Shown here: positions 1-64,000 of the stretch, in pieces | Position numbering within the stretch: position 1 is the first letter of the stretch | Layout of the letters: every line of letters begins with the position of its first letter | From: Planctomycetota bacterium | Lineage (GTDB): Bacteria; Planctomycetota; B15-G4; SIAN01 | Length of the DNA: 64,000 nt | Direction of reading: 5' to 3' | NCBI GenBank assembly: GCA_031409275.1 | Contig: JANNXA010000055.1 | Coordinates: 128,001 to 192,000 of the forward strand | Program-made: the position numbers and the translations under genes | Notes under the pieces: model-generated | What the model was told of the DNA's origin: nothing | The model's input: only the letters and a program-made list of their open reading frames with translations | Databases searched by the model: none

Positions 1-182
1 CCCTGATTGGCCGCTCGATCGGCCTTCTTGTCCGCGGTCTTCAGCCCCTTGATCCGGAGCAGGTCCTTCGCCTTCTCAAAGTCGCCGCCACCCTCTTCAA
101 GGGCGCGCTTGCAATCCATCAGCGCCGCGCCCGTCGATTCGCGAAGCTTCTGCACCAGGGCAGCGGAAATCGGGGTCGCCAT
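1..182 (-). CDS. tsf: Elongation factor Ts, N-terminal part (runs off window edge)
   Basis: Manual translation from ATG at 182: [46 protein letters not shown], the EF-Ts N-terminal signature; lies directly downstream of rpsB. Confidence 0.96.
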
Positions 183-309
183 GTCACACTCCGTTCCAGT
201 TCCTTGCGGCGCGCATCGCGCAGCCGCATCCCATGCGCCAACCGCCCGGCGCATCGCCGGGGGTTGGACGCGGAAGTTCTTCGTTCCAGGCGCGCGCGAG
301 CGCGCCGGT

Positions 310-1248
310 TCACTCGGCCTTCGGCGCCTCGCCTGCGGCCGCGGCTGCCGGGGCGGCTGCCCCTTCCGCTGCCGGCTCCGGCCCCATGCCATCGTCACGC
401 TTCGGCGGCGCCTTGCGCGGCGGCTGACGCTTCTCGAGGCTGGTCCCGGCGCTGTAGCGCTTGGAGCGAATGTCGGGGTCGACGCTGGTCATCGCTGGAT
501 CGGCCGGGGTGCCGCGCTGATTCGCTTTGCCCTCGACGATGGCGTCGACGAGACGCGCGAGCAGGACCTGCACCGAGCGCATCGCGTCGTCATTGCCCGG
601 CACCGGGAAGTCGACCTGCGTCGGATCGCAATCGGTGTCGAGGATCCCGATGATCGGAATCCCGAGCCGGTTGGCTTCCTTGACGGCGATGTACTCCTTG
701 CGAACGTCGACGACCACGAGCGCGCCCGGAAGGCGGTCGAGGTGACGGATGCCTTCGAGGTTGCGGCGGATTCGCAGCAGGTCGCGGGTGATGAAGGACT
801 GCTGCTTCTTCGGCATCTGCGCGAGACGCCCCGAGGTCTCGAGGTGCTCGAGCTGCTCGAGGTGGTTCAAGCGATTGCGGACCGTCGTGTAGTTGGTGAG
901 CGTGCCGCCGAGCCAGCGCTCGTTGACGTACGGCATGCCGCCGCGCGTCGCTTCGGACTGGATGACGCTCTTCACCTGGCGCTTGGTGCCGACGAGGACG
1001 ACCTTGTGGCCCGCTGAGACGAGGTTGCGCAGGAAGCGCTGTGCGCGGAAGAGGCCGCGCACCGTCTGCACGAGGTCGATGATGTGGATGTAGTTGCGCT
1101 TGCCGTAGATGTACGGCTTCATCTTCGGGTTCCACCGGCTGACCCGGTGGCCGAAGTGGACGCCCGCTTCCACGAGCTCGTCGATCTGGATCGGTTGTGC
1201 CTGCGTCCCTTGACCGGGCGGCGTACCTTGCTGCGTACCTTGCTGCAC
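310..1248 (-). CDS. rpsB: 30S ribosomal protein S2
   Basis: EAGVHFGH...[18 protein letters not shown] and PGNDDA motifs. Probable GTG start at 1248 with AGAGG upstream (ORF track extends to 1332). Long Ala/Pro-rich C-terminal tail. Confidence 0.97.
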
Positions 1249-1419
1249 GAAGTGAATCCTCTGGACTCCTGCGGAGCCCGTTGCGCCAGTTCGCCACGAG
1301 GAACCGACCTGCACCACGAAGGCGAAGGTCAAGCTCCCACCAGCACGGAAGGAGAAACGATTGACGGCACCGACCCCATGTCGGCAGCCCGAGGGTTTCT
1401 CCGGCGTTTGAAGCGGAGG

Positions 1420-1447
1420 AGTCTAGTCGGCGCCTGAGGTCGATCAA
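1420..1447 (-). promoter_or_regulatory. sigma70-like promoter for rpsB-tsf
   Basis: Minus strand TTGATC-N16-TAGACT; implies a leader of about 165 nt before rpsB. Confidence 0.5.
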
Positions 1448-1554
1448 GGGGCGCTTTTCGCGCGAGCGGCGCCTCCCGCACCCCTTCCCACTCTGCAGCC
1501 GACCTGCGAAAGTGCCCCGCCACATCAGGGTTGATCCTCGGATCTTGGGTAGTC

Positions 1555-2493
1555 ATGGAAGACCGTCCGCGACGCGCCTTGCTCGCCTGCCACTCGGCCC
1601 CCCTGTGGCCGTCCCTCGAGCGGCAGCTCGCCACGCGCGGGTTCGAGGTCGTCGTCACCCGAGACGTCGTCGGGACCGCCAGCGCCCTGGAGGCGGGCCG
1701 TTTCGACCTCGTGATCCTGCGTCCGGTGGCCGACAGCGCGGCCACTTTCGAGCTCGACGCCGTGCTCTCGCCGCGCGACGACGACTCGAATCACGCGCTG
1801 CTCCTCGTGCTCGAGGCCGGGGTCGATGGGGCCGCCTTGCTCGCCAGGCTCTCCGCCGGCGACGACTACCATCGCGGCGACGACGAACGCGGGTTGTCGC
1901 AACGTCTCGAGCTCGTGCTGCGACGGCGCGAGCAATTGCGCCGCCTCGAAGCGGAGACGATCACCGACTTCAAGACCGGTCTCTTCAACGACCGCTACTT
2001 CTATCGGCGCCTGCTCGAGGAAGTCGAGCGCACACGCCGCCATCGCCTCGCGCTGGCGCTGGTGCTGATCGACTTCGACGACTTCAAGCGCGTCAACGAC
2101 GAGTTCGACCACGCCTTCGGAAACTTCGTGCTCGGCGCATTCGGCCGCAAGCTGCGCGCGAGCAGCCGCGCCATCGATCTGCCGGCTCGCATCGGTGGCG
2201 ATGAGTTCGCGCTGCTGCTGCCGAGCACCGCGCTCGATGAAGCCGCGCTCGTCGCCTCGCGCCTGCAAGCCACCGTCGCCGAGTGTCGCTTCGAGGCGGG
2301 CGGCGCGACCTTGCGAATCAGCATCTCGATGGGCATCGACGCGATCCACGGCGAAGATCACGTCGCCCCGGATGCGTTCCTGCGTCGCGCCGATGCGGCG
2401 CTGTTCGAGGCGAAGCGGCGCGGCAAGGGCCGCTTCGTCCTCTATCCGGAACTCGGCCCAGAAGACGCGCGCGGGAACGTTGCGAGTCGCTGA
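1555..2493 (+). CDS. Diguanylate cyclase (GGDEF) with degenerate N-terminal receiver-like domain
   Basis: TDFKTGLFN, DFDDFKRVNDEFDHAFG, RxxD I-site (RAID) and RIGGDEF. N-terminus is REC-like (FDLVIL) but appears to lack the phosphoacceptor Asp. Confidence 0.92.
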   Translation: MEDRPRRALLACHSAPLWPSLERQLATRGFEVVVTRDVVGTASALEAGRFDLVILRPVADSAATFELDAVLSPRDDDSNHALLLVLEAGVDGAALLARLSAGDDYHRGDDERGLSQRLELVLRRREQLRRLEAETITDFKTGLFNDRYFYRRLLEEVERTRRHRLALALVLIDFDDFKRVNDEFDHAFGNFVLGAFGRKLRASSRAIDLPARIGGDEFALLLPSTALDEAALVASRLQATVAECRFEAGGATLRISISMGIDAIHGEDHVAPDAFLRRADAALFEAKRRGKGRFVLYPELGPEDARGNVASR

Positions 2494-2509
2494 CGCGCGG
2501 TTCGAGGCG

Positions 2510-5500
2510 TCAGTCGCCCGCTTTGCGCAGCGTCACGACCAGCGCCTCGCTCACGACTTCCCACGGGAAGGAGCGCCACTCGCCGCCACGCGGCGCCTCC
2601 CCATCGAAACTCAGCGAGGTTGCCAGCGTGTCATCGCCGATGCGTTGGCGCGCCGCCAACGCCGCCGCGAGCAGCGCCTCCGCGCCCGCCAGGTGCAGTT
2701 CGATGCGATCGGCCACGCGCAGCCCCGCCTCACGCCGCGAGTGGTTCACCCGATTCACGATCTCGCGAACCCGACCGGCCGCGACCAGTTCGGGCGTCAA
2801 CGTCGGGTCGAGCGCCACCAGCGTCTTGCCATCGGTCTCGACGCACACGCCGGTCTTGCCCTGCACCACCACCTCGATCTCCGCCGAGGTGAACGCGACC
2901 GCGGCGCCGCCGACCTCGAGCGTCAACGCTTCGCCGCGCAACAACGTGTCGATCTGAGCGCTCGTCAGGAGTTCGAGCGCCTGCTTGGCCGCGCCGAGTT
3001 TCGGACCAAGCTTCGGCCCGAGCAGCTTGAAGTTGGGCTTCACCTTGAGCGTGCGCAGATCGTCGAGCCGCGCCGTGTCGGCGATGGCGACCAGTCCGAC
3101 GTTCAACTCGTCGGCCAGCAACGCTGCGTAGCGACCGCCAAGCTTCGCGTCGGCAGCCGCGTCTCGTCCCTTCACCCACAGCGTCCCGAGCGGCTGGCGG
3201 AGATTGATCCCCGCGGCGTTGCGCGCGCGGCGGGCCAGCGCCACGACGTCGAGCACCGCCTCCATGTCGCGCTCGAGTTCCGGAGCGCGCCGGTCGCTCC
3301 GCGCCGTCGGGAAGGGCTCGAGGTGGATCGATGCGGCGCCTGGCCGCAGCCACGACCAAAGCGCCTCGGCCCAGAACGGCGCGATCGGCGCGAGCACCAA
3401 CGCGACCCGCTCGAGTGCTTCGAGCAGCGTCGTGTAAGCGGCGAGCTTGTCGGCGGTGAGGCCGCGGCCCCAGAAACGGTCGCGTGAACGGCGGATGTAC
3501 CAGTTCGAGAGCTTGCGATCGACGAAGGCGCCGATCTGCTGCGCGGCGCGCGTGAGGTCGTAGCGGCCAAGCGCGCCATCGACCTCCTCGACGAGGCGCT
3601 CCACCTCGGCGAGCAGCCATTGATCGAGTTCGGTCCGCGCCGACGGCGCCGGCGCCGCCTGCTGCGCCGGATCGAATCCGTCGATCTCCGCATAGGTCGC
3701 GAAGAACGACCAGCAGTTCCACAGCGTGCCGAACAGTTCGCGCCCGGCAACGCCGACCGCGGTCGGGTCATAGGTCTTGGGCAGCCACGGCTGGCTTTGC
3801 GAGAGCAGGTAGTAGCGCACGGCATCGACCCCGTGCGCCCCGATCTCCTGCCACGGATCGACGGTGTTGCCGCGCGACTTCGACATCTTCTGCTTCTTCG
3901 CGTCGAGCAGGAGATTGCCCACCAGGATGCGCTTCGCCGCCGGCTTGCCGGTGAGGAAGGTCGACAGGACGTGCAGCGTGTAGAACCAGCCGCGCGTCTG
4001 ATCGAGCCCTTCCGAGATGTAGTCGGCGGGATGTTCAACGGGCGGAGCCTTGCCCTTCTCCGCGATCCAGCCGTGCTGCGCGAACGGCATCGCGCCCGAG
4101 TCGAACCAGCAATCGACGACTTCGGGAGTGCGGTGCGCGACACCGCCGCAACCGGATCGAGTGCACGCCAGCGTGACACCATCGATGTGCGGTCGGTGCA
4201 GGTCGAAGCCGGCCGGCAGCGCCGGAACCAGCTGCCGCAGATGCGCCTCGCTGCGAACCACCTGCAGCGTCTTGCAGCCGTCGCACGCCCACACGTTCAG
4301 CGGCGTGCCCCAGTAGCGCTCGCGTGAAACGGCCCAGTCGACGTTGTTGTCGAGCCACTCGCCGAAACGGCCGGTTCCGATGTCGGCCGGGAACCACTCG
4401 ATCTGGCGGTTGAGCGCGACCATCTGCTCCTTCAGTCGGGTCGTGCGCAGGTACCAGCTTGGCCGCAGCCAATAGAGCAGCGGAGTCTTGCAGCGCCAGC
4501 AATGCGGGTAGGAGTGGGTGAAGTTGTCGCGGCGAAAGAGCTTTCCGCGCCGCTCGAGTTCGCGCACCAGTTCGGCGTTGGCATCGCGCGCGAATTGTCC
4601 CGCCACCGGAACGACGCGCGCCTCGAAGCGCCCCTGCGCATCGATCGGGTTGAGGATCGCAAGGCCTTCGCGCACGCCGACGGCGTGGTCGTCCTCGCCG
4701 AACGCCGGGGCGAGATGGACGATGCCGGTTCCGTCGTCCGCCGACACGAAATCGGCGCCGACCAGCACTTCGTGGCGCCCCGTTTCGAAGGGGAGCCAAT
4801 CGAACGGCCGCTCGCAACGCTCGCCGACCAAGGTGGCGCCCGCGATGGTTTCGACGACCTCCACCTTCTCCTTCCCGAAGACCTTCTGCAGCAACGCCGC
4901 GGCGAGGATCAGCTCCTCGCTGCCCCCCTCCTTGGTCACTCGCTTGACCCGGACGTAGTCGAGCTTCGGCGATACCGCCAGTGCGACGTTGCTTGGCAAC
5001 GTCCACGGCGTCGTGGTCCAGACCAGGAACGACTGGCCGGCGTGGCCCACACGAGGGAAGCGCACGAACACGGAGGGGTCCTGCACCTCCTGGTAGCCCT
5101 GGGCCACCTCATGCGAAGAGAGGCCGGTGCCGCACTTGGGGCACCACGGCAGGATGCGATGGCCCCGTTCGAGCAGCCCTTCGTCGAAGAAGCGCGCGAG
5201 GATGGACCACAACGAGGAGATGTAGGCGTTGTCGCACGTGATGTACGGATGCTCGTAGTCGAGCCAGTAGCCCATGCGCGCGGAGAGCCGCTCCCACTCC
5301 TCCTTGTATTTGAAGACGCTCTCGCGGCAGCGCTCGTTGAACGGACCGATGCCGAACTTCTCGATCTCCGGCTTGATCGAGATCCCGAGCTCCTTCTGCA
5401 CCTCGATCTCGACGGGCAGTCCGTGCGTGTCCCAGCCCGCTTTGCGCGGAACGAAGTGCCCCTTCATGGTCCAGTAGCGGCAGACGACGTCCTTCAGCGT

Positions 5501-5701
5501 GCGCGCGAAGACGTGATGGACCCCGGGGCGCCCGTTGGCCGTCGGCGGCCCTTCGTAGAAGACGTAGGTCGGTCGACCTTCGCGCCGAGCGAGGACCTGC
5601 TCGGGGATGCGCTCGGCACGCCAGCGCGCGAGCACTTCCTCCTCGAAAGCGGGCAGGTCGAATTCGCGGTCAGGCTTGATGAAACGGGGCGACGCGCTCA
5701 A
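2510..5701 (-). CDS. ileS: Isoleucine--tRNA ligase, type 2
   Basis: FYEGPPTANG, GWDTHGLP, WTTTPWTLPSN, DWAVSRERYWGTP, DQTRGWFY and KMSKS motifs; start uncertain (TTG 5701 or 5749). Confidence 0.97.
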   Translation of the reverse strand: MSASPRFIKPDREFDLPAFEEEVLARWRAERIPEQVLARREGRPTYVFYEGPPTANGRPGVHHVFARTLKDVVCRYWTMKGHFVPRKAGWDTHGLPVEIEVQKELGISIKPEIEKFGIGPFNERCRESVFKYKEEWERLSARMGYWLDYEHPYITCDNAYISSLWSILARFFDEGLLERGHRILPWCPKCGTGLSSHEVAQGYQEVQDPSVFVRFPRVGHAGQSFLVWTTTPWTLPSNVALAVSPKLDYVRVKRVTKEGGSEELILAAALLQKVFGKEKVEVVETIAGATLVGERCERPFDWLPFETGRHEVLVGADFVSADDGTGIVHLAPAFGEDDHAVGVREGLAILNPIDAQGRFEARVVPVAGQFARDANAELVRELERRGKLFRRDNFTHSYPHCWRCKTPLLYWLRPSWYLRTTRLKEQMVALNRQIEWFPADIGTGRFGEWLDNNVDWAVSRERYWGTPLNVWACDGCKTLQVVRSEAHLRQLVPALPAGFDLHRPHIDGVTLACTRSGCGGVAHRTPEVVDCWFDSGAMPFAQHGWIAEKGKAPPVEHPADYISEGLDQTRGWFYTLHVLSTFLTGKPAAKRILVGNLLLDAKKQKMSKSRGNTVDPWQEIGAHGVDAVRYYLLSQSQPWLPKTYDPTAVGVAGRELFGTLWNCWSFFATYAEIDGFDPAQQAAPAPSARTELDQWLLAEVERLVEEVDGALGRYDLTRAAQQIGAFVDRKLSNWYIRRSRDRFWGRGLTADKLAAYTTLLEALERVALVLAPIAPFWAEALWSWLRPGAASIHLEPFPTARSDRRAPELERDMEAVLDVVALARRARNAAGINLRQPLGTLWVKGRDAAADAKLGGRYAALLADELNVGLVAIADTARLDDLRTLKVKPNFKLLGPKLGPKLGAAKQALELLTSAQIDTLLRGEALTLEVGGAAVAFTSAEIEVVVQGKTGVCVETDGKTLVALDPTLTPELVAAGRVREIVNRVNHSRREAGLRVADRIELHLAGAEALLAAALAARQRIGDDTLATSLSFDGEAPRGGEWRSFPWEVVSEALVVTLRKAGD

Positions 5702-5818
5702 GGCCGATCCTCCCGCGCCGCGCGAGGGCGCAGCGCAATGGCGGGCCAACTTACCAGCGCCGCTCGCCGATCCCGGTGACGACGCGGACGCAACCGCGCC
5801 GACGACCGCAAGGCGCTC

Positions 5819-6646
5819 TCACTCGCGCGGCGGCACCGGCGGGCGATCGGTTCGGAACTGCTCGAGGAAGCGGCCGGCAGGCGCGCTGGTCCATTCACGG
5901 ACGAACTGGATCAGCTCGGCCGCCAACGATCCCGCTTCCGCTTCGACCGTCGCCACCGCCGCGGCCAGCGCGGCCTGCTTGCGGAACAGGTGGCTGTAGA
6001 CCCGCTTCAGCTCTTCGATCTGCTCTTCGGGAATGGCGGCGCGCTGCAGCCCGACGACGTTGAGCGCGCGCACCCGCACCCGCTCGCCCGCCACCTTCGT
6101 GAACGGCGGCACGTCGTGCACGACGCGGCTCATGCCGCCGACGTACGCCATGCGACCGATGCGCGCGAAGTGGTGGCACGCGACCGCGCCGGCGAGCACG
6201 GCTCGATCGCCGATGTGGACGTGGCCCGCGATGAGCACGGCGTTGGCGAGGATGATCTCGTTGCCGAGCACGCAGTCGTGGCCGATGTGCGAACACGCCA
6301 TCAGCAGGTTCTTGTCGCCGACGATCGTGTTGCCGCCGCCCTTCACGGTGCCGCGGTTGATGGTCACGCACTCACGGACGACGTTGCCGTTGCCGATCGT
6401 CAGCGTGGTCGCCTCGCCGCGATAGGTCTTGTCCTGCGGCGTGCCGCCAAGCACCGCGCCGGGATGGACGACGTTGTCGCTCCCGACCACGGTGTGATTG
6501 CAAACGACGACGTGCGACAGCAGTCGCGTGCGCGCGCCGATCCGAGCACCGGCGTGCACATGGCAGAAGGGGCCGACGATGACCCCTTCGCCGAGCTCGG
6601 CGCCCGACTCGACCACCGAGAGCGGGTGGACGACCGCCGCGCTCAC
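5819..6646 (-). CDS. lpxA: Acyl-ACP--UDP-GlcNAc O-acyltransferase
   Basis: Hexapeptide repeats, GGTPQD, RECVTINRGT, HIGHDC; GTG start overlaps the fabZ stop. Confidence 0.95.
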   Translation of the reverse strand: MSAAVVHPLSVVESGAELGEGVIVGPFCHVHAGARIGARTRLLSHVVVCNHTVVGSDNVVHPGAVLGGTPQDKTYRGEATTLTIGNGNVVRECVTINRGTVKGGGNTIVGDKNLLMACSHIGHDCVLGNEIILANAVLIAGHVHIGDRAVLAGAVACHHFARIGRMAYVGGMSRVVHDVPPFTKVAGERVRVRALNVVGLQRAAIPEEQIEELKRVYSHLFRKQAALAAAVATVEAEAGSLAAELIQFVREWTSAPAGRFLEQFRTDRPPVPPRE

Positions 6647-7947
6647 GAGGCGTCCACGAGAGTGAACGTGAGCAGCGCCTCCGCGACGCGCTGCGAGCCG
6701 ACCTTCGCGATCGCCGCGCCCTGTCCCATCTTGCTGCGGACCTTGGTCGCCTCGATCTCGATGCGAAGCTGGTCGCCCGGAACGACCGCCCGCCGCAACT
6801 TGACCTCGTCGATCGACCACAGCACGGCGAGCTTGCCCGTGTTCTCGAGACGACGCAGCAGCAGCAGGCCGGCGAGCTGCGCCATCGCCTCTAGGATCAT
6901 CACGCCGGGCATGATCGGCTGCCCCGGCCAGTGGCCCTGGAAGAACGGCTCGTTGATCGTGACGTTCTTGATGCCGACGGCGCGCCGATAGCCCTCGAGC
7001 TCGATGACCCGGTCGATCAGCAGGAACGGGTAGCGATGCGGCAGGAGATTCAGGATCTCCTTGATGTCCATGCCGGTCGGCGATGGCAGCGAACCGGCGA
7101 GTTCTTCGGCCTCGAGTGTCTCGATCAGCTTCCCGACCAGCTTGCGATTGGCGGCGTGCCCCGTCTTGGTCGCCATGACCCGCCCGCGCAGGTCGGCGCC
7201 GAGCAGGAACAGGTCGCCCAGCAGATCGAGCATCTTGTGGCGCGCGATCTCGTCGGGGAAACGCATCGGCGGCGCCCCCTCCTGCGAACCGCCGACGACG
7301 ATCGTGTTCTCCGGGGTCGCCCCCTTGCCGAGCCCCCGCTTGCGCAGCTCCTCGACCTCTTCCGCGAAGCAGAAGGTCCGCGCCGGGGCGATCTTGTCGC
7401 GAAAGGTCTCGGGCGAGATGTCGAGCGCGACGTACTGGCTGCCCCCAGTCCGCCCCTGGAAGTCGAGCGTGTAGGCCAGCATCAGCCCGTCCTGGTCATT
7501 CGGGACTGCGGTGATGAAGGAGTCGCCGACGGTGACCGCGATCGGCTCGCGGACTTCGAGGCACTTGCGCGGCGACTTCTGCTCGACGAGGACGGCGCGC
7601 TGCAACTGCTCGACCCACTGCAGCGAACTGCCGTCGAGCCCGGGCATCTCCGGCCCCGAAATCTCGACGCGCAGGTTGTCGATCCCGAGGCCGGCGAGCG
7701 CCGCGCAGAGGTGCTCGACGGTGTGAACCTCCGCCTCGTCGTTCTTCAGCGTCGTGCGACGCGGGTTGTCGACGATGTAGCGGTAGGACGCTGGAACGAT
7801 CGGCGCGTCCGGCAGATCGGTCCGCACGAACACAACGCCGCTGTCCGCTTCGGCGGGGACCACTCGCACGCGCACTTCCGCACCGCTGTGCAGGCCGACG
7901 CCGGACAGCTCGAAGGGGTTCTTGATCGTGCGTTGGTTGCGTCGCAT
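6643..7947 (-). CDS. lpxC: Bifunctional LpxC deacetylase / FabZ dehydratase
   Basis: QRTIK...GVGLHSG, TVEH and RHKMLDLLGD (LpxC) fused to LPHRYPFLLIDR and FFQGHWPGQPIMPGV (FabZ). ATG at 7947. Confidence 0.95.
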   Translation of the reverse strand: MRRNQRTIKNPFELSGVGLHSGAEVRVRVVPAEADSGVVFVRTDLPDAPIVPASYRYIVDNPRRTTLKNDEAEVHTVEHLCAALAGLGIDNLRVEISGPEMPGLDGSSLQWVEQLQRAVLVEQKSPRKCLEVREPIAVTVGDSFITAVPNDQDGLMLAYTLDFQGRTGGSQYVALDISPETFRDKIAPARTFCFAEEVEELRKRGLGKGATPENTIVVGGSQEGAPPMRFPDEIARHKMLDLLGDLFLLGADLRGRVMATKTGHAANRKLVGKLIETLEAEELAGSLPSPTGMDIKEILNLLPHRYPFLLIDRVIELEGYRRAVGIKNVTINEPFFQGHWPGQPIMPGVMILEAMAQLAGLLLLRRLENTGKLAVLWSIDEVKLRRAVVPGDQLRIEIEATKVRSKMGQGAAIAKVGSQRVAEALLTFTLVDAS

Positions 7948-7961
7948 GGACGGTTCGGACG

Positions 7962-8525
7962 CTACTTGCCGGCGTCGAGGATCGCAAGCACGGCATCGGT
8001 CGCGTCGATGGTGCCGCGGTACGCCACCACCGTTCGCACGACGATCTCCGGGATCACGTCGCTGCTCTTGGTCCCTTTGACCGGCGACGCCGCGTACTGC
8101 AGCACCGCGTCGAGATCCCGCGACTCGAGGAACGTCTTGCAGGCCGCGGCGACGCGCGCGTGCCCGTCCGACAGGGAGCGCGCCACCTTGCGCTCGAAGT
8201 CGTCCTGCAGAGAGTCCTGCTCCGCTTCGAGCTCGAACTTCTTGACGCGCAGCTCCTTGCTCTTCTTCAAGTAGCCGTCGCTGCCGGGCTTGAGCTGGTC
8301 GAGCTCGGCGAGCTGCGCGCGGTACTCCTTCGCTCGCTCGTCGAGGAGCGTCTGGTTGGCCGTGCGCCACTGGTCGATCAGCGACTGCTCGTCGCGCGAC
8401 TGCTTGTGCGTGCTGACCAGGCGCGACATGTCGACGACCGCGATGCGCGGCCCCTCGAATCGCGCGGCCGCGCCGGCGACCACCACCACCGCCACGAGGG
8501 CAGCACCGATCAGCCACTGCTTCAT
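7962..8525 (-). CDS. skp: OmpH/Skp family periplasmic chaperone
   Basis: Signal peptide, RIAVVDM, helical middle, IDATDAVL C-terminus; directly follows bamA. Confidence 0.85.
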   Translation of the reverse strand: MKQWLIGAALVAVVVVAGAAARFEGPRIAVVDMSRLVSTHKQSRDEQSLIDQWRTANQTLLDERAKEYRAQLAELDQLKPGSDGYLKKSKELRVKKFELEAEQDSLQDDFERKVARSLSDGHARVAAACKTFLESRDLDAVLQYAASPVKGTKSSDVIPEIVVRTVVAYRGTIDATDAVLAILDAGK

Positions 8526-8558
8526 TGCTTCGATCCTCCAAGCTCCTGCCGCATGCGG

Positions 8559-11018
8559 TCAGAAGCGCGTGCTGAAATTGATCTGGAAACTCTCGCGCTC
8601 GTCCTCGGGCGCGCGCTGCACCGGGATGCCGTAGTAGATCTCGAGCGGGGCCGAGAAGAGCTGGAACGGGATCTTCAAGCGCAAGCCGGCGCCGACGCTC
8701 ATGCGCCAGCGTCCGCTCTCGAGATCCCCCCAGTCGCGCTCGAGCATGCCCTGGTCGATGAAGAGCAGGCCACGCAGGAACGGCTGGTTCTCCCGCAGTC
8801 TTGCGTCGTAGATGTCGACCAGCGGAAAGACGTACTCGGTGTTCACGGTCCAGCCGGCGCTTCCGCCGATCGGGAAGTTGCCGTCGTGCGGTCCGAGGCC
8901 ACGAAACTCGAACCCGCGGCCCTGCAGGAAGCCGCCCGGACCGCCAGCGAAGTAGCGTTCGAACAAGGGCACGTCGCGGCTGTCGCCGTAGCCCCGCGCA
9001 TACGCCGCCGAGCCACGGAAGGAGAGCACATGGCGCTGCTCCTCTTCGTTCTCGAAGATCGGCACGAGCAGCTCCGCGCTCGTGGTCGCCTTCCATGCGT
9101 CGACCTGCGCGCCGAGCGCACCGCCCAACCACTCGCCGGTCGCGTCGAGCCGATACCCGTCGGTCGGGTTTCGCAACGAGTCGAGCTGGCGGAACTCCCA
9201 GTCCGCGATCAGCGCGCGCACCGAGTTGCCGCCCTCGACCGCGAGCAGATCCTCGAGCGGATCGGCGCGCGCCTCGATGTTCGAGATGTCGATCCGGTCC
9301 TGACGAATCCCGAGCGAGACCGCCTGCCGACGCGAAAGCCGCTTGCCCAGCGAGACCTGACCACCGAAGGTGTCCTGGTCGTAGTAGCGCGACGTGAACT
9401 CGCGCAGATGGATGTTGGCGTCGAGGTAGACCGGATTCGACAACGGGCCGGTGAGGTAGGGCTCGGTGAACTGGATCAGGTAGTTCGAGTAGCGATTGCC
9501 CGGATTGGCGCGGAAGCGCAGCCGCTGGCCGCCGCCATGCAACGCCCGCTGGTCGAGGAACTCCTCGAACAGCGTCGCGGGTGAATCGGGCAGATCGGTG
9601 AGGTCGAAGTTGTCGATGGTCAGGTCGGTGCCGAGGAAGAAGCCCTGGCCCGAAGCCACGCCGCCGAACAGGGTGAAGAGGCCGGCGGTGCCGTCCTCGA
9701 CGCGCATCACGATGTCCTCGCCGTCCGGGTCGGCCGTCGCTTCGTTCTCGACCCAGGCGAGCGGAGTGCCGCGTTCGTCGGCGAAGAACCCGCTGGCGCG
9801 CAGCCGATCCTCGGCGGCCAGCACCTCGTCGCCGTCGAACAGTTCTCCGGGATGGAGATCGAGCTCGCGGCGGATCACTTCGTCCTTGGTGTTCTGGTTG
9901 CCGACGACGCGCACGTCGCGCACGCGCTTGGGAGTGTCCTCGCGAACCCGGTAGGTCACGTCGATCTCGGCGCTTCCCGTGGCGTAGCTCTCGACCGGAC
10001 GCGCGTCGATCGCCGCGCGCGCATAGCCGAGGTGTCGGTAGAGCTTCAGGATGCGCGCGCGATCCTTGCGGTAGATCGTCTGGCGATAGGGCTGCCCCGG
10101 CGCGAGGCGCGTCAACGCGGCGAGCTCCGCCTCCGAGAACTGCTCGTTGCCGGAATACTTGACCGAACGAACGGTGTAGCGCGAACCCTGCTCGATCCGG
10201 ATCGTGATGTCGACCTCTTCGCCGTCGAGATCGGGCGTCACCGACTCGACCGCGACCCGCGCATCGAGGTACCCCTCGTCGCGCAGGAACTGCTCGATCA
10301 GGACGACGTCGTCCTCGAGCACCTTCGGCTTGTAGGCCTGCGTGAAGATCCAGAACGAGCGGCTGGTCTTCATCAACGAACGCAGGTGGCGTGGCGCGAA
10401 CTGCTCGAGGCCGACGAACACGAGTTCGTCGACGGAGACCTCGGGGCCTTCGAGGATCTCGAAGAGGAGCACGTGCTCGTCGCCCTGCTTCTCGATGCGC
10501 GGTTCGATCTCCGCGTAGAGGAAGCCCTCCTCCTGGTACTTCTCTTCGAGCTGGCGCACGAGGACGGCGAGCCCGCTGCCGCGAACCGTGCTCTCGGGCA
10601 GCGCGTTGTTCTCCGAAAGGCCGAGCGCCTCGCGGAGGTCGTCCTCATCGAGTTCGCTGTTGCCCTTGAAGAGGACGCGGCTCACCGCGGGCACCTGCTC
10701 GAGCCGGAAGACGACTTCGACCGAGCCGTCGTCGCGCCGATGCGCCCGCACGTCGCCCCACACCTGGAATCGCGCCGCCAGCGTCTTCAGGTCCTCGTCC
10801 GCGATCCGCGGCGAATAGGCCGATCCGACCTTCGTCCGCACCTGGAGCGCCAGCAGCTCCGGCGTGAGCCGGGTCTCGCCTTCGAACTTGACGCTGGCGA
10901 CCACGCCATCGACGGCGTCGAGCGCGACGGCGGCCGCCGCCGGCGGCGCGTCCTGGACCGGCGCTGCGACCGCGAACGCGACCGAGTGGATCAAGCATGC
11001 TGCGACGATGAAGCGCAT
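8559..11018 (-). CDS. bamA: Outer membrane protein assembly factor BamA
   Basis: Signal peptide, five POTRA-like repeats (e.g. VVGNQNTKDEVIRREL), ERYFAGG...RGF loop, terminal Phe. Confidence 0.93.
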   Translation of the reverse strand: MRFIVAACLIHSVAFAVAAPVQDAPPAAAAVALDAVDGVVASVKFEGETRLTPELLALQVRTKVGSAYSPRIADEDLKTLAARFQVWGDVRAHRRDDGSVEVVFRLEQVPAVSRVLFKGNSELDEDDLREALGLSENNALPESTVRGSGLAVLVRQLEEKYQEEGFLYAEIEPRIEKQGDEHVLLFEILEGPEVSVDELVFVGLEQFAPRHLRSLMKTSRSFWIFTQAYKPKVLEDDVVLIEQFLRDEGYLDARVAVESVTPDLDGEEVDITIRIEQGSRYTVRSVKYSGNEQFSEAELAALTRLAPGQPYRQTIYRKDRARILKLYRHLGYARAAIDARPVESYATGSAEIDVTYRVREDTPKRVRDVRVVGNQNTKDEVIRRELDLHPGELFDGDEVLAAEDRLRASGFFADERGTPLAWVENEATADPDGEDIVMRVEDGTAGLFTLFGGVASGQGFFLGTDLTIDNFDLTDLPDSPATLFEEFLDQRALHGGGQRLRFRANPGNRYSNYLIQFTEPYLTGPLSNPVYLDANIHLREFTSRYYDQDTFGGQVSLGKRLSRRQAVSLGIRQDRIDISNIEARADPLEDLLAVEGGNSVRALIADWEFRQLDSLRNPTDGYRLDATGEWLGGALGAQVDAWKATTSAELLVPIFENEEEQRHVLSFRGSAAYARGYGDSRDVPLFERYFAGGPGGFLQGRGFEFRGLGPHDGNFPIGGSAGWTVNTEYVFPLVDIYDARLRENQPFLRGLLFIDQGMLERDWGDLESGRWRMSVGAGLRLKIPFQLFSAPLEIYYGIPVQRAPEDERESFQINFSTRF

Positions 11019-11019
11019 C

Positions 11020-12390
11020 TCAGCCCCGGAAGTCGAGGTCAGAGAACGGCTCGAAGCGAACGTTCTCCGGGAAGAACGACAGCTTCACGTCGCCAATCGG
11101 CCCGTTTCGATTCTTCGCGATGATCAAGGTCGCCTGGTTCTGCGTCTGCGGATTCTTGCCGCCGTCGTAGTAGTCCTCCCGGAAGAGGAACATCACGACG
11201 TCCGCATCCTGCTCGATCGACCCCGACTCGCGCAGGTCCGACATGCGCGGCCGATGGTCCTCGCGATTGTCGACCGCCCGGTTGAGCTGCGAGAGCGCGA
11301 TCACGGGCACGTCGATCTCGCGCGCGAGCCCCTTCAGCGCGATCGAGATCTGCGAGATCTCCTGCTGGCGACTGTCGACTTCGCGCGGCGACGCGATCAG
11401 CTGCATGTAGTCGATGATGACGAGGCCGATCCCATGCGAGGCCTTCATGCGGCGCGCCTTCGCGCGAATCTGCAGGCTGGTCATGCCGGGCGTGTCGTCG
11501 ATGAATACCGGCGCGTACTCGAGCGACGCCGCGGCCTGCGCGACGCGCTGGTAGGCGTCGTGGTCGAGCATCCCCTTGCGCAACAGGTGCGAATCGACCT
11601 GGGCGTGGCACGCCAGGAGGTTCTGGGCGATCTGCTGGCGCGGCATCTCGAGGCTGAAGATGAGCACGGGCGTCGGCGGCTCGTTGCGCGTCGCGGCACG
11701 CAGCCCAATATTGAGCGCGTAGCTCGTCTTGCCCATCGACGGGCGCGCTGCGAGCACGATCATCTGCCCGCCTTGCATGCCGGAGAGGCGCTCGTCGAGG
11801 TCGGGGTAGTGCGAGCGGATGCCCGCAAGTTCGCCCGCGCTGCGCTGGTCGAGGGCGAGCAGCACTTCCTTGACGATCGTGCGCAGCGGCGCGGCTTCGC
11901 CCTTGATGTTGCGGCGGGCGACGTCGAAGACCACCTGCTCGGCGCCGTCGACGATCTGCTCGATCGAGCGACCGGCCACGCGAGCATCTTCCAGGATTCG
12001 TCGCGCCGCCTCGATCAATCCGCGACGCAGCGCCCGCTCGCGAACGATGCCGGCGTGATAGGCCACATTCGCGCTGGAGGGAACCCGCTCGACGAGCCGC
12101 GCGAGCTCGAGCGGTCCGCCGATGCGGTCGAGGTGGCCGCTCTTCAGCAACGCCTCGCCCACCAGCGTCAGGTCGATTCCGGAACCGCCCTCGAAGAGGT
12201 CGACGAGCGTCTGGAACAAGATCTGATGGCCGAGGACGTAGAAGTCCTCCGACTTGAGGAACTGGGCGACTTCGCTGACCGCTTCACGGTCCTGCAACAG
12301 CGCCCCGAGCACCGCTTCCTCGGCCTCCCGATGGTGCGGCAACGTCTTCGCCGTCAGCTCATCGAGAATGCTCGGATCGACCGAAACCAT
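11020..12390 (-). CDS. dnaB: Replicative DNA helicase
   Basis: EAEEAVLG, AARPSMGKT, FSLEM, IDYMQL, LSQLNR, DLRESGSIEQDAD, KNRNGP. Confidence 0.97.
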   Translation of the reverse strand: MVSVDPSILDELTAKTLPHHREAEEAVLGALLQDREAVSEVAQFLKSEDFYVLGHQILFQTLVDLFEGGSGIDLTLVGEALLKSGHLDRIGGPLELARLVERVPSSANVAYHAGIVRERALRRGLIEAARRILEDARVAGRSIEQIVDGAEQVVFDVARRNIKGEAAPLRTIVKEVLLALDQRSAGELAGIRSHYPDLDERLSGMQGGQMIVLAARPSMGKTSYALNIGLRAATRNEPPTPVLIFSLEMPRQQIAQNLLACHAQVDSHLLRKGMLDHDAYQRVAQAAASLEYAPVFIDDTPGMTSLQIRAKARRMKASHGIGLVIIDYMQLIASPREVDSRQQEISQISIALKGLAREIDVPVIALSQLNRAVDNREDHRPRMSDLRESGSIEQDADVVMFLFREDYYDGGKNPQTQNQATLIIAKNRNGPIGDVKLSFFPENVRFEPFSDLDFRG

Positions 12391-12428
12391 GCGGCCGCCC
12401 TCCCCAGGGCGCGCCAACGCCCTGCATC

Positions 12429-12471
12429 AAAAAGCGCGGGCGCGGCCGAGCGACACCCGGCCGCGCCCTGC
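12429..12471 (-). terminator. Rho-independent terminator after rplI
   Basis: Minus strand GGGCGCGGCCG/CGGCCGCGCCC stem followed by GCGCTTTTT. Confidence 0.7.
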
Positions 12472-12485
12472 TCGATCGGACGATA

Positions 12486-13019
12486 TCAGCTGGCCGGCGC
12501 CGCCGGGGTAGCTGCCGCGGCCGCAGCTTCCTTCATCGCAGCTTCCGCCGCCGCCAGCGCGGCAGCGGCCGCCGCGCCTTCGGCTTCGACCACGACCGTG
12601 ATGCCGACCTTCACGTCAGCATGGAGGTGGATCGCGACCTCGTAGGTCCCGACGGTCTTGATCGGTTCCTTGATGCGGACGTCGCGCTCGGCGACCTGGT
12701 GCCCCTTCTCGCGCAACGCTGCCGCGAGGACATGCGCGTTGACCGAGCCGAAGAGGTGGCCTTCCTGAGTCGCGCGCATGGTCAGCTCGAGCTTCAAGCC
12801 CTCGAGCTTCCCGGCGACGCCCTTCAATTCGGCGACGAGAGTCGCCTCTTCGACGGCGAACTGCTTCTTCATGGTGACCAGACGCGAGAGCGCGTCTGCC
12901 GTCGCCAGGATCGCCTTGCGCTGCGGCAGCAGGTGGTTGCGGCCGAAGCCGTCACGGACGTTGACCTGGTCGCCCTTGCGACCGAGGCTCTCGATGTTCT
13001 CGAGGAGGATGACTTCCAT
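12486..13019 (-). CDS. rplI: 50S ribosomal protein L9
   Basis: MEVILLENIESLGRKGDQVNVRDGFGRNHLLP, LFGSV, PIKTVG. Confidence 0.97.
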   Translation of the reverse strand: MEVILLENIESLGRKGDQVNVRDGFGRNHLLPQRKAILATADALSRLVTMKKQFAVEEATLVAELKGVAGKLEGLKLELTMRATQEGHLFGSVNAHVLAAALREKGHQVAERDVRIKEPIKTVGTYEVAIHLHADVKVGITVVVEAEGAAAAAALAAAEAAMKEAAAAAATPAAPAS

Positions 13020-13034
13020 GTGGTTCTCCTGAGC

Positions 13035-13334
13035 TCAGCCGACGAACGGCAGCAGGCCGAGATAGCGCGCCTGCTTGACCGCGACCTTGAGCTGACTCTG
13101 GAACTTCGCGCTATTGCCCGAGCGCTTGCGCGAAAAGAGCTTGCCCTGCTGTGAGCAGAGCCGCTCGAGGGTGTTGAGATCTTTGTAGCTGATGGTCAGC
13201 CCGTCGGGGAGGACACCTTCCTTCTCGAGGATCCCTTCCTTCTTGCTGAACCGGCACGGCCCGCGATCGACGAACTTGCGGTAGCGCCGCTGACGGGCAC
13301 GGGCGAGCGCGATACGCGATTTCTTCTTCGGCAT
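13035..13334 (-). CDS. rpsR: 30S ribosomal protein S18
   Basis: ISYKD...GKLFSRKRSG...AVKQARYLGLLPF; lies between rpsF and rplI. Confidence 0.93.
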   Translation of the reverse strand: MPKKKSRIALARARQRRYRKFVDRGPCRFSKKEGILEKEGVLPDGLTISYKDLNTLERLCSQQGKLFSRKRSGNSAKFQSQLKVAVKQARYLGLLPFVG

Positions 13335-13351
13335 GGTGTTGTTCACTCCGT

Positions 13352-13852
13352 TCAAACGGCCGACGCGTCGCCGGCCGGATCGGCCGCGGGCGCCATCGAA
13401 TCGCCACGGGGGCCACGACCACGACGACGTTCACCGCCGCCGCGCTCGCCACCGCCATCAAATCCGCCCTCGCCGCGCTGCTCTTCGCCTTCGCGCAGGG
13501 CTTCCTCGACGGACGTCGCGCGTCGACGCTCTTCGTCCTCAGTCGGAATACGATCAAGCGCAAGGACGAGCATGCGCAGGACGAGCTCCGAGAGCTCGGC
13601 TTCGCGCTTCAGCGTCCCGATCACCGCCGGGTTCGCTTCGAAGTAGGTGAGGAAGAAGATCCCCTCACGCTGCCCCTTGATCTCGTACGCCAGCGATCGC
13701 TGCTCCCACTTGTTGAAGCGGGAGACGGTCGCTCCGACCTTCTCGAGCAGCGACTTGATGTGCTCCTCGAGATAGTCGTGGCTCTTGCGCGCCTCCTTGT
13801 TGAACACGAGGAACATGGCCTCGTAGGGGCGCATCCGGACTTCGCTGCTCAA
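13352..13852 (-). CDS. rpsF: 30S ribosomal protein S6
   Basis: RPYEAMF, WEQRSLAYEIK, ELVLR; TTG start 8 nt after GGAGG (ATG alternatives at 13867 and 13834). Confidence 0.93.
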   Translation of the reverse strand: MSSEVRMRPYEAMFLVFNKEARKSHDYLEEHIKSLLEKVGATVSRFNKWEQRSLAYEIKGQREGIFFLTYFEANPAVIGTLKREAELSELVLRMLVLALDRIPTEDEERRRATSVEEALREGEEQRGEGGFDGGGERGGGERRRGRGPRGDSMAPAADPAGDASAV

Positions 13853-13860
13853 AACACGAT

Positions 13861-13889
13861 CCTCCATCGGGTGCCGGCGTTGCCGGCAC
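13861..13889 (-). promoter_or_regulatory. Putative S6:S18 autoregulatory leader
   Basis: mRNA reads GTGCCGGC-AAC-GCCGGCAC hairpin, then CCG, then ATGGAGG (SD). Confidence 0.45.
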
Positions 13890-13930
13890 GTCTGCCATAC
13901 GCCGCGACGCGACCCTGCGTCGTGACTGGG

Positions 13931-14593
13931 TCAGGCTCGGTGGTGGTCCCCATCGCCACACGGCGACGGCGGCTCCTCGGGCGCAGATCGCGTGGTCGTT
14001 GGCGGCTTCACCGCCTTTTCAGGCGATGGGTCGCGGTTCAACCGGTTCATCAGGGTCACGATCGGCGTCGAGTCGAGCCACGCTACCACGGCGTGCACCG
14101 CTTCGGCAACGGCTCGATCGAGCAGTGCTCGCTCCTCGCTGCTCGGCCGCTGCAGCACGTAGTCGGCCGTCCCCTGGCCCGCAGGGGCGCTTCCGATGCC
14201 GATCCGGAGGCGCGGGTAGGCCGCGCTTCCGAGCTGCCGCTCGATCGACTTGAGGCCGTTGTGGCCGCCGTCGCTGCCGCTCAAGCGAAGTCGCAGCCGC
14301 CCGGGCGCCAGCGCCAGGTCGTCGCAGACCACGAGCACGTCCGCAGGCGCGGCAAGCCTCGTAGGGTCGAGGCGGGCGAGGGCCTCGCCCGAGACGTTCA
14401 TGTAGGTCAGCGGGCAGATCAGCAGCGCTTCGTCGCTGCCGCGGCCGACCCGCGCGGACAAGGCCGGCCCGCGCCCTTCCTTCAGGTGCACCTTGAGGCG
14501 CGCTGCGACCTTGCGCACGACCTCGAATCCGAGATTGTGGCGCGTCCCGTCGTATTCGGGACCGGGGTTGCCAAGGCCGACCAGGATGCGCAT
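13931..14593 (-). CDS. pth: Peptidyl-tRNA hydrolase
   Basis: ILVGLGNPG, TRHNLGF, PLTYMNVSG, GGHNGLKS, RLRIGIG. Confidence 0.96.
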   Translation of the reverse strand: MRILVGLGNPGPEYDGTRHNLGFEVVRKVAARLKVHLKEGRGPALSARVGRGSDEALLICPLTYMNVSGEALARLDPTRLAAPADVLVVCDDLALAPGRLRLRLSGSDGGHNGLKSIERQLGSAAYPRLRIGIGSAPAGQGTADYVLQRPSSEERALLDRAVAEAVHAVVAWLDSTPIVTLMNRLNRDPSPEKAVKPPTTTRSAPEEPPSPCGDGDHHRA

Positions 14594-14701
14594 GCACGGC
14601 TCGCTGGGCTTCGACACCGCCGGCCGGCCGACGCCGCCGAATGCGACGCTCGACCGGCCGGTGGTTCACGGCAACGCGGGCAAGAGCCCGCGCTTCTGCG
14701 A

Positions 14702-15391
14702 TCACTTCTTCTCGGGCTTCTTGTCCTTGCCTGCCGCCGGTGCGGCCTCGGCCGCCTCGCCATCCGCCGCCGGCGCCTTCTTGATCAGCTCGGGTTCGGC
14801 CGCTGCAGCGACATCCGCCGCATTCGCCGCCGCTACCACGACTTCCTTCTTCTCGACGATCGACAGCACGAGCGCGTCAGCGTCCTCGACTGCCTCGACA
14901 CCGGCCGGAAGGCGCAGTTCCTTCACGTGAACCGTGCCGTGCAGATCGAGATTGCGGACGTCGATCTCGATCGAATCGGGAATCTCGAGCGGAAGGCAGC
15001 GCACCTTCACCTGGTCGAGCTGGAGCAGGAGGATGCCGCCAGCGATCTCGCCCTTCGCCGGGCCCTTCACCTTGACGGTGACGTCGATCTCGATCTTCTC
15101 GCTCATGTTGACGCGCTGGAAGTCGACGTGCAGCGGCTGCTGCGACATCGTGTCCCAGTCGACACCGTGGACGACTGCCGCTTCCGACTTCCCGTCGAGC
15201 TGCAACATCACGATGCGCGCGTGCGCCTTGCGGGCCGCCTCGAAGTCCTTCACCGCGACGTGCAGCGAAAGCGACTCCGTGCCCTTGCCGCAAAGGACGC
15301 CGGGAAGGCGGCCGTCGAGGCGGAGGTTGCGGCTGGTGCGGCTGCCAACGCTGGTGCGCCGATCGGCCTTCATGTCGAACGTCTTCATCAT
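14702..15391 (-). CDS. rplY: 50S ribosomal protein L25/CTC (long form)
   Basis: GRLPGVL, PLHVDFQ, IPDSIEIDV, EPELIK; prs-rplY-pth order. Confidence 0.95.
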   Translation of the reverse strand: MMKTFDMKADRRTSVGSRTSRNLRLDGRLPGVLCGKGTESLSLHVAVKDFEAARKAHARIVMLQLDGKSEAAVVHGVDWDTMSQQPLHVDFQRVNMSEKIEIDVTVKVKGPAKGEIAGGILLLQLDQVKVRCLPLEIPDSIEIDVRNLDLHGTVHVKELRLPAGVEAVEDADALVLSIVEKKEVVVAAANAADVAAAAEPELIKKAPAADGEAAEAAPAAGKDKKPEKK

Positions 15392-15440
15392 TTCGCTCCA
15401 AGCGCGGCGCCAGGCGCCGCGTGGCCCCGTCGAAGGGGCT

Positions 15441-16385
15441 CTAGACCTTGTCGAACAGCGCGCTCACCGACTCGCTTTGGTGGATCGCCTTGATCGCACG
15501 CGCAAGAAGCGGAGCCACTGAACGGTATTGGAATCGCTCCGGAAGGGGCTCGTGCACAGGAACCGTGTCGGTGATCACGATGCCGTCTGCCCCGCAATGG
15601 GCCAGCTTGTGCACGGCGTCCCCGCAGAATACCGCATGGGTCGCACCAACGTACACCGTGCGTGCACCGTGCTCCCGAACGATGCGGACTGCCTGCACCA
15701 TCGAACCGCCCGTGGCGATCATGTCGTCGATGATCAGGGCGTCCTTGCCCTTGACCTCTCCGATGATGTGCTCCCAGTCGACCTTGTCGGCCGAGATGCG
15801 GCGTTTGTCGACGATCGCGACCTGGGCGCCGAGCGACTCGGCATAGGCGCGCGCCCGCTTGAGCCCCCCCATGTCGGGGGCGACGATGATCGGGTCCTTG
15901 GGGCCGAGCCCCTGGAAGTACTCGATCAGGACCGGCTTGGCGTAGAGGTGGTCGACCGGGATATCGAAGAAGCCCTGGATCTGCGCGGCGTGCAGGTCGA
16001 TCGTCAGGACGCGATCGGCGCCGGCCGTGCTGATCATGTTCGCGATGAGCTTCGCCGAGATCGGCACGCGCCCCTCGTCCTTCCGATCCTTCCGCGCGTA
16101 GCCGAAATACGGGATCACGGCGGTCATCCGGCCAGCGCTCGCGCGCTTGCAGGTGTCGAGGAGGAGCAGCAGCTCCACCAGATGGTCGTTCACCGGCGGA
16201 CTCGTCGGCTGGACGATGAAGACGTCCGATCCGCGCAGGTCGTCGTAGATCTTGACGTCGATCTCGCCATCCGGAAAACGACCGACCGTGAGGCGGCAAA
16301 GATCGATGCCGATCGAGTCGGCAATCGCTCGCGCGAGGTGTGGATGGGCGTTGCCCGAAAGCACCGCGATCTTGTCGCGCGTCAT
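15441..16385 (-). CDS. prs: Ribose-phosphate pyrophosphokinase
   Basis: FPDGEI, IPYFGYARKDR, DLHAAQIQGFF, IIDDMIATGGS. Confidence 0.97.
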   Translation of the reverse strand: MTRDKIAVLSGNAHPHLARAIADSIGIDLCRLTVGRFPDGEIDVKIYDDLRGSDVFIVQPTSPPVNDHLVELLLLLDTCKRASAGRMTAVIPYFGYARKDRKDEGRVPISAKLIANMISTAGADRVLTIDLHAAQIQGFFDIPVDHLYAKPVLIEYFQGLGPKDPIIVAPDMGGLKRARAYAESLGAQVAIVDKRRISADKVDWEHIIGEVKGKDALIIDDMIATGGSMVQAVRIVREHGARTVYVGATHAVFCGDAVHKLAHCGADGIVITDTVPVHEPLPERFQYRSVAPLLARAIKAIHQSESVSALFDKV

Positions 16386-17677
16386 GTGGTCCCTTCCCGA
16401 GTTGGCTTCGGCGCACCGTCGTCGCGTGGCTTGGCGCCGACGGCTCGCGCCGGAACCCCCACCCACGTGGTCCCGGCCGGTACGTTCTGTCCGCGCGTCA
16501 CGACGGCACCGGCGCCGGTGGTCGCGTTGTCGCCGATCTCGACCGGCGCGATCAACACGGTACCGCTGCCGATGAACGCCTTGGCACCGATCTTCGTGCG
16601 GTGCTTCGCCTTGCCGTCGTAGTTCGCGGTGATCGTGCCGGCGCCGATGTTGGTCCCGGCCCCGATCGTCGCGTCGCCCAGATAGGTCAGGTGCTTGGCC
16701 TTCACGTGAGCGCCAAGATGGCTGGCCTTCACTTCGACGAAGTTGCCGACCTCCGCCCCATCGGAGAGCACCGCTCCGGCGCGCAGGTGCGAGAAGGGGC
16801 CCACTTCGCAATCGGCCCCGATCTCGACGCCGGCGCGAATCACGGTGAAAGGGAGGATTCGCGTACGTGCGCCGATCCGCACCTCGTGATCGATGAACAC
16901 CGAGTCGGGATCCTCGATCTCGACGCCCGCCGCTTGATGCCGCGCGAGGATCCGGCGTCGCATCCGGCGCCGGCACTCGAGGAGGTCGGCCGGCGTATTG
17001 AAGCCGAGCGCTTCCTCAGCATCCGACAGCGGCTGCAGGGCGATCGTGTGGCCCGCCTCGCGGAGCAGTCGATAGGCGTCAGTGAGGTAGTACTCCGACT
17101 GCGCATTGTCGGTCCGCACGCTGCGCAGCGCCGCGAACAGGTCGCGCGCGCGAAAAATGGCGAGACCGCAGTGGACCTCGCGCAGGCTGCGCACCGCGTG
17201 GTCCGCGTCCTTCTCTTCGACGATTCGATCGAACGCTCCGTCCTCGGTTCGAACGACGCGACCGTAGCCAGTCGGATCGTCGAGCCGCGCTGGCGCCATC
17301 GTGCACGCATGGCCTTGCGCGCGGTGCGTTGCGAGCAGCGCCTGCAGCGTCGACGCGCGCAGCAGCGGACTGTCGCCGAACAGCACGACGAGATCGCCGT
17401 CGAACTCTGCGAGCGCCGGCGCGGCGGCGAGGACGGCATGTCCGGTCCCGCGCGGCGTGACCTGATCGACCCACTCAACGCCGGGAAACCGGCGCACGTA
17501 GTCGGCGATGAGTTCCTTGCGGTAGCACGCAACGACGATGGTGCGTACGGGCTGCAGCTCGAGGGCGGCTTCGATCACGAAGCCCAACGCCGGCGTGCCG
17601 CACAACGGTTCGAGCACCTTCGGCCGATTGCCGCCGAGACGCTTGCCTTGTCCGCCAGCGAGCACCACCACTGCCAA
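16382..17677 (-). CDS. glmU: Bifunctional GlmU uridyltransferase/acetyltransferase
   Basis: LAGGQGKR, GTGHAV, GYGRV, EYYLTD, GNFVEVK, HLTYLGD, NYDG; start uncertain (ORF open to 17830). Confidence 0.94.
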   Translation of the reverse strand: MAVVVLAGGQGKRLGGNRPKVLEPLCGTPALGFVIEAALELQPVRTIVVACYRKELIADYVRRFPGVEWVDQVTPRGTGHAVLAAAPALAEFDGDLVVLFGDSPLLRASTLQALLATHRAQGHACTMAPARLDDPTGYGRVVRTEDGAFDRIVEEKDADHAVRSLREVHCGLAIFRARDLFAALRSVRTDNAQSEYYLTDAYRLLREAGHTIALQPLSDAEEALGFNTPADLLECRRRMRRRILARHQAAGVEIEDPDSVFIDHEVRIGARTRILPFTVIRAGVEIGADCEVGPFSHLRAGAVLSDGAEVGNFVEVKASHLGAHVKAKHLTYLGDATIGAGTNIGAGTITANYDGKAKHRTKIGAKAFIGSGTVLIAPVEIGDNATTGAGAVVTRGQNVPAGTTWVGVPARAVGAKPRDDGAPKPTREGTT

Positions 17678-17867
17678 CGGCGGGGACGAGGGCCCTTTGG
17701 CGCCAGATTGCGTCGCAGCCTGCGCGATGACCGGTCTCCGCCAAACCTCGGGGGCGGGCGCCGTCCTGGCGCTCCGTCCGTTCCGGGAAAAAAGGCGAAG
17801 GTTCTTAACCGGCACGCTCGATGCGGTCAATTCCGCCGCCCGATGAACCAGCTCCCCCCCGGCCGAT

Positions 17868-17942
17868 TGGTTCCCCGATCAGGATTCGAACCTGGACTGA
17901 GGGATTCAAAGTCCCGCGTGCTACCGATTACACCATCGGGGA
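17868..17942 (-). tRNA. tRNA-Gln(TTG)
   Basis: TCCCCGATGGTGTAATCGGTAGCACGCGGGACTTTGAATCCCTCAGTCCAGGTTCGAATCCTGATCGGGGAACCA folds as a cloverleaf with a TTG anticodon and encoded CCA. Confidence 0.96.
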
Positions 17943-17962
17943 ATGGGCCGACGAAGCGGCGC

Positions 17963-17991
17963 ATCATGGCACCCGCCGAGGCGGACGACAA
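17963..17991 (-). promoter_or_regulatory. sigma70 promoter for tRNA-Gln-glmU-prs
   Basis: Minus strand TTGTCG-N17-CATGAT with extended -10 TG and a GC-rich discriminator (GCGCCGC). Confidence 0.6.
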
Positions 17992-18150
17992 CGCGCAGGC
18001 GGCCGTCGATTCGGCGAGTTCGCCTGATTCTCGCTGCCCGTCGCGCGGTGCCGAGGCACTGGCTCCGGCCGGGGATCGGAAGCTCCGATTCGGCGACGCG
18101 GGTCGCCCTGCCCGCCAACGTCACCGCGCCATCGGAGGGCAGAGGACCGC

Positions 18151-19410
18151 TCAAGAGCCTCGCAGCTGCCGCCGCCAAAGATCGAGCGCCGCGATCACCG
18201 CGAACTGCTGGACGGAGTCGCGATCGCCCGGAAACTGGCGCCGCAACGAGGCGGTGCCGCGCGGGCCCGCGACCGCCAGGTGGACGCACCCGACCGGCGT
18301 CGCTTCGCTGCCACCTCCAGGTCCGGCGACGCCGGTCGTCGCGATCCCATAGGTGGCGCCCGATCGAGTTCGGATGCCCTCCGCCATCGCCCTCGCGACG
18401 GCGTCGCTGACGACGCCGTGCTCCGCGACGAGTTCGAGCGCCACTCCGAGCGCACGATGCTTGGCCGCCGCGGTGTAGGTCACCGCCGCCTCGAGGAAGA
18501 CATCCGAGGCACCCGCAACCGAAGTCAGCGCGGCCGCAAGGCGCCCGCCCGTGCATGACTCCGCCACTGCCACCGTCGCCGGTGCCGCTCGAGCCATTTC
18601 GAGGAGCGTCGCTGCAAGCGAGCGATCCCCTTCCGCGAAGACATGTTCCGCAAGCGCTTGGCGCATGCCGAGCACGCACGCGTCGAGGCGCGCGCGCCCC
18701 GCTTCGTCATCGCGATCCGCCGCGCAGATGGAGATCACGCCGTGACGCACGGTGTCCGAGACACGCGGTGGCTCCGGGGATTCCATCCATCGCGCGATCC
18801 GTTCGCCCACCACCGACTCGGGCAGACCGACGACCTGCAAGAGGACTTCGCGAAACGGCGCGGCGCCGAGCCGCTCGCGGATCCAAGGCAGCACCGATTG
18901 CTCGATCATCGGTCGCAGCTCGCCGGGGACGCCTGGCAGCGCGAAGAGCGTCGCTCGCTGCAGCGCCAGCATGATCCCCGGCGCCGACCCGCGCGGATTG
19001 GCGATCGGTCGCGCGCCGAGCGGCACCATCGATTGCCGCTCATTGCTCGGCGACGGCGCTCGACCGAGCTTCTTGAAGTACTCCCCGACCTGCCGGCCCG
19101 CCTCCGCATCGACGATCAACGGAACTCCGGCCGCCTGCGCGATGGCGTCGCGCGTGCGATCATCCGCGGTCGGCCCGAGTCCACCACCGATGATCAGCAG
19201 ATCGACCCGCTCGGTCAGCTCGCGCACGGCGGACGCGATCGCGGTCAGTTGATCACCGACGATGCGAATCTCGGCGAGTTCCACGCCGAGCGCGCGCAGC
19301 TGCCGCGCGATCCATGCCGAGTTGGTGTCGACCACGGCGCCGCAGACAAGCTCTTCACCCGTCGCGAGCAGCGCGGCCGTGCGAACCGTCGCCGAGCGAT
19401 CGGCGGTCAC
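18151..19410 (-). CDS. cinA: CinA family protein (MocF-like domain plus NMN deamidase)
   Basis: ATGEEL..G.VVDTNS, GGLGPTADDRTR, LPGVPGE, AESCTGG, TTGVAGPGG; GTG start overlaps the tatC stop. Confidence 0.93.
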   Translation of the reverse strand: MTADRSATVRTAALLATGEELVCGAVVDTNSAWIARQLRALGVELAEIRIVGDQLTAIASAVRELTERVDLLIIGGGLGPTADDRTRDAIAQAAGVPLIVDAEAGRQVGEYFKKLGRAPSPSNERQSMVPLGARPIANPRGSAPGIMLALQRATLFALPGVPGELRPMIEQSVLPWIRERLGAAPFREVLLQVVGLPESVVGERIARWMESPEPPRVSDTVRHGVISICAADRDDEAGRARLDACVLGMRQALAEHVFAEGDRSLAATLLEMARAAPATVAVAESCTGGRLAAALTSVAGASDVFLEAAVTYTAAAKHRALGVALELVAEHGVVSDAVARAMAEGIRTRSGATYGIATTGVAGPGGGSEATPVGCVHLAVAGPRGTASLRRQFPGDRDSVQQFAVIAALDLWRRQLRGS

Positions 19411-20342
19411 GACGCGCTCTCTCGCTGCCGGACCGCGCGCAACCGCGCGGCGCTCTTGGCGAGCAGCAGTCCGATCTCGAACAAGACGAGCATCGGCACC
19501 GCGACGAGCATCTGCGAGACGTAGTCCGGCGGCGTGATCACCGCCGCGATGATGAAGATCGCGAGGATGCAGTGGCGCCGTTTGCCGCGATAGAACTCCG
19601 GCCCGACCAGCCCCGTGCTCGAAAGCACCCACATCACCAACGGGATCTGGAAGACGAGCCCCATCACCAGCAAGAGCAGGAACAGCAGGCCGAGGTACGA
19701 GCCGATCGCCACCTGCGGCCGCACGAACGTCGGATCGCCGTAGCCCACCAGGAAGCGCACCGAGAGCTCGGCCAGGACGAAGTAGCCGAACGCGAGACCG
19801 ACGAAGAAAAAGAGCAGCGAGACCGGGAGCACCCTCCCGACCATGCGCTTCTCGGCGTCGTAGAGCCCCTCGGCAACGAACCGCCACAGCTCGTAGAGCA
19901 ACACCGGCGCCGACACGATCAAGGCCGCCAGCAGGCACTCGAGCATGTAGGCGCTGAACGCCTCGAGCGTTCCGACCGCCTGCAGTTGCGAGAGCGACGG
20001 CGGCGGCTCGCGCCACTCGACCGCCTGGAGCGTGCTCAGTTCCGCGAAGTCGGTGTCATCGAGCAGGCTCTTGCGATGGAGTCGCTCGATCAGCAGGTCG
20101 ACCGTACGTTTGATCGGGTGCTCTGGCGCCGGTCGCGCCAGCCACTTCTCGGCGAACTCCGCATTCAACGAGGCCCGCGCGCGCTCGTAAGGGCGCGTGA
20201 AGAACTCCATGAGCGATTCCTGAAACGCGAACGCGGCGGCAAATGCCACCGCGAACGCGAGGATTCCTCTCATGAGACGCCGGCGCAGCTCCTCGAGGTG
20301 CTCGCCGAACGTCATCCGGACGTCGTCAGGGGCGAGACTCAC
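19407..20342 (-). CDS. tatC: Twin-arginine translocase subunit TatC
   Basis: MTFGEHLEELRRRL, ELWRFVAEGLYDAEKR, FQIP, AVITPPD, PMLVLFE. Confidence 0.95.
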   Translation of the reverse strand: MSLAPDDVRMTFGEHLEELRRRLMRGILAFAVAFAAAFAFQESLMEFFTRPYERARASLNAEFAEKWLARPAPEHPIKRTVDLLIERLHRKSLLDDTDFAELSTLQAVEWREPPPSLSQLQAVGTLEAFSAYMLECLLAALIVSAPVLLYELWRFVAEGLYDAEKRMVGRVLPVSLLFFFVGLAFGYFVLAELSVRFLVGYGDPTFVRPQVAIGSYLGLLFLLLLVMGLVFQIPLVMWVLSSTGLVGPEFYRGKRRHCILAIFIIAAVITPPDYVSQMLVAVPMLVLFEIGLLLAKSAARLRAVRQRESAS

Positions 20343-21607
20343 TCGTACTTGAGGAACTCAAGGATCTCGCGCACCGGGAGCACCTGAACGCGATAGAGCT
20401 GCGCGAGCTGCATCTCGGCCGATTCGGAAGAACCGGCATCGGAGCCATCGCCTTCCGCCGCCGCGTCCGCCTCGCCGCTCGCCGCAGCCGGCTCGGCGTC
20501 ACCCATCACCAGGAAGTCCGTGGTCGGACCCACCTTCTCGGAGACGTTGGCGCCCAGAGCGCGGAGCCGGTCGGCGACCATGGCACGCGAGTAGCCCGAC
20601 GGGAAGCGACCGGTGAGGACGAACTCGCGCGGCATCTCCGGGTCGTAGTTCGGAGCCGAGATCTTGTCGCCGCGAGAAATCGGGTCGAAGCGATCCTTCA
20701 GATCGACCACGGTGCACTCGGCCATCGCCTCGTTCACCGAGGAGACCTCGACCATCCCCTTCTCGCGCATCGCGCCGTTCTTGCCGTAGGTGAAGACCTT
20801 GAAGCGCGTTCCGCGACGCAGCAACTGCTTGCTGCCGAGATCGATGTAGCAGGTGTTCGCGGTGCTGACCGCGACGACGGAGCCGTCCGGCTCATCCGGA
20901 AGGCGGATCACTTCGAGCTTCTTCGACATCTCCGCGATGCGGCCCTCGCGCTTGCGGACATCGTCATTCAGCGCGGCGACCTGCTTCTCGAGCTCTTCCT
21001 TCTCGGCGCGGGCGCGCGCTTCGGCAGCGTTCAGGCGCCCGTTGAGCTCTTCGATGCGGGTTTTGTCCGACGTCTCCTGCGCGCCATTGCGATCGCGCTC
21101 GTCGGAGAGCTGGCGCTGCACTGCCGCCGTCGCTTCATCCTTCTGGCGCGTCATGTCGCGCAGGTTCTGTTCGGTCGACGCGCGCGACGCTTCGGCCGTC
21201 GTTTGCGCCTGCTTGGCTTCGGCGAGCTGACGCGTCAGGTCATTGACCTGCGCCTCGAATCGCTCGACCACGCGAGCGAGGTTCGACGCGTCCTTGCCGA
21301 CGAAACCGTAGCTCTCCTGGAGCGCGGTCAGGCGGCCTTTGATCTCGTCCGGACGCGCATCCGAGTTCGGATCGGTCTCGTCACGGAAGCCGACGTGCTG
21401 GGCGAGGGCGCGGACCTTGCCGGCCGACTCCTCGTACTTGGCACGCGCCTGCGCTTCGAGAGTCTGCGCGTCCTTGACCTTCTTCTCGTTGTCCGCCTTC
21501 TCAGAGGCGAGCACGTAGATGCCGGCGCCGGCAAAGAGCACGAGCGCGAGCAACACGATGACCCAAATGACGCCAACAGTCGCGGCCCCGCGGATTCGGC
21601 GGTTCAT
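20339..21607 (-). CDS. Membrane-anchored coiled-coil protein with C-terminal beta-rich domain and BRCT-like domain
   Basis: N-terminal TM helix and long charged coiled coil, then PDGSVVAV..CYIDLG..LRRGTRFKVF, then FVLTGRF..SRAMVADRLRALGANVSEKVGPTTDFLVMG (DNA-ligase-type BRCT pattern). Confidence 0.75.
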   Translation of the reverse strand: MNRRIRGAATVGVIWVIVLLALVLFAGAGIYVLASEKADNEKKVKDAQTLEAQARAKYEESAGKVRALAQHVGFRDETDPNSDARPDEIKGRLTALQESYGFVGKDASNLARVVERFEAQVNDLTRQLAEAKQAQTTAEASRASTEQNLRDMTRQKDEATAAVQRQLSDERDRNGAQETSDKTRIEELNGRLNAAEARARAEKEELEKQVAALNDDVRKREGRIAEMSKKLEVIRLPDEPDGSVVAVSTANTCYIDLGSKQLLRRGTRFKVFTYGKNGAMREKGMVEVSSVNEAMAECTVVDLKDRFDPISRGDKISAPNYDPEMPREFVLTGRFPSGYSRAMVADRLRALGANVSEKVGPTTDFLVMGDAEPAAASGEADAAAEGDGSDAGSSESAEMQLAQLYRVQVLPVREILEFLKYE

Positions 21608-21879
21608 TCAGAAGCTCCAGGCGGTTCAAGACGCAAGCTACGAGTCCGACGAACAGGCTGCCCGCAGAGCTGCGGGCCTGGGAGCGCGCTCTAGGTGACC
21701 AGCAGCCGCGCGGCAACGCCGCAGCGACCGATGCCCCTCCCGGAACGTCGTCCCGACGCCTCTTCCAGGCGACCTCCAATCGCACGCAAACCGTTACTGC
21801 AGCGTAGGATCGGCGGGCCGCCGCGGAAGCGCGGGATTAAACGGCTGTCGTTCTGGGGTGTCAAGCGGGAGAGCCGGGA

Positions 21880-22560
21880 GTGTCGACGCCGCCGTCCGCC
21901 GCTCCGAATCCCGCGCCGTCCCGGCGACCGATCGTGATCGGCCTCCTCGGCGGCATCGGCAGCGGCAAGAGCAGCGTGGCGCGGATGCTCGCGGCGTTGG
22001 GAGCCGAGTGGCTCGACGCCGACGCCATCGCCCACTCCGTGCTCGACGAGCCGGAGATCGTCGCGGCCGTTTGCAAGCGGCACGGCGCCGCCACGCTGCT
22101 GCCCGGAACTCCGGCGCGCGTCGATCGCGCCGCGCTCGGCCGTCGGGTCTTTGACGACCGCGACGCACTGCGCCACCTCGAAGCGCTGCTCCACCCCCGC
22201 GTGCTGGAACTACTCGAGCAGCGACTCGACTCGTTGCGCCAGCGCGGCGAAGTACCGGCGATCCTCCTCGACGTCCCGCTCCTGCTCGAAACGGGGCAAC
22301 TCGCGGCGCGCTGCGACCTGCTGCTCTTCGTCGACAGTCCCGCCGAGGAGCGTCTGCAGCGCGTCGTCGAGCGTCGCCGCTGGTCCCCCGCGGAACTCGC
22401 GCGGCGCGAGGCGCTGCAGCTGCCGCTCGCGCAGAAGCGCGCCGCCGCGGACCAGGTTCTGGTGAACGACGGCAACGAGGCAGGCCTTTCAGAGCGCGTC
22501 CGAGCGTGGCTGTCGGGCGCGGGCGGATTCGAGGGGCTGCCGCGCCGCAAGAGGGGCTGA
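21880..22560 (+). CDS. coaE: Dephospho-CoA kinase
   Basis: IGLLGGIGSGKS, DADAIAH, VDRAALG, LHPRV, DVPLLLE. Confidence 0.95.
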   Translation: MSTPPSAAPNPAPSRRPIVIGLLGGIGSGKSSVARMLAALGAEWLDADAIAHSVLDEPEIVAAVCKRHGAATLLPGTPARVDRAALGRRVFDDRDALRHLEALLHPRVLELLEQRLDSLRQRGEVPAILLDVPLLLETGQLAARCDLLLFVDSPAEERLQRVVERRRWSPAELARREALQLPLAQKRAAADQVLVNDGNEAGLSERVRAWLSGAGGFEGLPRRKRG

Positions 22561-22696
22561 ACCGCGCGCGATCGTGACATCCGCGGCCCTCGTCAACGAG
22601 CGAGGCACGGCTACCATCGCTCGCGGACGTCCGGCCCAACTTCGGCCCAAGTCCCAACCCGTGTCCCGAATCGATCTCCCCGGATGGAGCTTGTCG

Positions 22697-23443
22697 ATGC
22701 AACGAAGTCACGCGCTCAAGCTCGGCGCGATCCTGCTTGGATCGTGCCTTGCCCTGATGCCGGAGTCGTTTGGCTACGGCTGAGGTCCTGGATGCGGCTC
22801 CGGAGGAGCTGGCGGTTCGTCGGGTGGCGCGAGCGGAGGCGGAGGACCCTCGGCCGGATCAGGAGGCGCTGGCGTGCGCTCCGGCGGAGGCGGCTTTGGC
22901 CGACGCAAGCCCTCCTCGACGGGCAGCGGAGATGGCGGCGGATCGGGCGATCTCTTCACGCCGGGGCAGGACGGCAACCTGTCGTGGAACGGGACGCAGC
23001 CGATCGCCAACAAGCCGATCCTCGTCTACGTCTTCGATGGCCACATCTACGACGGCAGCGTCTTCGACTTCAGCAAGCGGATCGAGACCGAACTGCTGAA
23101 AGACCCGCAGGTCATCAAGGAAGCACGCGACTTCGTGTGCGAGAAGGTCTGCGTCGGAGATCACGAGTTCCTGCGCAAGGTGAAGGGGCGCGAAGCTCTC
23201 ACCGCGTATCTCACCGCGAACCTCGCCAAGCCCGAACAGCGCAAAGTGCAGCTCTTCTTCCTCGATTCGACCGGACAGTGGATCTCGACCTTCAACGACC
23301 CGAAGGCGATCAAGGAAGGCGCGCCAGCGCTGTTGCGTGAGATGCGCAAGGCGAAGGAAGAAAACGCCAAGCGACTCGCCGCTCTCGCGGCGAAGGCCGC
23401 CGCACCGGCCGCCGGAAAAGGGACGGGCGCCAAGAAAGAGTGA
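22697..23443 (+). CDS. Candidate exported selenoprotein: signal peptide, U-G-P-G-C, Gly/Ser linker, thioredoxin-like domain
   Basis: ATG 22697 with GGAG SD; in-frame TGA at 22781-22783; the frame stays open and joins ORF 22874-23443; hairpin follows the TGA. Confidence 0.65.
22794..22813 (+). promoter_or_regulatory. Putative bacterial SECIS hairpin
   Basis: GCGGCTCC-GGA-GGAGCTGGC stem-loop; the loop starts with G, 18 nt after the UGA. Confidence 0.45.
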
Positions 23444-23506
23444 GCCGATTCAGCGAATCTGCGCCCCGGGTCGCCGCGCGCGATCCGGGGCGCAGTCGTT
23501 TGATGG

Positions 23507-24517
23507 CTAGCCCCCGCCCTTGCGTGGTGGCGATTTCGGGTCGTCGGCCGGCAGCTTGTCGAGCTGCTTCTGCGCATCGGCTGCGACTGGCAGTCCCTTC
23601 ATCCCGCGCACGACGTTCGCGAGCCGCTTCCTCGCGGCGGCGCGATCGCCCGCGCGCGCGACTTCGAGCGCTTCCTCGATCTGCCCCTCCGCCTCCTCGA
23701 TCAACGCGGCCTGCAACTCCCCGATCCACTGCGCCAACGCGGCGGTCTTGAGCGGCCGCGGCAGCGACGCGTCCTTGATCCCCTTCTGCTCGGCGATCAG
23801 GAGCTTCCCAAGCTCGCGATGAACGAAGCTGCCGCCACGCTTCTCGCGTTGATCGATCAATGCGCGGACCGAAGCGAGCAGCGCCGCGTACTCGCCGTAG
23901 CTGAAGCTTGGGTGTGCCCGATCCTTGTTGGCGTGAGCCAGTTCCTCCTCCAAGCGCTCGATCGTGAGCTGATGGCCCTCCGCTCGCGCGCGCTCCAAGC
24001 CATCGGCGCCGACGAAGACATGCAGCGGATTCCAATACTCGCGCTGCGCGAACTCGTCGCGAACCTTCACGTAGCTCGCGCGATGCTCGTCGCACGCGCA
24101 GTCGAAGAGGTCGCACCAGTCGATGGAAGCGTTCGCCGCGACGCGAGGCTTCGATGGATGTGCCTTGCCATCGAATGCCGCGAGCAGCACCACTTTCTGC
24201 GACAAAGCGCCGAATCCAGGCTTCGAGTAGACCGCGCTGCTCATCGACTTGAAGCCCGAGCTTTGATCGTCGCTGAGCACGGCGAGCACCGGCACGTTGC
24301 GCCGCGTCGCCTCATCGAGCGCGCCGTACCAATCGCCCGTCCAACGCACCTCGTCGGCCTTGCGCTCGCGCGGCACCTCGAACTCGAGTCGGCGCCGCGC
24401 GCTCTGGGTCAGCGGGCTGATGAAGTCGTCGATACTGCGGCTCGGACACGGCGACGCGAGCGGGGCGAACGCGAGAGTGGCGGCAGCGAAGCCCCACCGG
24501 AGTCGATTGACGGCCAT
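23507..24517 (-). CDS. Exported thioredoxin-like protein with helical C-terminus
   Basis: Signal peptide; VRWTGDWYGALDEATRRNVPVLAV matches the Thioredoxin_7-like start; no CxxC at the canonical site; WCDLFDCACDEH cluster. Confidence 0.7.
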   Translation of the reverse strand: MAVNRLRWGFAAATLAFAPLASPCPSRSIDDFISPLTQSARRRLEFEVPRERKADEVRWTGDWYGALDEATRRNVPVLAVLSDDQSSGFKSMSSAVYSKPGFGALSQKVVLLAAFDGKAHPSKPRVAANASIDWCDLFDCACDEHRASYVKVRDEFAQREYWNPLHVFVGADGLERARAEGHQLTIERLEEELAHANKDRAHPSFSYGEYAALLASVRALIDQREKRGGSFVHRELGKLLIAEQKGIKDASLPRPLKTAALAQWIGELQAALIEEAEGQIEEALEVARAGDRAAARKRLANVVRGMKGLPVAADAQKQLDKLPADDPKSPPRKGGG

Positions 24518-24555
24518 GGCAGCTCCAGTCGACGGCGAGTTCGGATGGACACTAG

Positions 24556-25314
24556 CTAGTGGCGCCGGCCCGGCGCGCGCTCCAACGCCGCCTCCGCACG
24601 GCGCGCGTCCGCAGCCCGTTGCTCGGAACGCACCTGCTCGAGCTGCTCTGCGACTTTTTCGCGCATCGCCACGTCGGTTGCGCCGCCTCGCAGTGCGCGC
24701 TCGCCCCCCGGGGCGCCGCCGCCCTCGTCCTCGCCGCTGCTCGAACCACCGGTCTTGCCTGGCGCGCCTACCGCCGCCCGCGCCGCCGCTGCGCCGGGCT
24801 TGAGCGGGCCGCGCGCTCCGCTGCGAGCGGCCGCCGCCGCCGCCGCTGCAGCCTCGCCCGCCCGCTCCCACGCCTTGTCGCCCTCCTCGGCAGCGCGCAG
24901 ACCGGCAACGACCCCCGCCAGGCTCGCCATCACTCCGGAGTCGCTCGAACGCTCGATCGCCAACTCCGCGAGCGCCGCACGGGCAAGTCGCAGGTCGGCC
25001 GCGATCGCGCCCCACTGAGCGCGCGCGTCGGCGACGGCTTTGGTGGTCGGCCGTCTCGGCGGCTCGCCAGGACGCGGCCGAACGCGCGCTCGCTCGAATC
25101 GCGTGCGCGCGAAATCGAAGGTCGCGGCCCGCGCCAGCGAACGATCGGGCGCGTCGCAAAGCGGCGCGAATCGATCCGCGGCCTGATCCCATTCGCCCGC
25201 CTCGGCCAGCGCCAACGCCTGCTCGAAGGCGTTCGAAAGCGACCCGGCGACTTCCTCACCCGGAGTTCCCGATCGCATCAGGAACACGCACAGCGACGTC
25301 AGCAGCGACCTCAT
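24556..25314 (-). CDS. TPR-like protein (BatC-like) of the MoxR-vWA cluster
   Basis: AFEQALALAEAGEWDQAADRF TPR-like helix; coupled to the upstream vWA gene. Confidence 0.55.
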   Translation of the reverse strand: MRSLLTSLCVFLMRSGTPGEEVAGSLSNAFEQALALAEAGEWDQAADRFAPLCDAPDRSLARAATFDFARTRFERARVRPRPGEPPRRPTTKAVADARAQWGAIAADLRLARAALAELAIERSSDSGVMASLAGVVAGLRAAEEGDKAWERAGEAAAAAAAAARSGARGPLKPGAAAARAAVGAPGKTGGSSSGEDEGGGAPGGERALRGGATDVAMREKVAEQLEQVRSEQRAADARRAEAALERAPGRRH

Positions 25315-26096
25315 GGCTCGCGACCTCCGAGGAAGTGGGCGGCCACGGCCAGCGCGAAGGCGAGCCAGGCGCAACCCGTGACCCACCGCTCTTTCGTCGT
25401 CGCCGATCCGGACCGCGTGCCCGCCGCCGCCAGCGCGCTGACTCGCTCCGGTCGCGCCTCGCTCCACTCGACGGCGTCGCCTCCCGAAGCAGGATCGGCC
25501 CGCGGCAATGCCGCCGGCGTCGACCGACCCAGAGGCGTCGCATCGATCCGATGTCCTTTCGCGCTCGCCTCGGCCAACAGCGGCGCGGGATCGCTTCCCT
25601 CCCACTCGCCATCGCTCAACAACCACAGCTCCTCGCCGCTGACCATCGTGGCCAGCGCCAGCGTCACGCCGGCTCCCGCGTCGCTGCCGGCGTCTGCGAT
25701 GCGCAGCGGGTCGAGTTCACCGACGAGTTCGAGCAGTGCGGCATGGTCCGCCGTCGGTGGCGCCACGGTCCACGCCGTTCCAGCGAACGCGACCACGCCG
25801 ACGCGGCGCCCCGCTTCACGCACGAGACGCGTCTTCAGGCATTCGATCGCTCGCTGCCAGCGCGTCGGCACTTCATCGGCGGCGAGCATGCTGCGCGACA
25901 GATCGAGCACGACCCGCAACGCCGGCGGCGCCGCGCCGCCCGCTGACGGCTGCGCCGAGCGCGGTCCCGCCAACGCGATGACGAGGAACGCGAGCGCCAG
26001 CGCCTCGCACCACGCCCGCGCTCCCCGCGCGCGCCACGCCAGCAGCGCGATCACCGCGAACAGCGCCCAGAACCAATGCGGTGCAGCGAAGCTCAT
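25311..26096 (-). CDS. vWA domain membrane protein (BatB-like)
   Basis: MSFAAPHWFWAL, ALAGP, VLDLSRSM (MIDAS), GVVAFAG, PPTAD, LSDGE. Confidence 0.8.
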   Translation of the reverse strand: MSFAAPHWFWALFAVIALLAWRARGARAWCEALALAFLVIALAGPRSAQPSAGGAAPPALRVVLDLSRSMLAADEVPTRWQRAIECLKTRLVREAGRRVGVVAFAGTAWTVAPPTADHAALLELVGELDPLRIADAGSDAGAGVTLALATMVSGEELWLLSDGEWEGSDPAPLLAEASAKGHRIDATPLGRSTPAALPRADPASGGDAVEWSEARPERVSALAAAGTRSGSATTKERWVTGCAWLAFALAVAAHFLGGREP

Positions 26097-27061
26097 GGCA
26101 AGCTCCGCAGCCAGCGTCGCTCGACCGTGACCAGCAGGCACCAGCCGATCAACACGGCGACCCACAGGCCGTTGCCGAGCGGCTGCTCGATCACTCCTTC
26201 GCGGCGTTGCGTCGGTCGCTGCTCGAGCGCATCGATCGTCGCCCACGCGGATTGCAACGCGCTGGCATCGCGAGCGACGAACGCCGTCCCGCCGGTCGTG
26301 CTGGCGATCGATTCGAGCAGCTGCGTATCGACCGCCGGCCGGCCGCTGCCGAACTCCTCGCCGGCGCCCAGAGCGATGGGATAGACCCGTACCTGCTCGG
26401 CGCGACAGAAGTCGGCGCCTTCGAGCGGCTCGATCGGGCCGACGTTGTTGGCGCCATCCGTGACCAGGATCAGGACGCGCGTGCGGCCGCTGCCCGCGGC
26501 GAGGCGCGCAGCGCCGTCCGCCAGCGCCACACCGATTCCGGTGCGATCCTCCTCGCCAGCGGCCGCGACGGGCGCGGTCTGCGCGAGCATCGCCTCGAAC
26601 AGCGCATGGTCCCAGGTGAGCGGACAGCGCAGTCGTGGGTAGCGGGCGAAGGTGATCAAGCCGAGTCGATCACCGGGGCGACGTCCGGCGAAGGTACGCG
26701 CCGCTTCGCGCGCCGCGTCGAAGCGCCGGCTCGCAAACGACCCTGCGAGCGTCGCAGTCATCGACGACGAAGCGTCGAGCGCCACGAGCAGGTCGACGCC
26801 CGGGCGCTCGTCGGTCAGCGCGCGCCGAGCAAGTCGCGGATTCGCCAGCGCCAGCGCAAACAGGACGAGCAGCAGCGCGCGCAACGCGGGCCATGCGGCG
26901 GCGAGGCGGTCGAGCCGCGTGACGGGCAACCCGCCGAGCCACCCAAAATCGGCGAACGCCTCGCCTTTGGTCTGGCGCCGGCGGCGCGCGAACTCGGCGA
27001 CCAGCAGCAAGGGGAGCGTCGCAACGAAGAGCCACGGATCGGCGAAATCGAGCGCGCTCAT
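26093..27061 (-). CDS. vWA domain membrane protein (BatA-like)
   Basis: FADPWLF, ALANP, LDASSSM (MIDAS), DRLGLITFA, PLTWD, TGIG, ILVTDGANN. Confidence 0.88.
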   Translation of the reverse strand: MSALDFADPWLFVATLPLLLVAEFARRRRQTKGEAFADFGWLGGLPVTRLDRLAAAWPALRALLLVLFALALANPRLARRALTDERPGVDLLVALDASSSMTATLAGSFASRRFDAAREAARTFAGRRPGDRLGLITFARYPRLRCPLTWDHALFEAMLAQTAPVAAAGEEDRTGIGVALADGAARLAAGSGRTRVLILVTDGANNVGPIEPLEGADFCRAEQVRVYPIALGAGEEFGSGRPAVDTQLLESIASTTGGTAFVARDASALQSAWATIDALEQRPTQRREGVIEQPLGNGLWVAVLIGWCLLVTVERRWLRSLP

Positions 27062-27942
27062 CGATCGCCCTCGTCGAGCGCGTTGGCGAGGCGAACGCCG
27101 AGATCCGCCGCGAGGCGCGCGGCCCCGTCGGCGGCGAAGCGCGCGTGCTCGAGTTCGTCGAGCAGCTGCGACCAGCGCCCCTGCTGAGCGAGCGGCCACG
27201 CGCCAGCGCCGCTCGCTGCGAGCAGCTCCGGCAGCGTCCAGGCGTAGTCGCAGCGCTCGCTGCGCGTCATGAACTCGACGCGCAGCAACGCTTCCACGCG
27301 CGCGCCCCACACCCGGCGCGCTTCGAAGTCGGACGGCAGTGGCTCACGCAGCAGCGCTCGATCGCGGCCGGCTTCCGACGGCTCCGGTCGCGGCGCGCCC
27401 TGCGTGTGATCGCCGCGCCGCCGGCGAACGCCGTACACCCACGCGCTCACGACGGCGAGGAGGATCGCTCCGATCACGATCCGCTGGCGCCCCTTCGTTG
27501 GAGTCGGAGGCTCCCGCTCCGGGCGCCGCCATTCGGCAAACGGCGGCGGCGCAAAGCCTTCCGCCCACGGCGACTGCACGTCGACCTGGAACACTTCGCT
27601 TTCGAGGCGTTGCTCCGCGCCGTCCGCCATTCGCAGCACGAACGCGAAAGGCCCCGGATCGAAGCGACCCGGCGCGCATGCCTGCAGTCGCCAGATCAGC
27701 CGCGCGGTCCGGTCGGTTGCGTCAGCCGGAGAACTTGCCTGATCGAGCAGAACGAAGGCGGGATCGAGGTCGAGGCGTCCGCCCAGGCGCAGCGCCGCGC
27801 CGATCTCCGCTTCCGTTTCGAAGGTCCACTCGAGCTTCGCGCCGAGCGCGACGAGCGGAGGGTCGACCACCACGCGCGCCGTTCCCACCGAGCTCGCTTG
27901 CGCGGCGAACGCCAACACGACGGCGACGGTCGCGCCGCTCAT
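27058..27942 (-). CDS. Exported/membrane protein of the Bat cluster (BatD/DUF4381-like)
   Basis: Signal peptide, beta-rich N-terminal domain, TM helix, ARFAA near the C-terminus; lies between DUF58 and the BatA-like gene. Confidence 0.6.
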   Translation of the reverse strand: MSGATVAVVLAFAAQASSVGTARVVVDPPLVALGAKLEWTFETEAEIGAALRLGGRLDLDPAFVLLDQASSPADATDRTARLIWRLQACAPGRFDPGPFAFVLRMADGAEQRLESEVFQVDVQSPWAEGFAPPPFAEWRRPEREPPTPTKGRQRIVIGAILLAVVSAWVYGVRRRRGDHTQGAPRPEPSEAGRDRALLREPLPSDFEARRVWGARVEALLRVEFMTRSERCDYAWTLPELLAASGAGAWPLAQQGRWSQLLDELEHARFAADGAARLAADLGVRLANALDEGDR

Positions 27943-28832
27943 CGCCGCCTCCGGATGGCGCGCCGGCGCGCCCACGCCAACACCGGCGCCAGCAGATCAC
28001 CGTCCGCGTCGAGTTCGACCCAGTCGGCGCCCAGCCGGCGCGCTCGCGCCGCCGCCGCCGCTCGCTCCGACTCGATCCGCTGCAGGAGAGCGGCGCGCAC
28101 GCGCGGGTTTCCCAGATCGACGACCCGCCGCGCGCCCCCTTCGGGGTCGTCGAAGCGCCAGCGACCGCTCGTCGGCAATCGCGCCACGAGCCCGGCTCGC
28201 AACGCCAGGAAGACGAGGTCGTGGCGCTTCGCGACGCGCGCCAGCGTGGCATCGCTCGCCGCGGCGTGCGCGTCGCTGACCACGAAGAGCAGGAGCGGGC
28301 GGCCACGAATGCGCATCACGCTGGCCAAGGTCGCATCGAGGTCGGTGGCGGGCGGAGCATCGTCGTACGCGAGCCACTGCGCCACCCACGCCAGCCACGC
28401 GGTCAATCCATGGCGCGGCGCGACCCATCGCAGCAGGTCGCCCGCGAAGATCCCGGCGCCGACCCGGTCGCCCGCCTGCGCCGCCGACCAGCCGATCACG
28501 GTCAGCAGCTCCGCCGCTGCAGCGCGCCACGGTCGCGTGCCGGCGGCCACCGCGGTGCTGCGCGATCCGTCGAGCAGCATCACGACCGACTGCTCGCGCT
28601 CCTCGTCGTATCGCTTCACCTGCAGACGGCCGCTGCGTGCCGTCACGTTCCAATCGATCGTGCGCGCATCGTCGCCGACGACATAGTCGCGCACCTCGGC
28701 GAACTCGACCCCGGCGCCGCGCACGGCGCTCGTCCATGCCCCGCCGAGTCCAGCGCGCACGGCTTCACGCGCACGCAGCTCCAGCGCGCGCACGGCGGCG
28801 ACCACGCGCGGATCGGGGGACGGCAGCGCCAT
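27939..28832 (-). CDS. DUF58 domain protein
   Basis: GVEFAEVRDYVVGDDARTIDWNVTAR, VKRYDEERE. Confidence 0.92.
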   Translation of the reverse strand: MALPSPDPRVVAAVRALELRAREAVRAGLGGAWTSAVRGAGVEFAEVRDYVVGDDARTIDWNVTARSGRLQVKRYDEEREQSVVMLLDGSRSTAVAAGTRPWRAAAAELLTVIGWSAAQAGDRVGAGIFAGDLLRWVAPRHGLTAWLAWVAQWLAYDDAPPATDLDATLASVMRIRGRPLLLFVVSDAHAAASDATLARVAKRHDLVFLALRAGLVARLPTSGRWRFDDPEGGARRVVDLGNPRVRAALLQRIESERAAAAARARRLGADWVELDADGDLLAPVLAWARRRAIRRRR

Positions 28833-28844
28833 GGCCAACTCGGC

Positions 28845-29813
28845 TCAGGGCGCCGGCACGGTGCGCAACAGGTCGGCGAGCAGCTCGTCGACCGTGCGAC
28901 CCGCCGCTTCCGCCTCGAAGCTGAGCAACAGGCGATGGCGAAGCACGTCGGGCGCGAGTTCCTTGACGTCGCTTGGCGCCACGAACGCGCGACCGCGCAG
29001 CAACGCCAGCGCCTTCGCCGCCACCAACAGCGCCAGCGAGGCGCGCGGTGAGGCGCCCAGCCGCAATTCGCGGCGCGTCGGCTCGCGCGTCGCGGCGACG
29101 ATGCGCAGGACGTAGTCGTGGATCTCCGGCGCCGCGTGGATGCGATCGAGGAGCGCGCGCGCCGACAGCAGTTCCGCGCGCGTCGCCACCGCCTGCAGCG
29201 GGCGCGTCGCCGCGCCCCGTCCATGACGGCGCAGGATCTCCTCCTCTTCGCTGCGCTGCGGGTAGCCGAGCCGGACCTGGAACAGGAAGCGGTCGAGTTC
29301 CGCCTCCGGCAGCGGATAGGTCCCTTCGTGCTCGAGCGGGTTCTGCGTGGCGAACACGACGAACGGCACCGGCAGCGGCAGCGACTGCTCGCCGATGGTC
29401 ACTTGCCGCTCCTGCATCGCTTCGAGCAGAGCGCTCTGCACCTTGGGCGGCGCGCGGTTGATCTCGTCGGCGAGGACGAGCTCCGCGAAGAGCGGTCCGC
29501 GCCGCACGGTGAAGTCGCCGCTGCCCGGTCGGAACAGCTGCGTGCCGATGACGTCGGCCGGCAGCAGGTCGGGAGTGAACTGGATGCGCTTGAAGGCGAG
29601 TCCGCTGGCCTGCGCCAACGCCGCGACCGCGAGGCTCTTGCCGAGACCGGGGACTCCCTCGATCAGCGCGTGACCGTCGGCGAGCAGCGCGACGAGCAGT
29701 CGGCGCACGAGCAGCTGCTGCCCGACCAGCACCGTCCCCACTTCCGCCTCGATGTGGGCGAAGAGCTCTCCGGCGATCTCGATCTCGTGTTGCGCTGCGC
29801 TCTCTGCCGCCAC
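28845..29813 (-). CDS. MoxR family AAA+ ATPase
   Basis: LIEGVPGLGKS, RIQFTPDLLPAD, LADEINRAPPKVQSALLEAM, ATQNP, LPEAELDRF. Confidence 0.96.
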   Translation of the reverse strand: MAAESAAQHEIEIAGELFAHIEAEVGTVLVGQQLLVRRLLVALLADGHALIEGVPGLGKSLAVAALAQASGLAFKRIQFTPDLLPADVIGTQLFRPGSGDFTVRRGPLFAELVLADEINRAPPKVQSALLEAMQERQVTIGEQSLPLPVPFVVFATQNPLEHEGTYPLPEAELDRFLFQVRLGYPQRSEEEEILRRHGRGAATRPLQAVATRAELLSARALLDRIHAAPEIHDYVLRIVAATREPTRRELRLGASPRASLALLVAAKALALLRGRAFVAPSDVKELAPDVLRHRLLLSFEAEAAGRTVDELLADLLRTVPAP

Positions 29814-29817
29814 TCGT

Positions 29818-32736
29818 TCAGTGTCCGTTTCCAGCCCCGCCACCCGCGGCCTGAACCGACGTCGCCTCGCGCCAGCGCGCGGCGAGCGCCGCAATCACCG
29901 CAGGCTCGGCCTCGGTCGCCAGGCTGCCGAGCGAACGGCCGTGGATGGCTTCGAGCAGTTCGAGCGCGCTGCGTCGAACGAACCAGCGCGGATCCTCGAT
30001 GGCCGCGACGAACAAGCGCTGGAACGCCGCGTCGCGGTAGTCGCTGCCCGCAGGAACCACTGCCCCCGCCTCCTTCAACGCTGACAGGAAGTGGTCGAGG
30101 TGGCTCGCGCTCGGAGCGGCTTCATGCAGGGAACGAAACTTCCACGTCTCGGTTCCCGGATCGTGGCAGAAAAGGTAGGTCAGCAGCGTCTGCGCACGTC
30201 GGTGGGAGCGCTCCTCCTCGAGGTCGGCGAGCAGGACCGGAACGGCATCCATCTCGCCGAGGTCCGCGAGTCCATAGGCGGCTTCTCGCGCCAGGGCGCC
30301 CTGCTCTTCGGTGAGCAGTCGGCGCAATCGAGCGACCGCCAACGATCGCGGCAGCGCCTTGATCCCGGCCAGCGCCAGGCGGCCGATCGCTGCCGTGGTG
30401 CCGACCTCGCGCGCGATCCCTTCGAGCGCGGCCGCCGCCGCTTCGTCGCCACGCTTGGTGAGTCCTTCGAGCGCTGCCGCTGCCAGCGAGGTGTCGTCGC
30501 CGCGCACGGTCGCCACCAGCATCGCCAACGCGTCGTCGCGATGGGAGAGGCCGAGCCACCGCAGCGCTTCGGCACGGACCGCCATCGGCGCCGACTGCGC
30601 CTGCTCGAGCAGCAGTGCAACGCCCGCCTCGCCCCCTTGGCGCGCCAAGAGCGACAACGCCTTGCTGCGTACGCGCTCCTCGGCATCCGTGCGCGCGACG
30701 GCAACGAGCCGCTCGTCGTCGAAGCGAACCCCGTCGCGCTCGGCGATCGTCAACGCCGCAAGGCGCACGAGCGGTCGCGGGTCGTCGAGCGAACGCTCGA
30801 TCCGATTCATCCGCGTCACGGCGCTCACGATCAGGTCGAGCGCGGCGCCACCGCGAGGCGCGATCGCATCGACGACGCGATCGAACGCGTCGTCGCGATT
30901 CGTGGAGATCAGCAGTTCGATCACCTTCTGCGTCCGCGCGTCACCGAACGGGAGCTTGGCGAGCAATGCGGCCAGGCTGTCGATCTGCGTCGCACGGACG
31001 CTGCCACCGAGATCATCGATGCGCGCGAGCACGACGAAGGCCTGCCGCGCCGCCACCGGATCGTCCGAGGCCATCTGGGCCAGTGCCAGGTCGAGCAGTC
31101 GCGAGCGCCGCGCCGCCGCGTCCTCGTGCGTCGAGAACCACGCCTGCTCCTCCGCGAAGCGCGACGGGAAGGTGCCATCGAGCGGCAGCAGCAGCTGCCA
31201 GAGCGACGGCTCGACGGCGCGCCGAATCAGTCGTTCGAACTCGATGCCGCGCGCCTCTTCGGCCCGCAGCGCGACGACTCGCTCCTTGCCGCGCGACGTC
31301 AGTCGGAGCATTCGGTCGCCCGCGGCGGCAGGTTGCAGCTGGCGCGGCAGCTCCGCGTCGAGCAGGCCGGCGTCCTGCAGATGCGAGAGCAGGTCCCGCA
31401 TCGGTTCGGCCCCGAGGTAGATCGCGCCGGGACGCTGGCCCGACGCGATCGCGGTGCGCTGGTGCTCACCGCACACGATGACGTCGGTCTGCAGTTGCCC
31501 GGTCGCGTCCGCGCTCTGCACGGTCACGACCGCATCCTGCGCATCTTCATCGAGGACGAGCATTTGCAGCTCGCGACGCCCCTCGAAGCGCGCGGTCGGA
31601 TGGGCCGCGAACCACTCGCGCCAAGCCGGCACGCTCGGCCCGAGCCGCTCGCCCGTCAGCACCTCGAGGCAGGTGACGGCGGTCTTGAAGCAGAGTTCGA
31701 AGTCACCGAAGAAGCGGCCATTCACCACGACGTCGACGAGCGCCGGGACCACCTGTTCCTGCGTCACCGGGCCGTACGACTCGCTGCGGTAGCCGATCGT
31801 GCCGCAAACGACGCACGCCGTGGCCTGCAACAACGGGTCGCTCGTGCGCACCATCGGCAGGAATCGATCGAACAGCGCTTCCGGAAGCAGAGCGGTCGCG
31901 GTGCGCTGCTCATGTAGCACCAGCGCGAGCGCCGCGTGGAGGTTGCGCCGCTCCCGTTCACCGCCGGCGAGCCGAGCGAGCTCGGCCACGACCGCGGGGT
32001 CGTCCTCCCACGACAGGAGCTTCGTCGCCTCGATCGCCAACGAGGGATCGCGATCGCCGAGGAAGCGCTCGAGCGCCAGCGCCGGCAGCGTCGGCTCCTT
32101 CATGTCGCGCAGCAGTTCGAAGAGATCGAGGCGCACACCTTCCGAACGCGTCGCCACCAGCTTGCGCATCAGCTCCGCGCGCACCTCCGGAGTCGCATGC
32201 AGACGCAGCAGCGCCGTCGCCGCGCCGCGCAAGGGCGCCTGCTCGGAGTCGAGGAAACGCAGCGCCAACGCGCCGCCGCGCGCTTCGTCGAGTTCGAACA
32301 GGGAGGCGAGCAGCGGTGCGAAGCGCGTCCGTTGACGCGGGTCGGCGAAGAGCTTCTCGATCTGGGGGAACGACTCGCCGTCCGCCAGCAGGCAGAGCCC
32401 GCGCGCCGCAGCCGTCCGCTCGAGGACGGTGCCGTCCTTCAACCGCGCCCGCAGGAGCGGGACGAGCTCCGGGCCGCGCGCCACCAGGGCGCGCAGCGCC
32501 CGCTCGCCCGACTCGCCGGGCCACGTCGTGATGAGGGGCAACGCCTTGGCGAGCGCCTGCTCCGACGTGACGACCACAGGCTCTTTCGAGTCGCGGTCAC
32601 GCGGCTTGTCGCCGTGGTCGAATTCGGGGCGATCGCGATCCTGCTTGCCCGCGCCGCCGCCACTCTGTGCCGCAGCGGGCGACGATAAAACGACAAGAGC
32701 GGCGAGCACCGCCGGCAGTTTCCACATGAACGTCAT
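29818..32736 (-). CDS. Large exported HEAT-repeat protein
   Basis: Signal peptide (AAA-Q); multiple HEAT-like repeats (DDPRPLVRLAAL, EDPRWFVRRSAL, AREAAYGLADLG). Confidence 0.8.
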   Translation of the reverse strand: MTFMWKLPAVLAALVVLSSPAAAQSGGGAGKQDRDRPEFDHGDKPRDRDSKEPVVVTSEQALAKALPLITTWPGESGERALRALVARGPELVPLLRARLKDGTVLERTAAARGLCLLADGESFPQIEKLFADPRQRTRFAPLLASLFELDEARGGALALRFLDSEQAPLRGAATALLRLHATPEVRAELMRKLVATRSEGVRLDLFELLRDMKEPTLPALALERFLGDRDPSLAIEATKLLSWEDDPAVVAELARLAGGERERRNLHAALALVLHEQRTATALLPEALFDRFLPMVRTSDPLLQATACVVCGTIGYRSESYGPVTQEQVVPALVDVVVNGRFFGDFELCFKTAVTCLEVLTGERLGPSVPAWREWFAAHPTARFEGRRELQMLVLDEDAQDAVVTVQSADATGQLQTDVIVCGEHQRTAIASGQRPGAIYLGAEPMRDLLSHLQDAGLLDAELPRQLQPAAAGDRMLRLTSRGKERVVALRAEEARGIEFERLIRRAVEPSLWQLLLPLDGTFPSRFAEEQAWFSTHEDAAARRSRLLDLALAQMASDDPVAARQAFVVLARIDDLGGSVRATQIDSLAALLAKLPFGDARTQKVIELLISTNRDDAFDRVVDAIAPRGGAALDLIVSAVTRMNRIERSLDDPRPLVRLAALTIAERDGVRFDDERLVAVARTDAEERVRSKALSLLARQGGEAGVALLLEQAQSAPMAVRAEALRWLGLSHRDDALAMLVATVRGDDTSLAAAALEGLTKRGDEAAAAALEGIAREVGTTAAIGRLALAGIKALPRSLAVARLRRLLTEEQGALAREAAYGLADLGEMDAVPVLLADLEEERSHRRAQTLLTYLFCHDPGTETWKFRSLHEAAPSASHLDHFLSALKEAGAVVPAGSDYRDAAFQRLFVAAIEDPRWFVRRSALELLEAIHGRSLGSLATEAEPAVIAALAARWREATSVQAAGGGAGNGH

Positions 32737-32765
32737 CGCCTCCGCGGACAGGAAGGGCGACGGAA

Positions 32766-34838
32766 CTACCAGATGGCTTCCACGCTGGCAACTGCAGTGG
32801 CACCGAAAGGCATGCCCAGCATGGACTTGCGCGCTCCGGCGAGGAGCGCTCGACGAGCTCCTTCCACCAGCTCGGGATCGAGCAGCGCCTCCGGGTAGAG
32901 ACCCGCGAGGATGCCGTGCTGACGGGTGCCGAGGAGCTCGCCGGGCCCACGCAGTCGCAGGTCGAGCTCCGCGAGGGCGAAGCCGTCGGTGAGGCGCCCG
33001 AATTCGGTGAGCCGCTCGATCGCCGCTTCACTCGGATCCTGACACACGAGCAGGCAGCTCGCGCGGCCGCCGCGCCGCCCGACTCGGCCTCGGATCTGAT
33101 GGAGCTGAGAGAGGCCGAAGCGGTCGGCGTCGAGCACCACCACCATCGTCGCGTCGGGAACGTCGATCCCGACTTCGATCACGACGGTGGCGACGAGGAT
33201 GCGCGCGCGGCCGGCGGCGAAGTCGTCGAGACGCTGCTGCTTCTGCTCCGGATCGAGGCGTCCGTGCAGCAGCGCCACCGGCGCCGCCGGCCCCACCTCG
33301 CGCGCGACCCACGGCGCGACCCGTTCGGCGGCAGCGCGGCCGTTCGGTTTGCCCGACGCCGCGCTCGCAGCGGCGATGGCGGGACAGACCACGAAGACCT
33401 TGCCGCCGGCGGCCAGTTCCGCGCGCAGCCGTTCGCCGAGCGTGCGACGCTGCTCGCCCGCGAGCAGCTCCGACACCACGCGAATCGGCCCGAACGGACG
33501 TTGCCGCAAGATCGAGCCGTCGAGATGGCCGAGCAGCGTCTGCGCGAGAGTCCGTGGAATCGGTGTCGCCGAGACCAGCAGCAGGTCCGGTGTCGTTCCT
33601 TTCGCCACGAGACGGCCGCGCTGCCGAACGCCGAACTTGTGCTGCTCGTCGATCACGACCGCGGCGAGGTCGCGAAACTGCAGCGGCTGCGAGAAGAGGC
33701 GGTGGGTCCCGACGACCCAGGGCGCGGCCACTGGTCGCCGCCGCGTCGACGGCGGCCCACCCGCGACTCGCAACTCGGGCGGCGGCAGTTGCAGCTTGGT
33801 GGCCAGTCGGCTGAGCGTGCCGTGGTGCTGGCGCGCGAGCAGTTCGGTCGGCGCGAGCAGCGCTCCCTGGCGTCCGAGCCGCGCGGCGACCCACAGTGGG
33901 AAGAGCGCGACACGCGTCTTGCCCGATCCCACTTCGCCCGAAAGCAGGCGCGCCATCGCCTGCGGCTTGGCGTAGTCCTCGACCAGTTCGTCGAGGGCGC
34001 GCAACTGATCCGCCGTGCACGCTTCCGGCCATGCGGCGAGGTACTCCTCGAGCCAGGCGCCCGCCTGCACCGCGACGTCGAGCCCGCCATGCAACGGCCG
34101 CCGCGGCCGCGACGAACGACTGGCCGCGAGCCGCTCCTGGATCGCCAACGCCTCCTCGAACGCCAGGTAGCGGCGGGCGGCCGCGGCCTGCGCATCGTCG
34201 CACGGAAAATGGAGCGCCTTGAAGAGCGCGCCGAACGTGGTCGGCAGCCCGGGCAGCAACTCGGCATGGAGCGGCAGCGGTTGGCACAGCTCCGGCAACT
34301 CTCGCTCGAGCAGGTCACGCAGGCAGCGCCGGTGCAACCGCGGTGCGACCTCGTCGGGAAGCTCGTAATGCGGCTGGTAGGTGGCGGCGGCCGTCGCCGG
34401 CGTCGCTAGTTCTTCGGAATGGAGCCACGAACGCACGACCCAACTCGGCGGATCGCGACTCCCGTCGAACCCGCCGCGCAACAGCAACTCCTCGTGGCGC
34501 GCGAACGAACCCGCCAGCCAACGCGGTCCAAACAGGACGCAGGCAAGTTCGCCGCTGGCGTCGGCGACGGTCAACCGGGTCGCGACGATCCCGCGGCGGC
34601 CGCTCGCCTGCTTGCGGACCAGCCGCACGCGAATCGTCGCCTCGCCGATCGGCGGCAGCGCCACCACCAGCGTCGGTGCCGCGAACCGAACGTGGCGACG
34701 CGGCGGCCAGCGCAGGAGGTCGGCCAACGTCGTGACGCCGCACGCCGCCCACGCCGCGATGCGTCGCGGCCCGAGGCCGCGCACGCCATCGAGCGGTGCA
34801 GAGAGGGACGTCGGTGGAGGCGGACGCGAGGGGCTCAC
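32766..34838 (-). CDS. recG: ATP-dependent DNA helicase RecG
   Basis: GEVGSGKT, APTELLARQH, IDEQHKFGVRQR, SATPIPRTL, QIRGRVGR, DGFALAELDLRLRGPGE; start uncertain. Confidence 0.94.
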   Translation of the reverse strand: MSPSRPPPPTSLSAPLDGVRGLGPRRIAAWAACGVTTLADLLRWPPRRHVRFAAPTLVVALPPIGEATIRVRLVRKQASGRRGIVATRLTVADASGELACVLFGPRWLAGSFARHEELLLRGGFDGSRDPPSWVVRSWLHSEELATPATAAATYQPHYELPDEVAPRLHRRCLRDLLERELPELCQPLPLHAELLPGLPTTFGALFKALHFPCDDAQAAAARRYLAFEEALAIQERLAASRSSRPRRPLHGGLDVAVQAGAWLEEYLAAWPEACTADQLRALDELVEDYAKPQAMARLLSGEVGSGKTRVALFPLWVAARLGRQGALLAPTELLARQHHGTLSRLATKLQLPPPELRVAGGPPSTRRRPVAAPWVVGTHRLFSQPLQFRDLAAVVIDEQHKFGVRQRGRLVAKGTTPDLLLVSATPIPRTLAQTLLGHLDGSILRQRPFGPIRVVSELLAGEQRRTLGERLRAELAAGGKVFVVCPAIAAASAASGKPNGRAAAERVAPWVAREVGPAAPVALLHGRLDPEQKQQRLDDFAAGRARILVATVVIEVGIDVPDATMVVVLDADRFGLSQLHQIRGRVGRRGGRASCLLVCQDPSEAAIERLTEFGRLTDGFALAELDLRLRGPGELLGTRQHGILAGLYPEALLDPELVEGARRALLAGARKSMLGMPFGATAVASVEAIW

Positions 34839-34924
34839 GGTCGTCCACCTATAATCCGCGCCCCTCCACTCCGCGCCTTCGTCCTGACGTTCCGCGCCTC
34901 GAGAAGCTCGCGAAGGAGCCTCCG

Positions 34925-36244
34925 ATGAAGTCGCTGCTGCTGCTCGTCGTTTCTCTTTGCTGGTACTCCGCACCGTCGGCCGGTGAGGACGAGGCGGCAC
35001 GCACTCGCCTGAAAGTCGCGTCGGAAGAGAAGGACACCGCGCTGCTGGCCCTCGAAGGGGCGTACCTGCGCGTCGAGAACGCCTTCACGGCGTGGCGCGC
35101 AGCGGAGGGGCAGCGCGAGCCGTCGCTGGCGAGCGCCATCGCCACGAAGTACGGCGAGCGGCTCGCGGCTTGGGAGGCGCAGCGTGCCCAAGCGCCGAAG
35201 GACGCGCGCGAGGCGAAGGCGTCGCGGCGCGCCGAGATCGACGACCTCGCGGCGGCGCTGCGCGAATTGCTGCAGTCGCGGGGGCTCGCCGAAACGACGC
35301 TCGCGGCCCCCCTCGCGGACCGCGCAGCGCGCGAGCTTGCTGGCAAGCCGGCGCTCGACGCCGCGGTCCGACTGCAGCCGGTGATGCAGCAGTGGCTCGG
35401 CGCATCGCAGCGTTTCGAGCTCCTGTGGAACGACGCGCTGTGCAGCCAATCGCCAGAGGCGCTCGATTGGCGCGCGAAGTACGACGAGTACATCGCCGCT
35501 GGCGTCGAACTCGATCGCGCGGAGCATCCCGAGTCCTACTTGCCCGGCGGCGCGAAGACGCGGACGGGCATGGTCTACATCGCGGGTGGCAACTACGCGG
35601 TCGGCCCCAACACCGGCATCGAGCGCAAGAAGAAGCGGATCACCGTGCGCCCCTTCATGCTCGATCGCTGCGAAGTCTCGAATGCCGACTACGTGACCTT
35701 CGTCGAATCGCTCCCCGCCGAGCAGCGGGCGGCGCGGACGCCCCGCCATTGGGTGGCGGGAGCGGACGGCAAGGCGGCTCCGGCACCGGAACTGCTCGAC
35801 CATCCAGTGACCTTCGTCACGTGGCGGGACGCCGACGCGTACGCGCGCTCCGTCGGCAAGCGCCTCCCCACCGAAGATGAATGGGAGGTCGCGTGCCGCG
35901 GCAAGGAGGCGCTGCTCTATCCGTGGGGCCCGGCGTGGGTCGAGGGGTGCAGCAACGATGCCCTGGCGAACGTCGGGACCACCGTTGGCGTCACCCGCTA
36001 CGAAGCGGGCGCGTCGCCGTTCAAGGCGCTGCAGATGGTCGGCAACGTCGAAGAGTGGACCGCATCAAGCGAGGATGGCGACACCTTGGTCGACCTGCCC
36101 TCGAACATCGTCGCAGTCGTGGTTCGCGGCGGCCATTTCCGCAGCCCGACCGAGTATGCGAGCGGTCTCTTCCGCTGGGTCGCACCCGGCGGTTCGACCC
36201 GCGAGCCGCACCTCGGCTTTCGCTGCGCGGCAGACCTCAAGTGA
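34925..36244 (+). CDS. Exported protein with C-terminal FGE/SUMF1-like domain
   Basis: Signal peptide; EVSNADY, HPVTFVTW, GKRLPTEDEWE, YPWG, MVGNVEEW, RGG, LGFRCA; lacks the catalytic Cys pair of true FGE. Confidence 0.88.
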   Translation: MKSLLLLVVSLCWYSAPSAGEDEAARTRLKVASEEKDTALLALEGAYLRVENAFTAWRAAEGQREPSLASAIATKYGERLAAWEAQRAQAPKDAREAKASRRAEIDDLAAALRELLQSRGLAETTLAAPLADRAARELAGKPALDAAVRLQPVMQQWLGASQRFELLWNDALCSQSPEALDWRAKYDEYIAAGVELDRAEHPESYLPGGAKTRTGMVYIAGGNYAVGPNTGIERKKKRITVRPFMLDRCEVSNADYVTFVESLPAEQRAARTPRHWVAGADGKAAPAPELLDHPVTFVTWRDADAYARSVGKRLPTEDEWEVACRGKEALLYPWGPAWVEGCSNDALANVGTTVGVTRYEAGASPFKALQMVGNVEEWTASSEDGDTLVDLPSNIVAVVVRGGHFRSPTEYASGLFRWVAPGGSTREPHLGFRCAADLK

Positions 36245-36420
36245 GCGACGCGCTCGATCGCCGTTTGCGCCCCACGGCGGGCGTCGCTCGTTTGATCGGC
36301 GAGGCGCTGTTCGACCTGCTGCTCCTGGTGCCGAGAGTGCTGCTGGCGATGCTGTTCTGCACGAGCCGCCAACGCTCGATTGCTGACCTCGTGCGCGCGA
36401 AAGGACCTCATGCCCCGTAA
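36241..36420 (+). CDS. Possible 59-aa small membrane protein
   Basis: GTG overlaps the upstream stop (GTGA) and its own stop overlaps the next start; hydrophobic core LIGEALFDLLLLVPRVLLAMLFC. Confidence 0.45.
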   Translation: MSDALDRRLRPTAGVARLIGEALFDLLLLVPRVLLAMLFCTSRQRSIADLVRAKGPHAP

Positions 36421-37573
36421 GACGCGCATCCTCCACGACAACGACGAGTACCTCTTCGTCGAAGCCCCCGGTGACCCGCTCGGCCCGGCGCTGCAGGTCT
36501 TCGCGCGCACCGACAATGAACGCGCCGTTCCTGCCGGCCGCGCCCCCACGCACCAGACCGAGCACGGCCTGTGGATCCAGATCGCTCGCTTCGACGGCCT
36601 GGAACTCGGGATCGCCCCGGATAGCCCGGACGGGCTCGGCGAGCGCGTCAAGACGATGCTGCCGCGCTACGTCGAAGTGCGCGCCACGCGAATGGCGCAG
36701 GCCAAGCACCCGATGTGGTGGATCGTCAGCGAAGGACACGCGCTGCACGGGCTCCATCCCGCGCAGCCGGCCGGCGCACTGTTCAAGCTTTGGAGCGATG
36801 AAGCGCGCGCGCGCGCCGTGGTGGCGGAGCTCGGTGTCGAGGGCGCCGTGCAGACCACCGGACACCTGCGCGAGTTCCTCGAACTGCGCGCCGAGGAGGG
36901 TTACGCGGGCGCGCTCCTCGATGACGAGGAGCTGATCTTCTTCTGCCTCGACGAGCAGGCGAAGCTGCAGTTCCTGCGCCTCGCGCCACGCGCCGGCGAT
37001 GACGAGGAGGCGGCCGGTGTGGCGACCCATCTCCTCGGCGAAAACGGCCGTTTCGCGCTCTACGAGGGCGACGAGAAGCTCGAACCGCTGTCCGACCCGG
37101 ATGGCTGGGATCGCCTGCTGGCTCGCCTCTACGGCGAGCTGCCGTTCTACGGCTACGTGCCGGGCTGGCGCTGCTTCGCCCTGCGACTCGACGGCGCGTG
37201 GGTGACCCGCCTCGATGCGGAGAGCGAGTTCAAGCAACCGCTCGTCGCGCTGTTCCACGATCCGGCGACCGCGGACGACTACCGCTCGCGTCACGGGCTC
37301 GCGCGCGCCACGTTGGAGCGGGTGACGGACATCGTCGCGCTGGTCCGCCACGCGCAGGAACAGGGACAGCTCGTTTCACTGCAACCGGAAGACCATCGGG
37401 TGCGCGGTGGACCGCTCTGGCTCGACCGCGACGGCAAGCTGCTGCTGCTCGGCTACTGCGGAATCTGGTCGTCGCGCGATGGAGTCGCCTTCGAGCGCGT
37501 CGCCGAAGAGGAGCTTCCCACCACGAGCCCCGACGACGCCGAAGTCGACGATCAGTCGTCCGGCATCACGTAG
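36410..37573 (+). CDS. Hypothetical cytoplasmic protein, possibly with an internally duplicated domain
   Basis: ATG 36410 after AAGGA; normal amino-acid composition over 387 aa; no recognised family. Confidence 0.75.
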   Translation: MPRKTRILHDNDEYLFVEAPGDPLGPALQVFARTDNERAVPAGRAPTHQTEHGLWIQIARFDGLELGIAPDSPDGLGERVKTMLPRYVEVRATRMAQAKHPMWWIVSEGHALHGLHPAQPAGALFKLWSDEARARAVVAELGVEGAVQTTGHLREFLELRAEEGYAGALLDDEELIFFCLDEQAKLQFLRLAPRAGDDEEAAGVATHLLGENGRFALYEGDEKLEPLSDPDGWDRLLARLYGELPFYGYVPGWRCFALRLDGAWVTRLDAESEFKQPLVALFHDPATADDYRSRHGLARATLERVTDIVALVRHAQEQGQLVSLQPEDHRVRGGPLWLDRDGKLLLLGYCGIWSSRDGVAFERVAEEELPTTSPDDAEVDDQSSGIT

Positions 37574-38310
37574 GAGCGGACCGCGCCATCGTCCGATCGC
37601 GATCCCGCGAGGAAAGTGCCGAGCACGTTGCAGCCAGCGTTGCGCAGCAGCTCGAGCGCGCGGGTCGATTGGTCGCGCGGAGTCTTCTCCAGGCGCACCA
37701 CATAGAGCAATCCATCCACGCGCGCGCCCAACGTGGCGGCGTCAGCGAACGGGAGCGCCGGCGGCGTGTCGAACAGGATCCACTGGTAGTCGGCCTTGAG
37801 CGCGCCGATCAGGTCGCTCATGCGCGAGCTGCCGAGGAGTTCCGAGGAATTTCGCACGGCGCGACCGGCCGGCAGGACCGAAAGCCCCGGGATCGAGGTC
37901 GTCGAGATCACCTTCTCGAGCGGCACGAAGTCGAGCATCAGGTCGGCGAGACCCGGCTCGCGCGGGATCCCGAACAGCTGCGCCTGAGCCGGCGACCGCA
38001 GGTCCGCGTCGATCACCAGCACGCGCGCGTCGGGCAATTCGCACAGCGCGGCGGCAAGGTTGGCCAACGTGATCGACTTGCCTTCACCCTTGATCGCCGA
38101 GGTGACGGCGAGCGCGCGCGGCTGGCCGCCCGTGTTGAGCGCGACGAGGTTGGTGCGAAACGACCGATACTGCTCGGCAACGCCGCTCTGCGGCTCGTGG
38201 CAGACGACGACGCGCGGATCGATGGTGCGATCCACCAGGATCAGCAGCTCGTCGGACGGCCCGCCGATCGAGTTGCTGCGTTTCGAAGCGGGGGTTGCTG
38301 GATCGGCCAT
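37552..38310 (-). CDS. CpsD/CapB family (BY) tyrosine kinase, stand-alone
   Basis: AEQYRSFRTN, Walker A GEGKS, A' VIDADLR, Walker B FDTPP. Confidence 0.9.
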   Translation of the reverse strand: MADPATPASKRSNSIGGPSDELLILVDRTIDPRVVVCHEPQSGVAEQYRSFRTNLVALNTGGQPRALAVTSAIKGEGKSITLANLAAALCELPDARVLVIDADLRSPAQAQLFGIPREPGLADLMLDFVPLEKVISTTSIPGLSVLPAGRAVRNSSELLGSSRMSDLIGALKADYQWILFDTPPALPFADAATLGARVDGLLYVVRLEKTPRDQSTRALELLRNAGCNVLGTFLAGSRSDDGAVRSYVMPDD

Positions 38311-38521
38311 GGGAGATCTTTCGGTTCGCGAGCGGGGCCGGCGTGAATCGAAGCGGGAAACATAGCGCGGGCGGCGTCGAAGCCTGCCGCCGCACCGTTA
38401 CACTTCCCGTCTCGCATCAGAGGACCGGGCGGCGGCTCAAGACGCCGGGGCCTTCCCTCCGATCGACGACTCGGAATGGCGGCACGCCACCGACGCCCGG
38501 CCCAAGAGGAGCACTGCTGCT

Positions 38522-39382
38522 TTGCCGCAACCGCTGAGTCGACGCCTCGCCGGGCTGTTCCGCAGCAAGGCCGACCTCACGAGCGTGAAGGCGCTCGAGA
38601 AGGCCGGCGTGCGCAGCGTGAACGTGCTCGACCTGCGCCGTCTCGAGCAGATCGTCGGTGACGCGATGGAGAGCGCGCTGCACGAGGCGCTGGTCGCGGG
38701 CGGCTCCGCGGAGCACGCAGCGACCGGAGCGCAGCTCGAATTCCTGCGCCGCCTCGGCCTCGAAGGACGTCTCGCCGAGCGCACCGGAGAACTTGACGCC
38801 GAACGCGCCGAGCTCGCCGGCAGCCTCGAGAAACTGAACACCGTCCTTGACCAGAGCAAGGCGGAACTCGCGCAGCACAAGGCGGAACAGCGCCGCGGCG
38901 CGCTCGACGATCTGCGCGCGCGGCTCGACTTGTTGCTGGATGAAACGTTCGCGCGCTTCGTGGCGCTGCAGGAGGAGGGGCTCGCGCTGACGTCGAGTCG
39001 ACCGCCGCTGCGCGCCGCGCTCCTCGCACTCCTCGAAGGCGCGCTCCTCGCGGGCGGTGGCACCGTCGCTGCCGTAGAGGACAGTGCACACGTCGATCGG
39101 CTCGAACGGCGCGTGAAGAAGCTGCACGTGCAGCTCCTCGAAACGCAGGAGCTGCTGGCGCGCACGCGCGAAGAGCAGGAGGCGCAAGTGGCGGCCACGG
39201 CGCGCGCGGCGCGCGACGGCCGCACCGGAGTCGCGGCCATCACCGCTCCATCGAGTGACCACTCCGACCGCAAAGCGCTGATGCGCGAGATTTTCGCTCA
39301 CAACCTCGAACTGCGTCGCACGCTCGGTGACCCCGACGCCGCGACGCGCCCCGTCCAACGCACCGATCCGGAGACACGATGA
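38522..39382 (+). CDS. Hypothetical coiled-coil protein coupled to the actin-like gene
   Basis: TTG start 10 nt after GAGGAG; heptad-rich segments; ATGA overlap with the next gene. Confidence 0.8.
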   Translation: MPQPLSRRLAGLFRSKADLTSVKALEKAGVRSVNVLDLRRLEQIVGDAMESALHEALVAGGSAEHAATGAQLEFLRRLGLEGRLAERTGELDAERAELAGSLEKLNTVLDQSKAELAQHKAEQRRGALDDLRARLDLLLDETFARFVALQEEGLALTSSRPPLRAALLALLEGALLAGGGTVAAVEDSAHVDRLERRVKKLHVQLLETQELLARTREEQEAQVAATARAARDGRTGVAAITAPSSDHSDRKALMREIFAHNLELRRTLGDPDAATRPVQRTDPETR

Positions 39383-40458
39383 ATGCTTCCACCGGAACCC
39401 CGTCCCGTTCGCGCCCTGCCACGCCGAAGGGAACCCTCTACCTCGGCATGGATCTCGGGACCTCTCGCACCTCCATCGCCACCAGCACTGGCGTGCGGGA
39501 GACGGTGGCAAGCTACGTCGGCTACCCCAAGGACGTGGTGTCGCGAAAGGCATTGAAGAAGGACGTGCTCTTCGGCGACGACGCGCTGGCCAATCGCCTC
39601 GCGCTCAACCTCTATCGCCCGCTGGCCGGCGGCGTGATCCAGCACAGCGACGGCGCGGCCGATAGCGCCGAGGCGAAGGCCTACCTCAAGGCGGCTCAGG
39701 ACCTGATCCGCCACGCGGTCGGGTTGGCGCGACCGGAATCCGACGAACTCGTCTACGCCGTGATCGGCTGCCCGGCGCAGTGCTCGTTGCGCAACAAGGC
39801 GGCGATCCTCGAGGCGGCGCGACCCGTCGTCGACTCGGTGATGATCGTCTCGGAGCCCTTCAGCGTCGCCTACGGCATCGACCAGCTCACCGACTGCCTC
39901 GTCATCGACATCGGCGCCGGCACCACCGACCTCTGCCGCATGCGCGGCGCGATGCCGACCGCAGAGGACCAGCTCACCAACGTCTTCGCCGGCGACCACG
40001 TCGACAAGAAGCTCGAGGAGCTCCTGAAGAAGAAGTGCGTCGGCGCGGCCTTCACGATCCACGCGATCAAGGACCTGAAGGAGCGCTTCTCCACGGTCAG
40101 CGACATCCACGAGCCGGTCTACTTCGAGGTGCCGGTGAGCGGCAAGCCGACCCGCTTCGAGGTCGGTGCCGAGCTGCGCGAAGCGTGCCGCTCGATCGTT
40201 CCGCCGATGGTCGACGCCATCCACCAGCTCATCGCCAGCTACGATCCCGACTTCCAGAGCCGCCTGAAGAACCACGTGCTGCTCGGCGGTGGCGGCAGTC
40301 AGATGGGTGGCTTGCGGGAGATCCTCGAATCGGAGATGAAGTCGCGCCTCGGCGAGGGGCGCGTGACACGCGTCGAAGAGCCGACCTACGGCGGCGCCAA
40401 TGGCGCCCTCAAGATCGCGCATGACATGCCGGCGGAGTTCTGGGAGAAACTCTCCTGA
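39379..40458 (+). CDS. MamK-like bacterial actin
   Basis: GMDLGTSRT, SEPFSVAYG, IDIGAGTTD, LLGGGGS actin-fold motifs; MamK-type VGYPKDVV and GAL.IA..MP.EFW..L C-terminus. Confidence 0.9.
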   Translation: MNASTGTPSRSRPATPKGTLYLGMDLGTSRTSIATSTGVRETVASYVGYPKDVVSRKALKKDVLFGDDALANRLALNLYRPLAGGVIQHSDGAADSAEAKAYLKAAQDLIRHAVGLARPESDELVYAVIGCPAQCSLRNKAAILEAARPVVDSVMIVSEPFSVAYGIDQLTDCLVIDIGAGTTDLCRMRGAMPTAEDQLTNVFAGDHVDKKLEELLKKKCVGAAFTIHAIKDLKERFSTVSDIHEPVYFEVPVSGKPTRFEVGAELREACRSIVPPMVDAIHQLIASYDPDFQSRLKNHVLLGGGGSQMGGLREILESEMKSRLGEGRVTRVEEPTYGGANGALKIAHDMPAEFWEKLS

Positions 40459-40502
40459 GCTGCAGCCGACCCGGCCACCACTGATCGCGAGGACATGTCG
40501 CC

Positions 40503-41408
40503 ATTCCGCCGCTGCTGAAGGCCCTGCGCCCCCATCAATGGACGAAGAACCTCGCGGTCTTCGTCGGCATCCTCTTCGCCCGGAAGCTCGGCGATCCGGC
40601 GGTGCTGCTTCCCGTGGCGCTGCTGTTCTGCGCCTTCTGTCTCGCGGCGAGCTGCATCTACCTGATCAACGACATCGCCGACCGCGAGGAAGACGCCAAG
40701 CACCCGGTCAAGCGCATGCGGCCGATCGCGTCGGGCGCGCTGTCCGTCGGAAGTGCGCGCGTCGCCGCGGTGGTGGTTGCCGGGCTCGCGCTGGCGCTGG
40801 TGTGGTTCCTGCCGACGGACGTCCGACTCACGCCGTGGAAGCTGCGCCCCGGCCCATTGGTGCTGTCGGCCTACCTCGGATTGAACCTCGCCTACACGTC
40901 GCTGCTGAAGCGCGTCGCCATCGCCGACGTCACCTGCGTTGCGCTCGGCTTCCTGATCCGCGTCGTCAGCGGGCCGAAGGTGGCGGGCCTCGAAGTCTCG
41001 TCGTGGCTGATCCTGTGCACCTTCTTCGGTGCGCTCTTCCTCGCGCTGGCGAAGCGCCGCGGCGAACTGCTCGTCACGCAGACCAGCGGCGGCGGTCGCT
41101 CGGTGCTGGAGCAATACTCGGCGCAGGCGCTCGACACGCTGGTGGCGATGTCCGGGACGGCGACCGTGATCTGCTACTCGATCTACACCGTCTCGGCCGA
41201 GACGATCGCGAAGTTCCACACCAGCGACCTGCTCTACACCATCCCGTTCGTCTTCTACGGGCTTGGTCGCTACCTGCTGCTGCTCTACCGCCGCCAACGG
41301 GGCGAAGACCCGGCGGCGGTGCTCTTCACGGATCGCGGCATGTTGGTCGCGATCGTCGGCTGGCTCGCCACGTCGGCCGTCGTCTTGAGCCTGCCGCACA
41401 CGCCCTGA
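40503..41408 (+). CDS. UbiA family prenyltransferase (decaprenyl-phosphate phosphoribosyltransferase-like)
   Basis: LRPHQWTKN, YLINDIADREED..HPVKRMRPIASG, KRRGEL, GEDP; the conserved N-terminus requires a start upstream of 40602 (ATT 40503 or CTG 40512). Confidence 0.9.
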   Translation: MPPLLKALRPHQWTKNLAVFVGILFARKLGDPAVLLPVALLFCAFCLAASCIYLINDIADREEDAKHPVKRMRPIASGALSVGSARVAAVVVAGLALALVWFLPTDVRLTPWKLRPGPLVLSAYLGLNLAYTSLLKRVAIADVTCVALGFLIRVVSGPKVAGLEVSSWLILCTFFGALFLALAKRRGELLVTQTSGGGRSVLEQYSAQALDTLVAMSGTATVICYSIYTVSAETIAKFHTSDLLYTIPFVFYGLGRYLLLLYRRQRGEDPAAVLFTDRGMLVAIVGWLATSAVVLSLPHTP

Positions 41409-41418
41409 GCGACCGCCG

Positions 41419-41474
41419 CTTCGCGTCGGCCTCCTTCGCGACGGCCTCCTTCGCGACGGCCTCCGTCGTGACGG
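41419..41474. repeat. 15-bp tandem repeat (about 3.7 copies)
   Basis: CTTCGCGTCGGCCTC-CTTCGCGACGGCCTC-CTTCGCGACGGCCTC-CGTCGTGACGG between convergent genes. Confidence 0.85.
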
Positions 41475-41475
41475 T

Positions 41476-42159
41476 TCAGCGAGAGGGTCGTCGCGGCGGC
41501 TCACGGACCGCCGGCGCCAACCGCAGCGCCTTCACCAGCTGAAGGATCAGCACGTCGGCGACGCGATCGATCGGCGGCACACCCCCGAGCAGTTCGGCCA
41601 TCGACGTCATCACGCCCGGCGCAAAGCCGCACGGCGAGATCAGCGCAAAGTCACCAAGATCGGGAGCCACATTGAGCGCGATGCCGTGCCAGGTGACATG
41701 GCGGCGTACGGCGACGCCGATCGACGCGACTTTCCGCTCGCCGACCCACGCACCGGTCGCCCCGTCGCGACGCTCGCCGGCTAGTCCGAAGGCGGCGAGA
41801 GTCGCGAGCAGTGCCGCCTCGAGCGCGCGCAGGTAGTCGCGCACGCCGAGTTCGAGGTCCGCGAGCGAGACGATCGGGTAGGCGACGAGCTGCCCGGGGC
41901 CGTGCCAGGTCGCCTGGCCGCCGCGCTCGATCGCGACCACTGGAATCGGCAGCGTCGGCGGCATCGGCGGGCTCGCGCGCCCGAGCGTCACCACTCGCTC
42001 ATGTTCGCCGACGAGGAGCGTGTCGCAGCCGCCAGCGATCCGCTCGGCCAGGAGCTCCTGCTGCAAGGCGTGGACGTCGCGGTACGAGCCGACGCTCTCC
42101 GGAGAGAAAGGGAGCACCCGCGTGCGCGCGAACCACGGCTCGACCGTCGGCACCGCCAC
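41476..42159 (-). CDS. lipB: Octanoyltransferase
   Basis: EHERVVTLG, RGGQATWHGPGQLVAYPI, KVASIG, HGIALNV, ISPCG. Confidence 0.95.
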   Translation of the reverse strand: MAVPTVEPWFARTRVLPFSPESVGSYRDVHALQQELLAERIAGGCDTLLVGEHERVVTLGRASPPMPPTLPIPVVAIERGGQATWHGPGQLVAYPIVSLADLELGVRDYLRALEAALLATLAAFGLAGERRDGATGAWVGERKVASIGVAVRRHVTWHGIALNVAPDLGDFALISPCGFAPGVMTSMAELLGGVPPIDRVADVLILQLVKALRLAPAVREPPRRPSR

Positions 42160-42168
42160 CGGAGCGCC

Positions 42169-42939
42169 TCAGACCTCGGCGACGAGGAGCGGCGCGAAGT
42201 CGATCCAATCGCACGAGGCGAGGACGTAATCGGTCGTGCCGCGCCGACCAAACAACGGCACGCCGCGATCGCGCTTCAGCGCATGGAGATGGCCGAAGAC
42301 GACGTGGCGTGCGCCCGACGCTTCGAGGAGCGCGGTGGCGCGCGTCGGCGCGAGCGCCCCGTCGCACGGCGGATAGTGGGTGATCGCGACGCGAAGGCCG
42401 GCGTCACGCGTCGCTGCGAGCTCCTGCATCGCTCGTTCGAGACGGCCCAGTTCGCGCTCGAAAAGGCGCGCACTCTCCGCTGCGTCGGCGCTGTCGGGCT
42501 CCGCACTGACCATGCCGCCCGGGCCGGGCCGCCAGTCGATCCAGTCGCGAAACGACACGCCGGGCTGATCCCACAAGCGCGAACCGGCGATGGCGAGCGG
42601 CCCGATGCGCACCACATCGCCCTGCACCGCATGCATCCGCGGAGGCAGCGCCGCTCGCACCTTGCTGATGGTCGACCACCAGAAATCGTGGTTGCCCTTC
42701 AGCAGCACCTTGTGGCCCGGCAGCGCTCCGAGGAACTCGAGATCGGGGCGCGCCTGGTCCAGGTTCATCGCCCAGGAGATGTCACCGGGCACCAGCACGA
42801 CATCGTCAGCGCCGACGCGTTCGCGCCAAGCGGCGGCGATCTTGTCGGCGTGGTCGACCCACTGCGGACCGAAGCGGTCCATCTTCTTGTTCGGAGTTCC
42901 GAACGAGAGATGGGGATCCGAGAGCGCGAAGAGCTTCAT
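42169..42939 (-). CDS. Metallophosphoesterase (calcineurin-like)
   Basis: SDPH, PGDISWAM, KGNHDFW, THYPP, FGHLH. Confidence 0.92.
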   Translation of the reverse strand: MKLFALSDPHLSFGTPNKKMDRFGPQWVDHADKIAAAWRERVGADDVVLVPGDISWAMNLDQARPDLEFLGALPGHKVLLKGNHDFWWSTISKVRAALPPRMHAVQGDVVRIGPLAIAGSRLWDQPGVSFRDWIDWRPGPGGMVSAEPDSADAAESARLFERELGRLERAMQELAATRDAGLRVAITHYPPCDGALAPTRATALLEASGARHVVFGHLHALKRDRGVPLFGRRGTTDYVLASCDWIDFAPLLVAEV

Positions 42940-42961
42940 CGCGCGCAGGCGAGCGCCACGC

Positions 42962-43309
42962 TCACTCCTCGATCAGGTGCTGGTAGACCTTGTGCTCCAT
43001 CCAGCCTTGGCGCGGACGCGGGAAGGTCTGCACTTCGGCGTCGCCGAAGACGAAGGTCTGGCACGCGAGGCGGACGGTCGGATCGGTCTGGGGCAGCTTC
43101 GCGATCTCCGCTCCCGTCTTCGGCGAGCAGAGCTCCTGCGGCTTCACGCGCACCTTGCACGTGCCGCAGAGCCCGCGGCCGCGGCAGTTCAACAACTGGT
43201 GCAGGCCAGCGTAGATCTGGATTCCCTGCTCGGCCGCGATCGTCCGCAGGTCGCGGCCCTCGGGGGCCTCGATCTCCTTGAACTCGCGGGAGAAGTAGAA
43301 CTTGGGCAT
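42962..43309 (-). CDS. 2Fe-2S ferredoxin-like protein
   Basis: NCRGRGLCGTC...RLACQ. Confidence 0.9.
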   Translation of the reverse strand: MPKFYFSREFKEIEAPEGRDLRTIAAEQGIQIYAGLHQLLNCRGRGLCGTCKVRVKPQELCSPKTGAEIAKLPQTDPTVRLACQTFVFGDAEVQTFPRPRQGWMEHKVYQHLIEE

Positions 43310-43491
43310 CGCGCGATCCTCGCCGGTCGAAGCGGAAGGGCGGCCATTCAACGGCGCATGCACGGCGAGTTCAAGAGAGGCAACGCAGTCGGACCCGAGC
43401 GCGACTTCCGCGAACCGACGCGCGGAGGCTCCGTTCACCTCGGCTCCCCGGGGGAACCCGGGGATTCTCAGACACTTCAGTGGACTCCATC

Positions 43492-45612
43492 ATGAACCTG
43501 CTGTGGCTGCAGTGGCTCCTGGGCTCCCCTGGCGACAGCGCCGTCGCGACCGCGACGTCGGTGGCCCCTGCCGCCGACGCCGTGCAAACGGTCGTCGAAC
43601 ACGCGGTCGTTCCGGTGCCGGCACCGCATGAAGAGACGTTCGGCACCGCAGCGATCCGCCGAGAAACGCTGACCGCCGATCTGTTCCGCCTCGAACGGCA
43701 GTCGCGCACGCTGCCCGACACGCTGAAGGAATTGCCGGCGATCCACCTGCAGCGAACCGGGCCTGGCCAGACCTCGCCGTTCCTGCGCGGATTCACCGGT
43801 TTTCGAACGCTCTACGTGCTCGACGGCTTCCGCTTCAACCACGCGGCGTGGCGCGACGGCCCCAACCAGTACTTGAACACGATCGATCGCTTCCTGATCG
43901 ACCGCCTCGACGTGCGCTACGGATCGGGCAGCGTCCGATACGGCTCGGACGCGATCGGCGGAACCGTCGTCATGGAGACGCGCGCAGCGGGCCCCACCAT
44001 CGAAGGGCGCGACCACACGGCGCTCGTCGAGACGCGCTTCGCGAGCGCCGAGCGCTCGGCGCTCGGCCACATCGAGGTGGGCGGCATTGCCGGGCCAGAT
44101 CTCACCTACACCGCCGGCGCAACCACCAGCCACTTCGGTGATCTCGAGGGCGGCCGCCATGTCGGAGTGCAGGAAGGGACCGGGTACGACACCGCCGCCG
44201 CCGATCTGAAGCTCGCTTGGAAGATCGGCGCCAGCAGCGAGTTCGTCGTCGCCCACCAGCGCGACCGCACCTTCGATGCGGCCCGCACCCACGCCACGGC
44301 CGACGGCATCTCGTGGCACGGCACGACCGTCGGCACCGACCGCGTGCGCGAGTTCGACCAGCTGCGCGACTTCACTTACGGCCGCCTCGAGTGGCGCGAG
44401 CCGGGCCTCTTCGAGCGCATGCGGTTCGGGCTTGGCTACCACTCGCAGGCGGAGGACGAGACGCGCGTCCGCAGCAACGGCAACCGGACCGAGTCGGGGT
44501 TCGACGTCGACACCGTTGCCACGTTCGCCAATTTCGAGCTCGAGGTGCCGTGCGGCCGCCTCCACTTCGGCGCCGACTTCGCGCACGACGACGTCCACAG
44601 CTACCAGGAGAGCTACAACCCGTCCGGAGCGCCGACCGGCATCGCCATCCAGGGCCCCGTCGGCGACAACGCAACCTTCGACGCTGCCGGCGTGTTCGCC
44701 GAGAACTCGATCGAACTGTCAAAGGCGACCACGCTGACCGCTGGCGCGCGCGCGCAACGGTCGCGTGCCGATGTCGACTCGGCGCGCGATCCGGCCACCG
44801 GCACCAAGATCGACATCGAGGACAAGTGGTGGTCGTGGGCGGCCGACCTGAGGCTGCGGCACGACTGGAACGCGGCGCATGCCGACTGGATCGCCCTCTC
44901 GCGCGCGATCCGCGTCCCCAACCTCTCCGACCTCTCGCGCTTCGACATCGCGTTGTCGGGCGAGATCGAAACGCCGACGCCCGGCCTCGCTCCCGAGGAG
45001 TTCACCACGCTCGAACTTGGCGGCCTCCACCGCTTCGATCGCCTCGAGACGCGCGCCGCGGTCTACTACACGCTGATCCGCGACATGATCGTCCGGTTCC
45101 CGACCGGCAATGTGGTGAGTGGCGCCAACGAGATCCAGAAGGCCAACGTGGGCGATGGCTTCGCCTGGGGTCTCGACCTCGGCGCAACCTGGCGGTTCGA
45201 CGCGGCGTGGTCGGTCGGAGGCGACCTCTCTTTCGTGGCCGGCAAGGTCGACACCTTCGTCGCACCCGGAGTCACGAACGAGGAACCCCTGGGAAAACTT
45301 CCGCCCCTGCATGGCAGCGGCCAGATCCGCTGGGATGATCCGGAATCGACGCTCTGGGTCGAGACCGTACTGACGTACGCCGATCGGCAGGACCGCCTGA
45401 ATCCGCTCGATGAACTCGACACGCAGCGCATCCCGCCCGACGGCACCCCCGGTTTCGTGGTGTACGGCATGCGCGGTGGCTTCTCCCCTGTCGATCGTCT
45501 CGACGTGGCGCTGGCGCTGGAGAACGTGACCAATCGCGACTACCGTCTGCACGGCTCCGGACTGAACGAACCCGGCACCAATCTCGTCGCCAGCCTGAGG
45601 TACCGCTTCTGA
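43492..45612 (+). CDS. TonB-dependent receptor
   Basis: Plug motifs SPFLRGF, VLDGFR, GSGSVRYGSDAIGG; ENVTNRDY; terminal YRF. Confidence 0.92.
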   Translation: MNLLWLQWLLGSPGDSAVATATSVAPAADAVQTVVEHAVVPVPAPHEETFGTAAIRRETLTADLFRLERQSRTLPDTLKELPAIHLQRTGPGQTSPFLRGFTGFRTLYVLDGFRFNHAAWRDGPNQYLNTIDRFLIDRLDVRYGSGSVRYGSDAIGGTVVMETRAAGPTIEGRDHTALVETRFASAERSALGHIEVGGIAGPDLTYTAGATTSHFGDLEGGRHVGVQEGTGYDTAAADLKLAWKIGASSEFVVAHQRDRTFDAARTHATADGISWHGTTVGTDRVREFDQLRDFTYGRLEWREPGLFERMRFGLGYHSQAEDETRVRSNGNRTESGFDVDTVATFANFELEVPCGRLHFGADFAHDDVHSYQESYNPSGAPTGIAIQGPVGDNATFDAAGVFAENSIELSKATTLTAGARAQRSRADVDSARDPATGTKIDIEDKWWSWAADLRLRHDWNAAHADWIALSRAIRVPNLSDLSRFDIALSGEIETPTPGLAPEEFTTLELGGLHRFDRLETRAAVYYTLIRDMIVRFPTGNVVSGANEIQKANVGDGFAWGLDLGATWRFDAAWSVGGDLSFVAGKVDTFVAPGVTNEEPLGKLPPLHGSGQIRWDDPESTLWVETVLTYADRQDRLNPLDELDTQRIPPDGTPGFVVYGMRGGFSPVDRLDVALALENVTNRDYRLHGSGLNEPGTNLVASLRYRF

Positions 45613-46304
45613 GGATCCGCGCCATCGCCGCATCGCTGCTCTTGCACGCCGCCGCATTGGCTGCCGTGTCGGGGCTGTCGTGGAGCCTGCGAAGCACTGC
45701 CGATCGGGCGACCGTCGCCGCCAAGAGCGCCTCGTTCGCCAGCGATGCCGACTCGGCGCCGCTCCCCGAGCCGATGTCGCTCGCACCAGTGCCGATCGAT
45801 CCTCCGCCGACGGAACGGCCGCCCGATCCGGAACCGGAACTCGACGAACTGCACGAACCGCTCGACGACCCGCGCGCGCCTGAATCGTTGGACTCGACGC
45901 TGCTCGCACCGCTGCCGAGTCTGCCGCCCGCCGTCGAGCGCCTCCCCGCGCGACGGCCACCTCCCCCAACCGAACCGACGCCCGTTCCTCCACCGCCAGC
46001 GCAAGTCGCGTCCGAACCGGTCGAGCTGCACGAGGCGGTGACCGAATTCGCACCGCAACCGGTCTATCCGCAGCGAGCCGTCGATCTGCGCTACGAGGGC
46101 ACCGTCACCCTGCTGGCGCTGGTCAAGGCAGACGGCCGCGTCGAGGCATGCGAAGTCGAGACGAGCTCCGGCTTCGCGCTGCTCGACGAGGCGGCGCGCG
46201 CCGCGCTCAAACGCTGGAAGTTCAAGCCCCGCATGGTCGATGGCAGCGCGCGCCCGTTCACCGCGCGCGTGCCGTTCCAGTTCTTCATCCCGAAGCCGAG
46301 GTGA
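45609..46304 (+). CDS. tonB: Energy transducer TonB
   Basis: TM with SxxxH (ASLLLH), Pro-rich spacer, YPQRA...EGTV..SSGFALLDEAA..WKFKP; likely CTG start overlapping the receptor stop. Confidence 0.85.
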   Translation: MRIRAIAASLLLHAAALAAVSGLSWSLRSTADRATVAAKSASFASDADSAPLPEPMSLAPVPIDPPPTERPPDPEPELDELHEPLDDPRAPESLDSTLLAPLPSLPPAVERLPARRPPPPTEPTPVPPPPAQVASEPVELHEAVTEFAPQPVYPQRAVDLRYEGTVTLLALVKADGRVEACEVETSSGFALLDEAARAALKRWKFKPRMVDGSARPFTARVPFQFFIPKPR

Positions 46305-48720
46305 TCGGGATCGCTGTCGCGGGCGCCGCGGGCGCCGGCCGCAGCTCGCGCACGAACAGCCGCTCGATCCGGCGGTACTCGTCGATCCAGCTCTCCGGAT
46401 CAGTGAAGCCGTGGTCCTGGCTCGGGTAGAGCATCACGTCGAACTCCTTGCCGAGCTGGATCAGCTTCTCGATCAGCCGGATCGAGTCCTGCGCGAAGAC
46501 GTTCGAGTCCTTGAGCCCGTGCAGGATCAGCAGCGGCTTGGTGAGCCCTTCCGCGTGGTCGATCGGACTCGAGCGCCGATAGTTCTCCGCGTCGGTCTTG
46601 GGGTCGCCAAGTCGCGGCGTCGTGTACCACGTGTTGTAGGTGCGCCAGTCGGTCACCGATCGCAACGCAGCGCCGCACGCGAAAACGTCCTGCTTGGTGA
46701 AGAGCGCCATCAGCGTGAGGAAGCCGCCGTAGCTGCCGCCATAGAGGCCGATGCGCGCCGGATCGACGTAGCCGAGACTCGCGAGGTAGCGCGCGCCAGC
46801 CACCTCGTCGTCGAGGTCCTTGCCGCCCATGAAGCCGTAGATGTCGGTGCGGAACTTCCGGCCGTAGCCGGCGCTGTGGCGATAGTCGACGTCCAGCACG
46901 GCGAAACCGAGCCGCGCGAGGCGCTGATGGAACAGGTAGTTCGCCGGATACTCGGTCATCGAACGCGTGACGTTCTGGAGGTAGCCCGCGCCGTGCACGA
47001 AGATCACCGCCGGCACCTGGCCGCCCGCGGGTGGCGCCACCGGTCGATAGAGCAGCGCGCGCAACGCGGTGCCGTCGTCCGGATTGGTGAAGCGGACCAG
47101 CGCTGGCGGCGGCAGCGCGAGCTCGCGCAGCGCCTTCGGCACGGTGTCGCTCAGCTGGACCGGTGCCGCGCCAGGCGCCGTCGCCATCGCGAACCAATCG
47201 CCGGGAACGCCAAGCTGCTCGAACAGGAACGCCACCCGCGAACCGTCCGCGCTGACCGTGAGATCGCCGACACATCCGTCGCGCGGGGTCGCGAGCTCGC
47301 GCACCGCGCCGCTTTCGAGGTCGATCTGCAGCAGCGAGCGCTCGGCCGGATCGCGCTGATTGGTGATCGCCAACGCGAGCGGCTTGCCGGCGACGAGCGC
47401 CACCTCCTGGATCTCGCTTCCCGCGGCGGTCAGCACTCGCGCCGCGCCGCCTTGCGCCGGCACGAGGTAGAGCTGCGCGAAGCCGTCGCGTTCGGATGAG
47501 AAGAGGACCGCCTCGCCGTCGGCACGCCACGAGGCGTGCTGCAGCGGGCCGCCGATCCACGCGTCGTCGCGCTCGGCGAACAGCGGGAGCGTGCGTTGCG
47601 TGTCGGGATCGGCCACCAGGATCTGGCGGACCTTCCAGTCGCTGCTGACGCGCTGCACCAGCAGGCGCGCGCCGGCGGGTGACCAGTCGGTGCCGATCTG
47701 CGCGAAACGCTCGCCCTCGTCCAGCGGGAGCGCAACCTCGACGCCGCGCTCCACGTCGAACAGGGCGATCGACGCCTTGGGAGGCGGATCGCCCGCGAGG
47801 TCGCCACGCACCGGCACCGGCTTCACCTGCTCCGACAGGTAGTCGGCGAGGATCAGTTGGCGGCGCTGTTCGAACTCGCGATTGGTGACCACGGCGAAGC
47901 GGCCGTCGGCCGAAAGCGCGACGCGCCCCGACTCCCATAACGGGGTCGCTCGCGGCGCGCGCGGGTTGGCCGCAAACGGCAGCGAGACGCGCCAGAGCAC
48001 TTTCTTCTGCGCGCGCGGCTCCTTGCCGTCGGTCGCGCTGGCGGTTGCGGCTGCCGCGGTCGCAGGCGGCGGCGCGGGCGGCGTCGCCGTGGCAGCTACC
48101 GGCTTCCCGTCGCCATCCGGTGGCGCCGCGAACAAGACGACCTCCCCCGTCGCTTCGAGCAGCTGGAACCATCGGCCGCGCTGCGTCAGCGCGCGCGCCG
48201 GCGACCAGCGCGCACCGGTGGCCAGGTCGACGACCCACAACTCGTCGTCGGCGCCGGCAACGAAAAGCGCATGACGACCGTCGCGCGTGAACGTCAGCCG
48301 GCCGCGATTCGCGCCGCACTCGAACAACGGTTCACTGCGGCCGCTTGCGACGTCGTAGCGCTCGATCCAACCGCCACGGAACAGCAAGAGCATCGAGTCG
48401 GTCGGCCCCCACTGCAGCTCGACCGCCGGTTCGGCCGGGAAGAGCTCCCGCGCGGGCGCGCTGCCATCGGTCGGCGCGATCCACCATGCCCGCTGCGGCA
48501 TCTCGGCGTCGGTGGCCGTGTAGCGCCACAGCGCGAAGCGACCATCGGCGCTGAGCGACCCTTCGCTCGGCCGCACGCCGAGCAAGCGCGGCGGCGCGAA
48601 GATCTCCTGCAGCGTCGGTCGCACGACCGCGTCGACGGGCGACGTCTCCGCCGGGACTGCCGGCGCGCCCGCACCGCCGACTTGAGCGATCAGAGCCATG
48701 ACGACGATCGACTCGAGCAT
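46285..48720 (-). CDS. S9 family (DPP IV-like) peptidase
   Basis: Signal-like N-terminus, beta-propeller repeats, GGSYGG nucleophile, HGLKDSNV, DHGF. Confidence 0.92.
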   Translation of the reverse strand: MLESIVVMALIAQVGGAGAPAVPAETSPVDAVVRPTLQEIFAPPRLLGVRPSEGSLSADGRFALWRYTATDAEMPQRAWWIAPTDGSAPARELFPAEPAVELQWGPTDSMLLLFRGGWIERYDVASGRSEPLFECGANRGRLTFTRDGRHALFVAGADDELWVVDLATGARWSPARALTQRGRWFQLLEATGEVVLFAAPPDGDGKPVAATATPPAPPPATAAAATASATDGKEPRAQKKVLWRVSLPFAANPRAPRATPLWESGRVALSADGRFAVVTNREFEQRRQLILADYLSEQVKPVPVRGDLAGDPPPKASIALFDVERGVEVALPLDEGERFAQIGTDWSPAGARLLVQRVSSDWKVRQILVADPDTQRTLPLFAERDDAWIGGPLQHASWRADGEAVLFSSERDGFAQLYLVPAQGGAARVLTAAGSEIQEVALVAGKPLALAITNQRDPAERSLLQIDLESGAVRELATPRDGCVGDLTVSADGSRVAFLFEQLGVPGDWFAMATAPGAAPVQLSDTVPKALRELALPPPALVRFTNPDDGTALRALLYRPVAPPAGGQVPAVIFVHGAGYLQNVTRSMTEYPANYLFHQRLARLGFAVLDVDYRHSAGYGRKFRTDIYGFMGGKDLDDEVAGARYLASLGYVDPARIGLYGGSYGGFLTLMALFTKQDVFACGAALRSVTDWRTYNTWYTTPRLGDPKTDAENYRRSSPIDHAEGLTKPLLILHGLKDSNVFAQDSIRLIEKLIQLGKEFDVMLYPSQDHGFTDPESWIDEYRRIERLFVRELRPAPAAPATAIPITSASG

Positions 48721-48874
48721 CTGCATTCCTCCGTCGCGACATGATGCCGGCGCCATCGCCGCGCTCGTACGCCCACCACGACCCGGTATAAGGCTCGGTT
48801 CCCCAAGCCTCGGCGAGCGGCGTGTTCGATCCGGCCTTCGCGACCTCGGCTCGGGGCCAAAGCACGGAGTGTTC

Positions 48875-49846
48875 ATGGGCGTTCCGCACGGCATCGTGGT
48901 CCTCGACAAGCCGGCTGGCATCACCTCGCGCGACGCCGTCGACCATGCGTGCAAGCGCCTGAAGACCCGCGAGATCGGCCACTGCGGGACGCTCGACCCG
49001 CTTGCGACCGGAGTCCTCGTGCTGGTGATCGGTCGTGCTCGCCGCCTGCAGGAGCTGCTCGCCAAGTCGCGCAAGGTCTATGCGGCGCGCATCAAGCTCG
49101 GCGCCATCTCTGAAACCGACGATGCGGAGGGCCCCCTCACCGAGACGTCGCCACTGCCCCCGCCACCGACCCTCGATGCGGTGCTCGCCGGCGCCGCGCG
49201 CTTCGTCGGCGAGATCGAGCAGCGTCCGCCGCGCTATTCCGCGGTGAAGGTCGACGGCGAGCGCCTCTACGACCTCGCCCGCCGCGGACAGGGCATCGAC
49301 GCGCCGATGCGCAAAGTCACCGTCTACGACCTGAAGGTCACGAACTACGACTACCCCTTCATCGACCTCACGGTCGCGTCGGCGGGCGGCACCTACGTGC
49401 GCTCGATCGCGCGCGATCTTGGCGCGCTGCTCGGCACCGGCGGCTATCTCGCGCAACTCGCACGCACCGAGTCCGGCGGCTTCCGCCAGTCGGAAGCGAC
49501 GTCGCTCGAGCAACTCGGGCCCGAGCACGTGCTTCCGCTCGAGAATGCGTTGCGCCACTTCCCGCGGATCGACATCGCGGCGGCGCAGGCACTGCGACTC
49601 GGCAACGGCGCCGTCGTGCGCGCCGAGGTACCGCCCCTCTCGCTCGGCTCCGACGACACGCTGTTTGGCTGGGTGAACGGGCACGCCGTCGCGCTGCTGG
49701 CGAAGCAAGGCCCGCAGCGGGTGCGTTCGTCGCGGCTGCTGGTGACGATCCCGGAGCTGCAGCGACTCGCCGACGAGGAGCTCGCCGCGGCGCCGCAGCA
49801 GGCGAACCGCGAGCGCGCCAGCTACGACGACGACGAGCGGCGCTGA
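48875..49846 (+). CDS. truB: tRNA pseudouridine(55) synthase
   Basis: LDKPAGITS, GHCGTLDPLATGVL, PPRYSAVK.DG.RLY, GTYVRSIARDLG. Confidence 0.96.
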   Translation: MGVPHGIVVLDKPAGITSRDAVDHACKRLKTREIGHCGTLDPLATGVLVLVIGRARRLQELLAKSRKVYAARIKLGAISETDDAEGPLTETSPLPPPPTLDAVLAGAARFVGEIEQRPPRYSAVKVDGERLYDLARRGQGIDAPMRKVTVYDLKVTNYDYPFIDLTVASAGGTYVRSIARDLGALLGTGGYLAQLARTESGGFRQSEATSLEQLGPEHVLPLENALRHFPRIDIAAAQALRLGNGAVVRAEVPPLSLGSDDTLFGWVNGHAVALLAKQGPQRVRSSRLLVTIPELQRLADEELAAAPQQANRERASYDDDERR

Positions 49847-49867
49847 GAGCGCCGCCGCGACGATCGC

Positions 49868-51802
49868 TCAGCGCGGCTGCAACCGCACCGGTTCGTCGTA
49901 GAGCGCACCGCCCTCGCCAGCGTCGGTGACCACCGCCCGAACCAGCAGGTTCGCGCAATCACCGCTGCGTTGCTGGCCTCCTTTGGCCATGAAGGCCACG
50001 CTCGGATGAATGGCATCGTCGTGGCGAAGGGTGACCGCGAGCCGACCGATCACGCTCTCGATCCACGCCGGCGCCCCATCGCGAAGACCCGCCGCCGCAC
50101 TCGGATGGACGCGTACCTCCGCCGGCGATGGCGGCGTCTCCGACCACTGTGAAGACTGCGCCTTCGCTGTCGAGACGGCCAGAAGTCGTAGCGGGAAGTC
50201 GACGCTCGCAATCGCCGGTCGCTCCGGCGCCGACACCGGCAGGCGCGCGCGGCCGTCCGCCGTCGCGAAGCGATCACCGGCGAACCGAACCTGCGGCGCC
50301 AGCGGATTGCGTCGCGGCGCCTGCGTCAGTGCGGCCGCATCGATGCCATGAGGCGCGACCTTGCGCAGCAACCGTTCCTTCCACGCCGCGATCGAGGGGT
50401 CGAAACGGTCCCCGAGGCCGAGCCGTTCCGCCAACCCGTGCAGGAGGGTGATCTCGTGCACGACGCCGGGGGGCGGCGCGAGTGCCGGCGTCGACGCCCG
50501 CAACCAGTGGTTCCCGTAGGCGCCAAGCAGATCCTCATCCTCGAGCAGCGTCGGGCACGGAAAGACGACGTGGGCGACATCGGTGGTGTCGGTCGGATGG
50601 GTATCGACGACCGCCACGAAGTCCGCGCGCTCGAAGCCGCGCCGCACGGACGCGGCATCGGGCAGCATGCTGAGCGGGTTGCCGGCCGTGACCCAGATCG
50701 CGCGTACGGGCGGCGTCGCTTCGAGCAGCTCGCGGCCAAGCAGCGGCTCGCACAACGTGCGGGGAGCAGCGGCCTCGCCGCGCACGAAGCTGGTGTCAAA
50801 GGCCGTGCGTCGCGCGAAGTAGTACGAACAGCCGCCGCCGCTCACTCCCATGTTGCCGCGCACCGTTGCCAGCGCGTCGAGCGTGCGCACCACCGCAGCG
50901 CCGTTCACCCGGCGCGCCAGACCCCAGCCGACCAGGATCGCGGCCGGGAACTGCGCGGCGTAGAGATCGGCGAAGCGCTGCAAGTCCGCTTCGGGGACAC
51001 CGGCGGCGTGCGCGCGCTCAGCAAGCGTGCTCTGCAACGCCAGCGCACGAAAGTGGGCCGCGCCTTCCGCGAAACGCTCCAGGTCGGACGCGATCGCGCC
51101 GCGCGCGAAGAGTTCACTCGCCACCGCCAGCGCCAGCTCGCCATCGCAGCCCGGTCGCGGCTGCAGGAAGAGGTCGCACAGCGACGCCAGTCGCGTCCGC
51201 ACGCAGTCGATCCCGACGATCGTCGTGCCGCGCCGCTTCGCCTCGAGCAGCACCGGCAGGAGATGCGAGCCTGAAACGTGGACGTTCTTGCCCCAGACCA
51301 CGATCAGGCGGCTGTTCATCAGATCGAACAGGTCGTTCGAATCGGAGGCTCCGAAATCGAGCAGGTTGGCCGCTTCGCCTGCTCCCGAGCAGATGTCGCC
51401 GCGCTTCACGGTGACCGGCCCGAACTGCTCGAACAGGTAGTCGGCCGCCACCTTGAGCAGCCCCAGCGAGCCGCCGGAGCGGTAGTGGAAGATCGCTGCC
51501 GCTCCCGATTCCGCGCGAATCTTGAGCAGCTGCTCCGCCGCGAAGTCGAGCGCCGCCTCGAGGCTCGCCGAAACGAGCTTGCCGCCGCGGCGCACCTGCG
51601 GCGTGACGAAGCGATCGGGGGCGTACTGGCGCGCCAGGAACTTCGCCGTACGTTCGCAGAGGAAACCGCGGGTCACCGGATCGTCGGGGTCTCCGCTGAG
51701 CCGCACGGCCCGCTCGCCTTCCATCTCGACGACGATCGAACAGGCGTCGGGGCAGTCCCGATTGCAGGCGGTCTTGCGGCGCGAGCGCGTCTTGCTGGCC
51801 AT
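49868..51802 (-). CDS. Molybdopterin-dependent oxidoreductase (DMSO reductase/Fdh-like family)
   Basis: N-terminal ACNRDCPDAC...LC Fe-S motif, VWGKN, PRPGCD, AGNP, TDTTDVAHVVFP; C-terminal dinucleotide-binding domain. Confidence 0.88.
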   Translation of the reverse strand: MASKTRSRRKTACNRDCPDACSIVVEMEGERAVRLSGDPDDPVTRGFLCERTAKFLARQYAPDRFVTPQVRRGGKLVSASLEAALDFAAEQLLKIRAESGAAAIFHYRSGGSLGLLKVAADYLFEQFGPVTVKRGDICSGAGEAANLLDFGASDSNDLFDLMNSRLIVVWGKNVHVSGSHLLPVLLEAKRRGTTIVGIDCVRTRLASLCDLFLQPRPGCDGELALAVASELFARGAIASDLERFAEGAAHFRALALQSTLAERAHAAGVPEADLQRFADLYAAQFPAAILVGWGLARRVNGAAVVRTLDALATVRGNMGVSGGGCSYYFARRTAFDTSFVRGEAAAPRTLCEPLLGRELLEATPPVRAIWVTAGNPLSMLPDAASVRRGFERADFVAVVDTHPTDTTDVAHVVFPCPTLLEDEDLLGAYGNHWLRASTPALAPPPGVVHEITLLHGLAERLGLGDRFDPSIAAWKERLLRKVAPHGIDAAALTQAPRRNPLAPQVRFAGDRFATADGRARLPVSAPERPAIASVDFPLRLLAVSTAKAQSSQWSETPPSPAEVRVHPSAAAGLRDGAPAWIESVIGRLAVTLRHDDAIHPSVAFMAKGGQQRSGDCANLLVRAVVTDAGEGGALYDEPVRLQPR

Positions 51803-51874
51803 GGCGCGATGTTAGAGTCCGCCCCCCTTTTCGTGCCGCTGTCGAAGTCGGACAGCTGGCACGCGGAGCGACCC

Positions 51875-52189
51875 ATGCCGGCCGACAAGATCGCGAAGTG
51901 GAAGCCGTTGGTCGAACAGCACCCCGACCACGAACTCGCGCGCTACAGCCTCGGCTGCGCCTACTTCGAAGCCGGCCAGTTCGCCGACGCCGAGCCGCAC
52001 TTCGCGCGCGCTCTCGAACTGCGCAACGACTGGGTCATGGCGTACATCTTCCGCGCCAAGTGCCTGATCCGGCTCGGGCGAGGCACCGAAGCGAAGCCGC
52101 TGCTGGCGCTCGGCCGTTCCCACTCGCAGGCGCAAGGGCATGACGCGCCGGTCGAGGAGATCGACGCGCTGCTCGAGATGCTGCCGTGA
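51875..52189 (+). CDS. Small TPR protein
   Basis: HPDHELARYSLG..YFEAG.F.DA...ARALE TPR pattern. Confidence 0.85.
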   Translation: MPADKIAKWKPLVEQHPDHELARYSLGCAYFEAGQFADAEPHFARALELRNDWVMAYIFRAKCLIRLGRGTEAKPLLALGRSHSQAQGHDAPVEEIDALLEMLP

Positions 52190-54510
52190 AACGAGACGCG
52201 GTGACGTCGCGACGACGAGTCGAAGCGATCGCGACCGTCGTTGTCTCGCTCGTCGCCACGGCGTCACTCGTTGCCGACGACGCCCCGTTGCCACGACGCT
52301 GGCTCGAACTCGAAGTTCCCGCCGCCGATGAGTCGCCGCTCGTGCCGATCGCGACCGAAGAGCTCGCCACGCTGCTTGCCACCCACGGCTACGCCGGCGT
52401 GCTCCTCGACTTTCCAAGCGGCACCGGCGCATTCGACGAATCATGGGCGCTCCCCTTTCGAACGGCGGGCCTTGCGGTCCGCTCCACACGGCGCGCGACG
52501 CAGCGAATCGACGAACTCCCGCCGTGGCCGGCCATCGAGCCGCGACTGCTGCCCGGCGAAGGCGACGGCGACGATCCAGCGGCCGTGTGGTTGCGACCGC
52601 TGCTACGCCCGGCCGTCATCGACTGGCTCTGGCAGGCGCCGCCGGAAGCGACCGGAGGCGGCGATGGCTACCTCTCGTCGCGACTGCTGTTGCCGACGCG
52701 GCCGGAGCGACGCGCCGAGCAGATGCGACTCGATCTTGCGAGCTTCGCGCCGGTCCCGGCCGCACCGTCACCGCCCATCGACGCGCCGCTGTTGCGCCAG
52801 AGTGCCTTGGCGAGCGAACTGGCGGCGCTGCTCGGCGGGAATCACCCCGAGCTGATCGCGCCGCTCGAGAATCGCGCCAGCAACGCGTTGGACGCGCTGC
52901 GCTGGCGCCCGCTGCGCCGAGCGCCGGAGTGGCTCGAGGTCGATGAGTGGTTCGGCGCGTTCGGCAGCGATGGCGAGATGCTCGCCGCGCGGCTGCTGCG
53001 CGATCCCGCCCCGCCGGCGGCGCTCGCCGCGGCGCTATCCGCCGCACGCGACACACGCACGGAGTCGGGACAATCGTCACGCGCCGGGATCGTCGATGAC
53101 GCCACGCGGACGTGGCTCGCCGACGCCATCGAGCAGCGCTGGCAGGCGACGGCGAAGCTGGCCGCGCTGCTGCGCGACCCGACGCTGCGCCTCGCGGAGG
53201 ACGCCGTCGCAGCGGCGCCGCCGGCGACGATCACGGCTCCCGCTTGGCGCGACGGGATCGAGTACGAGTCGCGGCAGCGCGTCGCCGAGCGCTGGCAGCT
53301 CCATCCATGGCGGGTGCACACGCGCCGCTTCGCGCTCAGCAGCAAGACGCTGCGAGCCGGCGTCAGCGCGCCGCCGCTCGACGTCCTCGCGATCGACGAC
53401 CCGCGTCTCGAGCGGTTCGTTCCGCAGCTGGCGGCCGCGCTGAAGACGACGCCGTGGGACCTCGCCGCCTGGCTGCCGGTGGTGCCCGGTGCGACGATCA
53501 CGCTGCGGACCACCCTCGCGCTGCGCGATCCGCGGCAGTTCCGACTCGAACTCGACGCTGCGGCGACCTGCACCGTCCGCCTCAACGAAGCGCTGGTGAT
53601 CGACCGTTTTTCCGCCGACCGCGACCACCTCCTCACGACGTTGGCGGTGCCGGCCGGGACGAGCGAGTTGAGCCTCGAGCTCGTCCTCGACGGCACCCGC
53701 GACACGCTCCAACTGGCGCTCGAGCTGCTTCCGCAGCGCGCTGGCGGACTTCTCCTTTCCGCGGCCAACGCATCGCAGGTCGTCGAGCCGATGGTGCGCC
53801 TGGGCGACGCCGGCGCGCTCGACGGCGCCAGCCTCGCGCTCCTCGCGGCGCGCCCGCAAGGCGGCGAAGGCAACGCCTTCTTTCCCTTCGCGCTCGACAC
53901 GACCACGCTCTACGACGTGTGGCTCCACGCGCTCCCAATCGCCGGCGGCGGCGCGCTCGAACTCGACTGCGATGGCAGCCCGCCGCTCAAGGTCGACCTC
54001 GCACCTGCGAGCGGTTGGCGGTGGCAGCGCGTCGCCGCGCCCTTCTGGCTGACCAACGGCTCGCACGCGCTGCGGCTGCGGCTGCTCACCGCTGGCGTGC
54101 GGCTCGATCAGATCGCCCTGGTCGCCAGCGAAACGCGCTTCCCGCGACTGCCAGCAGGAGATCAGCCGCTTTGGAACAGCGCGTGGCGCTACGACCCGCT
54201 CGGCTCCGGCATCGTCGTCGATCTCCCGACACTCACCACCGGCGAGCTCTTCGGTCGCGCGTTCGAGGTCGAGAAGAGCGGTAACTACCAGCTCTACGCC
54301 TGGCTGAAGGGGAGCAGCCCGATGGCGCCAGGCCAACGCGCCGAGGTCGAGCTCACCTCCCCTTCGACGAGAGTGCGCCTGGTCCTGCCGGCCGGCACCC
54401 CGAGCGAAGAGTGGGTCGCGCTCGGCGACGTGGCGCTGACCGCCGGCGAGCGCGTCGAGCTGCGGGTCCGCGGTGACGGGGCACTGGCGCGCGTGGCATT
54501 GCGGCGCTGA
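52186..54510 (+). CDS. Hypothetical exported protein with C-terminal beta-sandwich (CBM-like) domains
   Basis: GTGA-coupled start; signal-like N-terminus; YDVWLH...WRW...LTNGSHALRL..GVRLDQIAL and GNYQLYAW..EWVALG. Confidence 0.6.
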   Translation: MKRDAVTSRRRVEAIATVVVSLVATASLVADDAPLPRRWLELEVPAADESPLVPIATEELATLLATHGYAGVLLDFPSGTGAFDESWALPFRTAGLAVRSTRRATQRIDELPPWPAIEPRLLPGEGDGDDPAAVWLRPLLRPAVIDWLWQAPPEATGGGDGYLSSRLLLPTRPERRAEQMRLDLASFAPVPAAPSPPIDAPLLRQSALASELAALLGGNHPELIAPLENRASNALDALRWRPLRRAPEWLEVDEWFGAFGSDGEMLAARLLRDPAPPAALAAALSAARDTRTESGQSSRAGIVDDATRTWLADAIEQRWQATAKLAALLRDPTLRLAEDAVAAAPPATITAPAWRDGIEYESRQRVAERWQLHPWRVHTRRFALSSKTLRAGVSAPPLDVLAIDDPRLERFVPQLAAALKTTPWDLAAWLPVVPGATITLRTTLALRDPRQFRLELDAAATCTVRLNEALVIDRFSADRDHLLTTLAVPAGTSELSLELVLDGTRDTLQLALELLPQRAGGLLLSAANASQVVEPMVRLGDAGALDGASLALLAARPQGGEGNAFFPFALDTTTLYDVWLHALPIAGGGALELDCDGSPPLKVDLAPASGWRWQRVAAPFWLTNGSHALRLRLLTAGVRLDQIALVASETRFPRLPAGDQPLWNSAWRYDPLGSGIVVDLPTLTTGELFGRAFEVEKSGNYQLYAWLKGSSPMAPGQRAEVELTSPSTRVRLVLPAGTPSEEWVALGDVALTAGERVELRVRGDGALARVALRR

Positions 54511-54564
54511 GTGCTAGAAGGGCCGCGGAACACGATCCTCGACGCCGGTGCTGGGGAGCCGCTG

Positions 54565-54804
54565 ATGCCCACCTTCGACTACTCATGCAGCACTTGCGGC
54601 GAGCGCTTCGAGAAGCACGTCGCGAGCGCGCGAACGCGGCCGTCCTGCCCACGTTGCAGAGGCAAGTCGGTGACGCGCGAGATCGCCGCGCCGGCCATCC
54701 GCGGCAGCTCGCCGCGCGCGCCCATCCTTCCGGTCGCGGGTGGATCAGCGCACGGCTGCGGGAACATCGAGCGACCCGGCTGTGGTGGCGGAGGTTGCGC
54801 GTGA
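54565..54804 (+). CDS. FmdB family zinc-ribbon protein
   Basis: MPTFDYSCSTCGERFE...CPRC; Cys/Gly-rich tail. Confidence 0.88.
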   Translation: MPTFDYSCSTCGERFEKHVASARTRPSCPRCRGKSVTREIAAPAIRGSSPRAPILPVAGGSAHGCGNIERPGCGGGGCA

Positions 54805-55502
54805 CGCCCCGCACGCCGCCGGCGACGGTCGCCTTCGACATCGAGGTCGTCGGCTACGACTGGAGCGAACTCGACGAGGCGACTCGCGGCTACCTGCTCG
54901 AGCGCGCCCGCAAGAAGGGGGAGACGGCGGAGGACGCGGCCGGGAAGCTCGCGCTGACGCTCGGACTCGGCCGGGTCGTCGCCATCGCGTTGTGGAATCT
55001 CGACGAGCAGCGCGGTGCCGTGCTGCTCGAGGGGCCCTCCACGGGCTGGAGCGCGTGGCCGGGTCGCAGCGACGGCGCCTGGCTGTTTCGTGGCGACGAG
55101 AAGCAGCTGCTCGAAGCGTTCTGGGAGCGCATCCGCGGCTACGGCCGTCTGGTGACGTTCGCCGGCCGAATGTTCGACGGCCCGGTGCTGATGGTCCGCT
55201 CGGCGCTGCACGGCGTCGCCCCGTCGCGCCACCTCGCGGCGCGCGACTTCGCCATGCGCCAGCACTGCGACCTCGCGGAACTCTTCACCTTCCAGGGCGC
55301 CGTTCGCGACCACTACAAGCTCGACTACTGGTGCCGCCGCTTCGGTCTCGAGTCGCCGAAATCGACGCTCGACGGCTCGCAGGTGGGCGCGGCGTACAAG
55401 GCCGGCGAGATCGAGAAGATCGGCGACTACTGCCTGCGCGACGCGCGCGCCACCGGACTCCTGTTCGAGAAGGTCAAGGAGACGCTGATTCCGCTGCTCT
55501 AG
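54801..55502 (+). CDS. PolB-like 3'-5' exonuclease (DEDDy)
   Basis: FDIE, LVTF.G..FD.P, HCDL, KLDYWC, YCLRD. Confidence 0.88.
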   Translation: MTPRTPPATVAFDIEVVGYDWSELDEATRGYLLERARKKGETAEDAAGKLALTLGLGRVVAIALWNLDEQRGAVLLEGPSTGWSAWPGRSDGAWLFRGDEKQLLEAFWERIRGYGRLVTFAGRMFDGPVLMVRSALHGVAPSRHLAARDFAMRQHCDLAELFTFQGAVRDHYKLDYWCRRFGLESPKSTLDGSQVGAAYKAGEIEKIGDYCLRDARATGLLFEKVKETLIPLL

Positions 55503-55635
55503 CAGCCCGTCCGCCGCTTCGGCGCGAGAACCGTTTTCCTTGCTCGAGCGCCCCACTCCGGCTGCACGAGGGCCGCTGCCGATAGGTCAGCGGACTCTCT
55601 TCCAGATGTTCGATCGCAGCCAGGAGTGACGCGAC

Positions 55636-57468
55636 ATGCAGTCCTCGCGGGCGCCTCTTTGCGTCTTCTTTGCGGCGTTCATCACGTTCGCCATCGCCTT
55701 CTCGTCGCTGTTGGCGCTGCTCAAGCCGCGCCTCGAACAGCGTCATCGTGACGAACAGGCGAAGCACGCGGAGCCGCCCCACCCGAAGGACGCGGCCGTC
55801 AGTGCTTCGCTCGGCGCCATGGCTCACGGTGGGCGGCCGCCGGGCACCGCTCGGCCGACTTCGCTGCGCGCGATCGGTCGCGTCGTCGACGCTCGTGGCG
55901 CACCGATCGCCGGTGCCACCGTCGTCTTCACCGATCCTTCCACCAACGTGGTCGCCACCTGCAGCAGCGATGAAAGCGGCCAGTTCGACGCGTCGTTCGC
56001 GGCGACGCCGGATTTGAACGCCAGCGCTTCAGCGGCGGGCTACCAGAGCAGCACACCTTCCCCGCTGCCAGGCGATTCCGCGCTCCAGCAGATCGGCGAT
56101 CTCGTGCTGCGCGACGGCGGTGCCGTGCGCCTGCGCATCAGCGGCGATGCCGCCGGTGCGATCCAGAACGCGACGGTCACCTTGCTGCCGATGGGCGAGG
56201 GCGATGCTGCAGCGCTGGCGCAAGCGCACAGCAGCGCCGACGGCAGCGCGATCCTGCGCGGGATCGACTGCGGCAGCTACCGGCTCCGGATCGAGGCGGA
56301 AGGCCATGCGCGCGCCGAACGCAACTGGCGATTCGACGGGATCGGCCGCGCCGGCACCGACGAACTCGCCTTCGTCCTGCTACCGCTGACCAGCTACGTC
56401 AGCGGCACCGCCAACGACTCCACTGCGGAAGCGATCGATCGCGGCGAAGTGGTCGCACGCCTCGTCCGTCCTGATCCGCCGTCGTCGCAGACCTGGCGCA
56501 GCGAGCTGGCCGGAGACGGCGCCTTCCGGATCGGACCGCTTCCGCGCGGCACCTACGAAGTGCATCTGCAGGTCGATGGCATGGTGCAGCAAGGTCACCT
56601 CTACGCCGAAGCGGATGGTGAACCGATCGAGATCGTCGCCGGCCACGGCGGTTCGCTGCACGGCCGCTTCGACGATGACTTCCCGCTCAGCCAGGCGCCG
56701 ACGCTCTCCTTGTGGAAGCTCGACCGCGCCGGCCAAGCGCAGCCGCTCGAACTCGAGAAACCTGCCGTCGTCGATCTGGCCACTCGCGAGTTCCGTCTCG
56801 ATGGCGTCGCGCCCGGGCGCTACGTGCTGCGCGGCGTCGCCGATGGGTACGCCCCGACGCGGACCGATCCGTTCGAGTTGGCGATCGCCTCGGCGCCCGA
56901 TGCGGTGCTGCTGCGTTTCGGCGGCGGCGGTGCGGTGACGGGCACGCTCGTCGACCATCGAGGAGCGCCGTTGCGCGGCGCACGCGTGACCTTGTTCGAG
57001 GGCATGGCGCCGCCACCGGCCGCGTGGGCCTCGACGTTCCCGCACGACGCCCACAGCGAGGTCGCCACCGATGGCGATGGGCGCTTCAGCTTGAGCATGC
57101 TCGCGCCCGGAAGCCAGGTCGCGGTCTTCGAGGCGGCGGGCCAGCCGCCGCGCAGCTTCGGCCCGCTGTGGGTCGCGGAAGGCGTCACCACCGCGCTGCC
57201 GGAACTCTCGATCGCCGGCGGGACGGTGCTGTCGATCACGCTTCACGACGGCGCCGGGACCGTTGCCGCGAGCGGCCGCGTCCGCGTCAGCTCCACGGAG
57301 CTCGGCGTCGACGTGACCACGATCGCCGACGAGCAGGGCAACGTCTGCTTGCGCGGGATGCCGGCCGGCAAGTACTGGCTGACGCCCTGCGATGGCAGCG
57401 AGCCGCGCGAAGTCACGCTGACCACCGGCGAGACGCTGCGCTGCGAACTGCTCCACAGCTCGCGCTGA
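55636..57468 (+). CDS. Membrane-anchored protein with carboxypeptidase regulatory-like repeats
   Basis: N-terminal TM; repeated GRVVDARGAPIAGATV / GTLVDHRGAPLRGARV / TDGDGRF / PGRY motifs. Confidence 0.85.
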   Translation: MQSSRAPLCVFFAAFITFAIAFSSLLALLKPRLEQRHRDEQAKHAEPPHPKDAAVSASLGAMAHGGRPPGTARPTSLRAIGRVVDARGAPIAGATVVFTDPSTNVVATCSSDESGQFDASFAATPDLNASASAAGYQSSTPSPLPGDSALQQIGDLVLRDGGAVRLRISGDAAGAIQNATVTLLPMGEGDAAALAQAHSSADGSAILRGIDCGSYRLRIEAEGHARAERNWRFDGIGRAGTDELAFVLLPLTSYVSGTANDSTAEAIDRGEVVARLVRPDPPSSQTWRSELAGDGAFRIGPLPRGTYEVHLQVDGMVQQGHLYAEADGEPIEIVAGHGGSLHGRFDDDFPLSQAPTLSLWKLDRAGQAQPLELEKPAVVDLATREFRLDGVAPGRYVLRGVADGYAPTRTDPFELAIASAPDAVLLRFGGGGAVTGTLVDHRGAPLRGARVTLFEGMAPPPAAWASTFPHDAHSEVATDGDGRFSLSMLAPGSQVAVFEAAGQPPRSFGPLWVAEGVTTALPELSIAGGTVLSITLHDGAGTVAASGRVRVSSTELGVDVTTIADEQGNVCLRGMPAGKYWLTPCDGSEPREVTLTTGETLRCELLHSSR

Positions 57469-57492
57469 TCCGCCGGCTACGCTGCGGCGCGC

Positions 57493-58311
57493 ATGGAACG
57501 CGCGTCGCATGACCCGCTCGCCCCTTCGCGACCACCCTGGCGCGTGGCGAGCCTCGCCATCGCCGCCTGCGCAGCGCGGCTGCTGCTGGCGGCCGCGCCA
57601 GCGCAGGCCGACGTCGCGGCGCGCAGTGCGGCGGTCGGCGCCCTGCTGGTGCTGGGATGGCTGCCCGCCGCGCTCAGCCGTTTCGCGCGGCGAAACGACG
57701 CGGATCGCTGGCGTGCGGAGACGCGCGCGGCCTGGCTCGCGCTGGGCGTCGGGCTGCTGATGTGCGCCCTCGGGCTGGCGTTGCGCGAAGTGCTGGCGCA
57801 ACCGCAGCCTCTGCTGACGGATCGGGCACCTTGGCCGTGGGCCGAACTGGCCGCCGCGCAGGCGCTGCTCTTCTGTTCCCAACTCGTTCCGCTGCCGGGC
57901 AGCGAAGGCTCGACGCTGATCGAGGCGGCCCTTCGTCGCGGGCGTCCGCAATTGGTCGCGGCGCGACTGGTCGGCCGGTTGCGCGGCGGCGCCGTGGCGC
58001 TCGTGGCGTTGCTCCTCGCGCTCGTGCCCGGCGCTGGACGTGATCCCATCTCGCTTGCAGTCGCCGTGCTCTTCGCCGTACTCGCATGGCGAGGCGAGCG
58101 CGCTCTGTTCCAACAGGCGCTCGCGCGCGAGCAGGCGTTGCAGCTCGATGCGCGATCTCGCCCCGCGCTGCTCCAGCCGCTATCGCCCGCGCAGTTCCGC
58201 GCGTTCGCGGCGGTCGCCGCGCGAGCCTACGCCGAGGCGACGCGTGCCCGCCACAGCAGCCCGAAGCCGATCGCAAGCGCCGCCAGCAGCACGCCAACCG
58301 AGCCGGAGTAG
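57493..58311 (+). CDS. Hypothetical membrane protein
   Basis: Several hydrophobic segments; follows the previous gene on the same strand. Confidence 0.5.
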   Translation: MERASHDPLAPSRPPWRVASLAIAACAARLLLAAAPAQADVAARSAAVGALLVLGWLPAALSRFARRNDADRWRAETRAAWLALGVGLLMCALGLALREVLAQPQPLLTDRAPWPWAELAAAQALLFCSQLVPLPGSEGSTLIEAALRRGRPQLVAARLVGRLRGGAVALVALLLALVPGAGRDPISLAVAVLFAVLAWRGERALFQQALAREQALQLDARSRPALLQPLSPAQFRAFAAVAARAYAEATRARHSSPKPIASAASSTPTEPE

Positions 58312-59474
58312 CTCGCCGCACCGCTCGCGACCCCTCGATCGACCAGCGCCGTGAAGGGAAACAGCGTCAGCAGCGAGGCGCGTTGTGCGAGCCCGTAGAC
58401 GCCGAAGGCCTCCCCGAGCTCCGCGCGCGGCACCATCTGCACCAGCCAATGGCGGCTCGCCGCCCAGATGCCCGCGAGACCGGCGCCGCCAAGCGTGCCG
58501 ATGGCGGCGACGCGCACGCCCCACCACGGCGCGAACTGCGCGATGAGCAGCCCGAGGAACAGCAAGGCGACCGCCAGCAGCGTCGTGCGCCGGCCGCCGC
58601 GACGATCGCTCTCACGGCCGAGGACGAAGCCCCCGACGATGCAGGAAAGCTGGATGCCGAGCAGGAACAGCGTGACGCCATGCGAGCTCAGCGCCAACCC
58701 TTCGCGACGCGCCGCATAGCGGGCCACCTGCGCCAACACGGTGTTGACGCTGTCGCAGACGAAGAAGATCCCGAAGAAGAACGCGCGCCGTTCGCGCGGC
58801 GCGAGCTGGCGACGCAACGCCGCGAAGCCCTCGCGAAACGAAAGCAGGAGCAGCGCGCGCGCCGTCAGCGGTGCGGCGAGTGGGCGCGACGCCGGCTGCT
58901 CGACGACGCAGAAACGCATCGGCAGCGTGAAGATCAGGAAGAGCGCCGCCGCCAGCAGGTAGAGCGCGCCGTAGCCGCTTTGGTCGAGGTCGAACGCGAG
59001 GATCAGCCCGAACGCGAAGAGGTTGCCGAGGTAGCCGAGCGCGACACCGGCTCCTGACGCGGCGCCGACGGCCTCGACGCCGACCAATCCGGGCAGCAGC
59101 GCGTTGTACGGCACCGCCGCCATCTCGTAGCAGAAGCGCGCCACGACGTAGAGCAGCATCAGCGCCAGCGCGCCGTGCGCCGCCGCCATCGCCGTCGTCG
59201 CCGCGCAGCACGCGAGCGTCAACGCGAACGTGAGGGAGCGGGCGCGGCCGATGCGATCGACGAGTGCGCCGAGCGCCGGCGAGAGCAGCGCGGAGAGCAG
59301 CATCGCGGGGACGTACGCCAGCGCGACCGCGGACTCGCTTCCGGTCTGCAGCGCGAGCTGCTCGGGGAAGTAGCGCGTGGCGACCAGCAGGAAGAAGACG
59401 GTGTTCGCGAGGTCGTAGAGCGACCATGCCAGGAGCGCACGGCGCGGCGACGTTGGATGGGCGGGAGCGGTCAC
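58227..59474 (-). CDS. MFS transporter (UMF1/Atg22-like)
   Basis: AWSLYDLANT, PALGALVD, YNALLP, GVALGYLG, EAFGVY. Confidence 0.88.
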   Translation of the reverse strand: MTAPAHPTSPRRALLAWSLYDLANTVFFLLVATRYFPEQLALQTGSESAVALAYVPAMLLSALLSPALGALVDRIGRARSLTFALTLACCAATTAMAAAHGALALMLLYVVARFCYEMAAVPYNALLPGLVGVEAVGAASGAGVALGYLGNLFAFGLILAFDLDQSGYGALYLLAAALFLIFTLPMRFCVVEQPASRPLAAPLTARALLLLSFREGFAALRRQLAPRERRAFFFGIFFVCDSVNTVLAQVARYAARREGLALSSHGVTLFLLGIQLSCIVGGFVLGRESDRRGGRRTTLLAVALLFLGLLIAQFAPWWGVRVAAIGTLGGAGLAGIWAASRHWLVQMVPRAELGEAFGVYGLAQRASLLTLFPFTALVDRGVASGAASYSGSVGVLLAALAIGFGLLWRARVASA

Positions 59475-59516
59475 GCCCGCATCATGGGCGCGCACCGCCG
59501 CGCTTCAACCCGGGTG

Positions 59517-59906
59517 TCAGGTCGCGCCGCTCGCCGCCTGTGTGCCAAGGTGCTTGCGGATGGTCTGGACCAGAGCTTCGGGCCGGAACGGCTTGCGGAA
59601 GTACTCCACCGCGCCGAGTTCGCGCGACTTCGAGCGCCCTTCGCGGTGCTCGCGGGCCGTGAAGACGATCACCGGGACCGGCGCGCACGCCGCGTCCGCC
59701 TTCATGCGCTCGAGCGTCTCCCAGCCGTCCATCCCCGGCATCATGATGTCGAGCAGCACGATGCCCGGCCGCTGGGCTCGCGCCTTCTCGATCCCCTCCG
59801 GGCCGGAGAGCGCCGAGTCGACGTGGAATCCTTCGGCTTCGAGGACCATCGCCGTGGACATGGCGATCCACTTGTCGTCGTCGATGATCAGCACGCTGTC
59901 GCCCAT
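59517..59906 (-). CDS. Single-domain response regulator
   Basis: VLIIDDD, LLDIMMPGMDG, FTA, KPF. Confidence 0.93.
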   Translation of the reverse strand: MGDSVLIIDDDKWIAMSTAMVLEAEGFHVDSALSGPEGIEKARAQRPGIVLLDIMMPGMDGWETLERMKADAACAPVPVIVFTAREHREGRSKSRELGAVEYFRKPFRPEALVQTIRKHLGTQAASGAT

Positions 59907-59920
59907 GTCGCTTCCCTCGC

Positions 59921-61453
59921 TCAACCTGGAACGGTGACCGGTGCCACCGGCTTGTCCTGCGCGACCGCAGCGGGCGCGATCGGCAGGCGCAACGTGAAGA
60001 TCGACCCTGCCTGCAGCGCGCTCTCGATCGCGATGGTGCCGCCGCTCGCCTCCACCATCCGCTTCGCCAGGCTCAGCCCGAGACCGGAGCCCGCGTGGGC
60101 CCGTGTCAGCGGATCTTCGAGCTGGCGGAAGCCGAGGAAGATCGTCTCGTGATGCTCGGACGCGATGCCGATCCCGCTGTCGCGCACGCGCACGACGGCC
60201 TCGTCGTCGTGCGCTTCGATCGCGATGTCGACGTTGCCGCCGGCGGGAGTGAACTTGACGGCGTTCTCGGCCACCTCCGCGAGGGCCCGCCGCAGATCGT
60301 CGGCGTTGCCGAACACCTCGAGCGTCGGGTCGAGCGTCGTGACCTCGAATTGCAGCCCCTTCTCGCGCGCCCCGATCCGGCACGGCGCGAGCGCCTCCTC
60401 GACCATCGGCGCGAGCAGGAACGGCTCGCGGACGGCAGCGCTGCCCCGCTCGAGCTCGGCGAGCAGCAGGAGCTTGTCGATCTGCCGCTCGAGCCGCAGC
60501 AGCTGCCCTTCCATCGCCGACAGCACGCGCTGCTGGCGCGGATCGAGCGGCGGTGAGCCGCGCCCGAGCACGCTGGCGAAGCTGTTCAACGCGGTGAGCG
60601 GCGTGCGCAGTTCGTGGGCGACGACGTTCAGGTAGTGGTGCTTCAGTTCCTGCACGCGCTGCTCGGCAGTGGCGTCCGCCAGCACCGCAAAGGAGCCAGC
60701 CGGACTGCCGCCCGCCGTCACGAGGGGCATGGTGCGCACGTCGGCCACTCGGCCACGACGGGACAGCTGGACCCGTTGCCGGCGCGGCGCGCACGGCTCC
60801 TGGCCAGGAGCCGCCAACAACGCGTCGCGCAGCGCCCCGTCGAGCTTCACTTCCGCGAGGACGCGACCGAGACAATCCTCGGCCGCGACTTCGAGCAGCT
60901 CGGCGGCGGCCGGGTTGAGCTGCTGCACGCGGCCATCGCGATCGAGCACGACGATGCCGTCGGCGATCGCCTGGAGGACCGCGTCGGCGCGCGACAGGCT
61001 CGCGCGATGCTGCAGCTTCGCGACCTGCGCCTCCGCGAGATCACGCTCGATCGCCGCATCGCGCTCTGCCCGCGGAGATCGCCGCGCCGCCTCGATGACC
61101 TCGGTCACCGTGGAGCGCAGCAGTTCAAGGTCGGTGAACGGCTTGCGGAGGTACGCGCCGACCCCGTTCGCCACCGCATCCGCATCGGCGACGAGCGCCG
61201 GAAAGGCCGTGATCACGATGATCCCGATGCGGTCGCCGAACTCGGCGCGCAGCTCTCGGATGAACTCGGGCCCCGACATTCCGGGCATGTGCAGATCGGT
61301 CACGACGACGTCGGGGCGGTTGCGGCGAATCGCCGGCAGCGCATGGAGAGGCGACGGGAAGATCTCGACTTCGCGTCCGGGTGAACGCAGCACGCGACGC
61401 AGGAGGGCGAGGATGCCCTCTTCATCGTCGACGATGACCACCCGTTCCAGCAT
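59921..61453 (-). CDS. Cytoplasmic histidine kinase (REC-PAS-HisKA-HATPase)
   Basis: IVDDE..TDLHMPG..KPF; DGIVVLD..NPAA; AHELRTPL; ENAVKFT, DSGIGI, GSGLGL. Confidence 0.93.
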   Translation of the reverse strand: MLERVVIVDDEEGILALLRRVLRSPGREVEIFPSPLHALPAIRRNRPDVVVTDLHMPGMSGPEFIRELRAEFGDRIGIIVITAFPALVADADAVANGVGAYLRKPFTDLELLRSTVTEVIEAARRSPRAERDAAIERDLAEAQVAKLQHRASLSRADAVLQAIADGIVVLDRDGRVQQLNPAAAELLEVAAEDCLGRVLAEVKLDGALRDALLAAPGQEPCAPRRQRVQLSRRGRVADVRTMPLVTAGGSPAGSFAVLADATAEQRVQELKHHYLNVVAHELRTPLTALNSFASVLGRGSPPLDPRQQRVLSAMEGQLLRLERQIDKLLLLAELERGSAAVREPFLLAPMVEEALAPCRIGAREKGLQFEVTTLDPTLEVFGNADDLRRALAEVAENAVKFTPAGGNVDIAIEAHDDEAVVRVRDSGIGIASEHHETIFLGFRQLEDPLTRAHAGSGLGLSLAKRMVEASGGTIAIESALQAGSIFTLRLPIAPAAVAQDKPVAPVTVPG

Positions 61454-61532
61454 GCGCGTCGCTTCTCCGCGTCCCTCTTCGGCGCATCGGCACGCGACGG
61501 CTCAGGGAATTGGGTTCCGGTCGACGCGCCGC

Positions 61533-61925
61533 TCAGGCGACGCGGGCGGGGACCTGCTTGCGAACGTCGTCCTCGGTGGCGGCGACGTGGAAGTACTCGT
61601 CGAGGTGCATCATCTGGAAGATCTTCTGCAGGAAGTGGGTGATCCCGACCAGCCAGAGCGTGCCGCCGGCGGCTTGCACCTGGTTGTGCAGCCCGATCAT
61701 CAGCCCCACCCCGCACGAGTCGACGATGCTCACCTTCTCGAGGTCGAGCACGAGCGTGCGGCCCCCCGCATCGAGCTTCTGCTGCACGACCGGGCGAAGC
61801 GACGCCTTCAGCTCGTCGGCGACGTCGTAGTTCAGGTACTTGCACAGGATCTGGATCGTCGCCGCGGGCCCGAGCGGCCAGTCGCGGACGATGTAGCGCG
61901 CGTCGCCCGCTTGATGTTCGGCCAT
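61533..61925 (-). CDS. STAS domain anti-sigma factor antagonist
   Basis: LVLDLEKVSIVDSCGVG, SpoIIAA/RsbV-like. Confidence 0.88.
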   Translation of the reverse strand: MAEHQAGDARYIVRDWPLGPAATIQILCKYLNYDVADELKASLRPVVQQKLDAGGRTLVLDLEKVSIVDSCGVGLMIGLHNQVQAAGGTLWLVGITHFLQKIFQMMHLDEYFHVAATEDDVRKQVPARVA

Positions 61926-62009
61926 TGCGATCCTCCCTCGACCACCGCTCCCTTTTCGGCGGGCGCACGGCGAGGGCTAGAGCGAAGTTCGACCGACCGG
62001 ACGCGGTTC

Positions 62010-63776
62010 TCAGCGCGGGAAGATCGAAAGTGATTCCTGACCGCACCGTTCGCCCGCCGCCGCGCGCAGCAGCGACTCCACGTCGGCGGCGCGGTCGAGG
62101 TGCAGCAGGCTCGCCATGAGGGCGCCCGCATCGGCTGCGGTGAAGTGGCGGAAGATCGTGCGCACTTCGGGCAAATGGACCGGCGACATCGAGAAACGCT
62201 TCAAGCCGAGCCCGAGCAAGGCGAGGGCGCTCAGCGCCTCGCCCGCCATCTCGCCGCAAACGGTCACCGGCTTGCCGACGGCCGCGCCGGCGGCGATCAC
62301 CTGCTCGATCAACCGCAGCGCCACCGGGTGAAGGGGCTGATAGAGGCCGGCGACCTGGAGGTTGTTGCGATCGACGGCGAAGAGGTACTGCAGGAGGTCG
62401 TTCGTACCGATCGAGATGAAGTCCGCTTCGCGGGCGAGACGTTCCGCGGCAAGGGCGGCGGCTGGCACCTCGATCATCGCGCCGAGCGGCACCTTGGCAT
62501 CGTGCGCCAGTCCCTGACGATGGAGGTCTTCGGCGAGCTCCGCGACGAGCGCGCGCGCCCGCGTCACCTCCTCCACCGTCGTGACCATCGGCAGCAGGAT
62601 CTTGAGCGGCCCGTGTGCCGCGGCGCGCAACAGCGCGCGCAGCTGCGGGATCAGCAGATCGAGCCACTCGAACGTGAGCCGGATGCCGCGCCAGCCGAGC
62701 GCCGGGTTCTGCTCACGCGGGGTGACGAGGTAGGGCAGCGGCTTGTCGCCGCCGACATCGATCGTGCGGAACGTGACTTCGCGTCCGCCGACGTGCGCGA
62801 GCACGTCCTTGTAGAAGGCGAGCTGCTCCTCTTCGGAAGGGAACGTCGAGCGCCCCATGAAGAGGAACTCGGTCCGATAGAGGCCGACGCCGTCCGCGGA
62901 ATGGAGCACCGCCGGGTCGAGGCTCTCGAAGTTCTCGACGTTGAGCAGCAGCGTCAGGTCGCGGTCGCGGCTCTGCGCGGTGACGGCGCGCTCGACGAGC
63001 CGACGGCGGCTGTCGACGAAATGCTGCCGCGATCGTTCGAGCGCACCGCGCAGCCGCGCTTGCGGCTCGAGCCAGAGTCGACCGCGCCGGCCGTCGATCC
63101 CGAGCGAGCCGCCCGGCGACAGCAACGACTCGAGCTTCTTCACTCCGCTGACCGCTGGAATGCCCGACGCACGCGCGAGGATGGCGACGTGGCTCGCCTC
63201 GCCGCCGACCTCGGTGACGATGCCGAGCAACCGACCGCGATCGAGCGTCAGCGTGTCCGACGGAAGGAGCTCGCGCGCGCACAGGATGACCGGCTGGCTA
63301 CTGACGAGCGCTTCCTGTTGGCGACTCACGAGCACCCGCAGCACGCGATTGCCGACATCGCGCACGTCGGCGGCGCGCTCCGCGTAGAGACGGTCCATGG
63401 TGGCGAAGAGCGCGGCGAGGTGGTCGATCTCGTCTTTCAGCGCCGCTTCGGCGTTCTGCGCCTGTTTGCGGATGCGCTCCTCGATCGACCCGCGCAACAG
63501 CTCATCTTCGTAGAGCGCGAGATGAGCGTCGAAGATGCGCCGCTCGTGTTCGGGAAGGCTGCCGACATGGGCGTCGCGCTGGCGACGGAACTCCTGCGCC
63601 GCCTCGCGAAACGCCTCGCGCAGGCGCGCGACCTCGCCGTCGACCGCGTCCAACTCGAGCGCTCGGCGCGGCACCTCGCCGACGTCGTTCTTGAAGTAGT
63701 AGACCGGGCCGAACGCCACGCCCGGCGAGATGCCGAGCCCCTTCACGGCTCGCCGCTGCTCGCGCGCGGCACTCAC
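62010..63776 (-). CDS. ptsI: Phosphoenolpyruvate--protein phosphotransferase (PTS enzyme I)
   Basis: [17 protein letters not shown] (phospho-His), [32 protein letters not shown]; no N-terminal GAF domain. Confidence 0.93.
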
Positions 63777-64000
63777 GAGGCGTCGCGCTTCCACGCGGCC
63801 ATCTGGTCGGCGAGGTAGTGCTCCACCTGGCCTTCGGCGATGCGCTCCTGGCGCATCGAATCGCGATGGCGCACGGTCACCGCCCCATCCTCCTTGCCCT
63901 GTCCATCGATGGTGACGCAGAAGGGGGTGCCGACCTCGTCGTTGCGGCGGTAGCGCCGGCCGATCGCGCCCGACTCGTCGTATGCGGTGGTGAAGCGACG
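63773..64000 (-). CDS. glyQS: Glycine--tRNA ligase (alpha2 type), C-terminal anticodon-binding domain; partial
   Basis: Manual translation: [40 protein letters not shown]. Confidence 0.9.

Follow-up and report, generated by a model that had tools for sequence, protein, structure and literature searches.

A candidate selenocysteine at the mature N-terminus of an apparently undescribed family of probably exported thioredoxin-fold proteins in Planctomycetota

Within a 64,000-nucleotide stretch of Planctomycetota DNA (the window), an in-frame TGA separates a signal-peptide-like region from a thioredoxin-like domain. Is this TGA a stop, or does it place a selenocysteine (Sec, U) at the exposed end of an exported protein, and what would such a protein do? 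A preliminary description of the locus had proposed an overlooked exported selenoprotein.

The reading frame and its in-frame UGA codon

The locus had been described as a gene split in two, and its coordinates were confirmed. An SD-like GGAG (22686..22689, + strand) lies 7 nt 5' of the ATG at 22697, the TGA is codon 29 (22781..22783, +), and the frame then stays open to a TGA at 23441-23443, giving a whole read-through gene of 248 codons (22697..23443, +; product P0001). The protein collection and the ORF list hold only a 189-aa short form (P0002) from GTG 22874, the annotated start, which with its upstream AGGAGG (22861..22876, +) may serve this genome (G000) as an internal start for a Sec-less product. 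A sigma-70 promoter search gave no match. The identical TGA occurs on contigs of sequencing runs X1 and X2, which match the stretch exactly and may both be a source of this genome; contigs of X3, X4 and X6-X8 miss the TGA, and X5 spans it near a contig end only, so that no conclusion is drawn from these runs. Two flanking blocks are kept in the genus. One (20339-21607, -) encodes a coiled-coil protein whose C-terminal part gives a BRCT-like match, and adjoins tatC and coaE; the other (25311-29894, -) is a putative MoxR / DUF58-like / BatA-BatB vWA operon.

Within the class, 10 of 42 genomes carry the family; G102 and G132, from two further classes, carry it too, and searches around these two found no more members. 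Nineteen metagenome loci added 12 distinct N-termini, and nearly every named relative is a Planctomycetota MAG. Both a TGA and a readable N-terminus are present in 24 distinct orthologues from three classes, and in each of them the TGA comes directly after a signal peptide and a Gly. This count leaves out two false hits (G030/L018 and L048), one locus that ends before the tip (L036) and redundant loci (L030-L031 and L037-L039, copies of G001 and G005; L021-L029, from the genomes of L009-L017). The ATG lies 24-28 codons before the TGA in every orthologue and is preceded by an SD-like word in 24/24 (permissive pattern). The intervening region, residues 1-28 in P0001 (22697..22780, +), has a basic N-terminal end and a hydrophobic core in all of them, and its differences across 10 pairs fall on codon positions 1/2/3 as 40/18/62. 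Because the TGA holds the same place in 24 distinct orthologues, it is more than chance. A nonsense mutation was also considered and rejected.

What homologues carry at this codon had been named as a decisive check. A profile search of 1.84 billion representatives returned 33 proteins at E up to 1e-10, and 35 of the 55 listed were examined; among these, most close homologues start within the arm that follows the TGA. Remote relatives (E 1e-6 to 1e-3) mostly have the signal joined to the domain, with the arm absent. Six full-length homologues without a TGA join signal, arm and domain, five of them with a Cys or His tip. In P0025, the paralogue at L019, a Cys occupies the U column, the tip of P0035 reads Cys-Asn-His with no stop, P0028, P0032 and P0033 have His tips, and P0026 is full-length and stop-free with neither Cys nor His at its tip. 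Cys at the Sec position is thus found in few homologues (L019/P0025, P0035, P0070 and two genes of the sister family described below), and His occurs too. No Gly, Trp or Arg was found at the tip position among the homologues examined.

The Sec machinery, whose presence had likewise been proposed as a check, is complete in G000 (92.9% complete): selA (E 5e-145), selB (2e-99), selD (6e-101) and the tRNA-Sec gene selC (76 bits) all score above cut-offs. The selD gene has an in-frame UGA of its own, with a G-loop hairpin at +27. All 10 family carriers of the class have selA; the G102 assembly has selB and selD with selA absent, and its family orthologue is divergent from the selB gene. Elsewhere in this machinery, a single 18-kb contig of G102 carries two selB genes (L217, G102:C294), L217 and L214 (G126:C123) both have a NapH-like ferredoxin membrane protein, a double-cubane reductase cluster adjoins selA in G126 (L214), and two selA genes occur in G126 and several order-level relatives.

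A hairpin with its loop 18 nt past the UGA had been pointed out, and it turned out to be conserved in structure. Its 7-bp stem (CGGCTCC, 22795-22801; GGAGCTG, 22805-22811) encloses a GGA loop (22802-22804), and the whole element (22795..22811, +) has an energy of -9.3 kcal/mol. This agrees with the bacterial SECIS consensus in the available part of PMC13188914, which has a loop of 3-9 nt with G in the first two loop positions, 16-37 nt from the UGA, and an energy of at most -7.5 kcal/mol. Across 22 orthologues the loop starts at +18 (9), +24 (6), +21 (2), +27 (2), +13 and +28, and the mean hairpin energy is -9.8 versus -2.0 in windows further along that arm. In 13 of the 22 the hairpin is better than in shuffles of synonymous codons that keep the peptide (p<0.05; P0001, p=0.044); no clear hairpin lies behind the TGA of G002. 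With the structure taken from P0001 and related rows in a MAFFT alignment, 78.6% of cells are paired versus 57.0 when shuffled (0/500) and 45-60% in slid controls. RNAalifold returns the same stem, with compensatory changes in 5/5 pairs. As background, such a hairpin occurs at 70 of 1782 gene-ending TGAs of G000. The 80-nt region after the UGA has no excess stability over shuffles (z 0.41), and the centroid structure of this region is a fold that competes with the hairpin; the case for a SECIS is therefore built on position and covariation.

Alternatively, the TGA could be a true stop or a leaky switch, with a 28-aa leader peptide upstream and a cytoplasmic, Sec-less domain made from an internal start. 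The AGGAGG 7 nt before GTG 22874 fits this reading, databases annotate exactly that protein, and TGA is the main stop codon in G000 (985 of 1190 scored gene ends). However, an SD with a start within the arm is found in only 2/24 orthologues, and in 5/24 the arm is without any ATG, GTG or TTG. The frame is kept in each of the 23 arms measured, over 42-65 codons, the hairpin covaries, and the six homologues noted above run unbroken from signal to domain. Furthermore, selA is present in 103/107 carriers of the sister family versus 187/294 non-carriers (a hand count over kin that are not independent); of the four selA-negative carriers, the three checked, which carry U, all have selB. We regard a true stop as highly improbable and consider codon 29 to be very likely decoded as Sec. 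The selenoprotein reading of the preliminary description is supported by the TGA kept in 24 orthologues and the complete machinery.

A genome-wide read-through scan of G000 with its own coding model gave many typical selenoprotein candidates, by motif of the TlpA/AhpC-type W-U, Grx-like, MsrA, deiodinase-like and AhpD-like types. Two of the four candidates submitted in the right frame scored above NCBIfam cut-offs (VPGUxxT, NF041383; ArsC-like, NF041106). Picked by eye, the candidate selenoproteome comes to ~30 genes (contigs C7, C9, C14, C16, C23, C27, C28, C30, C33, C34, C37, C43, C45, C47, C50 and C51). There are FG-GAP/ASPIC-like candidates with D-x-U (C34:64177, C14:295797) and with W-U-I or G-U-V motifs (C3:2400, C30:17689), and a heavy-metal-associated-like candidate with G-V-G-U at C6:2306 that was not found in the available part of the PMC13188914 catalogue.

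Tip, arm and thioredoxin-fold domain

Judged from its sequence, the signal of P0001 would be cleaved after residue 26 (or 28), and export with cleavage is likely to leave U at mature position 1-3. The preliminary description had stressed a U-x3-C motif, formed by U29 and Cys33 (22793..22795, +) as second chalcogen of the tip. This stands for P0001, and the same spacing is found in 5/24 orthologues, but not as a motif of the family. Cys lies at +1, +4 or +5 in 21/24 orthologues: at +1 (U-C) in 9, at +4 in those 5 and at +5 (U-x4-C) in 7, with a lone U in the remaining 3. Given this spread, U-x3-C is just one variant; what stays constant at the tip is signal-Gly-U, while the distance to a second Cys varies.

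A lipobox commonly has Gly at position -1. Since Gly precedes U in 24/24 orthologues, the Gly-U junction might be a lipobox and the product a selenolipoprotein with a lipidated Sec. However, charged residues stand at -2/-3 or just upstream in many orthologues (L-D-S-G, L-E-A-G, G-R-G), and the residue before U is Gln or Cys in 44/94 sister genes. Inspection of the 24 signal regions did not bear out a lipobox, and we hold this to be the least probable of all the readings considered here.

Behind the tip, residues 30-86 (22784..22954, +) form a Gly/Ser-rich arm that is predicted to be disordered (pLDDT <50 over residues 9-50 and 52-85). The linker from U29 to the domain spans 58 codons and is 68% Gly/Ser, and the arm is unconserved low-complexity sequence. 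In G000, codon 48 of the gene for an exported HEAT-like protein (C50:93510-91414, -; L050) is likewise an in-frame TGA, followed at +24 by a hairpin with a GGT loop; a TGA of this type is absent from seven homologous loci (two incomplete), which have His-Gly tips or Cys instead. Exported proteins at C18:41802(+), C22:106400(+) and C37:104024(-) have His-Gly-Gly after the signal and Gly/Pro/Thr-rich arms, and P-T-T-G-G-like words are common to the arms of the His-Gly-Gly proteins and of the Sec family.

The Gly/Ser linker and a thioredoxin-like domain that has CEKVC and lacks CxxC had also been described, and both sequence and fold model agree with this. Residues 87-235 (22955..23401, +) are modelled with pLDDT 91.7 as a domain followed by a long C-terminal helix. 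The best structural match (VIA PDB set) is 3f9u_B (Z 11.1, rmsd 3.0, 111 aligned); others are 1sen (Z 10.4), DsbD (9.7), DsbH (9.6) and AGR2 (9.4), with rmsd 3.0-3.8 over 109-117 residues, and identity to the structural matches is 9-21%. According to this model, the domain is a thioredoxin fold without CxxC. Strand order would place D-G-H116 (23036..23044, +) at the thioredoxin CxxC position, where most rows have D/N-G-H, some a single Cys, and only P0042 a CxxC. The His-tipped P0028, P0032 and P0033 have a Cys here, where Sec-tipped members have His116. These three proteins form one clade (support 95/89) and thus represent one event. The His/Cys swap rests on this clade, since P0022, P0023, P0027, P0029, P0038, P0042, P0047 and others are truncated before the tip; in the tree, the labels of rows P0031 and P0036 as G132 and G102 genes are provisional. 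In the C148-E-K-V-C152 strand (residues 148-152; 23138..23152, +), C148 is invariant in 32/32 rows and C152 is 88% conserved.

Sequence searches placed the protein in no described family, as the preliminary description had supposed of its architecture. P0001 had no Pfam match, and among 25 members a Pfam thioredoxin model came up in 2, short of its cut-off (best E 0.048). No NCBIfam model matched P0001, nor did any match the two sister proteins, the three homologues with His or Cys tips or the three read-through orthologues submitted, while NF041383 and NF041106 passed the cut-offs as positive controls in the same search. A PDB sequence search with the family returned nothing significant, and the top Atlas cluster is from Planctomycetota, with 23% Thioredoxin_2.

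The neighbouring gene and the sister family

The earlier account of the architecture held for the signal, U tip, arm and domain, but it missed a predicted partner encoded next door. This convergent gene (23507..24517, -) specifies a signal-bearing, thioredoxin-like and helical protein of 336 aa without CxxC, in which H120, C135, C142 and H145 form an invariant H-x14-C-x6-C-x2-H motif; it had no NCBIfam match. The neighbour adjoins the Sec gene in 18/23 loci, in convergent, divergent or tandem arrangement. A strong orthologue of it (E <=4e-74) is found in the same 10 of 42 genomes, with a best match of 3e-18 in the other 32; 9 of these 10 genomes supplied partner-alignment rows, and kin are not independent. 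Outside the class, the two genes are adjacent in G132, and G102 has the Sec gene with no strong partner match (best E 3e-8; genome 90% complete). In G006 the partner lies beside a tip-less paralogue, not the Sec copy.

We modelled the domain together with the neighbour's product, leaving out the arm tip. The predicted complex scored ipSAE 0.87 in three runs versus 0.00 for the best control, on a scale where the mark was reached by 116/157 solved and 2/215 mismatched pairs, counts that are only rough for these alignments. The runs agree in at least 96% of contacts, with a partner pLDDT of at least 91. On P0001, the predicted interface comprises G90-Q101, R144, K150-C152 and 157-163, where conservation exceeds that of the remaining residues (0.69 vs 0.46, p=0.0002). 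The partner shows no significant excess of this kind (p=0.22; p=0.05 for polar residues alone), although six of its contacts are invariant. The core of the interface would be the conserved G90-Q101 segment (22964..22999, +), and the prediction accounts for its invariant F-x-P-G...W-N motif. Our modelling and the gene linkage suggest that the P0001 product probably binds the neighbour's product in the cell.

Relatives of the neighbour occur at other places in these genomes. A partner paralogue lies ~740 nt from the tRNA-Sec gene of G000 (C40:203847-204605, +), partner-like paralogues lie 10-15 kb from selA in G021, G024 and G026, and a partner-family homologue at L241 (G043:C187:6200-6967) has an in-frame TGA within the match.

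Two tandem genes of G000 (C14:124168-123362 and 123113-122367, -; L049) share the layout of P0001: signal, G-G-U, arm, CxxC-less thioredoxin-like domain and long helix, each with a G-loop hairpin. They seeded a sister family that is weakly related to the P0001 family (HHalign probability 73.6); three loci are matched by both family profiles. The sister profile matched 107 of 401 genomes of the phylum, several of which carry multiple copies, and selA is immediately preceded by a sister gene in G073 and at two loci of G126. Tips were read from 90 loci of about 180 matches, giving 100 distinct genes. U comes right behind the signal region in 94 of them: 55 have adjacent U-C or C-U, 18 a nearby Cys, 15 two U and 6 a lone U. 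A second C or U thus lies near the Sec in 88/94, in freely varying order (UC, CU, UU, Ux3-4C). The other six genes have Cys only (2), neither residue (2) or no clear signal (2).

Proposed function and relation to known selenoproteins

In our proposed mechanism, the CxxC-less thioredoxin-fold body would bear an arm of 57 residues, predicted to be disordered, with Sec and Cys33 at its free end. The body, its own active site lost, would serve as a docking module bound to the neighbour's product, and the tip as a swinging Se/S redox centre acting on the partner or on a shared client. The reduced tip would be a selenolate/thiol pair and the oxidised one a selenenylsulfide, replaced by a diselenide in UU members. 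Because the arm exits the modelled domain beside the predicted interface, C135/C142 of the partner would be the nearest candidate target. We favour a redox arm for two reasons: roughly nine in ten genes keep a second chalcogen close by, whatever its order and spacing, and Gln starts many of the sister tips. Lone U in 3/24 orthologues and 6/94 sister genes speaks against it. Overall, redox chemistry at the tip seems somewhat more probable than metal binding, and we hold the whole chain of a Sec-tipped, exported and partner-bound protein with a swinging Se/S redox arm to be evenly balanced between right and wrong.

The same recoded exported heterodimer may instead carry a soft-metal ligand at its tip (Cu, Ni, Hg or similar), which folds back to the thioredoxin site or passes metal to the partner's H-C-C-H. 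His in place of U in P0028, P0032 and P0033, together with Cys in place of His116, fits a metal site better than redox chemistry, and the Cys-Asn-His of P0035, the invariant partner motif, the lone-U members and the exported HEAT-like proteins of this lineage, whose similar arms begin with His-Gly-Gly, point the same way. The x-x-His (ATCUN) motif and the nickel-hook spacing are N-terminal metal-site analogies. U or His would be at mature position 1-3 by predicted cleavage only, and Gln directly precedes U in 23/94 sister genes. An N-terminal Gln may cyclise, in which case the amine ligand would be lost, which counts against a metal tip, as does the descent of the His-tipped trio from one event. 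CU pairs have been tied to heavy-metal handling in the available part of Haft and Gwadz (10.1101/2022.07.06.499078). No metal-transport or resistance genes were found among the neighbours examined here. We consider a metal tip the close rival of the redox arm, possible but on the unlikely side.

A third reading keeps the inserted Sec and makes the tip non-catalytic, as an envelope oxidant sink or selenium depot whose body is anchored through the partner. The order and number of tip residues vary freely on an unconserved low-complexity arm, and several genomes have multiple copies, some beside selA or selB. However, each chain has one or two Sec, which would make for poor storage, and the strict mature-tip position and the dedicated conserved partner suggest a specific reaction. 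We find a sink or depot improbable.

The protein can be compared with selenoproteins and folds already described. Bacterial thioredoxin-fold selenoproteins (UxxC Trx, Prx-like, TlpA UGC, Trx7/PDZ NF041199 and VPGUxxT NF041383, in the available part of PMC13188914) share with it the UGA, an in-frame downstream SECIS, the fold and a Sec near a Cys, and G000 encodes several of the catalogued ones too. In those proteins the Sec is part of the fold's active-site motif, whereas the corresponding motif of P0001 reads D-G-H, and its Sec is carried 58 residues upstream, on the arm predicted to be disordered. HMMs of the thioredoxin-fold selenoprotein families that have NCBIfam models did not match P0001, and nothing in the listed motifs or names of the cd02966, cd02970, cd10141, cd01144 and PTHR43551 families suggests its layout. 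On these sequence comparisons, P0001 is outside every thioredoxin-fold selenoprotein family with a testable model. The closest folds, the DsbD-gamma / DsbH / ERp18 / AGR2 domains (Pfam Thioredoxin_7-like), provided the best structural matches; unlike them, the P0001 domain lacks CxxC and the Pro before the strand that follows CxxC in thioredoxins.

Animal thioredoxin reductase has a flexible C-terminal Gly-Cys-Sec-Gly arm. It resembles P0001 in its flexible terminal Se/S pair beside Gly, which may reach another subunit. In contrast, the tip of P0001 is N-terminal, bacterial and made by signal cleavage, with no flavoprotein and a predicted heterodimer rather than a homodimer. Vicinal Cys/Sec pairs, some on exported proteins, are also found in SaoC, SaoB and HgcA, and in HgcA the CU pair is in an overlooked N-terminal extension (available part of Haft and Gwadz, 10.1101/2022.07.06.499078). 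P0001 has no sequence or NCBIfam match to these proteins, and folds and gene context differ.

The layout was not found among the 119 families in Table 1 of PMC13188914, and Planctomycetes are not mentioned in the available part of that source. Nor was a description of the family found in the literature searched, including the available parts of PMC13326102, PMC12013277 and PMC4807772; Haft and Tolstoy 2025 (PMC12013261), the groundwater candidates of Deng et al. 2026 and BSepDB Table S2 might list members. This is apparently an undescribed exported selenoprotein family.

If the proposals above are right, the two proteins would form an envelope redox (or metal) relay of Planctomycetota, in which a Sec-armed CxxC-less thioredoxin docks on a second CxxC-less thioredoxin with H-C-C-H. 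The relay would belong to a phylum-wide superfamily with U-C, C-U, U-U and His tips in at least a quarter of the sampled genomes. We put this forward tentatively, with slightly less than even confidence. The family apparently represents a new and widespread architecture, in which an exported protein has its Sec at the mature N-terminus and apart from the fold's active site. Because annotation omits the signal peptide and the Sec, such genes are filed as cytoplasmic hypothetical proteins, and uncultured Planctomycetota have large, under-annotated selenoproteomes. With the predicted partner, an orphan family becomes a two-component system open to testing, and the naturally occurring tips (U-C, C-U, U-U, Cys and His) form a series for asking what selenium gains over sulfur or imidazole.

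What the first reader, a model, noticed from the sequence alone, without database searches (positions are those of the whole stretch)
39379..40458. MamK-like actin outside any magnetosome island
Seen: all actin-fold ATPase motifs, plus segments typical of MamK rather than MreB (SYVGYPKDVV, AVIGCPA, SEPFSVAYG, DIGAGTTDLC, GALKIAHDMPAEFW). There is no mreC/mreD and no other mam gene in 64 kb; the surroundings are mostly housekeeping genes. Established: MamK forms dynamic filaments that position magnetosomes. From memory, a MamK-related filament-forming actin named saltatorellin was reported in shape-changing planctomycete-related bacteria. Inference: a chromosomal cytoskeletal filament with a non-magnetosome role such as shape change or organelle positioning.
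Basis: partly seen in the sequence, partly recalled or inferred. Interest (0 to 1): 0.8.

Follow-up and report, generated by a model that had tools for sequence, protein, structure and literature searches.

The report
Saltatorellin actin with modular coiled-coil partner
A planctomycete in which no magnetosome gene set was found encodes a known MamK-like bacterial actin (saltatorellin) directly behind an unnamed coiled-coil protein that likely binds and anchors its filament, and a relative of that protein sits in front of a second, different actin in the same genome, so one adaptor family likely serves two bacterial cytoskeletons.

Summary
Observation confirmed. ORF 39379-40458 (359 aa) is a saltatorellin ortholog: 58% identical to the Saltatorellus ferox protein versus 37-38% to island MamK. 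It branches with saltatorellin, apart from MamK (AU p=1e-4). The genome (93% complete) has a separate mreBC operon, and no orthologs of the Mam proteins queried. The gene is in 39 of 42 class genomes and 144 of 401 phylum genomes, so it is a core gene, not a displaced magnetosome gene.

All 113 genomes with a strong partner hit carry the actin; none of 192 lacking both actin types has a hit. The N-module recurs, with a different tail, before a volactin-family actin here and in 19 of 22 genomes examined. The C-module is also fused to GGDEF domains. Complex prediction gave weak support only. A BY-kinase-like gene is divergent upstream in 29 of 39 class genomes.

Likely a dynamic filament with a dedicated adaptor; cellular role untested. 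The scan reported this actin-partner pair before in other genomes.

The parts
39379..40458 (+). Saltatorellin-type (MamK-related) actin-fold ATPase, 359 aa
   Evidence: ATPase motifs located
38522..39382 (+). Conserved partner gene, 286 aa (TTG start as on record), nearly all helical with a long coiled coil; its stop overlaps the actin start (ATGA 39379-39382)
   Evidence: no Pfam or NCBIfam family
38534..38755 (+). N-module of the partner (about 75 aa), shared with the partners of the volactin-family actin
   Evidence: paralog C22:97245-98051, E 1e-13; reversed-ORF control best E 0.71; (hhalign 98.8%, E 9e-17; reciprocal HMM E 3e-6)
39089..39322 (+). C-module of the partner (about 75 aa, coiled coil plus terminal helix); the only part kept upstream of saltatorellin in S. 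ferox; also fused to GGDEF-type domains
   Evidence: (96.9%, E 2e-10)
39370..39373 (+). GGAG Shine-Dalgarno-like motif 5 nt before the actin ATG, inside the partner gene (translational coupling inferred)
   Evidence: Sequence
37552..38310 (-). Soluble BY-kinase/CapB-like P-loop ATPase, 252 aa, divergent from the partner; accessory
   Evidence: Pfam AAA_31/ParA/CbiA; divergent within 2.5 kb upstream of the actin in 29 of 39 class genomes; the BY-kinase label rests on recalled motifs

Best explanation
The gene is the saltatorellin ortholog of this planctomycete, a vertically conserved MamK-related actin that likely polymerises into an ATP-driven dynamic filament, and the coiled-coil protein encoded just before it is likely its dedicated adaptor, predicted to grip the actin with its C-terminal module and to tie the filament through its N-terminal module to a cellular anchor, most likely in the cell envelope for shape remodelling or FtsZ-free division. 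Shown here: orthology, intact ATPase motifs, absence of Mam orthologs among those queried, operon structure, co-distribution, and the modular make-up of the partner family. Shown elsewhere: the S. ferox ortholog forms filaments in E. coli and M. gryphiswaldense. Inferred: polymerisation of this copy (about 0.9), direct binding of the partner (about 0.6), C-module as the actin-specific end and N-module as a shared anchor (about 0.45), an envelope or shape role rather than cargo segregation (about 0.45).
For: Orthology: 58% identity to the S. ferox gene located with the paper's own primer versus 37-38% to island MamKs and 32-33% to BeeR-like proteins. Query and saltatorellin share a 100/98 clade of 20 rows; island MamKs sit in a separate 97/93 clade; AU rejects query plus MamK, p=1.4e-4. 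Core gene: 39 of 42 class genomes, mostly one copy; 151 of 401 phylum genomes at E<=1e-30, 144 at E<1e-95. Partner linkage: ATGA overlap; directly upstream in 46 of 48 loci; 113 of 113 genomes with a partner hit at E<1e-20 have the actin; 0 of 192 genomes lacking both actin types have any hit. Modularity: upstream of S. ferox saltatorellin and 5 other complete loci only the C-module is kept. The N-module precedes volactin-family actins in 19 of 22 genomes examined, there with a different conserved tail. All 29 genomes with a weak partner hit and no saltatorellin-type actin have the volactin family. Complex prediction: weak support, score 0.55 against best of 3 controls 0.00; the mark was reached by 116 of 157 solved and 2 of 215 mismatched pairs, but at 0.60 or under by only 18 of the 157 and by both mismatches; runs agree in at least 47% of contacts, partner pLDDT at least 62. 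Analogy: MamK and Mad28 of D. magneticus RS-1 act with coiled-coil Mad proteins (PMC12748827 passages); volactin acts in archaeal shape change (PMC10869688 passages). No FtsZ in this genome, with 13 of 14 controls positive.
Against: Nothing here measures function. The partner is not universal: 31 of 144 actin-bearing genomes have only a weak hit (28, of which 25 could be the volactin partner) or none (3). Three loci of family f56 and loci L045, L054 and L118 have no upstream partner, so the actin can exist without it. The 46 of 48 count comes from the best hits to the query, with profiles built from those loci. Genomes are kin, so the counts are not independent. The complex score lies in the range that the tool calls more often wrong than right unless likely beforehand, and it gave no interface, so the C-module assignment rests on gene architecture alone. 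The partner has no clear transmembrane segment (best 19-residue hydropathy 1.8, inside a predicted helix), so an envelope link needs an unknown anchor. The genome keeps a full MreB system, so shape control has another candidate. The shape role of saltatorellin is a hypothesis in its own paper.
Confidence: 0.55

Rival explanations
1. A chromosomal segregation or positioning system in the manner of ParM-ParR or salactin: the partner binds DNA or nucleoid by its N-module and the filament by its C-module, and the neighbouring P-loop ATPase helps position it.
For: Actin plus small adaptor in one operon is the ParMR layout (recalled). A ParA/MinD-fold ATPase is adjacent in 29 of 39 class genomes. 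Salactin aids DNA partitioning (PMC10869688 passage). The lineage lacks FtsZ.
Against: No parC-like repeat array upstream in 6 of 6 regions examined, only two-copy matches. No DNA-binding family recurs among 35 partners; the nearest is Xre/MbcA/ParS-like N in 5 of 35 at best E 0.0017, among generic coiled-coil hits. Fusing the C-module to GGDEF domains fits signalling localisation better than segregation.
Confidence: 0.18
2. An organelle-positioning filament as MamK is, with a non-magnetic cargo such as microcompartments or storage granules tethered by the partner.
For: The closest solved structure is MamK. The genome has a BMC shell gene cluster about 44 kb from the actin. MamK uses adaptors for this purpose.
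Against: No cargo gene is conserved next to the pair in the loci read. Co-occurrence with BMC genes was not tested.
Confidence: 0.13
3. The actin is saltatorellin, but the upstream protein is a co-expressed, self-assembling coiled-coil scaffold or a regulator that does not bind the actin directly.
For: Long coiled coil with only generic structural matches. Stand-alone and GGDEF-fused copies exist away from the actin. The complex score is weak.
Against: Translational coupling; strict dependence of the strong partner on the actin (113 of 113); a different tail with each actin family.
Confidence: 0.11
4. A displaced or relict magnetosome mamK, the rest of the island lost or unassembled.
For: MamK HMM score at the cut-off. 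About 7% of the genome is missing. Magnetotactic Planctomycetota are reported. The tree lacks island-verified MamKs of deep-branching phyla.
Against: MamI, J, L and P give no hit. MamM and MamB hit one generic CDF at 25-27% (55-66 bits) while cross-lineage controls give 50% and 285-300 bits; MamM HMM 87 bits versus cut-off 350. The gene is in 39 of 42 class genomes with a constant partner and sits outside the island MamK clade.
Confidence: 0.02
5. A diverged MreB paralog.
For: Many databases label the homologs 'rod shape-determining protein MreB'.
Against: MreB HMM 53 bits versus cut-off 293; canonical mreB operon elsewhere; MreB is a far outgroup in the tree.
Confidence: 0.01

Closest known systems
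Saltatorellin of Saltatorellus ferox Poly30 (Wiegand et al., bioRxiv 10.1101/817700)
   Same: 58% identity over 346 residues; same well-supported clade; non-magnetosome context beside a separate MreB; an upstream gene carrying the same C-module.
   Different: Here the upstream partner is full length (N-module, coiled coil, C-module), while in S. ferox it keeps only the C-module and a full-length copy lies elsewhere. A BY-kinase-like gene is adjacent here but not within 8 kb in S. ferox. The main text of the paper has no occurrence of 'coiled' or 'operon'.
MamK of magnetotactic bacteria (PDB 5ljv, 5jyg; NF040964)
   Same: Fold (TM 0.88), ATPase motifs including the connect-1 EP glutamate and phosphate-2 DxGxG, 37-38% identity.
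   Different: Separate clade; no magnetosome genes; a longer insertion in the loop around residues 85-100; the partner shows no match to MamJ or any NCBIfam Mam model.
BeeR (PDB 8r2n; NF053558; PMC11929497)
   Same: Non-magnetotactic MamK relative of the PVC group with a short N-terminal extension; TM 0.81.
   Different: 197 bits versus cut-off 530; 32-33% identity to BeeR-like proteins; separate clade; the three BeeR-like loci fetched lack the partner.
MamK/Mad28 with coiled-coil Mad20/23/25/26 in deep-branching magnetotactic bacteria (PMC12748827, PMC10653835)
   Same: Two different actin families in one cell, each associated with coiled-coil proteins; the second actin here has the Mad28-type phosphate-2 serine motif (SxGxG).
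   Different: No magnetosomes. Homology of the partner to any Mad protein, and of the second actin to Mad28, could not be tested (no Mad sequence in hand); the second actin is placed only by Pfam Volactin, 284 bits.
ParM-ParR-parC type II segregation systems (recalled)
   Same: Actin gene coupled to a small adaptor whose C-terminal part would bind the filament.
   Different: Chromosomal core gene, no centromere-like repeats found, no ribbon-helix-helix match, long coiled coil.

Membership tests
Saltatorellin | Branches with the S. ferox protein, close to but apart from MamK | tested here: met
Saltatorellin | Second actin beside a canonical MreB in a planctomycete without magnetosome genes | tested here: met
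   genome 92.9% complete, MamQ not queried
Saltatorellin | Forms filaments in vivo | not testable with these tools
   Shown for the Poly30 protein only
Magnetosome MamK | Scores at the NF040964 cut-off | tested here: inconclusive
   399.6-400.6 versus 400; saltatorellin itself scores 419.9, island MamKs 495-549
Magnetosome MamK | Encoded with the core mam genes (A, B, E, I, M, O, P, Q) | tested here: not met
   with positive controls; (no control rang); MamQ not tested
Magnetosome MamK | Falls inside the island MamK clade | tested here: not met
   AU p=1.4e-4; five island-verified MamKs of two lineages only; four unnamed rows were added to the tested group after seeing the quick tree
MreB | MreB HMM cut-off and mreBCD context | tested here: not met
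BeeR | NF053558 cut-off and BeeR clade | tested here: not met
BeeR | Three-stranded tubular filament | not testable with these tools
   Needs cryo-EM
Mad28 (for the window actin) | Phosphate-2 serine, SxGxG | tested here: not met
   The window actin has DIGAG (motif definition); the second actin on C22 has SFGGG
ParMRC-type segregation | Centromere repeat array next to the operon | tested here: not met
   6 regions of 0.45-0.9 kb
ParMRC-type segregation | DNA-binding adaptor | tested here: inconclusive
   No such family; the wide fold search had not finished
BY-kinase (for 37552-38310) | Walker A, A' and B motifs; C-terminal tyrosine cluster; activator domain | tested here: inconclusive
   GEGKS, DAD and DTPP are in the sequence (motif set recalled); only one tyrosine at the C-terminus, no membrane part, no activator gene seen

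The most novel reading that the evidence does not exclude
Planctomycetota carry an undescribed family of modular actin adaptors. A shared N-module docks on a common cellular anchor, while swappable C-terminal tails select the filament, saltatorellin for one and a volactin/Mad28-type actin for the other. The saltatorellin tail is reused as a filament-targeting tag on GGDEF-type signalling proteins. This would be a two-actin, adaptor-organised cytoskeleton behind shape change and FtsZ-free division, and a non-magnetic counterpart or forerunner of the MamK/Mad28/coiled-coil magnetoskeleton.
Probability: 0.3. Interest if true: 0.78.

Novelty: new variant of a known kind. Interest (0 to 1): 0.5.

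Why it matters
The actin alone is known. How Planctomycetota change shape and divide without FtsZ is open, and saltatorellin has been a candidate with no described partner in the papers searched. A conserved, co-translated partner with two separable 75-residue modules makes this testable in a cultured strain and in vitro: does the C-module bind, nucleate or bundle the filament, and what does the N-module bind? That the same N-module fronts a second, unrelated actin family suggests a general adaptor code for bacterial actins, and bears on where the magnetosome cytoskeleton came from.

Tried and rejected
Plasmid collection: no match to the actin. Magnetochrome PF18509: no match, but no control rang, so it is uninformative. 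ESM Atlas: whole partner gave only 'hypothetical protein' clusters under 0.9; the N-module of a homolog gave no usable hit. Foldseek of the partner model: nothing at E<=0.001. PDB profile search: generic coiled coils only. The VIA wide fold search of the partner had not finished when the report was written. Fusion test: the long N-extended MamK-like proteins among the 150 representatives carry neither module, so there is no fusion evidence. Partner as substrate of the neighbouring kinase: rejected for this genome, because the partner has no tyrosine; the conserved aromatic column is Y in 26, F in 9, H in 3, other or gap in 8 of 46 rows. The first co-occurrence figure, 141 of 144, was dropped as inflated, because the profile also hits the volactin partner; it was replaced by 113 of 144. 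Iterated partner profiles drifted onto unrelated coiled coils (L060, L061), so separate N and C profiles with a reversed-ORF control were used. No sigma-70 promoter or intrinsic terminator was found (expected counts near zero, uninformative). Expression: no RNA holder listed. The search for a 'Mad28' name among the 120 best homologs of the second actin gave none; every taxon label shown was Planctomycetota. Of 10 primer matches only L062 is the gene: L055 was read and is unrelated, and none of the other eight holds an actin hit. L065 was a chance match to the MamK motif.

Full report
1. Observation. The ORF 39379-40458 (+) is intact and encodes 359 aa with every motif quoted. Its G+C at third positions (0.90) fits the genome. 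NCBIfam ranks MamK first at 399.6 bits against a cut-off of 400, then BeeR 197/530 and MreB 53/293. The PDB sequence search ranks MamK (E 4e-73), BeeR (1e-41), then MreB (5e-11). An AlphaFold model from a 46-row alignment (pLDDT 92.4, pTM 0.87) matches MamK 5ljv with TM 0.88. The 40 window proteins scanned against Pfam are housekeeping, transport or signalling genes, or have no family; none is mam or mre.

2. Not MreB, not a magnetosome gene. The genome (5.59 Mb, 55 contigs, 92.9% complete) has a canonical mreB (464 bits), followed by genes that read as mreC, a penicillin-binding protein and rodA (read by eye), about 52 kb from the actin. It has no FtsZ match, with 13 of 14 controls positive. 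For Mam controls I fetched metagenome loci with a MamK motif: 5 of 6 were magnetosome clusters, with NCBIfam confirming MamK, M, O, P, N, E, J, I, L, H and B over their cut-offs and MamA under its cut-off. Sixteen of these proteins were searched against the genome. MamI, J, L and P gave no hit. MamM and MamB hit one generic CDF at 25-27%. MamA hit a 98-residue stretch. MamE and MamO hit only protease domains. Between magnetotactic lineages the same queries gave 50% and about 300 bits for MamM. MamQ was not tested.

3. It is saltatorellin. The preprint 10.1101/817700 (passages; supplements of preprints are closed and may list more homologs) names a second actin of Saltatorellus, close to MamK, that forms filaments in E. 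coli and M. gryphiswaldense; its role in shapeshifting is stated as a hypothesis. Its cloning primer located the gene in the named S. ferox Poly30 record (L062:8001-9083). The window protein is 58% identical to it, 37-38% to island MamKs and 32-33% to BeeR-like proteins. Trees were thinned from 103 prepared rows to 61 (quick) and 36 (careful), both LG+G4 without the mixture model. In the careful tree, query and saltatorellin lie in a 20-row clade at 100/98 and the MamKs in another at 97/93. Forcing the query into the MamK group is rejected (p-AU 1.4e-4); four unnamed rows of that group were chosen after the quick tree. Island-verified MamKs of deep-branching phyla were not in hand. Saltatorellin itself passes the MamK HMM (419.9), so that model does not separate the two.

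4. Distribution. 39 of 42 genomes of the class have the gene at 53-100% identity, mostly once. The three without are 58%, 92% and 82% complete, and the latter two hold the second actin type. In 401 phylum genomes, 151 match at E<=1e-30 and 144 at E<1e-95, largely all-or-none by family. Source names of homologs are Planctomycetota. More distant relatives carry labels from Verrucomicrobiota, Nitrosomonadaceae, Gemmatimonadota, Nitrospira, Acidobacteriota and ANME-2 archaea.

5. The partner. Gene 38522-39382 ends in an ATGA overlap with the actin start, with GGAG 5 nt before it. It has no Pfam or NCBIfam family. Its model is almost all helix with a long coiled coil (pLDDT 79, pTM 0.51) and has no structural match at E<=0.001. 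It is directly upstream of the actin in 46 of 48 loci: 38 with both modules, 8 with the C-module only (2 of them cut by a contig end), 2 without. These loci were best hits and the profiles were built from them. From the phylum tables, 100 of 150 listed actin places have a listed partner within 1 kb upstream, a lower bound since 129 partner matches were not listed. A 35-row profile hits 170 of 401 genomes. All 113 with E<1e-20 have the actin, which is 113 of 144 actin genomes; 28 have only a weak hit and 3 none. None of the 192 genomes lacking both actin types has a hit. Three loci of family f56 lack an upstream partner, so it is dispensable in some lineages. Kin are not independent.

6. Two modules. 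The C-module is what remains upstream of S. ferox saltatorellin (hhalign 96.9%). S. ferox has four proteins with it: that one, a GGDEF fusion 5 kb downstream, a second fusion whose front part resembles a degenerate GGDEF by eye, and a stand-alone full-length copy; the GGDEF fusion recurs in L116. The N-module has one paralog in this genome (C22:97245-98051, E 1e-13; reversed-ORF control E 0.71), directly upstream of a second non-MreB actin of the Pfam Volactin family (284 bits). That actin has the SxGxG phosphate-2 motif that PMC10653835 (passages) gives for Mad28; I could not test Mad28 membership. It occurs in 12 of 42 class genomes, and the family in 145 of 401 phylum genomes, 80 of which also have the saltatorellin type. 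In 19 of 22 genomes whose volactin loci were fetched the N-module lies directly upstream; one more has a weak hit at a locus edge and two have none within the flank. The two partner kinds align over the first 116 columns (98.8%, E 9e-17), and the volactin partners end in a different conserved tail.

7. Third gene. A soluble BY-kinase-like P-loop ATPase (37552-38310, minus) is divergent and within 2.5 kb in 29 of 39 class genomes. It is co-directional in L121 and absent within 8 kb in S. ferox. The partner here has no tyrosine, so it is not the substrate in this genome.

8. Mechanism. The most economical reading is a dynamic ATP-driven filament with a co-translated adaptor. The C-module would bind the actin: it is the part never lost from the upstream gene in the loci that keep one, it differs between the two actin types, and it is appended to signalling domains. 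The N-module would bind something common to both systems. Complex prediction gave weak support: 0.55 against best control 0.00. The mark was reached by 116 of 157 solved and 2 of 215 mismatched pairs, but at 0.60 or under by only 18 of the solved and by both mismatches; contact agreement was at least 47%, partner pLDDT at least 62, and no interface was given. The anchor and the cellular task are not shown. An envelope or shape role is preferred by analogy with the saltatorellin hypothesis, volactin's role in disk formation (PMC10869688, passages) and the lack of FtsZ. DNA segregation is weakened by the lack of repeat arrays in 6 regions and of a DNA-binding family. Organelle positioning stays open, as the genome has BMC shell genes.

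9. Literature and earlier scan notes. Searches for saltatorellin, MamK with planctomycete terms, MamK-like non-magnetotactic, Saltatorellus with actin and MamK with coiled-coil or tyrosine kinase listed no paper that describes the partner; the library lacks most subscription journals. I read part 1 of 2 of PMC11929497 (BeeR) and passages of PMC12713370, PMC12748827, 10.64898/2026.10.26.761892, PMC7951924, PMC9840458 and PMC11032199. PMC12748827 reports coiled-coil Mad proteins interacting with MamK and Mad28. Earlier notes of this scan reported the actin with a coiled-coil partner, mostly with the kinase, in five other genomes, and a volactin/Mad28-type actin with a coiled-coil partner in another; they are unchecked and are not counted as support. 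The few lines shown of them do not mention the shared N-module or the GGDEF fusion.

10. Verdict. The actin is a new member of a known, named kind. The system, actin plus a modular adaptor family shared with a second actin, is a variant that I did not find described. Interest 0.5.

Noticed in passing
G000:C22:97245-99203 (L078:7245-9203), outside the window: Second operon: an N-module coiled-coil protein followed by a volactin-family actin with a Mad28-type phosphate-2 motif; 87-94% identical orthologs in the genus; tandem copies of the actin in several other families.
   Followed up: yes
L062:14077-15114, L116:1547-2587, L126:1468-2679: GGDEF-type domains fused to the partner's C-module; in S. 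ferox and G365 the fusion lies 5-7 kb downstream of the actin. The S. ferox GGDEF motif looks degenerate.
   Followed up: partly
P0188: A 768-aa protein with FtsZ (Tubulin and FtsZ_C domains) fused to MamK, named MamK by its source; it may be an assembly or annotation fusion.
   Followed up: partly
P0133-P0135, P0137, P0138, P0141, P0143-P0145, P0147-P0149, P0156, P0157: MamK-like actins with 190-900-residue N-terminal extensions, most with a conserved coiled-coil start and a long low-complexity linker; they carry neither partner module; taxon unknown.
   Followed up: partly
P0161 cluster: A MamK/saltatorellin-related actin labelled as from ANME-2 and Methanosarcinales archaea.
   Followed up: no
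G339 (L071, L076, L077): One genome holds a saltatorellin-type actin with full partner, a BeeR-like actin, a third diverged copy and a volactin-family actin.
   Followed up: partly
window 40503-41408: UbiA-family prenyltransferase downstream of the actin, kept in several genomes of the same family. Its conserved RPHQW stretch lies in frame upstream of the first common start codon (40602); an in-frame ATT at 40503 behind GAGG may be the start.
   Followed up: no
G000:C55:212295-213825, outside the window: A cluster of BMC shell genes just downstream of the mreB operon.
   Followed up: no
window 29818-32736, 36380-37573, 20339-21607: Large conserved-looking proteins with little or no family: a 972-aa HEAT-repeat protein after a MoxR/DUF58 pair, a 397-aa protein next to the kinase-like gene, and a 422-aa protein before tatC.
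   Followed up: no
L109-L111 (family f56): The saltatorellin-type actin here has no upstream partner; in L110 a different coiled-coil gene lies divergent to it.
   Followed up: partly

Follow-up and report, generated by a model that had tools for sequence, protein, structure and literature searches.

Our analysis reports on an undescribed family of modular coiled-coil proteins that are encoded directly upstream of MamK-type actins in the Planctomycetota. The member studied here lies at positions 38522..39382 (+) of the window, the 64,000-nucleotide stretch of contig JANNXA010000055.1 that was analyzed, and comprises 286 residues from a TTG start, arranged as a head, a coiled coil and a C-terminal module. 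Because its linkage to the actin runs in both directions far beyond chance, and because it matches no known family, its standing as a dedicated genomic partner of the MamK-type actin is well supported. We propose that this modular protein is a dimeric adaptor, likely with its tail in a groove of the actin and its head turned to a cargo or regulator, and we give this reading an even chance of being correct; all of the evidence for it is genomic.

The reading frame is preceded by a Shine-Dalgarno sequence, GAGGAG (38506..38511, +), with the TTG start 10 nt downstream, a start position that is shared by the partner homologs. It ends in an ATGA stop/start overlap with the actin gene (39379..39382, +), for which GGAG stands at 39370-39373. 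Its base composition is as for a coding frame (GC3 0.83 vs GC2 0.48), and we take the gene to be real. The start and overlap signals and the coiled coils seen by the earlier note are all confirmed, and the four motifs that it quoted were found at residues 21-37, 39-45, 191-201 and 250-266. The absence of a transmembrane helix was likewise borne out: the most hydrophobic 19-mer (residues 167-185, Ala/Leu-rich) is borderline at a Kyte-Doolittle value of 1.81, but it includes a Glu residue, and values above 1.6 occur in just 2 of the 94 family members, so that it is not a conserved transmembrane segment. Translational coupling to the actin, which had also been claimed, holds for the overlap in the window but not for the family; among the 104 loci with an assignable ATG the overlap occurs in 12, while 84 have a gap of more than 20 nt. 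The overlap is shared across the genus and rare elsewhere; the adjacency of partner and actin is conserved, whereas the coupling is a local, lineage-specific feature. No sigma-70-like promoter and no intrinsic terminator were found in window positions 37400-41700, and the one metatranscriptome contig that falls inside the partner gene (244 nt, depth 3.3, 3 differences, in a data set with a word share of 0.06) is too weak a sign of its transcription. As the earlier note supposed, the family is a new one: the protein has no Pfam or NCBIfam match at E<=0.1. A homolog search recovered 555 representatives at E<=1e-3, and the named homologs and titled actin records belong to Planctomycetota or to unassigned bacteria.

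The gene that follows (39379..40458, +) encodes a MamK-type actin of 359 residues. It scores 399.6 bits against NCBIfam NF040964 (MamK), 0.4 below the cut-off of 400, and MamK is its closest relative among the solved structures in the PDB (5jyg, E 3.7e-73); against the BeeR model it reaches 197, where the cut-off is 530. The same genome holds an MreB-level match at C55:220953-222227 and an actin of the volactin family, and thus three actins in all. A MamK-like second actin beside MreB in a non-magnetotactic member of the Planctomycetota is also what the available text of the saltatorellin paper describes for Saltatorellus ferox Poly30, in which the MamK-like saltatorellin was named and found to form filaments upon expression in E. 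coli and M. gryphiswaldense (10.1101/817700). The window actin is therefore probably saltatorellin-type, a name given on this likeness. The published saltatorellin primer was found neither in 254 loci nor in sets of 151, 56 and 19 genomes.

The earlier note had made its proposal hinge on whether homologs of the coiled-coil protein consistently adjoin MamK-like genes, and they do so in both directions. Among the 47 loci that represent every actin match better than 1e-100 across 61 genomes, a homolog lies directly upstream of the actin in 20 of 20 and then in 26 of 27 more, and the upstream ORF of the single exception still ends in the tail motif. An independent scan placed the C-module upstream of the actin in 77 of the best 80 loci; both proportions (46/47 and 77/80) are far beyond chance, in locus sets that are biased towards the best matches and hand-picked exceptions and in related genomes that are not independent. 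Across 301 genomes of the phylum the family occurs in 126, the MamK/BeeR-type actin profile in 111 and volactin in 108. In the reverse direction, 129 of the 150 family matches listed (217 in total) have a same-strand actin no more than 3 kb downstream, as counted against 134 of the 145 MamK-type and 118 of the 135 volactin matches listed, the weakest having been dropped. At least 81 of these 134 MamK-type actins have a listed family match upstream, and inspection of 24 of the other 53 revealed one in 6 and none in 18; in 7 of the 18 the upstream ORF ends in what looks by eye like a tail motif, and several lack a partner altogether. Some deep branches are without a linked partner, and the family gene is unlinked to the actin or divergent from it in L110, L113, L118, L119 and L123. 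At L118:3726-4820, L123:4038-5030 and L119:2080-3411 the C-module forms the end of proteins that carry hydrophobic segments in their N-terminal part and are not linked to the actin; these are possible membrane anchors of the filament. Two tandem family genes precede one MamK-type actin in L154, G173:C944 and G220:C2.

Profiles and conservation divide the partner into segments, all on the forward strand. The N-terminal head (approximately residues 14-78; 38561..38755) follows the pattern T..L...G...V.V[LI]...helix-helix. The two coiled-coil stretches seen by the earlier note correspond to heptads at residues 82-118 (38765..38875), a predicted coiled coil, and at residues 186-218 (39077..39175), where LERRxxKL...L forms the first half of the C-terminal module; both are helical in the AlphaFold model, which was built with 94 homologs and is almost all helical at a mean pLDDT of 80.9. 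The linker that follows (39176..39268) carries GxASIYxxVQGL in most family members, with Tyr, Phe or His at the Tyr position in 71 of 76 C-modules and Tyr itself in 60. In the window protein the motif has decayed, and it is missing in P0003, P0004, P0005 and P0010; the window protein and its closest relatives have thus lost the loop motif, whereas they have kept the terminal helix. Since the conserved SIY..VQGL motif has been lost, the partner function of the window copy may be reduced.

The terminal helix (residues 250-267; 39269..39322, LxxIFxxNxxL) tracks the MamK-type actin and is the best-conserved segment of the partner (0.56 vs 0.28-0.53 elsewhere), with Asn261 invariant and Phe258 near-invariant. 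It is only weakly amphipathic, with a hydrophobic moment of 0.29 against a median of 0.23 for the protein. With the ORF ends of this genome as background, a profile of this helix put 7 of 12 divergent upstream ORFs, chosen by hand, beyond the 99th percentile, and none of 21 volactin partners. By analogy with the partners of other actins, considered below, it is the likely candidate for the actin-binding element; the pattern M254/I257/N261/L264 would be compatible with an Asn-containing dimerization zipper as well. A WH2 tail, a helix followed by LKKT that this segment brings to mind, is unsupported: when 76 C-modules were matched to families at E<=5, WH2 was absent from the best 25 of 108, and the invariant Asn is no feature of WH2. 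The ORF upstream of the actin at L092:2161-3039 (-) appears by eye to carry three tandem tails of the type GGGMLAGLVxENAxLR, an arrangement reminiscent of tandem actin-binding nucleators.

Searches with predicted structures gave no clear match to a known fold. The full partner model gave no match in the PDB at E<=0.001 and the head model gave none; VIA-align reached a best Z of 7.0 (rmsd 2.2, 57 aligned), over residues 34-90 only and with generic helical hairpins. PDB sequence searches with the family, C-module and head profiles returned generic coiled-coil matches or nothing, and the best ESM Atlas match (0.87) is unnamed and serves as a lead only. Prediction of the full-length complex of actin and partner, made without folded controls, gave 0.13 and 0.27 against a mark of 0.32, scores that speak neither for nor against contact.

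Comparison of the ORFs upstream of 143 distinct MamK-type actins, from a biased set of loci, shows that the partner is modular, with an exchangeable head and a constant tail. The head together with the C-module is found in 68, a GGDEF domain with the C-module in 33, the C-module only in 18, the head only in 2 and the terminal helix only in 9; the remaining 13 have no recognizable partner, although a motif resembling the tail can be seen by eye in two of them, L092 and L128. The GGDEF heads match the Pfam GGDEF family, but the catalytic motif is not intact in any of the sequences inspected, and these domains are read as dead rather than as active diguanylate cyclases. At least 16 of the 33 have an RxSD site before the position of the GGDEF motif. 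In a FastTree tree of the actins the GGDEF-headed forms are confined to one branch of 45 actins, and the head swap thus represents about one event. In P0145 and P0148 the C-module is fused to BY-kinase-like domains. The PilZ-like look of L106 was met by no Pfam match.

On the other side of the partner lies a divergent gene (37552..38310, -) for a stand-alone BY-kinase-like P-loop ATPase of the CpsD/CapB type (TIGR01007 124.8 vs a cut-off of 108.05). It carries Walker A, A' and B motifs (GEGKS, VIDADLR, ILFDTPP) and one C-terminal Tyr, with no tyrosine cluster, and there is no membrane modulator among the flanking genes scanned. A gene of this kind is located within approximately 3 kb upstream in 52 of the 65 loci with head and C-module that have enough flank, divergently in 30 and on the same strand in 22, and in none of 28 GGDEF-headed and 32 other loci. 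This distribution is largely one phylogenetic contrast, since the kinase gene was lost and the head exchanged on the same branch, in approximately one event. Next to the kinase gene, and across the genus and family, stands a 397-residue ORF without a Pfam or NCBIfam match (36380-37573, +). Right behind the actin lies a UbiA-family prenyltransferase of the PRK12324 type (40500-41408, +), which is syntenic within the family only and whose frame stays open for approximately 34 further codons ahead of the listed GTG, with no obvious ATG among them.

The head is found at a second actin operon of this genome. A head profile identified, at E 4e-14, a paralog of 264 residues (G000:C22:97245-98051) whose gene immediately precedes that of a 359-residue actin (G000:C22:98127-99203); this actin belongs to the volactin family (PF25216, 284.3 bits vs a cut-off of 35) and has approximately 24% identity to the window actin over 122 residues, at E 0.98; the operon spans G000:C22:97260-99206 (L061:5261-7207). 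Instead of the BY-kinase-like gene, this paralog is adjoined by an ORF that is histidine-kinase-like by sequence. Of 55 head-only matches, 43 lie upstream of volactins, and forms with the C-module lie upstream of MamK-type actins in 82 of 95 cases and of volactins in 0 of 95. The tails divide in the same manner: the MamK-type pattern is found in 0 of 25 volactin partners, while a volactin-type tail, ESN...L..LK.L, is found in 17 of these 25 and in 0 of 130 MamK-type partners. Because the patterns were written after the sequences had been viewed, and because the tail had been one of the criteria in choosing the MamK-type partners, the zero counts are the only ones that escape circularity. Two small ORFs upstream of BeeR-like actins (L230:3299-3913 and L235:3596-3994) end in a third tail, [IV]xFD[DN][IL]xxI[IV]DxL, which suggests that the BeeR-like subfamily may also have a cognate partner. 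The two-gene cytoskeletal system imagined in the earlier note is accordingly too narrow, given the BY-kinase-like third neighbor, the swappable head and a paralog that serves a second actin family.

Variants of these arrangements were also seen. Tandem volactin-family genes follow one head-type partner in L076, L077, L082 and L083. In family f58 the MamK-type actins have no upstream partner, and the volactin-family actins (L209-L220) have acidic, disordered-looking N-terminal extensions in open frames of 670-940 residues; a natural fusion of actin and partner was considered for these long frames and rejected, as they carry the acidic extensions and not the head.

The closest precedents for the proposed adaptor are ParR and arcadin-2, which bind ParM and crenactin, respectively, via a peptide in the hydrophobic groove of the actin; in the available text, arcadin-2 ends in a conserved helix that follows a variable linker, and it depolymerizes crenactin through competition for the groove (PMC5173319). 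The window partner is similarly co-encoded with its actin and has a short conserved helix at its C-terminus, preceded by a variable region. It differs in that no sequence similarity to them was found, it is without an RHH head, it is chromosomal and its binding is suggested by analogy; the family further differs in its swappable heads, one of which is common to two actin families. MamJ-like genes lie directly upstream of mamK (PMC10653835), and the partner resembles MamJ and Mad10/20/23/25/26 in its place directly upstream of a MamK-type actin; in the Mad system, with MamK and Mad28, coiled-coil proteins also work with two different actins per cell, as far as the passages available describe it (PMC10653835, PMC12748827, PMC12713370). 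The locus here is set apart from these systems by the absence of a magnetosome cluster; no magnetosome model is among the top NCBIfam families for 94 family members, and no Mad or MamJ name is among the partner matches, most of which are unnamed. Volactin of Haloferax volcanii (PF25216) is of the same family as this genome's second actin, which is preceded by the partner paralog; it is a different actin family from that of the window, and the H. volcanii passages mention no co-encoded partner (PMC10869688). BeeR of Verrucomicrobiota is described in the available text as an actin related to MamK, without a known function, from PVC bacteria that are not magnetotactic (PMC11929497), to which the window actin is alike in being MamK-related in such a bacterium; the BeeR-like actins of this phylum have other upstream genes, two of them with the different tail of L230 and L235.

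Taken as a dimeric adaptor, the partner would dimerize through its heptad stretches, dock residues 250-267 in the hydrophobic groove of the actin as ParR and arcadin-2 do, and tie the filament by its head to a cargo or regulator. The input to the head may come from the BY-kinase-like ATPase in the window and from c-di-GMP in the GGDEF-headed clade, and the pair may serve in shaping the cell, in its division or in positioning within it, rather than in magnetosome alignment. We favor this reading because the helix is constant and varies only with the actin subfamily, and because ParR and arcadin-2 bind by such a peptide. Of the filament adaptor that the earlier note proposed, the dedicated actin partner stands, on the linkage and the absence of a known family, while physical contact with the filament is suggested by analogy, and the evidence fits the proposed nucleation, bundling or anchoring as it fits sequestration or depolymerization.

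The same features admit other readings. An almost entirely helical protein with long heptad runs could be a self-assembling scaffold like crescentin or Mad25/Mad26, touching actin only via other proteins and using the terminal helix as a zipper in which the invariant Asn may occupy an 'a' position; in the coiled-coil Mad network of D. magneticus RS-1, Mad10 showed no MamK interaction and Mad28 interacted only with Mad25, in the text available (PMC12748827). We nevertheless consider a scaffold unlikely, as it leaves unexplained both the switching of the tail with the actin subfamily and the short, tail-only ORFs before actins. Those tail-only partners (9/143) would sit well with a negative regulator, which binds actin through its tail to sequester monomers or depolymerize filaments and is switched by its head; arcadin-2 has this layout and activity (PMC5173319, in part), and a c-di-GMP-type head would suit a switch. 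The long coiled coils, the swappable heads and the N-terminal hydrophobic segments seen by eye in L118 and L123 favor tethering instead, and the tandem tail-like repeats of L092 resemble a nucleator, so that we likewise rate this reading as rather unlikely.

It is improbable that the partner is mainly an activator or substrate of the BY-kinase-like ATPase, in a phosphorylation switch for actin. The bias of the kinase gene towards head-bearing loci (52/65 vs 0/28 and 0/32), its fusion to C-modules in P0145 and P0148 and a candidate substrate Tyr in 60 of 76 C-modules all point towards such a role; yet the window protein has lost the Tyr and keeps the kinase, the GGDEF-headed forms have the Tyr but no kinase, the loss and the head swap are approximately one event on one branch, the volactin-linked paralog adjoins a histidine-kinase-like ORF, and the GEGKS-type neighbor itself has only one C-terminal Tyr. 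The order of adaptor then actin, the basic strand-helix-helix head and the C-terminal helix recall ParR, and a DNA-binding adaptor of the ParR/AlfB type would make the pair a DNA segregation system. The head of ParR is an RHH domain. Alignment of the head here with an eight-sequence RHH profile in hhalign gave a probability of 1%, RHH_1 had no match to the gene in 21 genomes, and a single head out of 74 matched an RHH family, at E 0.015; the locus lies on the chromosome and is syntenic, and the actin has no match below 1e-10 among 72,556 plasmids, which leaves this reading very improbable. We give hardly any credence to a MamJ- or Mad-like protein of the magnetosome chain, for which the closeness of the actin to MamK among solved structures and the position of MamJ-like genes upstream of mamK (PMC10653835, in part) would speak. 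The actin is adjoined by housekeeping-type, non-magnetosome genes, and the MamK/BeeR-type profile is found in as many as 111 of 301 genomes of the phylum. Magnetosome clusters need both MamB and MamM; the assembly, 92.9% complete, has one cation-efflux gene, unlinked and on another contig.

The kind of actin is already in print, and a co-encoded actin adaptor is known as a general idea. The partner family was not found in Pfam, NCBIfam, the PDB or the literature searched, a search without subscription journals and bioRxiv supplements. The main text of the saltatorellin paper does not contain 'coiled', 'upstream' or 'operon' and hence describes no partner, while its supplements could list the gene (10.1101/817700); the accessible literature that joins Saltatorellus and cytoskeleton does not contain 'coiled', and no saltatorellin regulator is named in the searchable papers.

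We tentatively extend the adaptor reading to a broader proposal, which we regard as doubtful: that the two-actin cytoskeleton of deep-branching planctomycetes is organized by one modular adaptor family whose terminal helix is an actin-selecting address tag. One tag would address MamK-type actins, another volactin-type and perhaps a third BeeR-type; the shared head would link or co-locate both filament systems, and its exchange for a dead GGDEF or a kinase-like domain would place the filament under the control of c-di-GMP or phosphorylation. Planctomycetes of this kind are reported to lack FtsZ (PMC11032199), and saltatorellin has been proposed as the driver of their amoeba-like shape change, in the available text (10.1101/817700). 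The family provides a concrete candidate for a saltatorellin partner, with an 18-residue peptide and two candidate inputs, the BY-kinase-like ATPase and c-di-GMP. If the tails do select the actin, they would show how one bacterium separates several actin systems, and may explain the origin of the coiled-coil and two-actin machinery in deep-branching magnetotactic bacteria. The address tags, if true, would be a bacterial counterpart of the eukaryotic toolkits of actin-binding motifs and a candidate engine of Saltatorellus shape-shifting.
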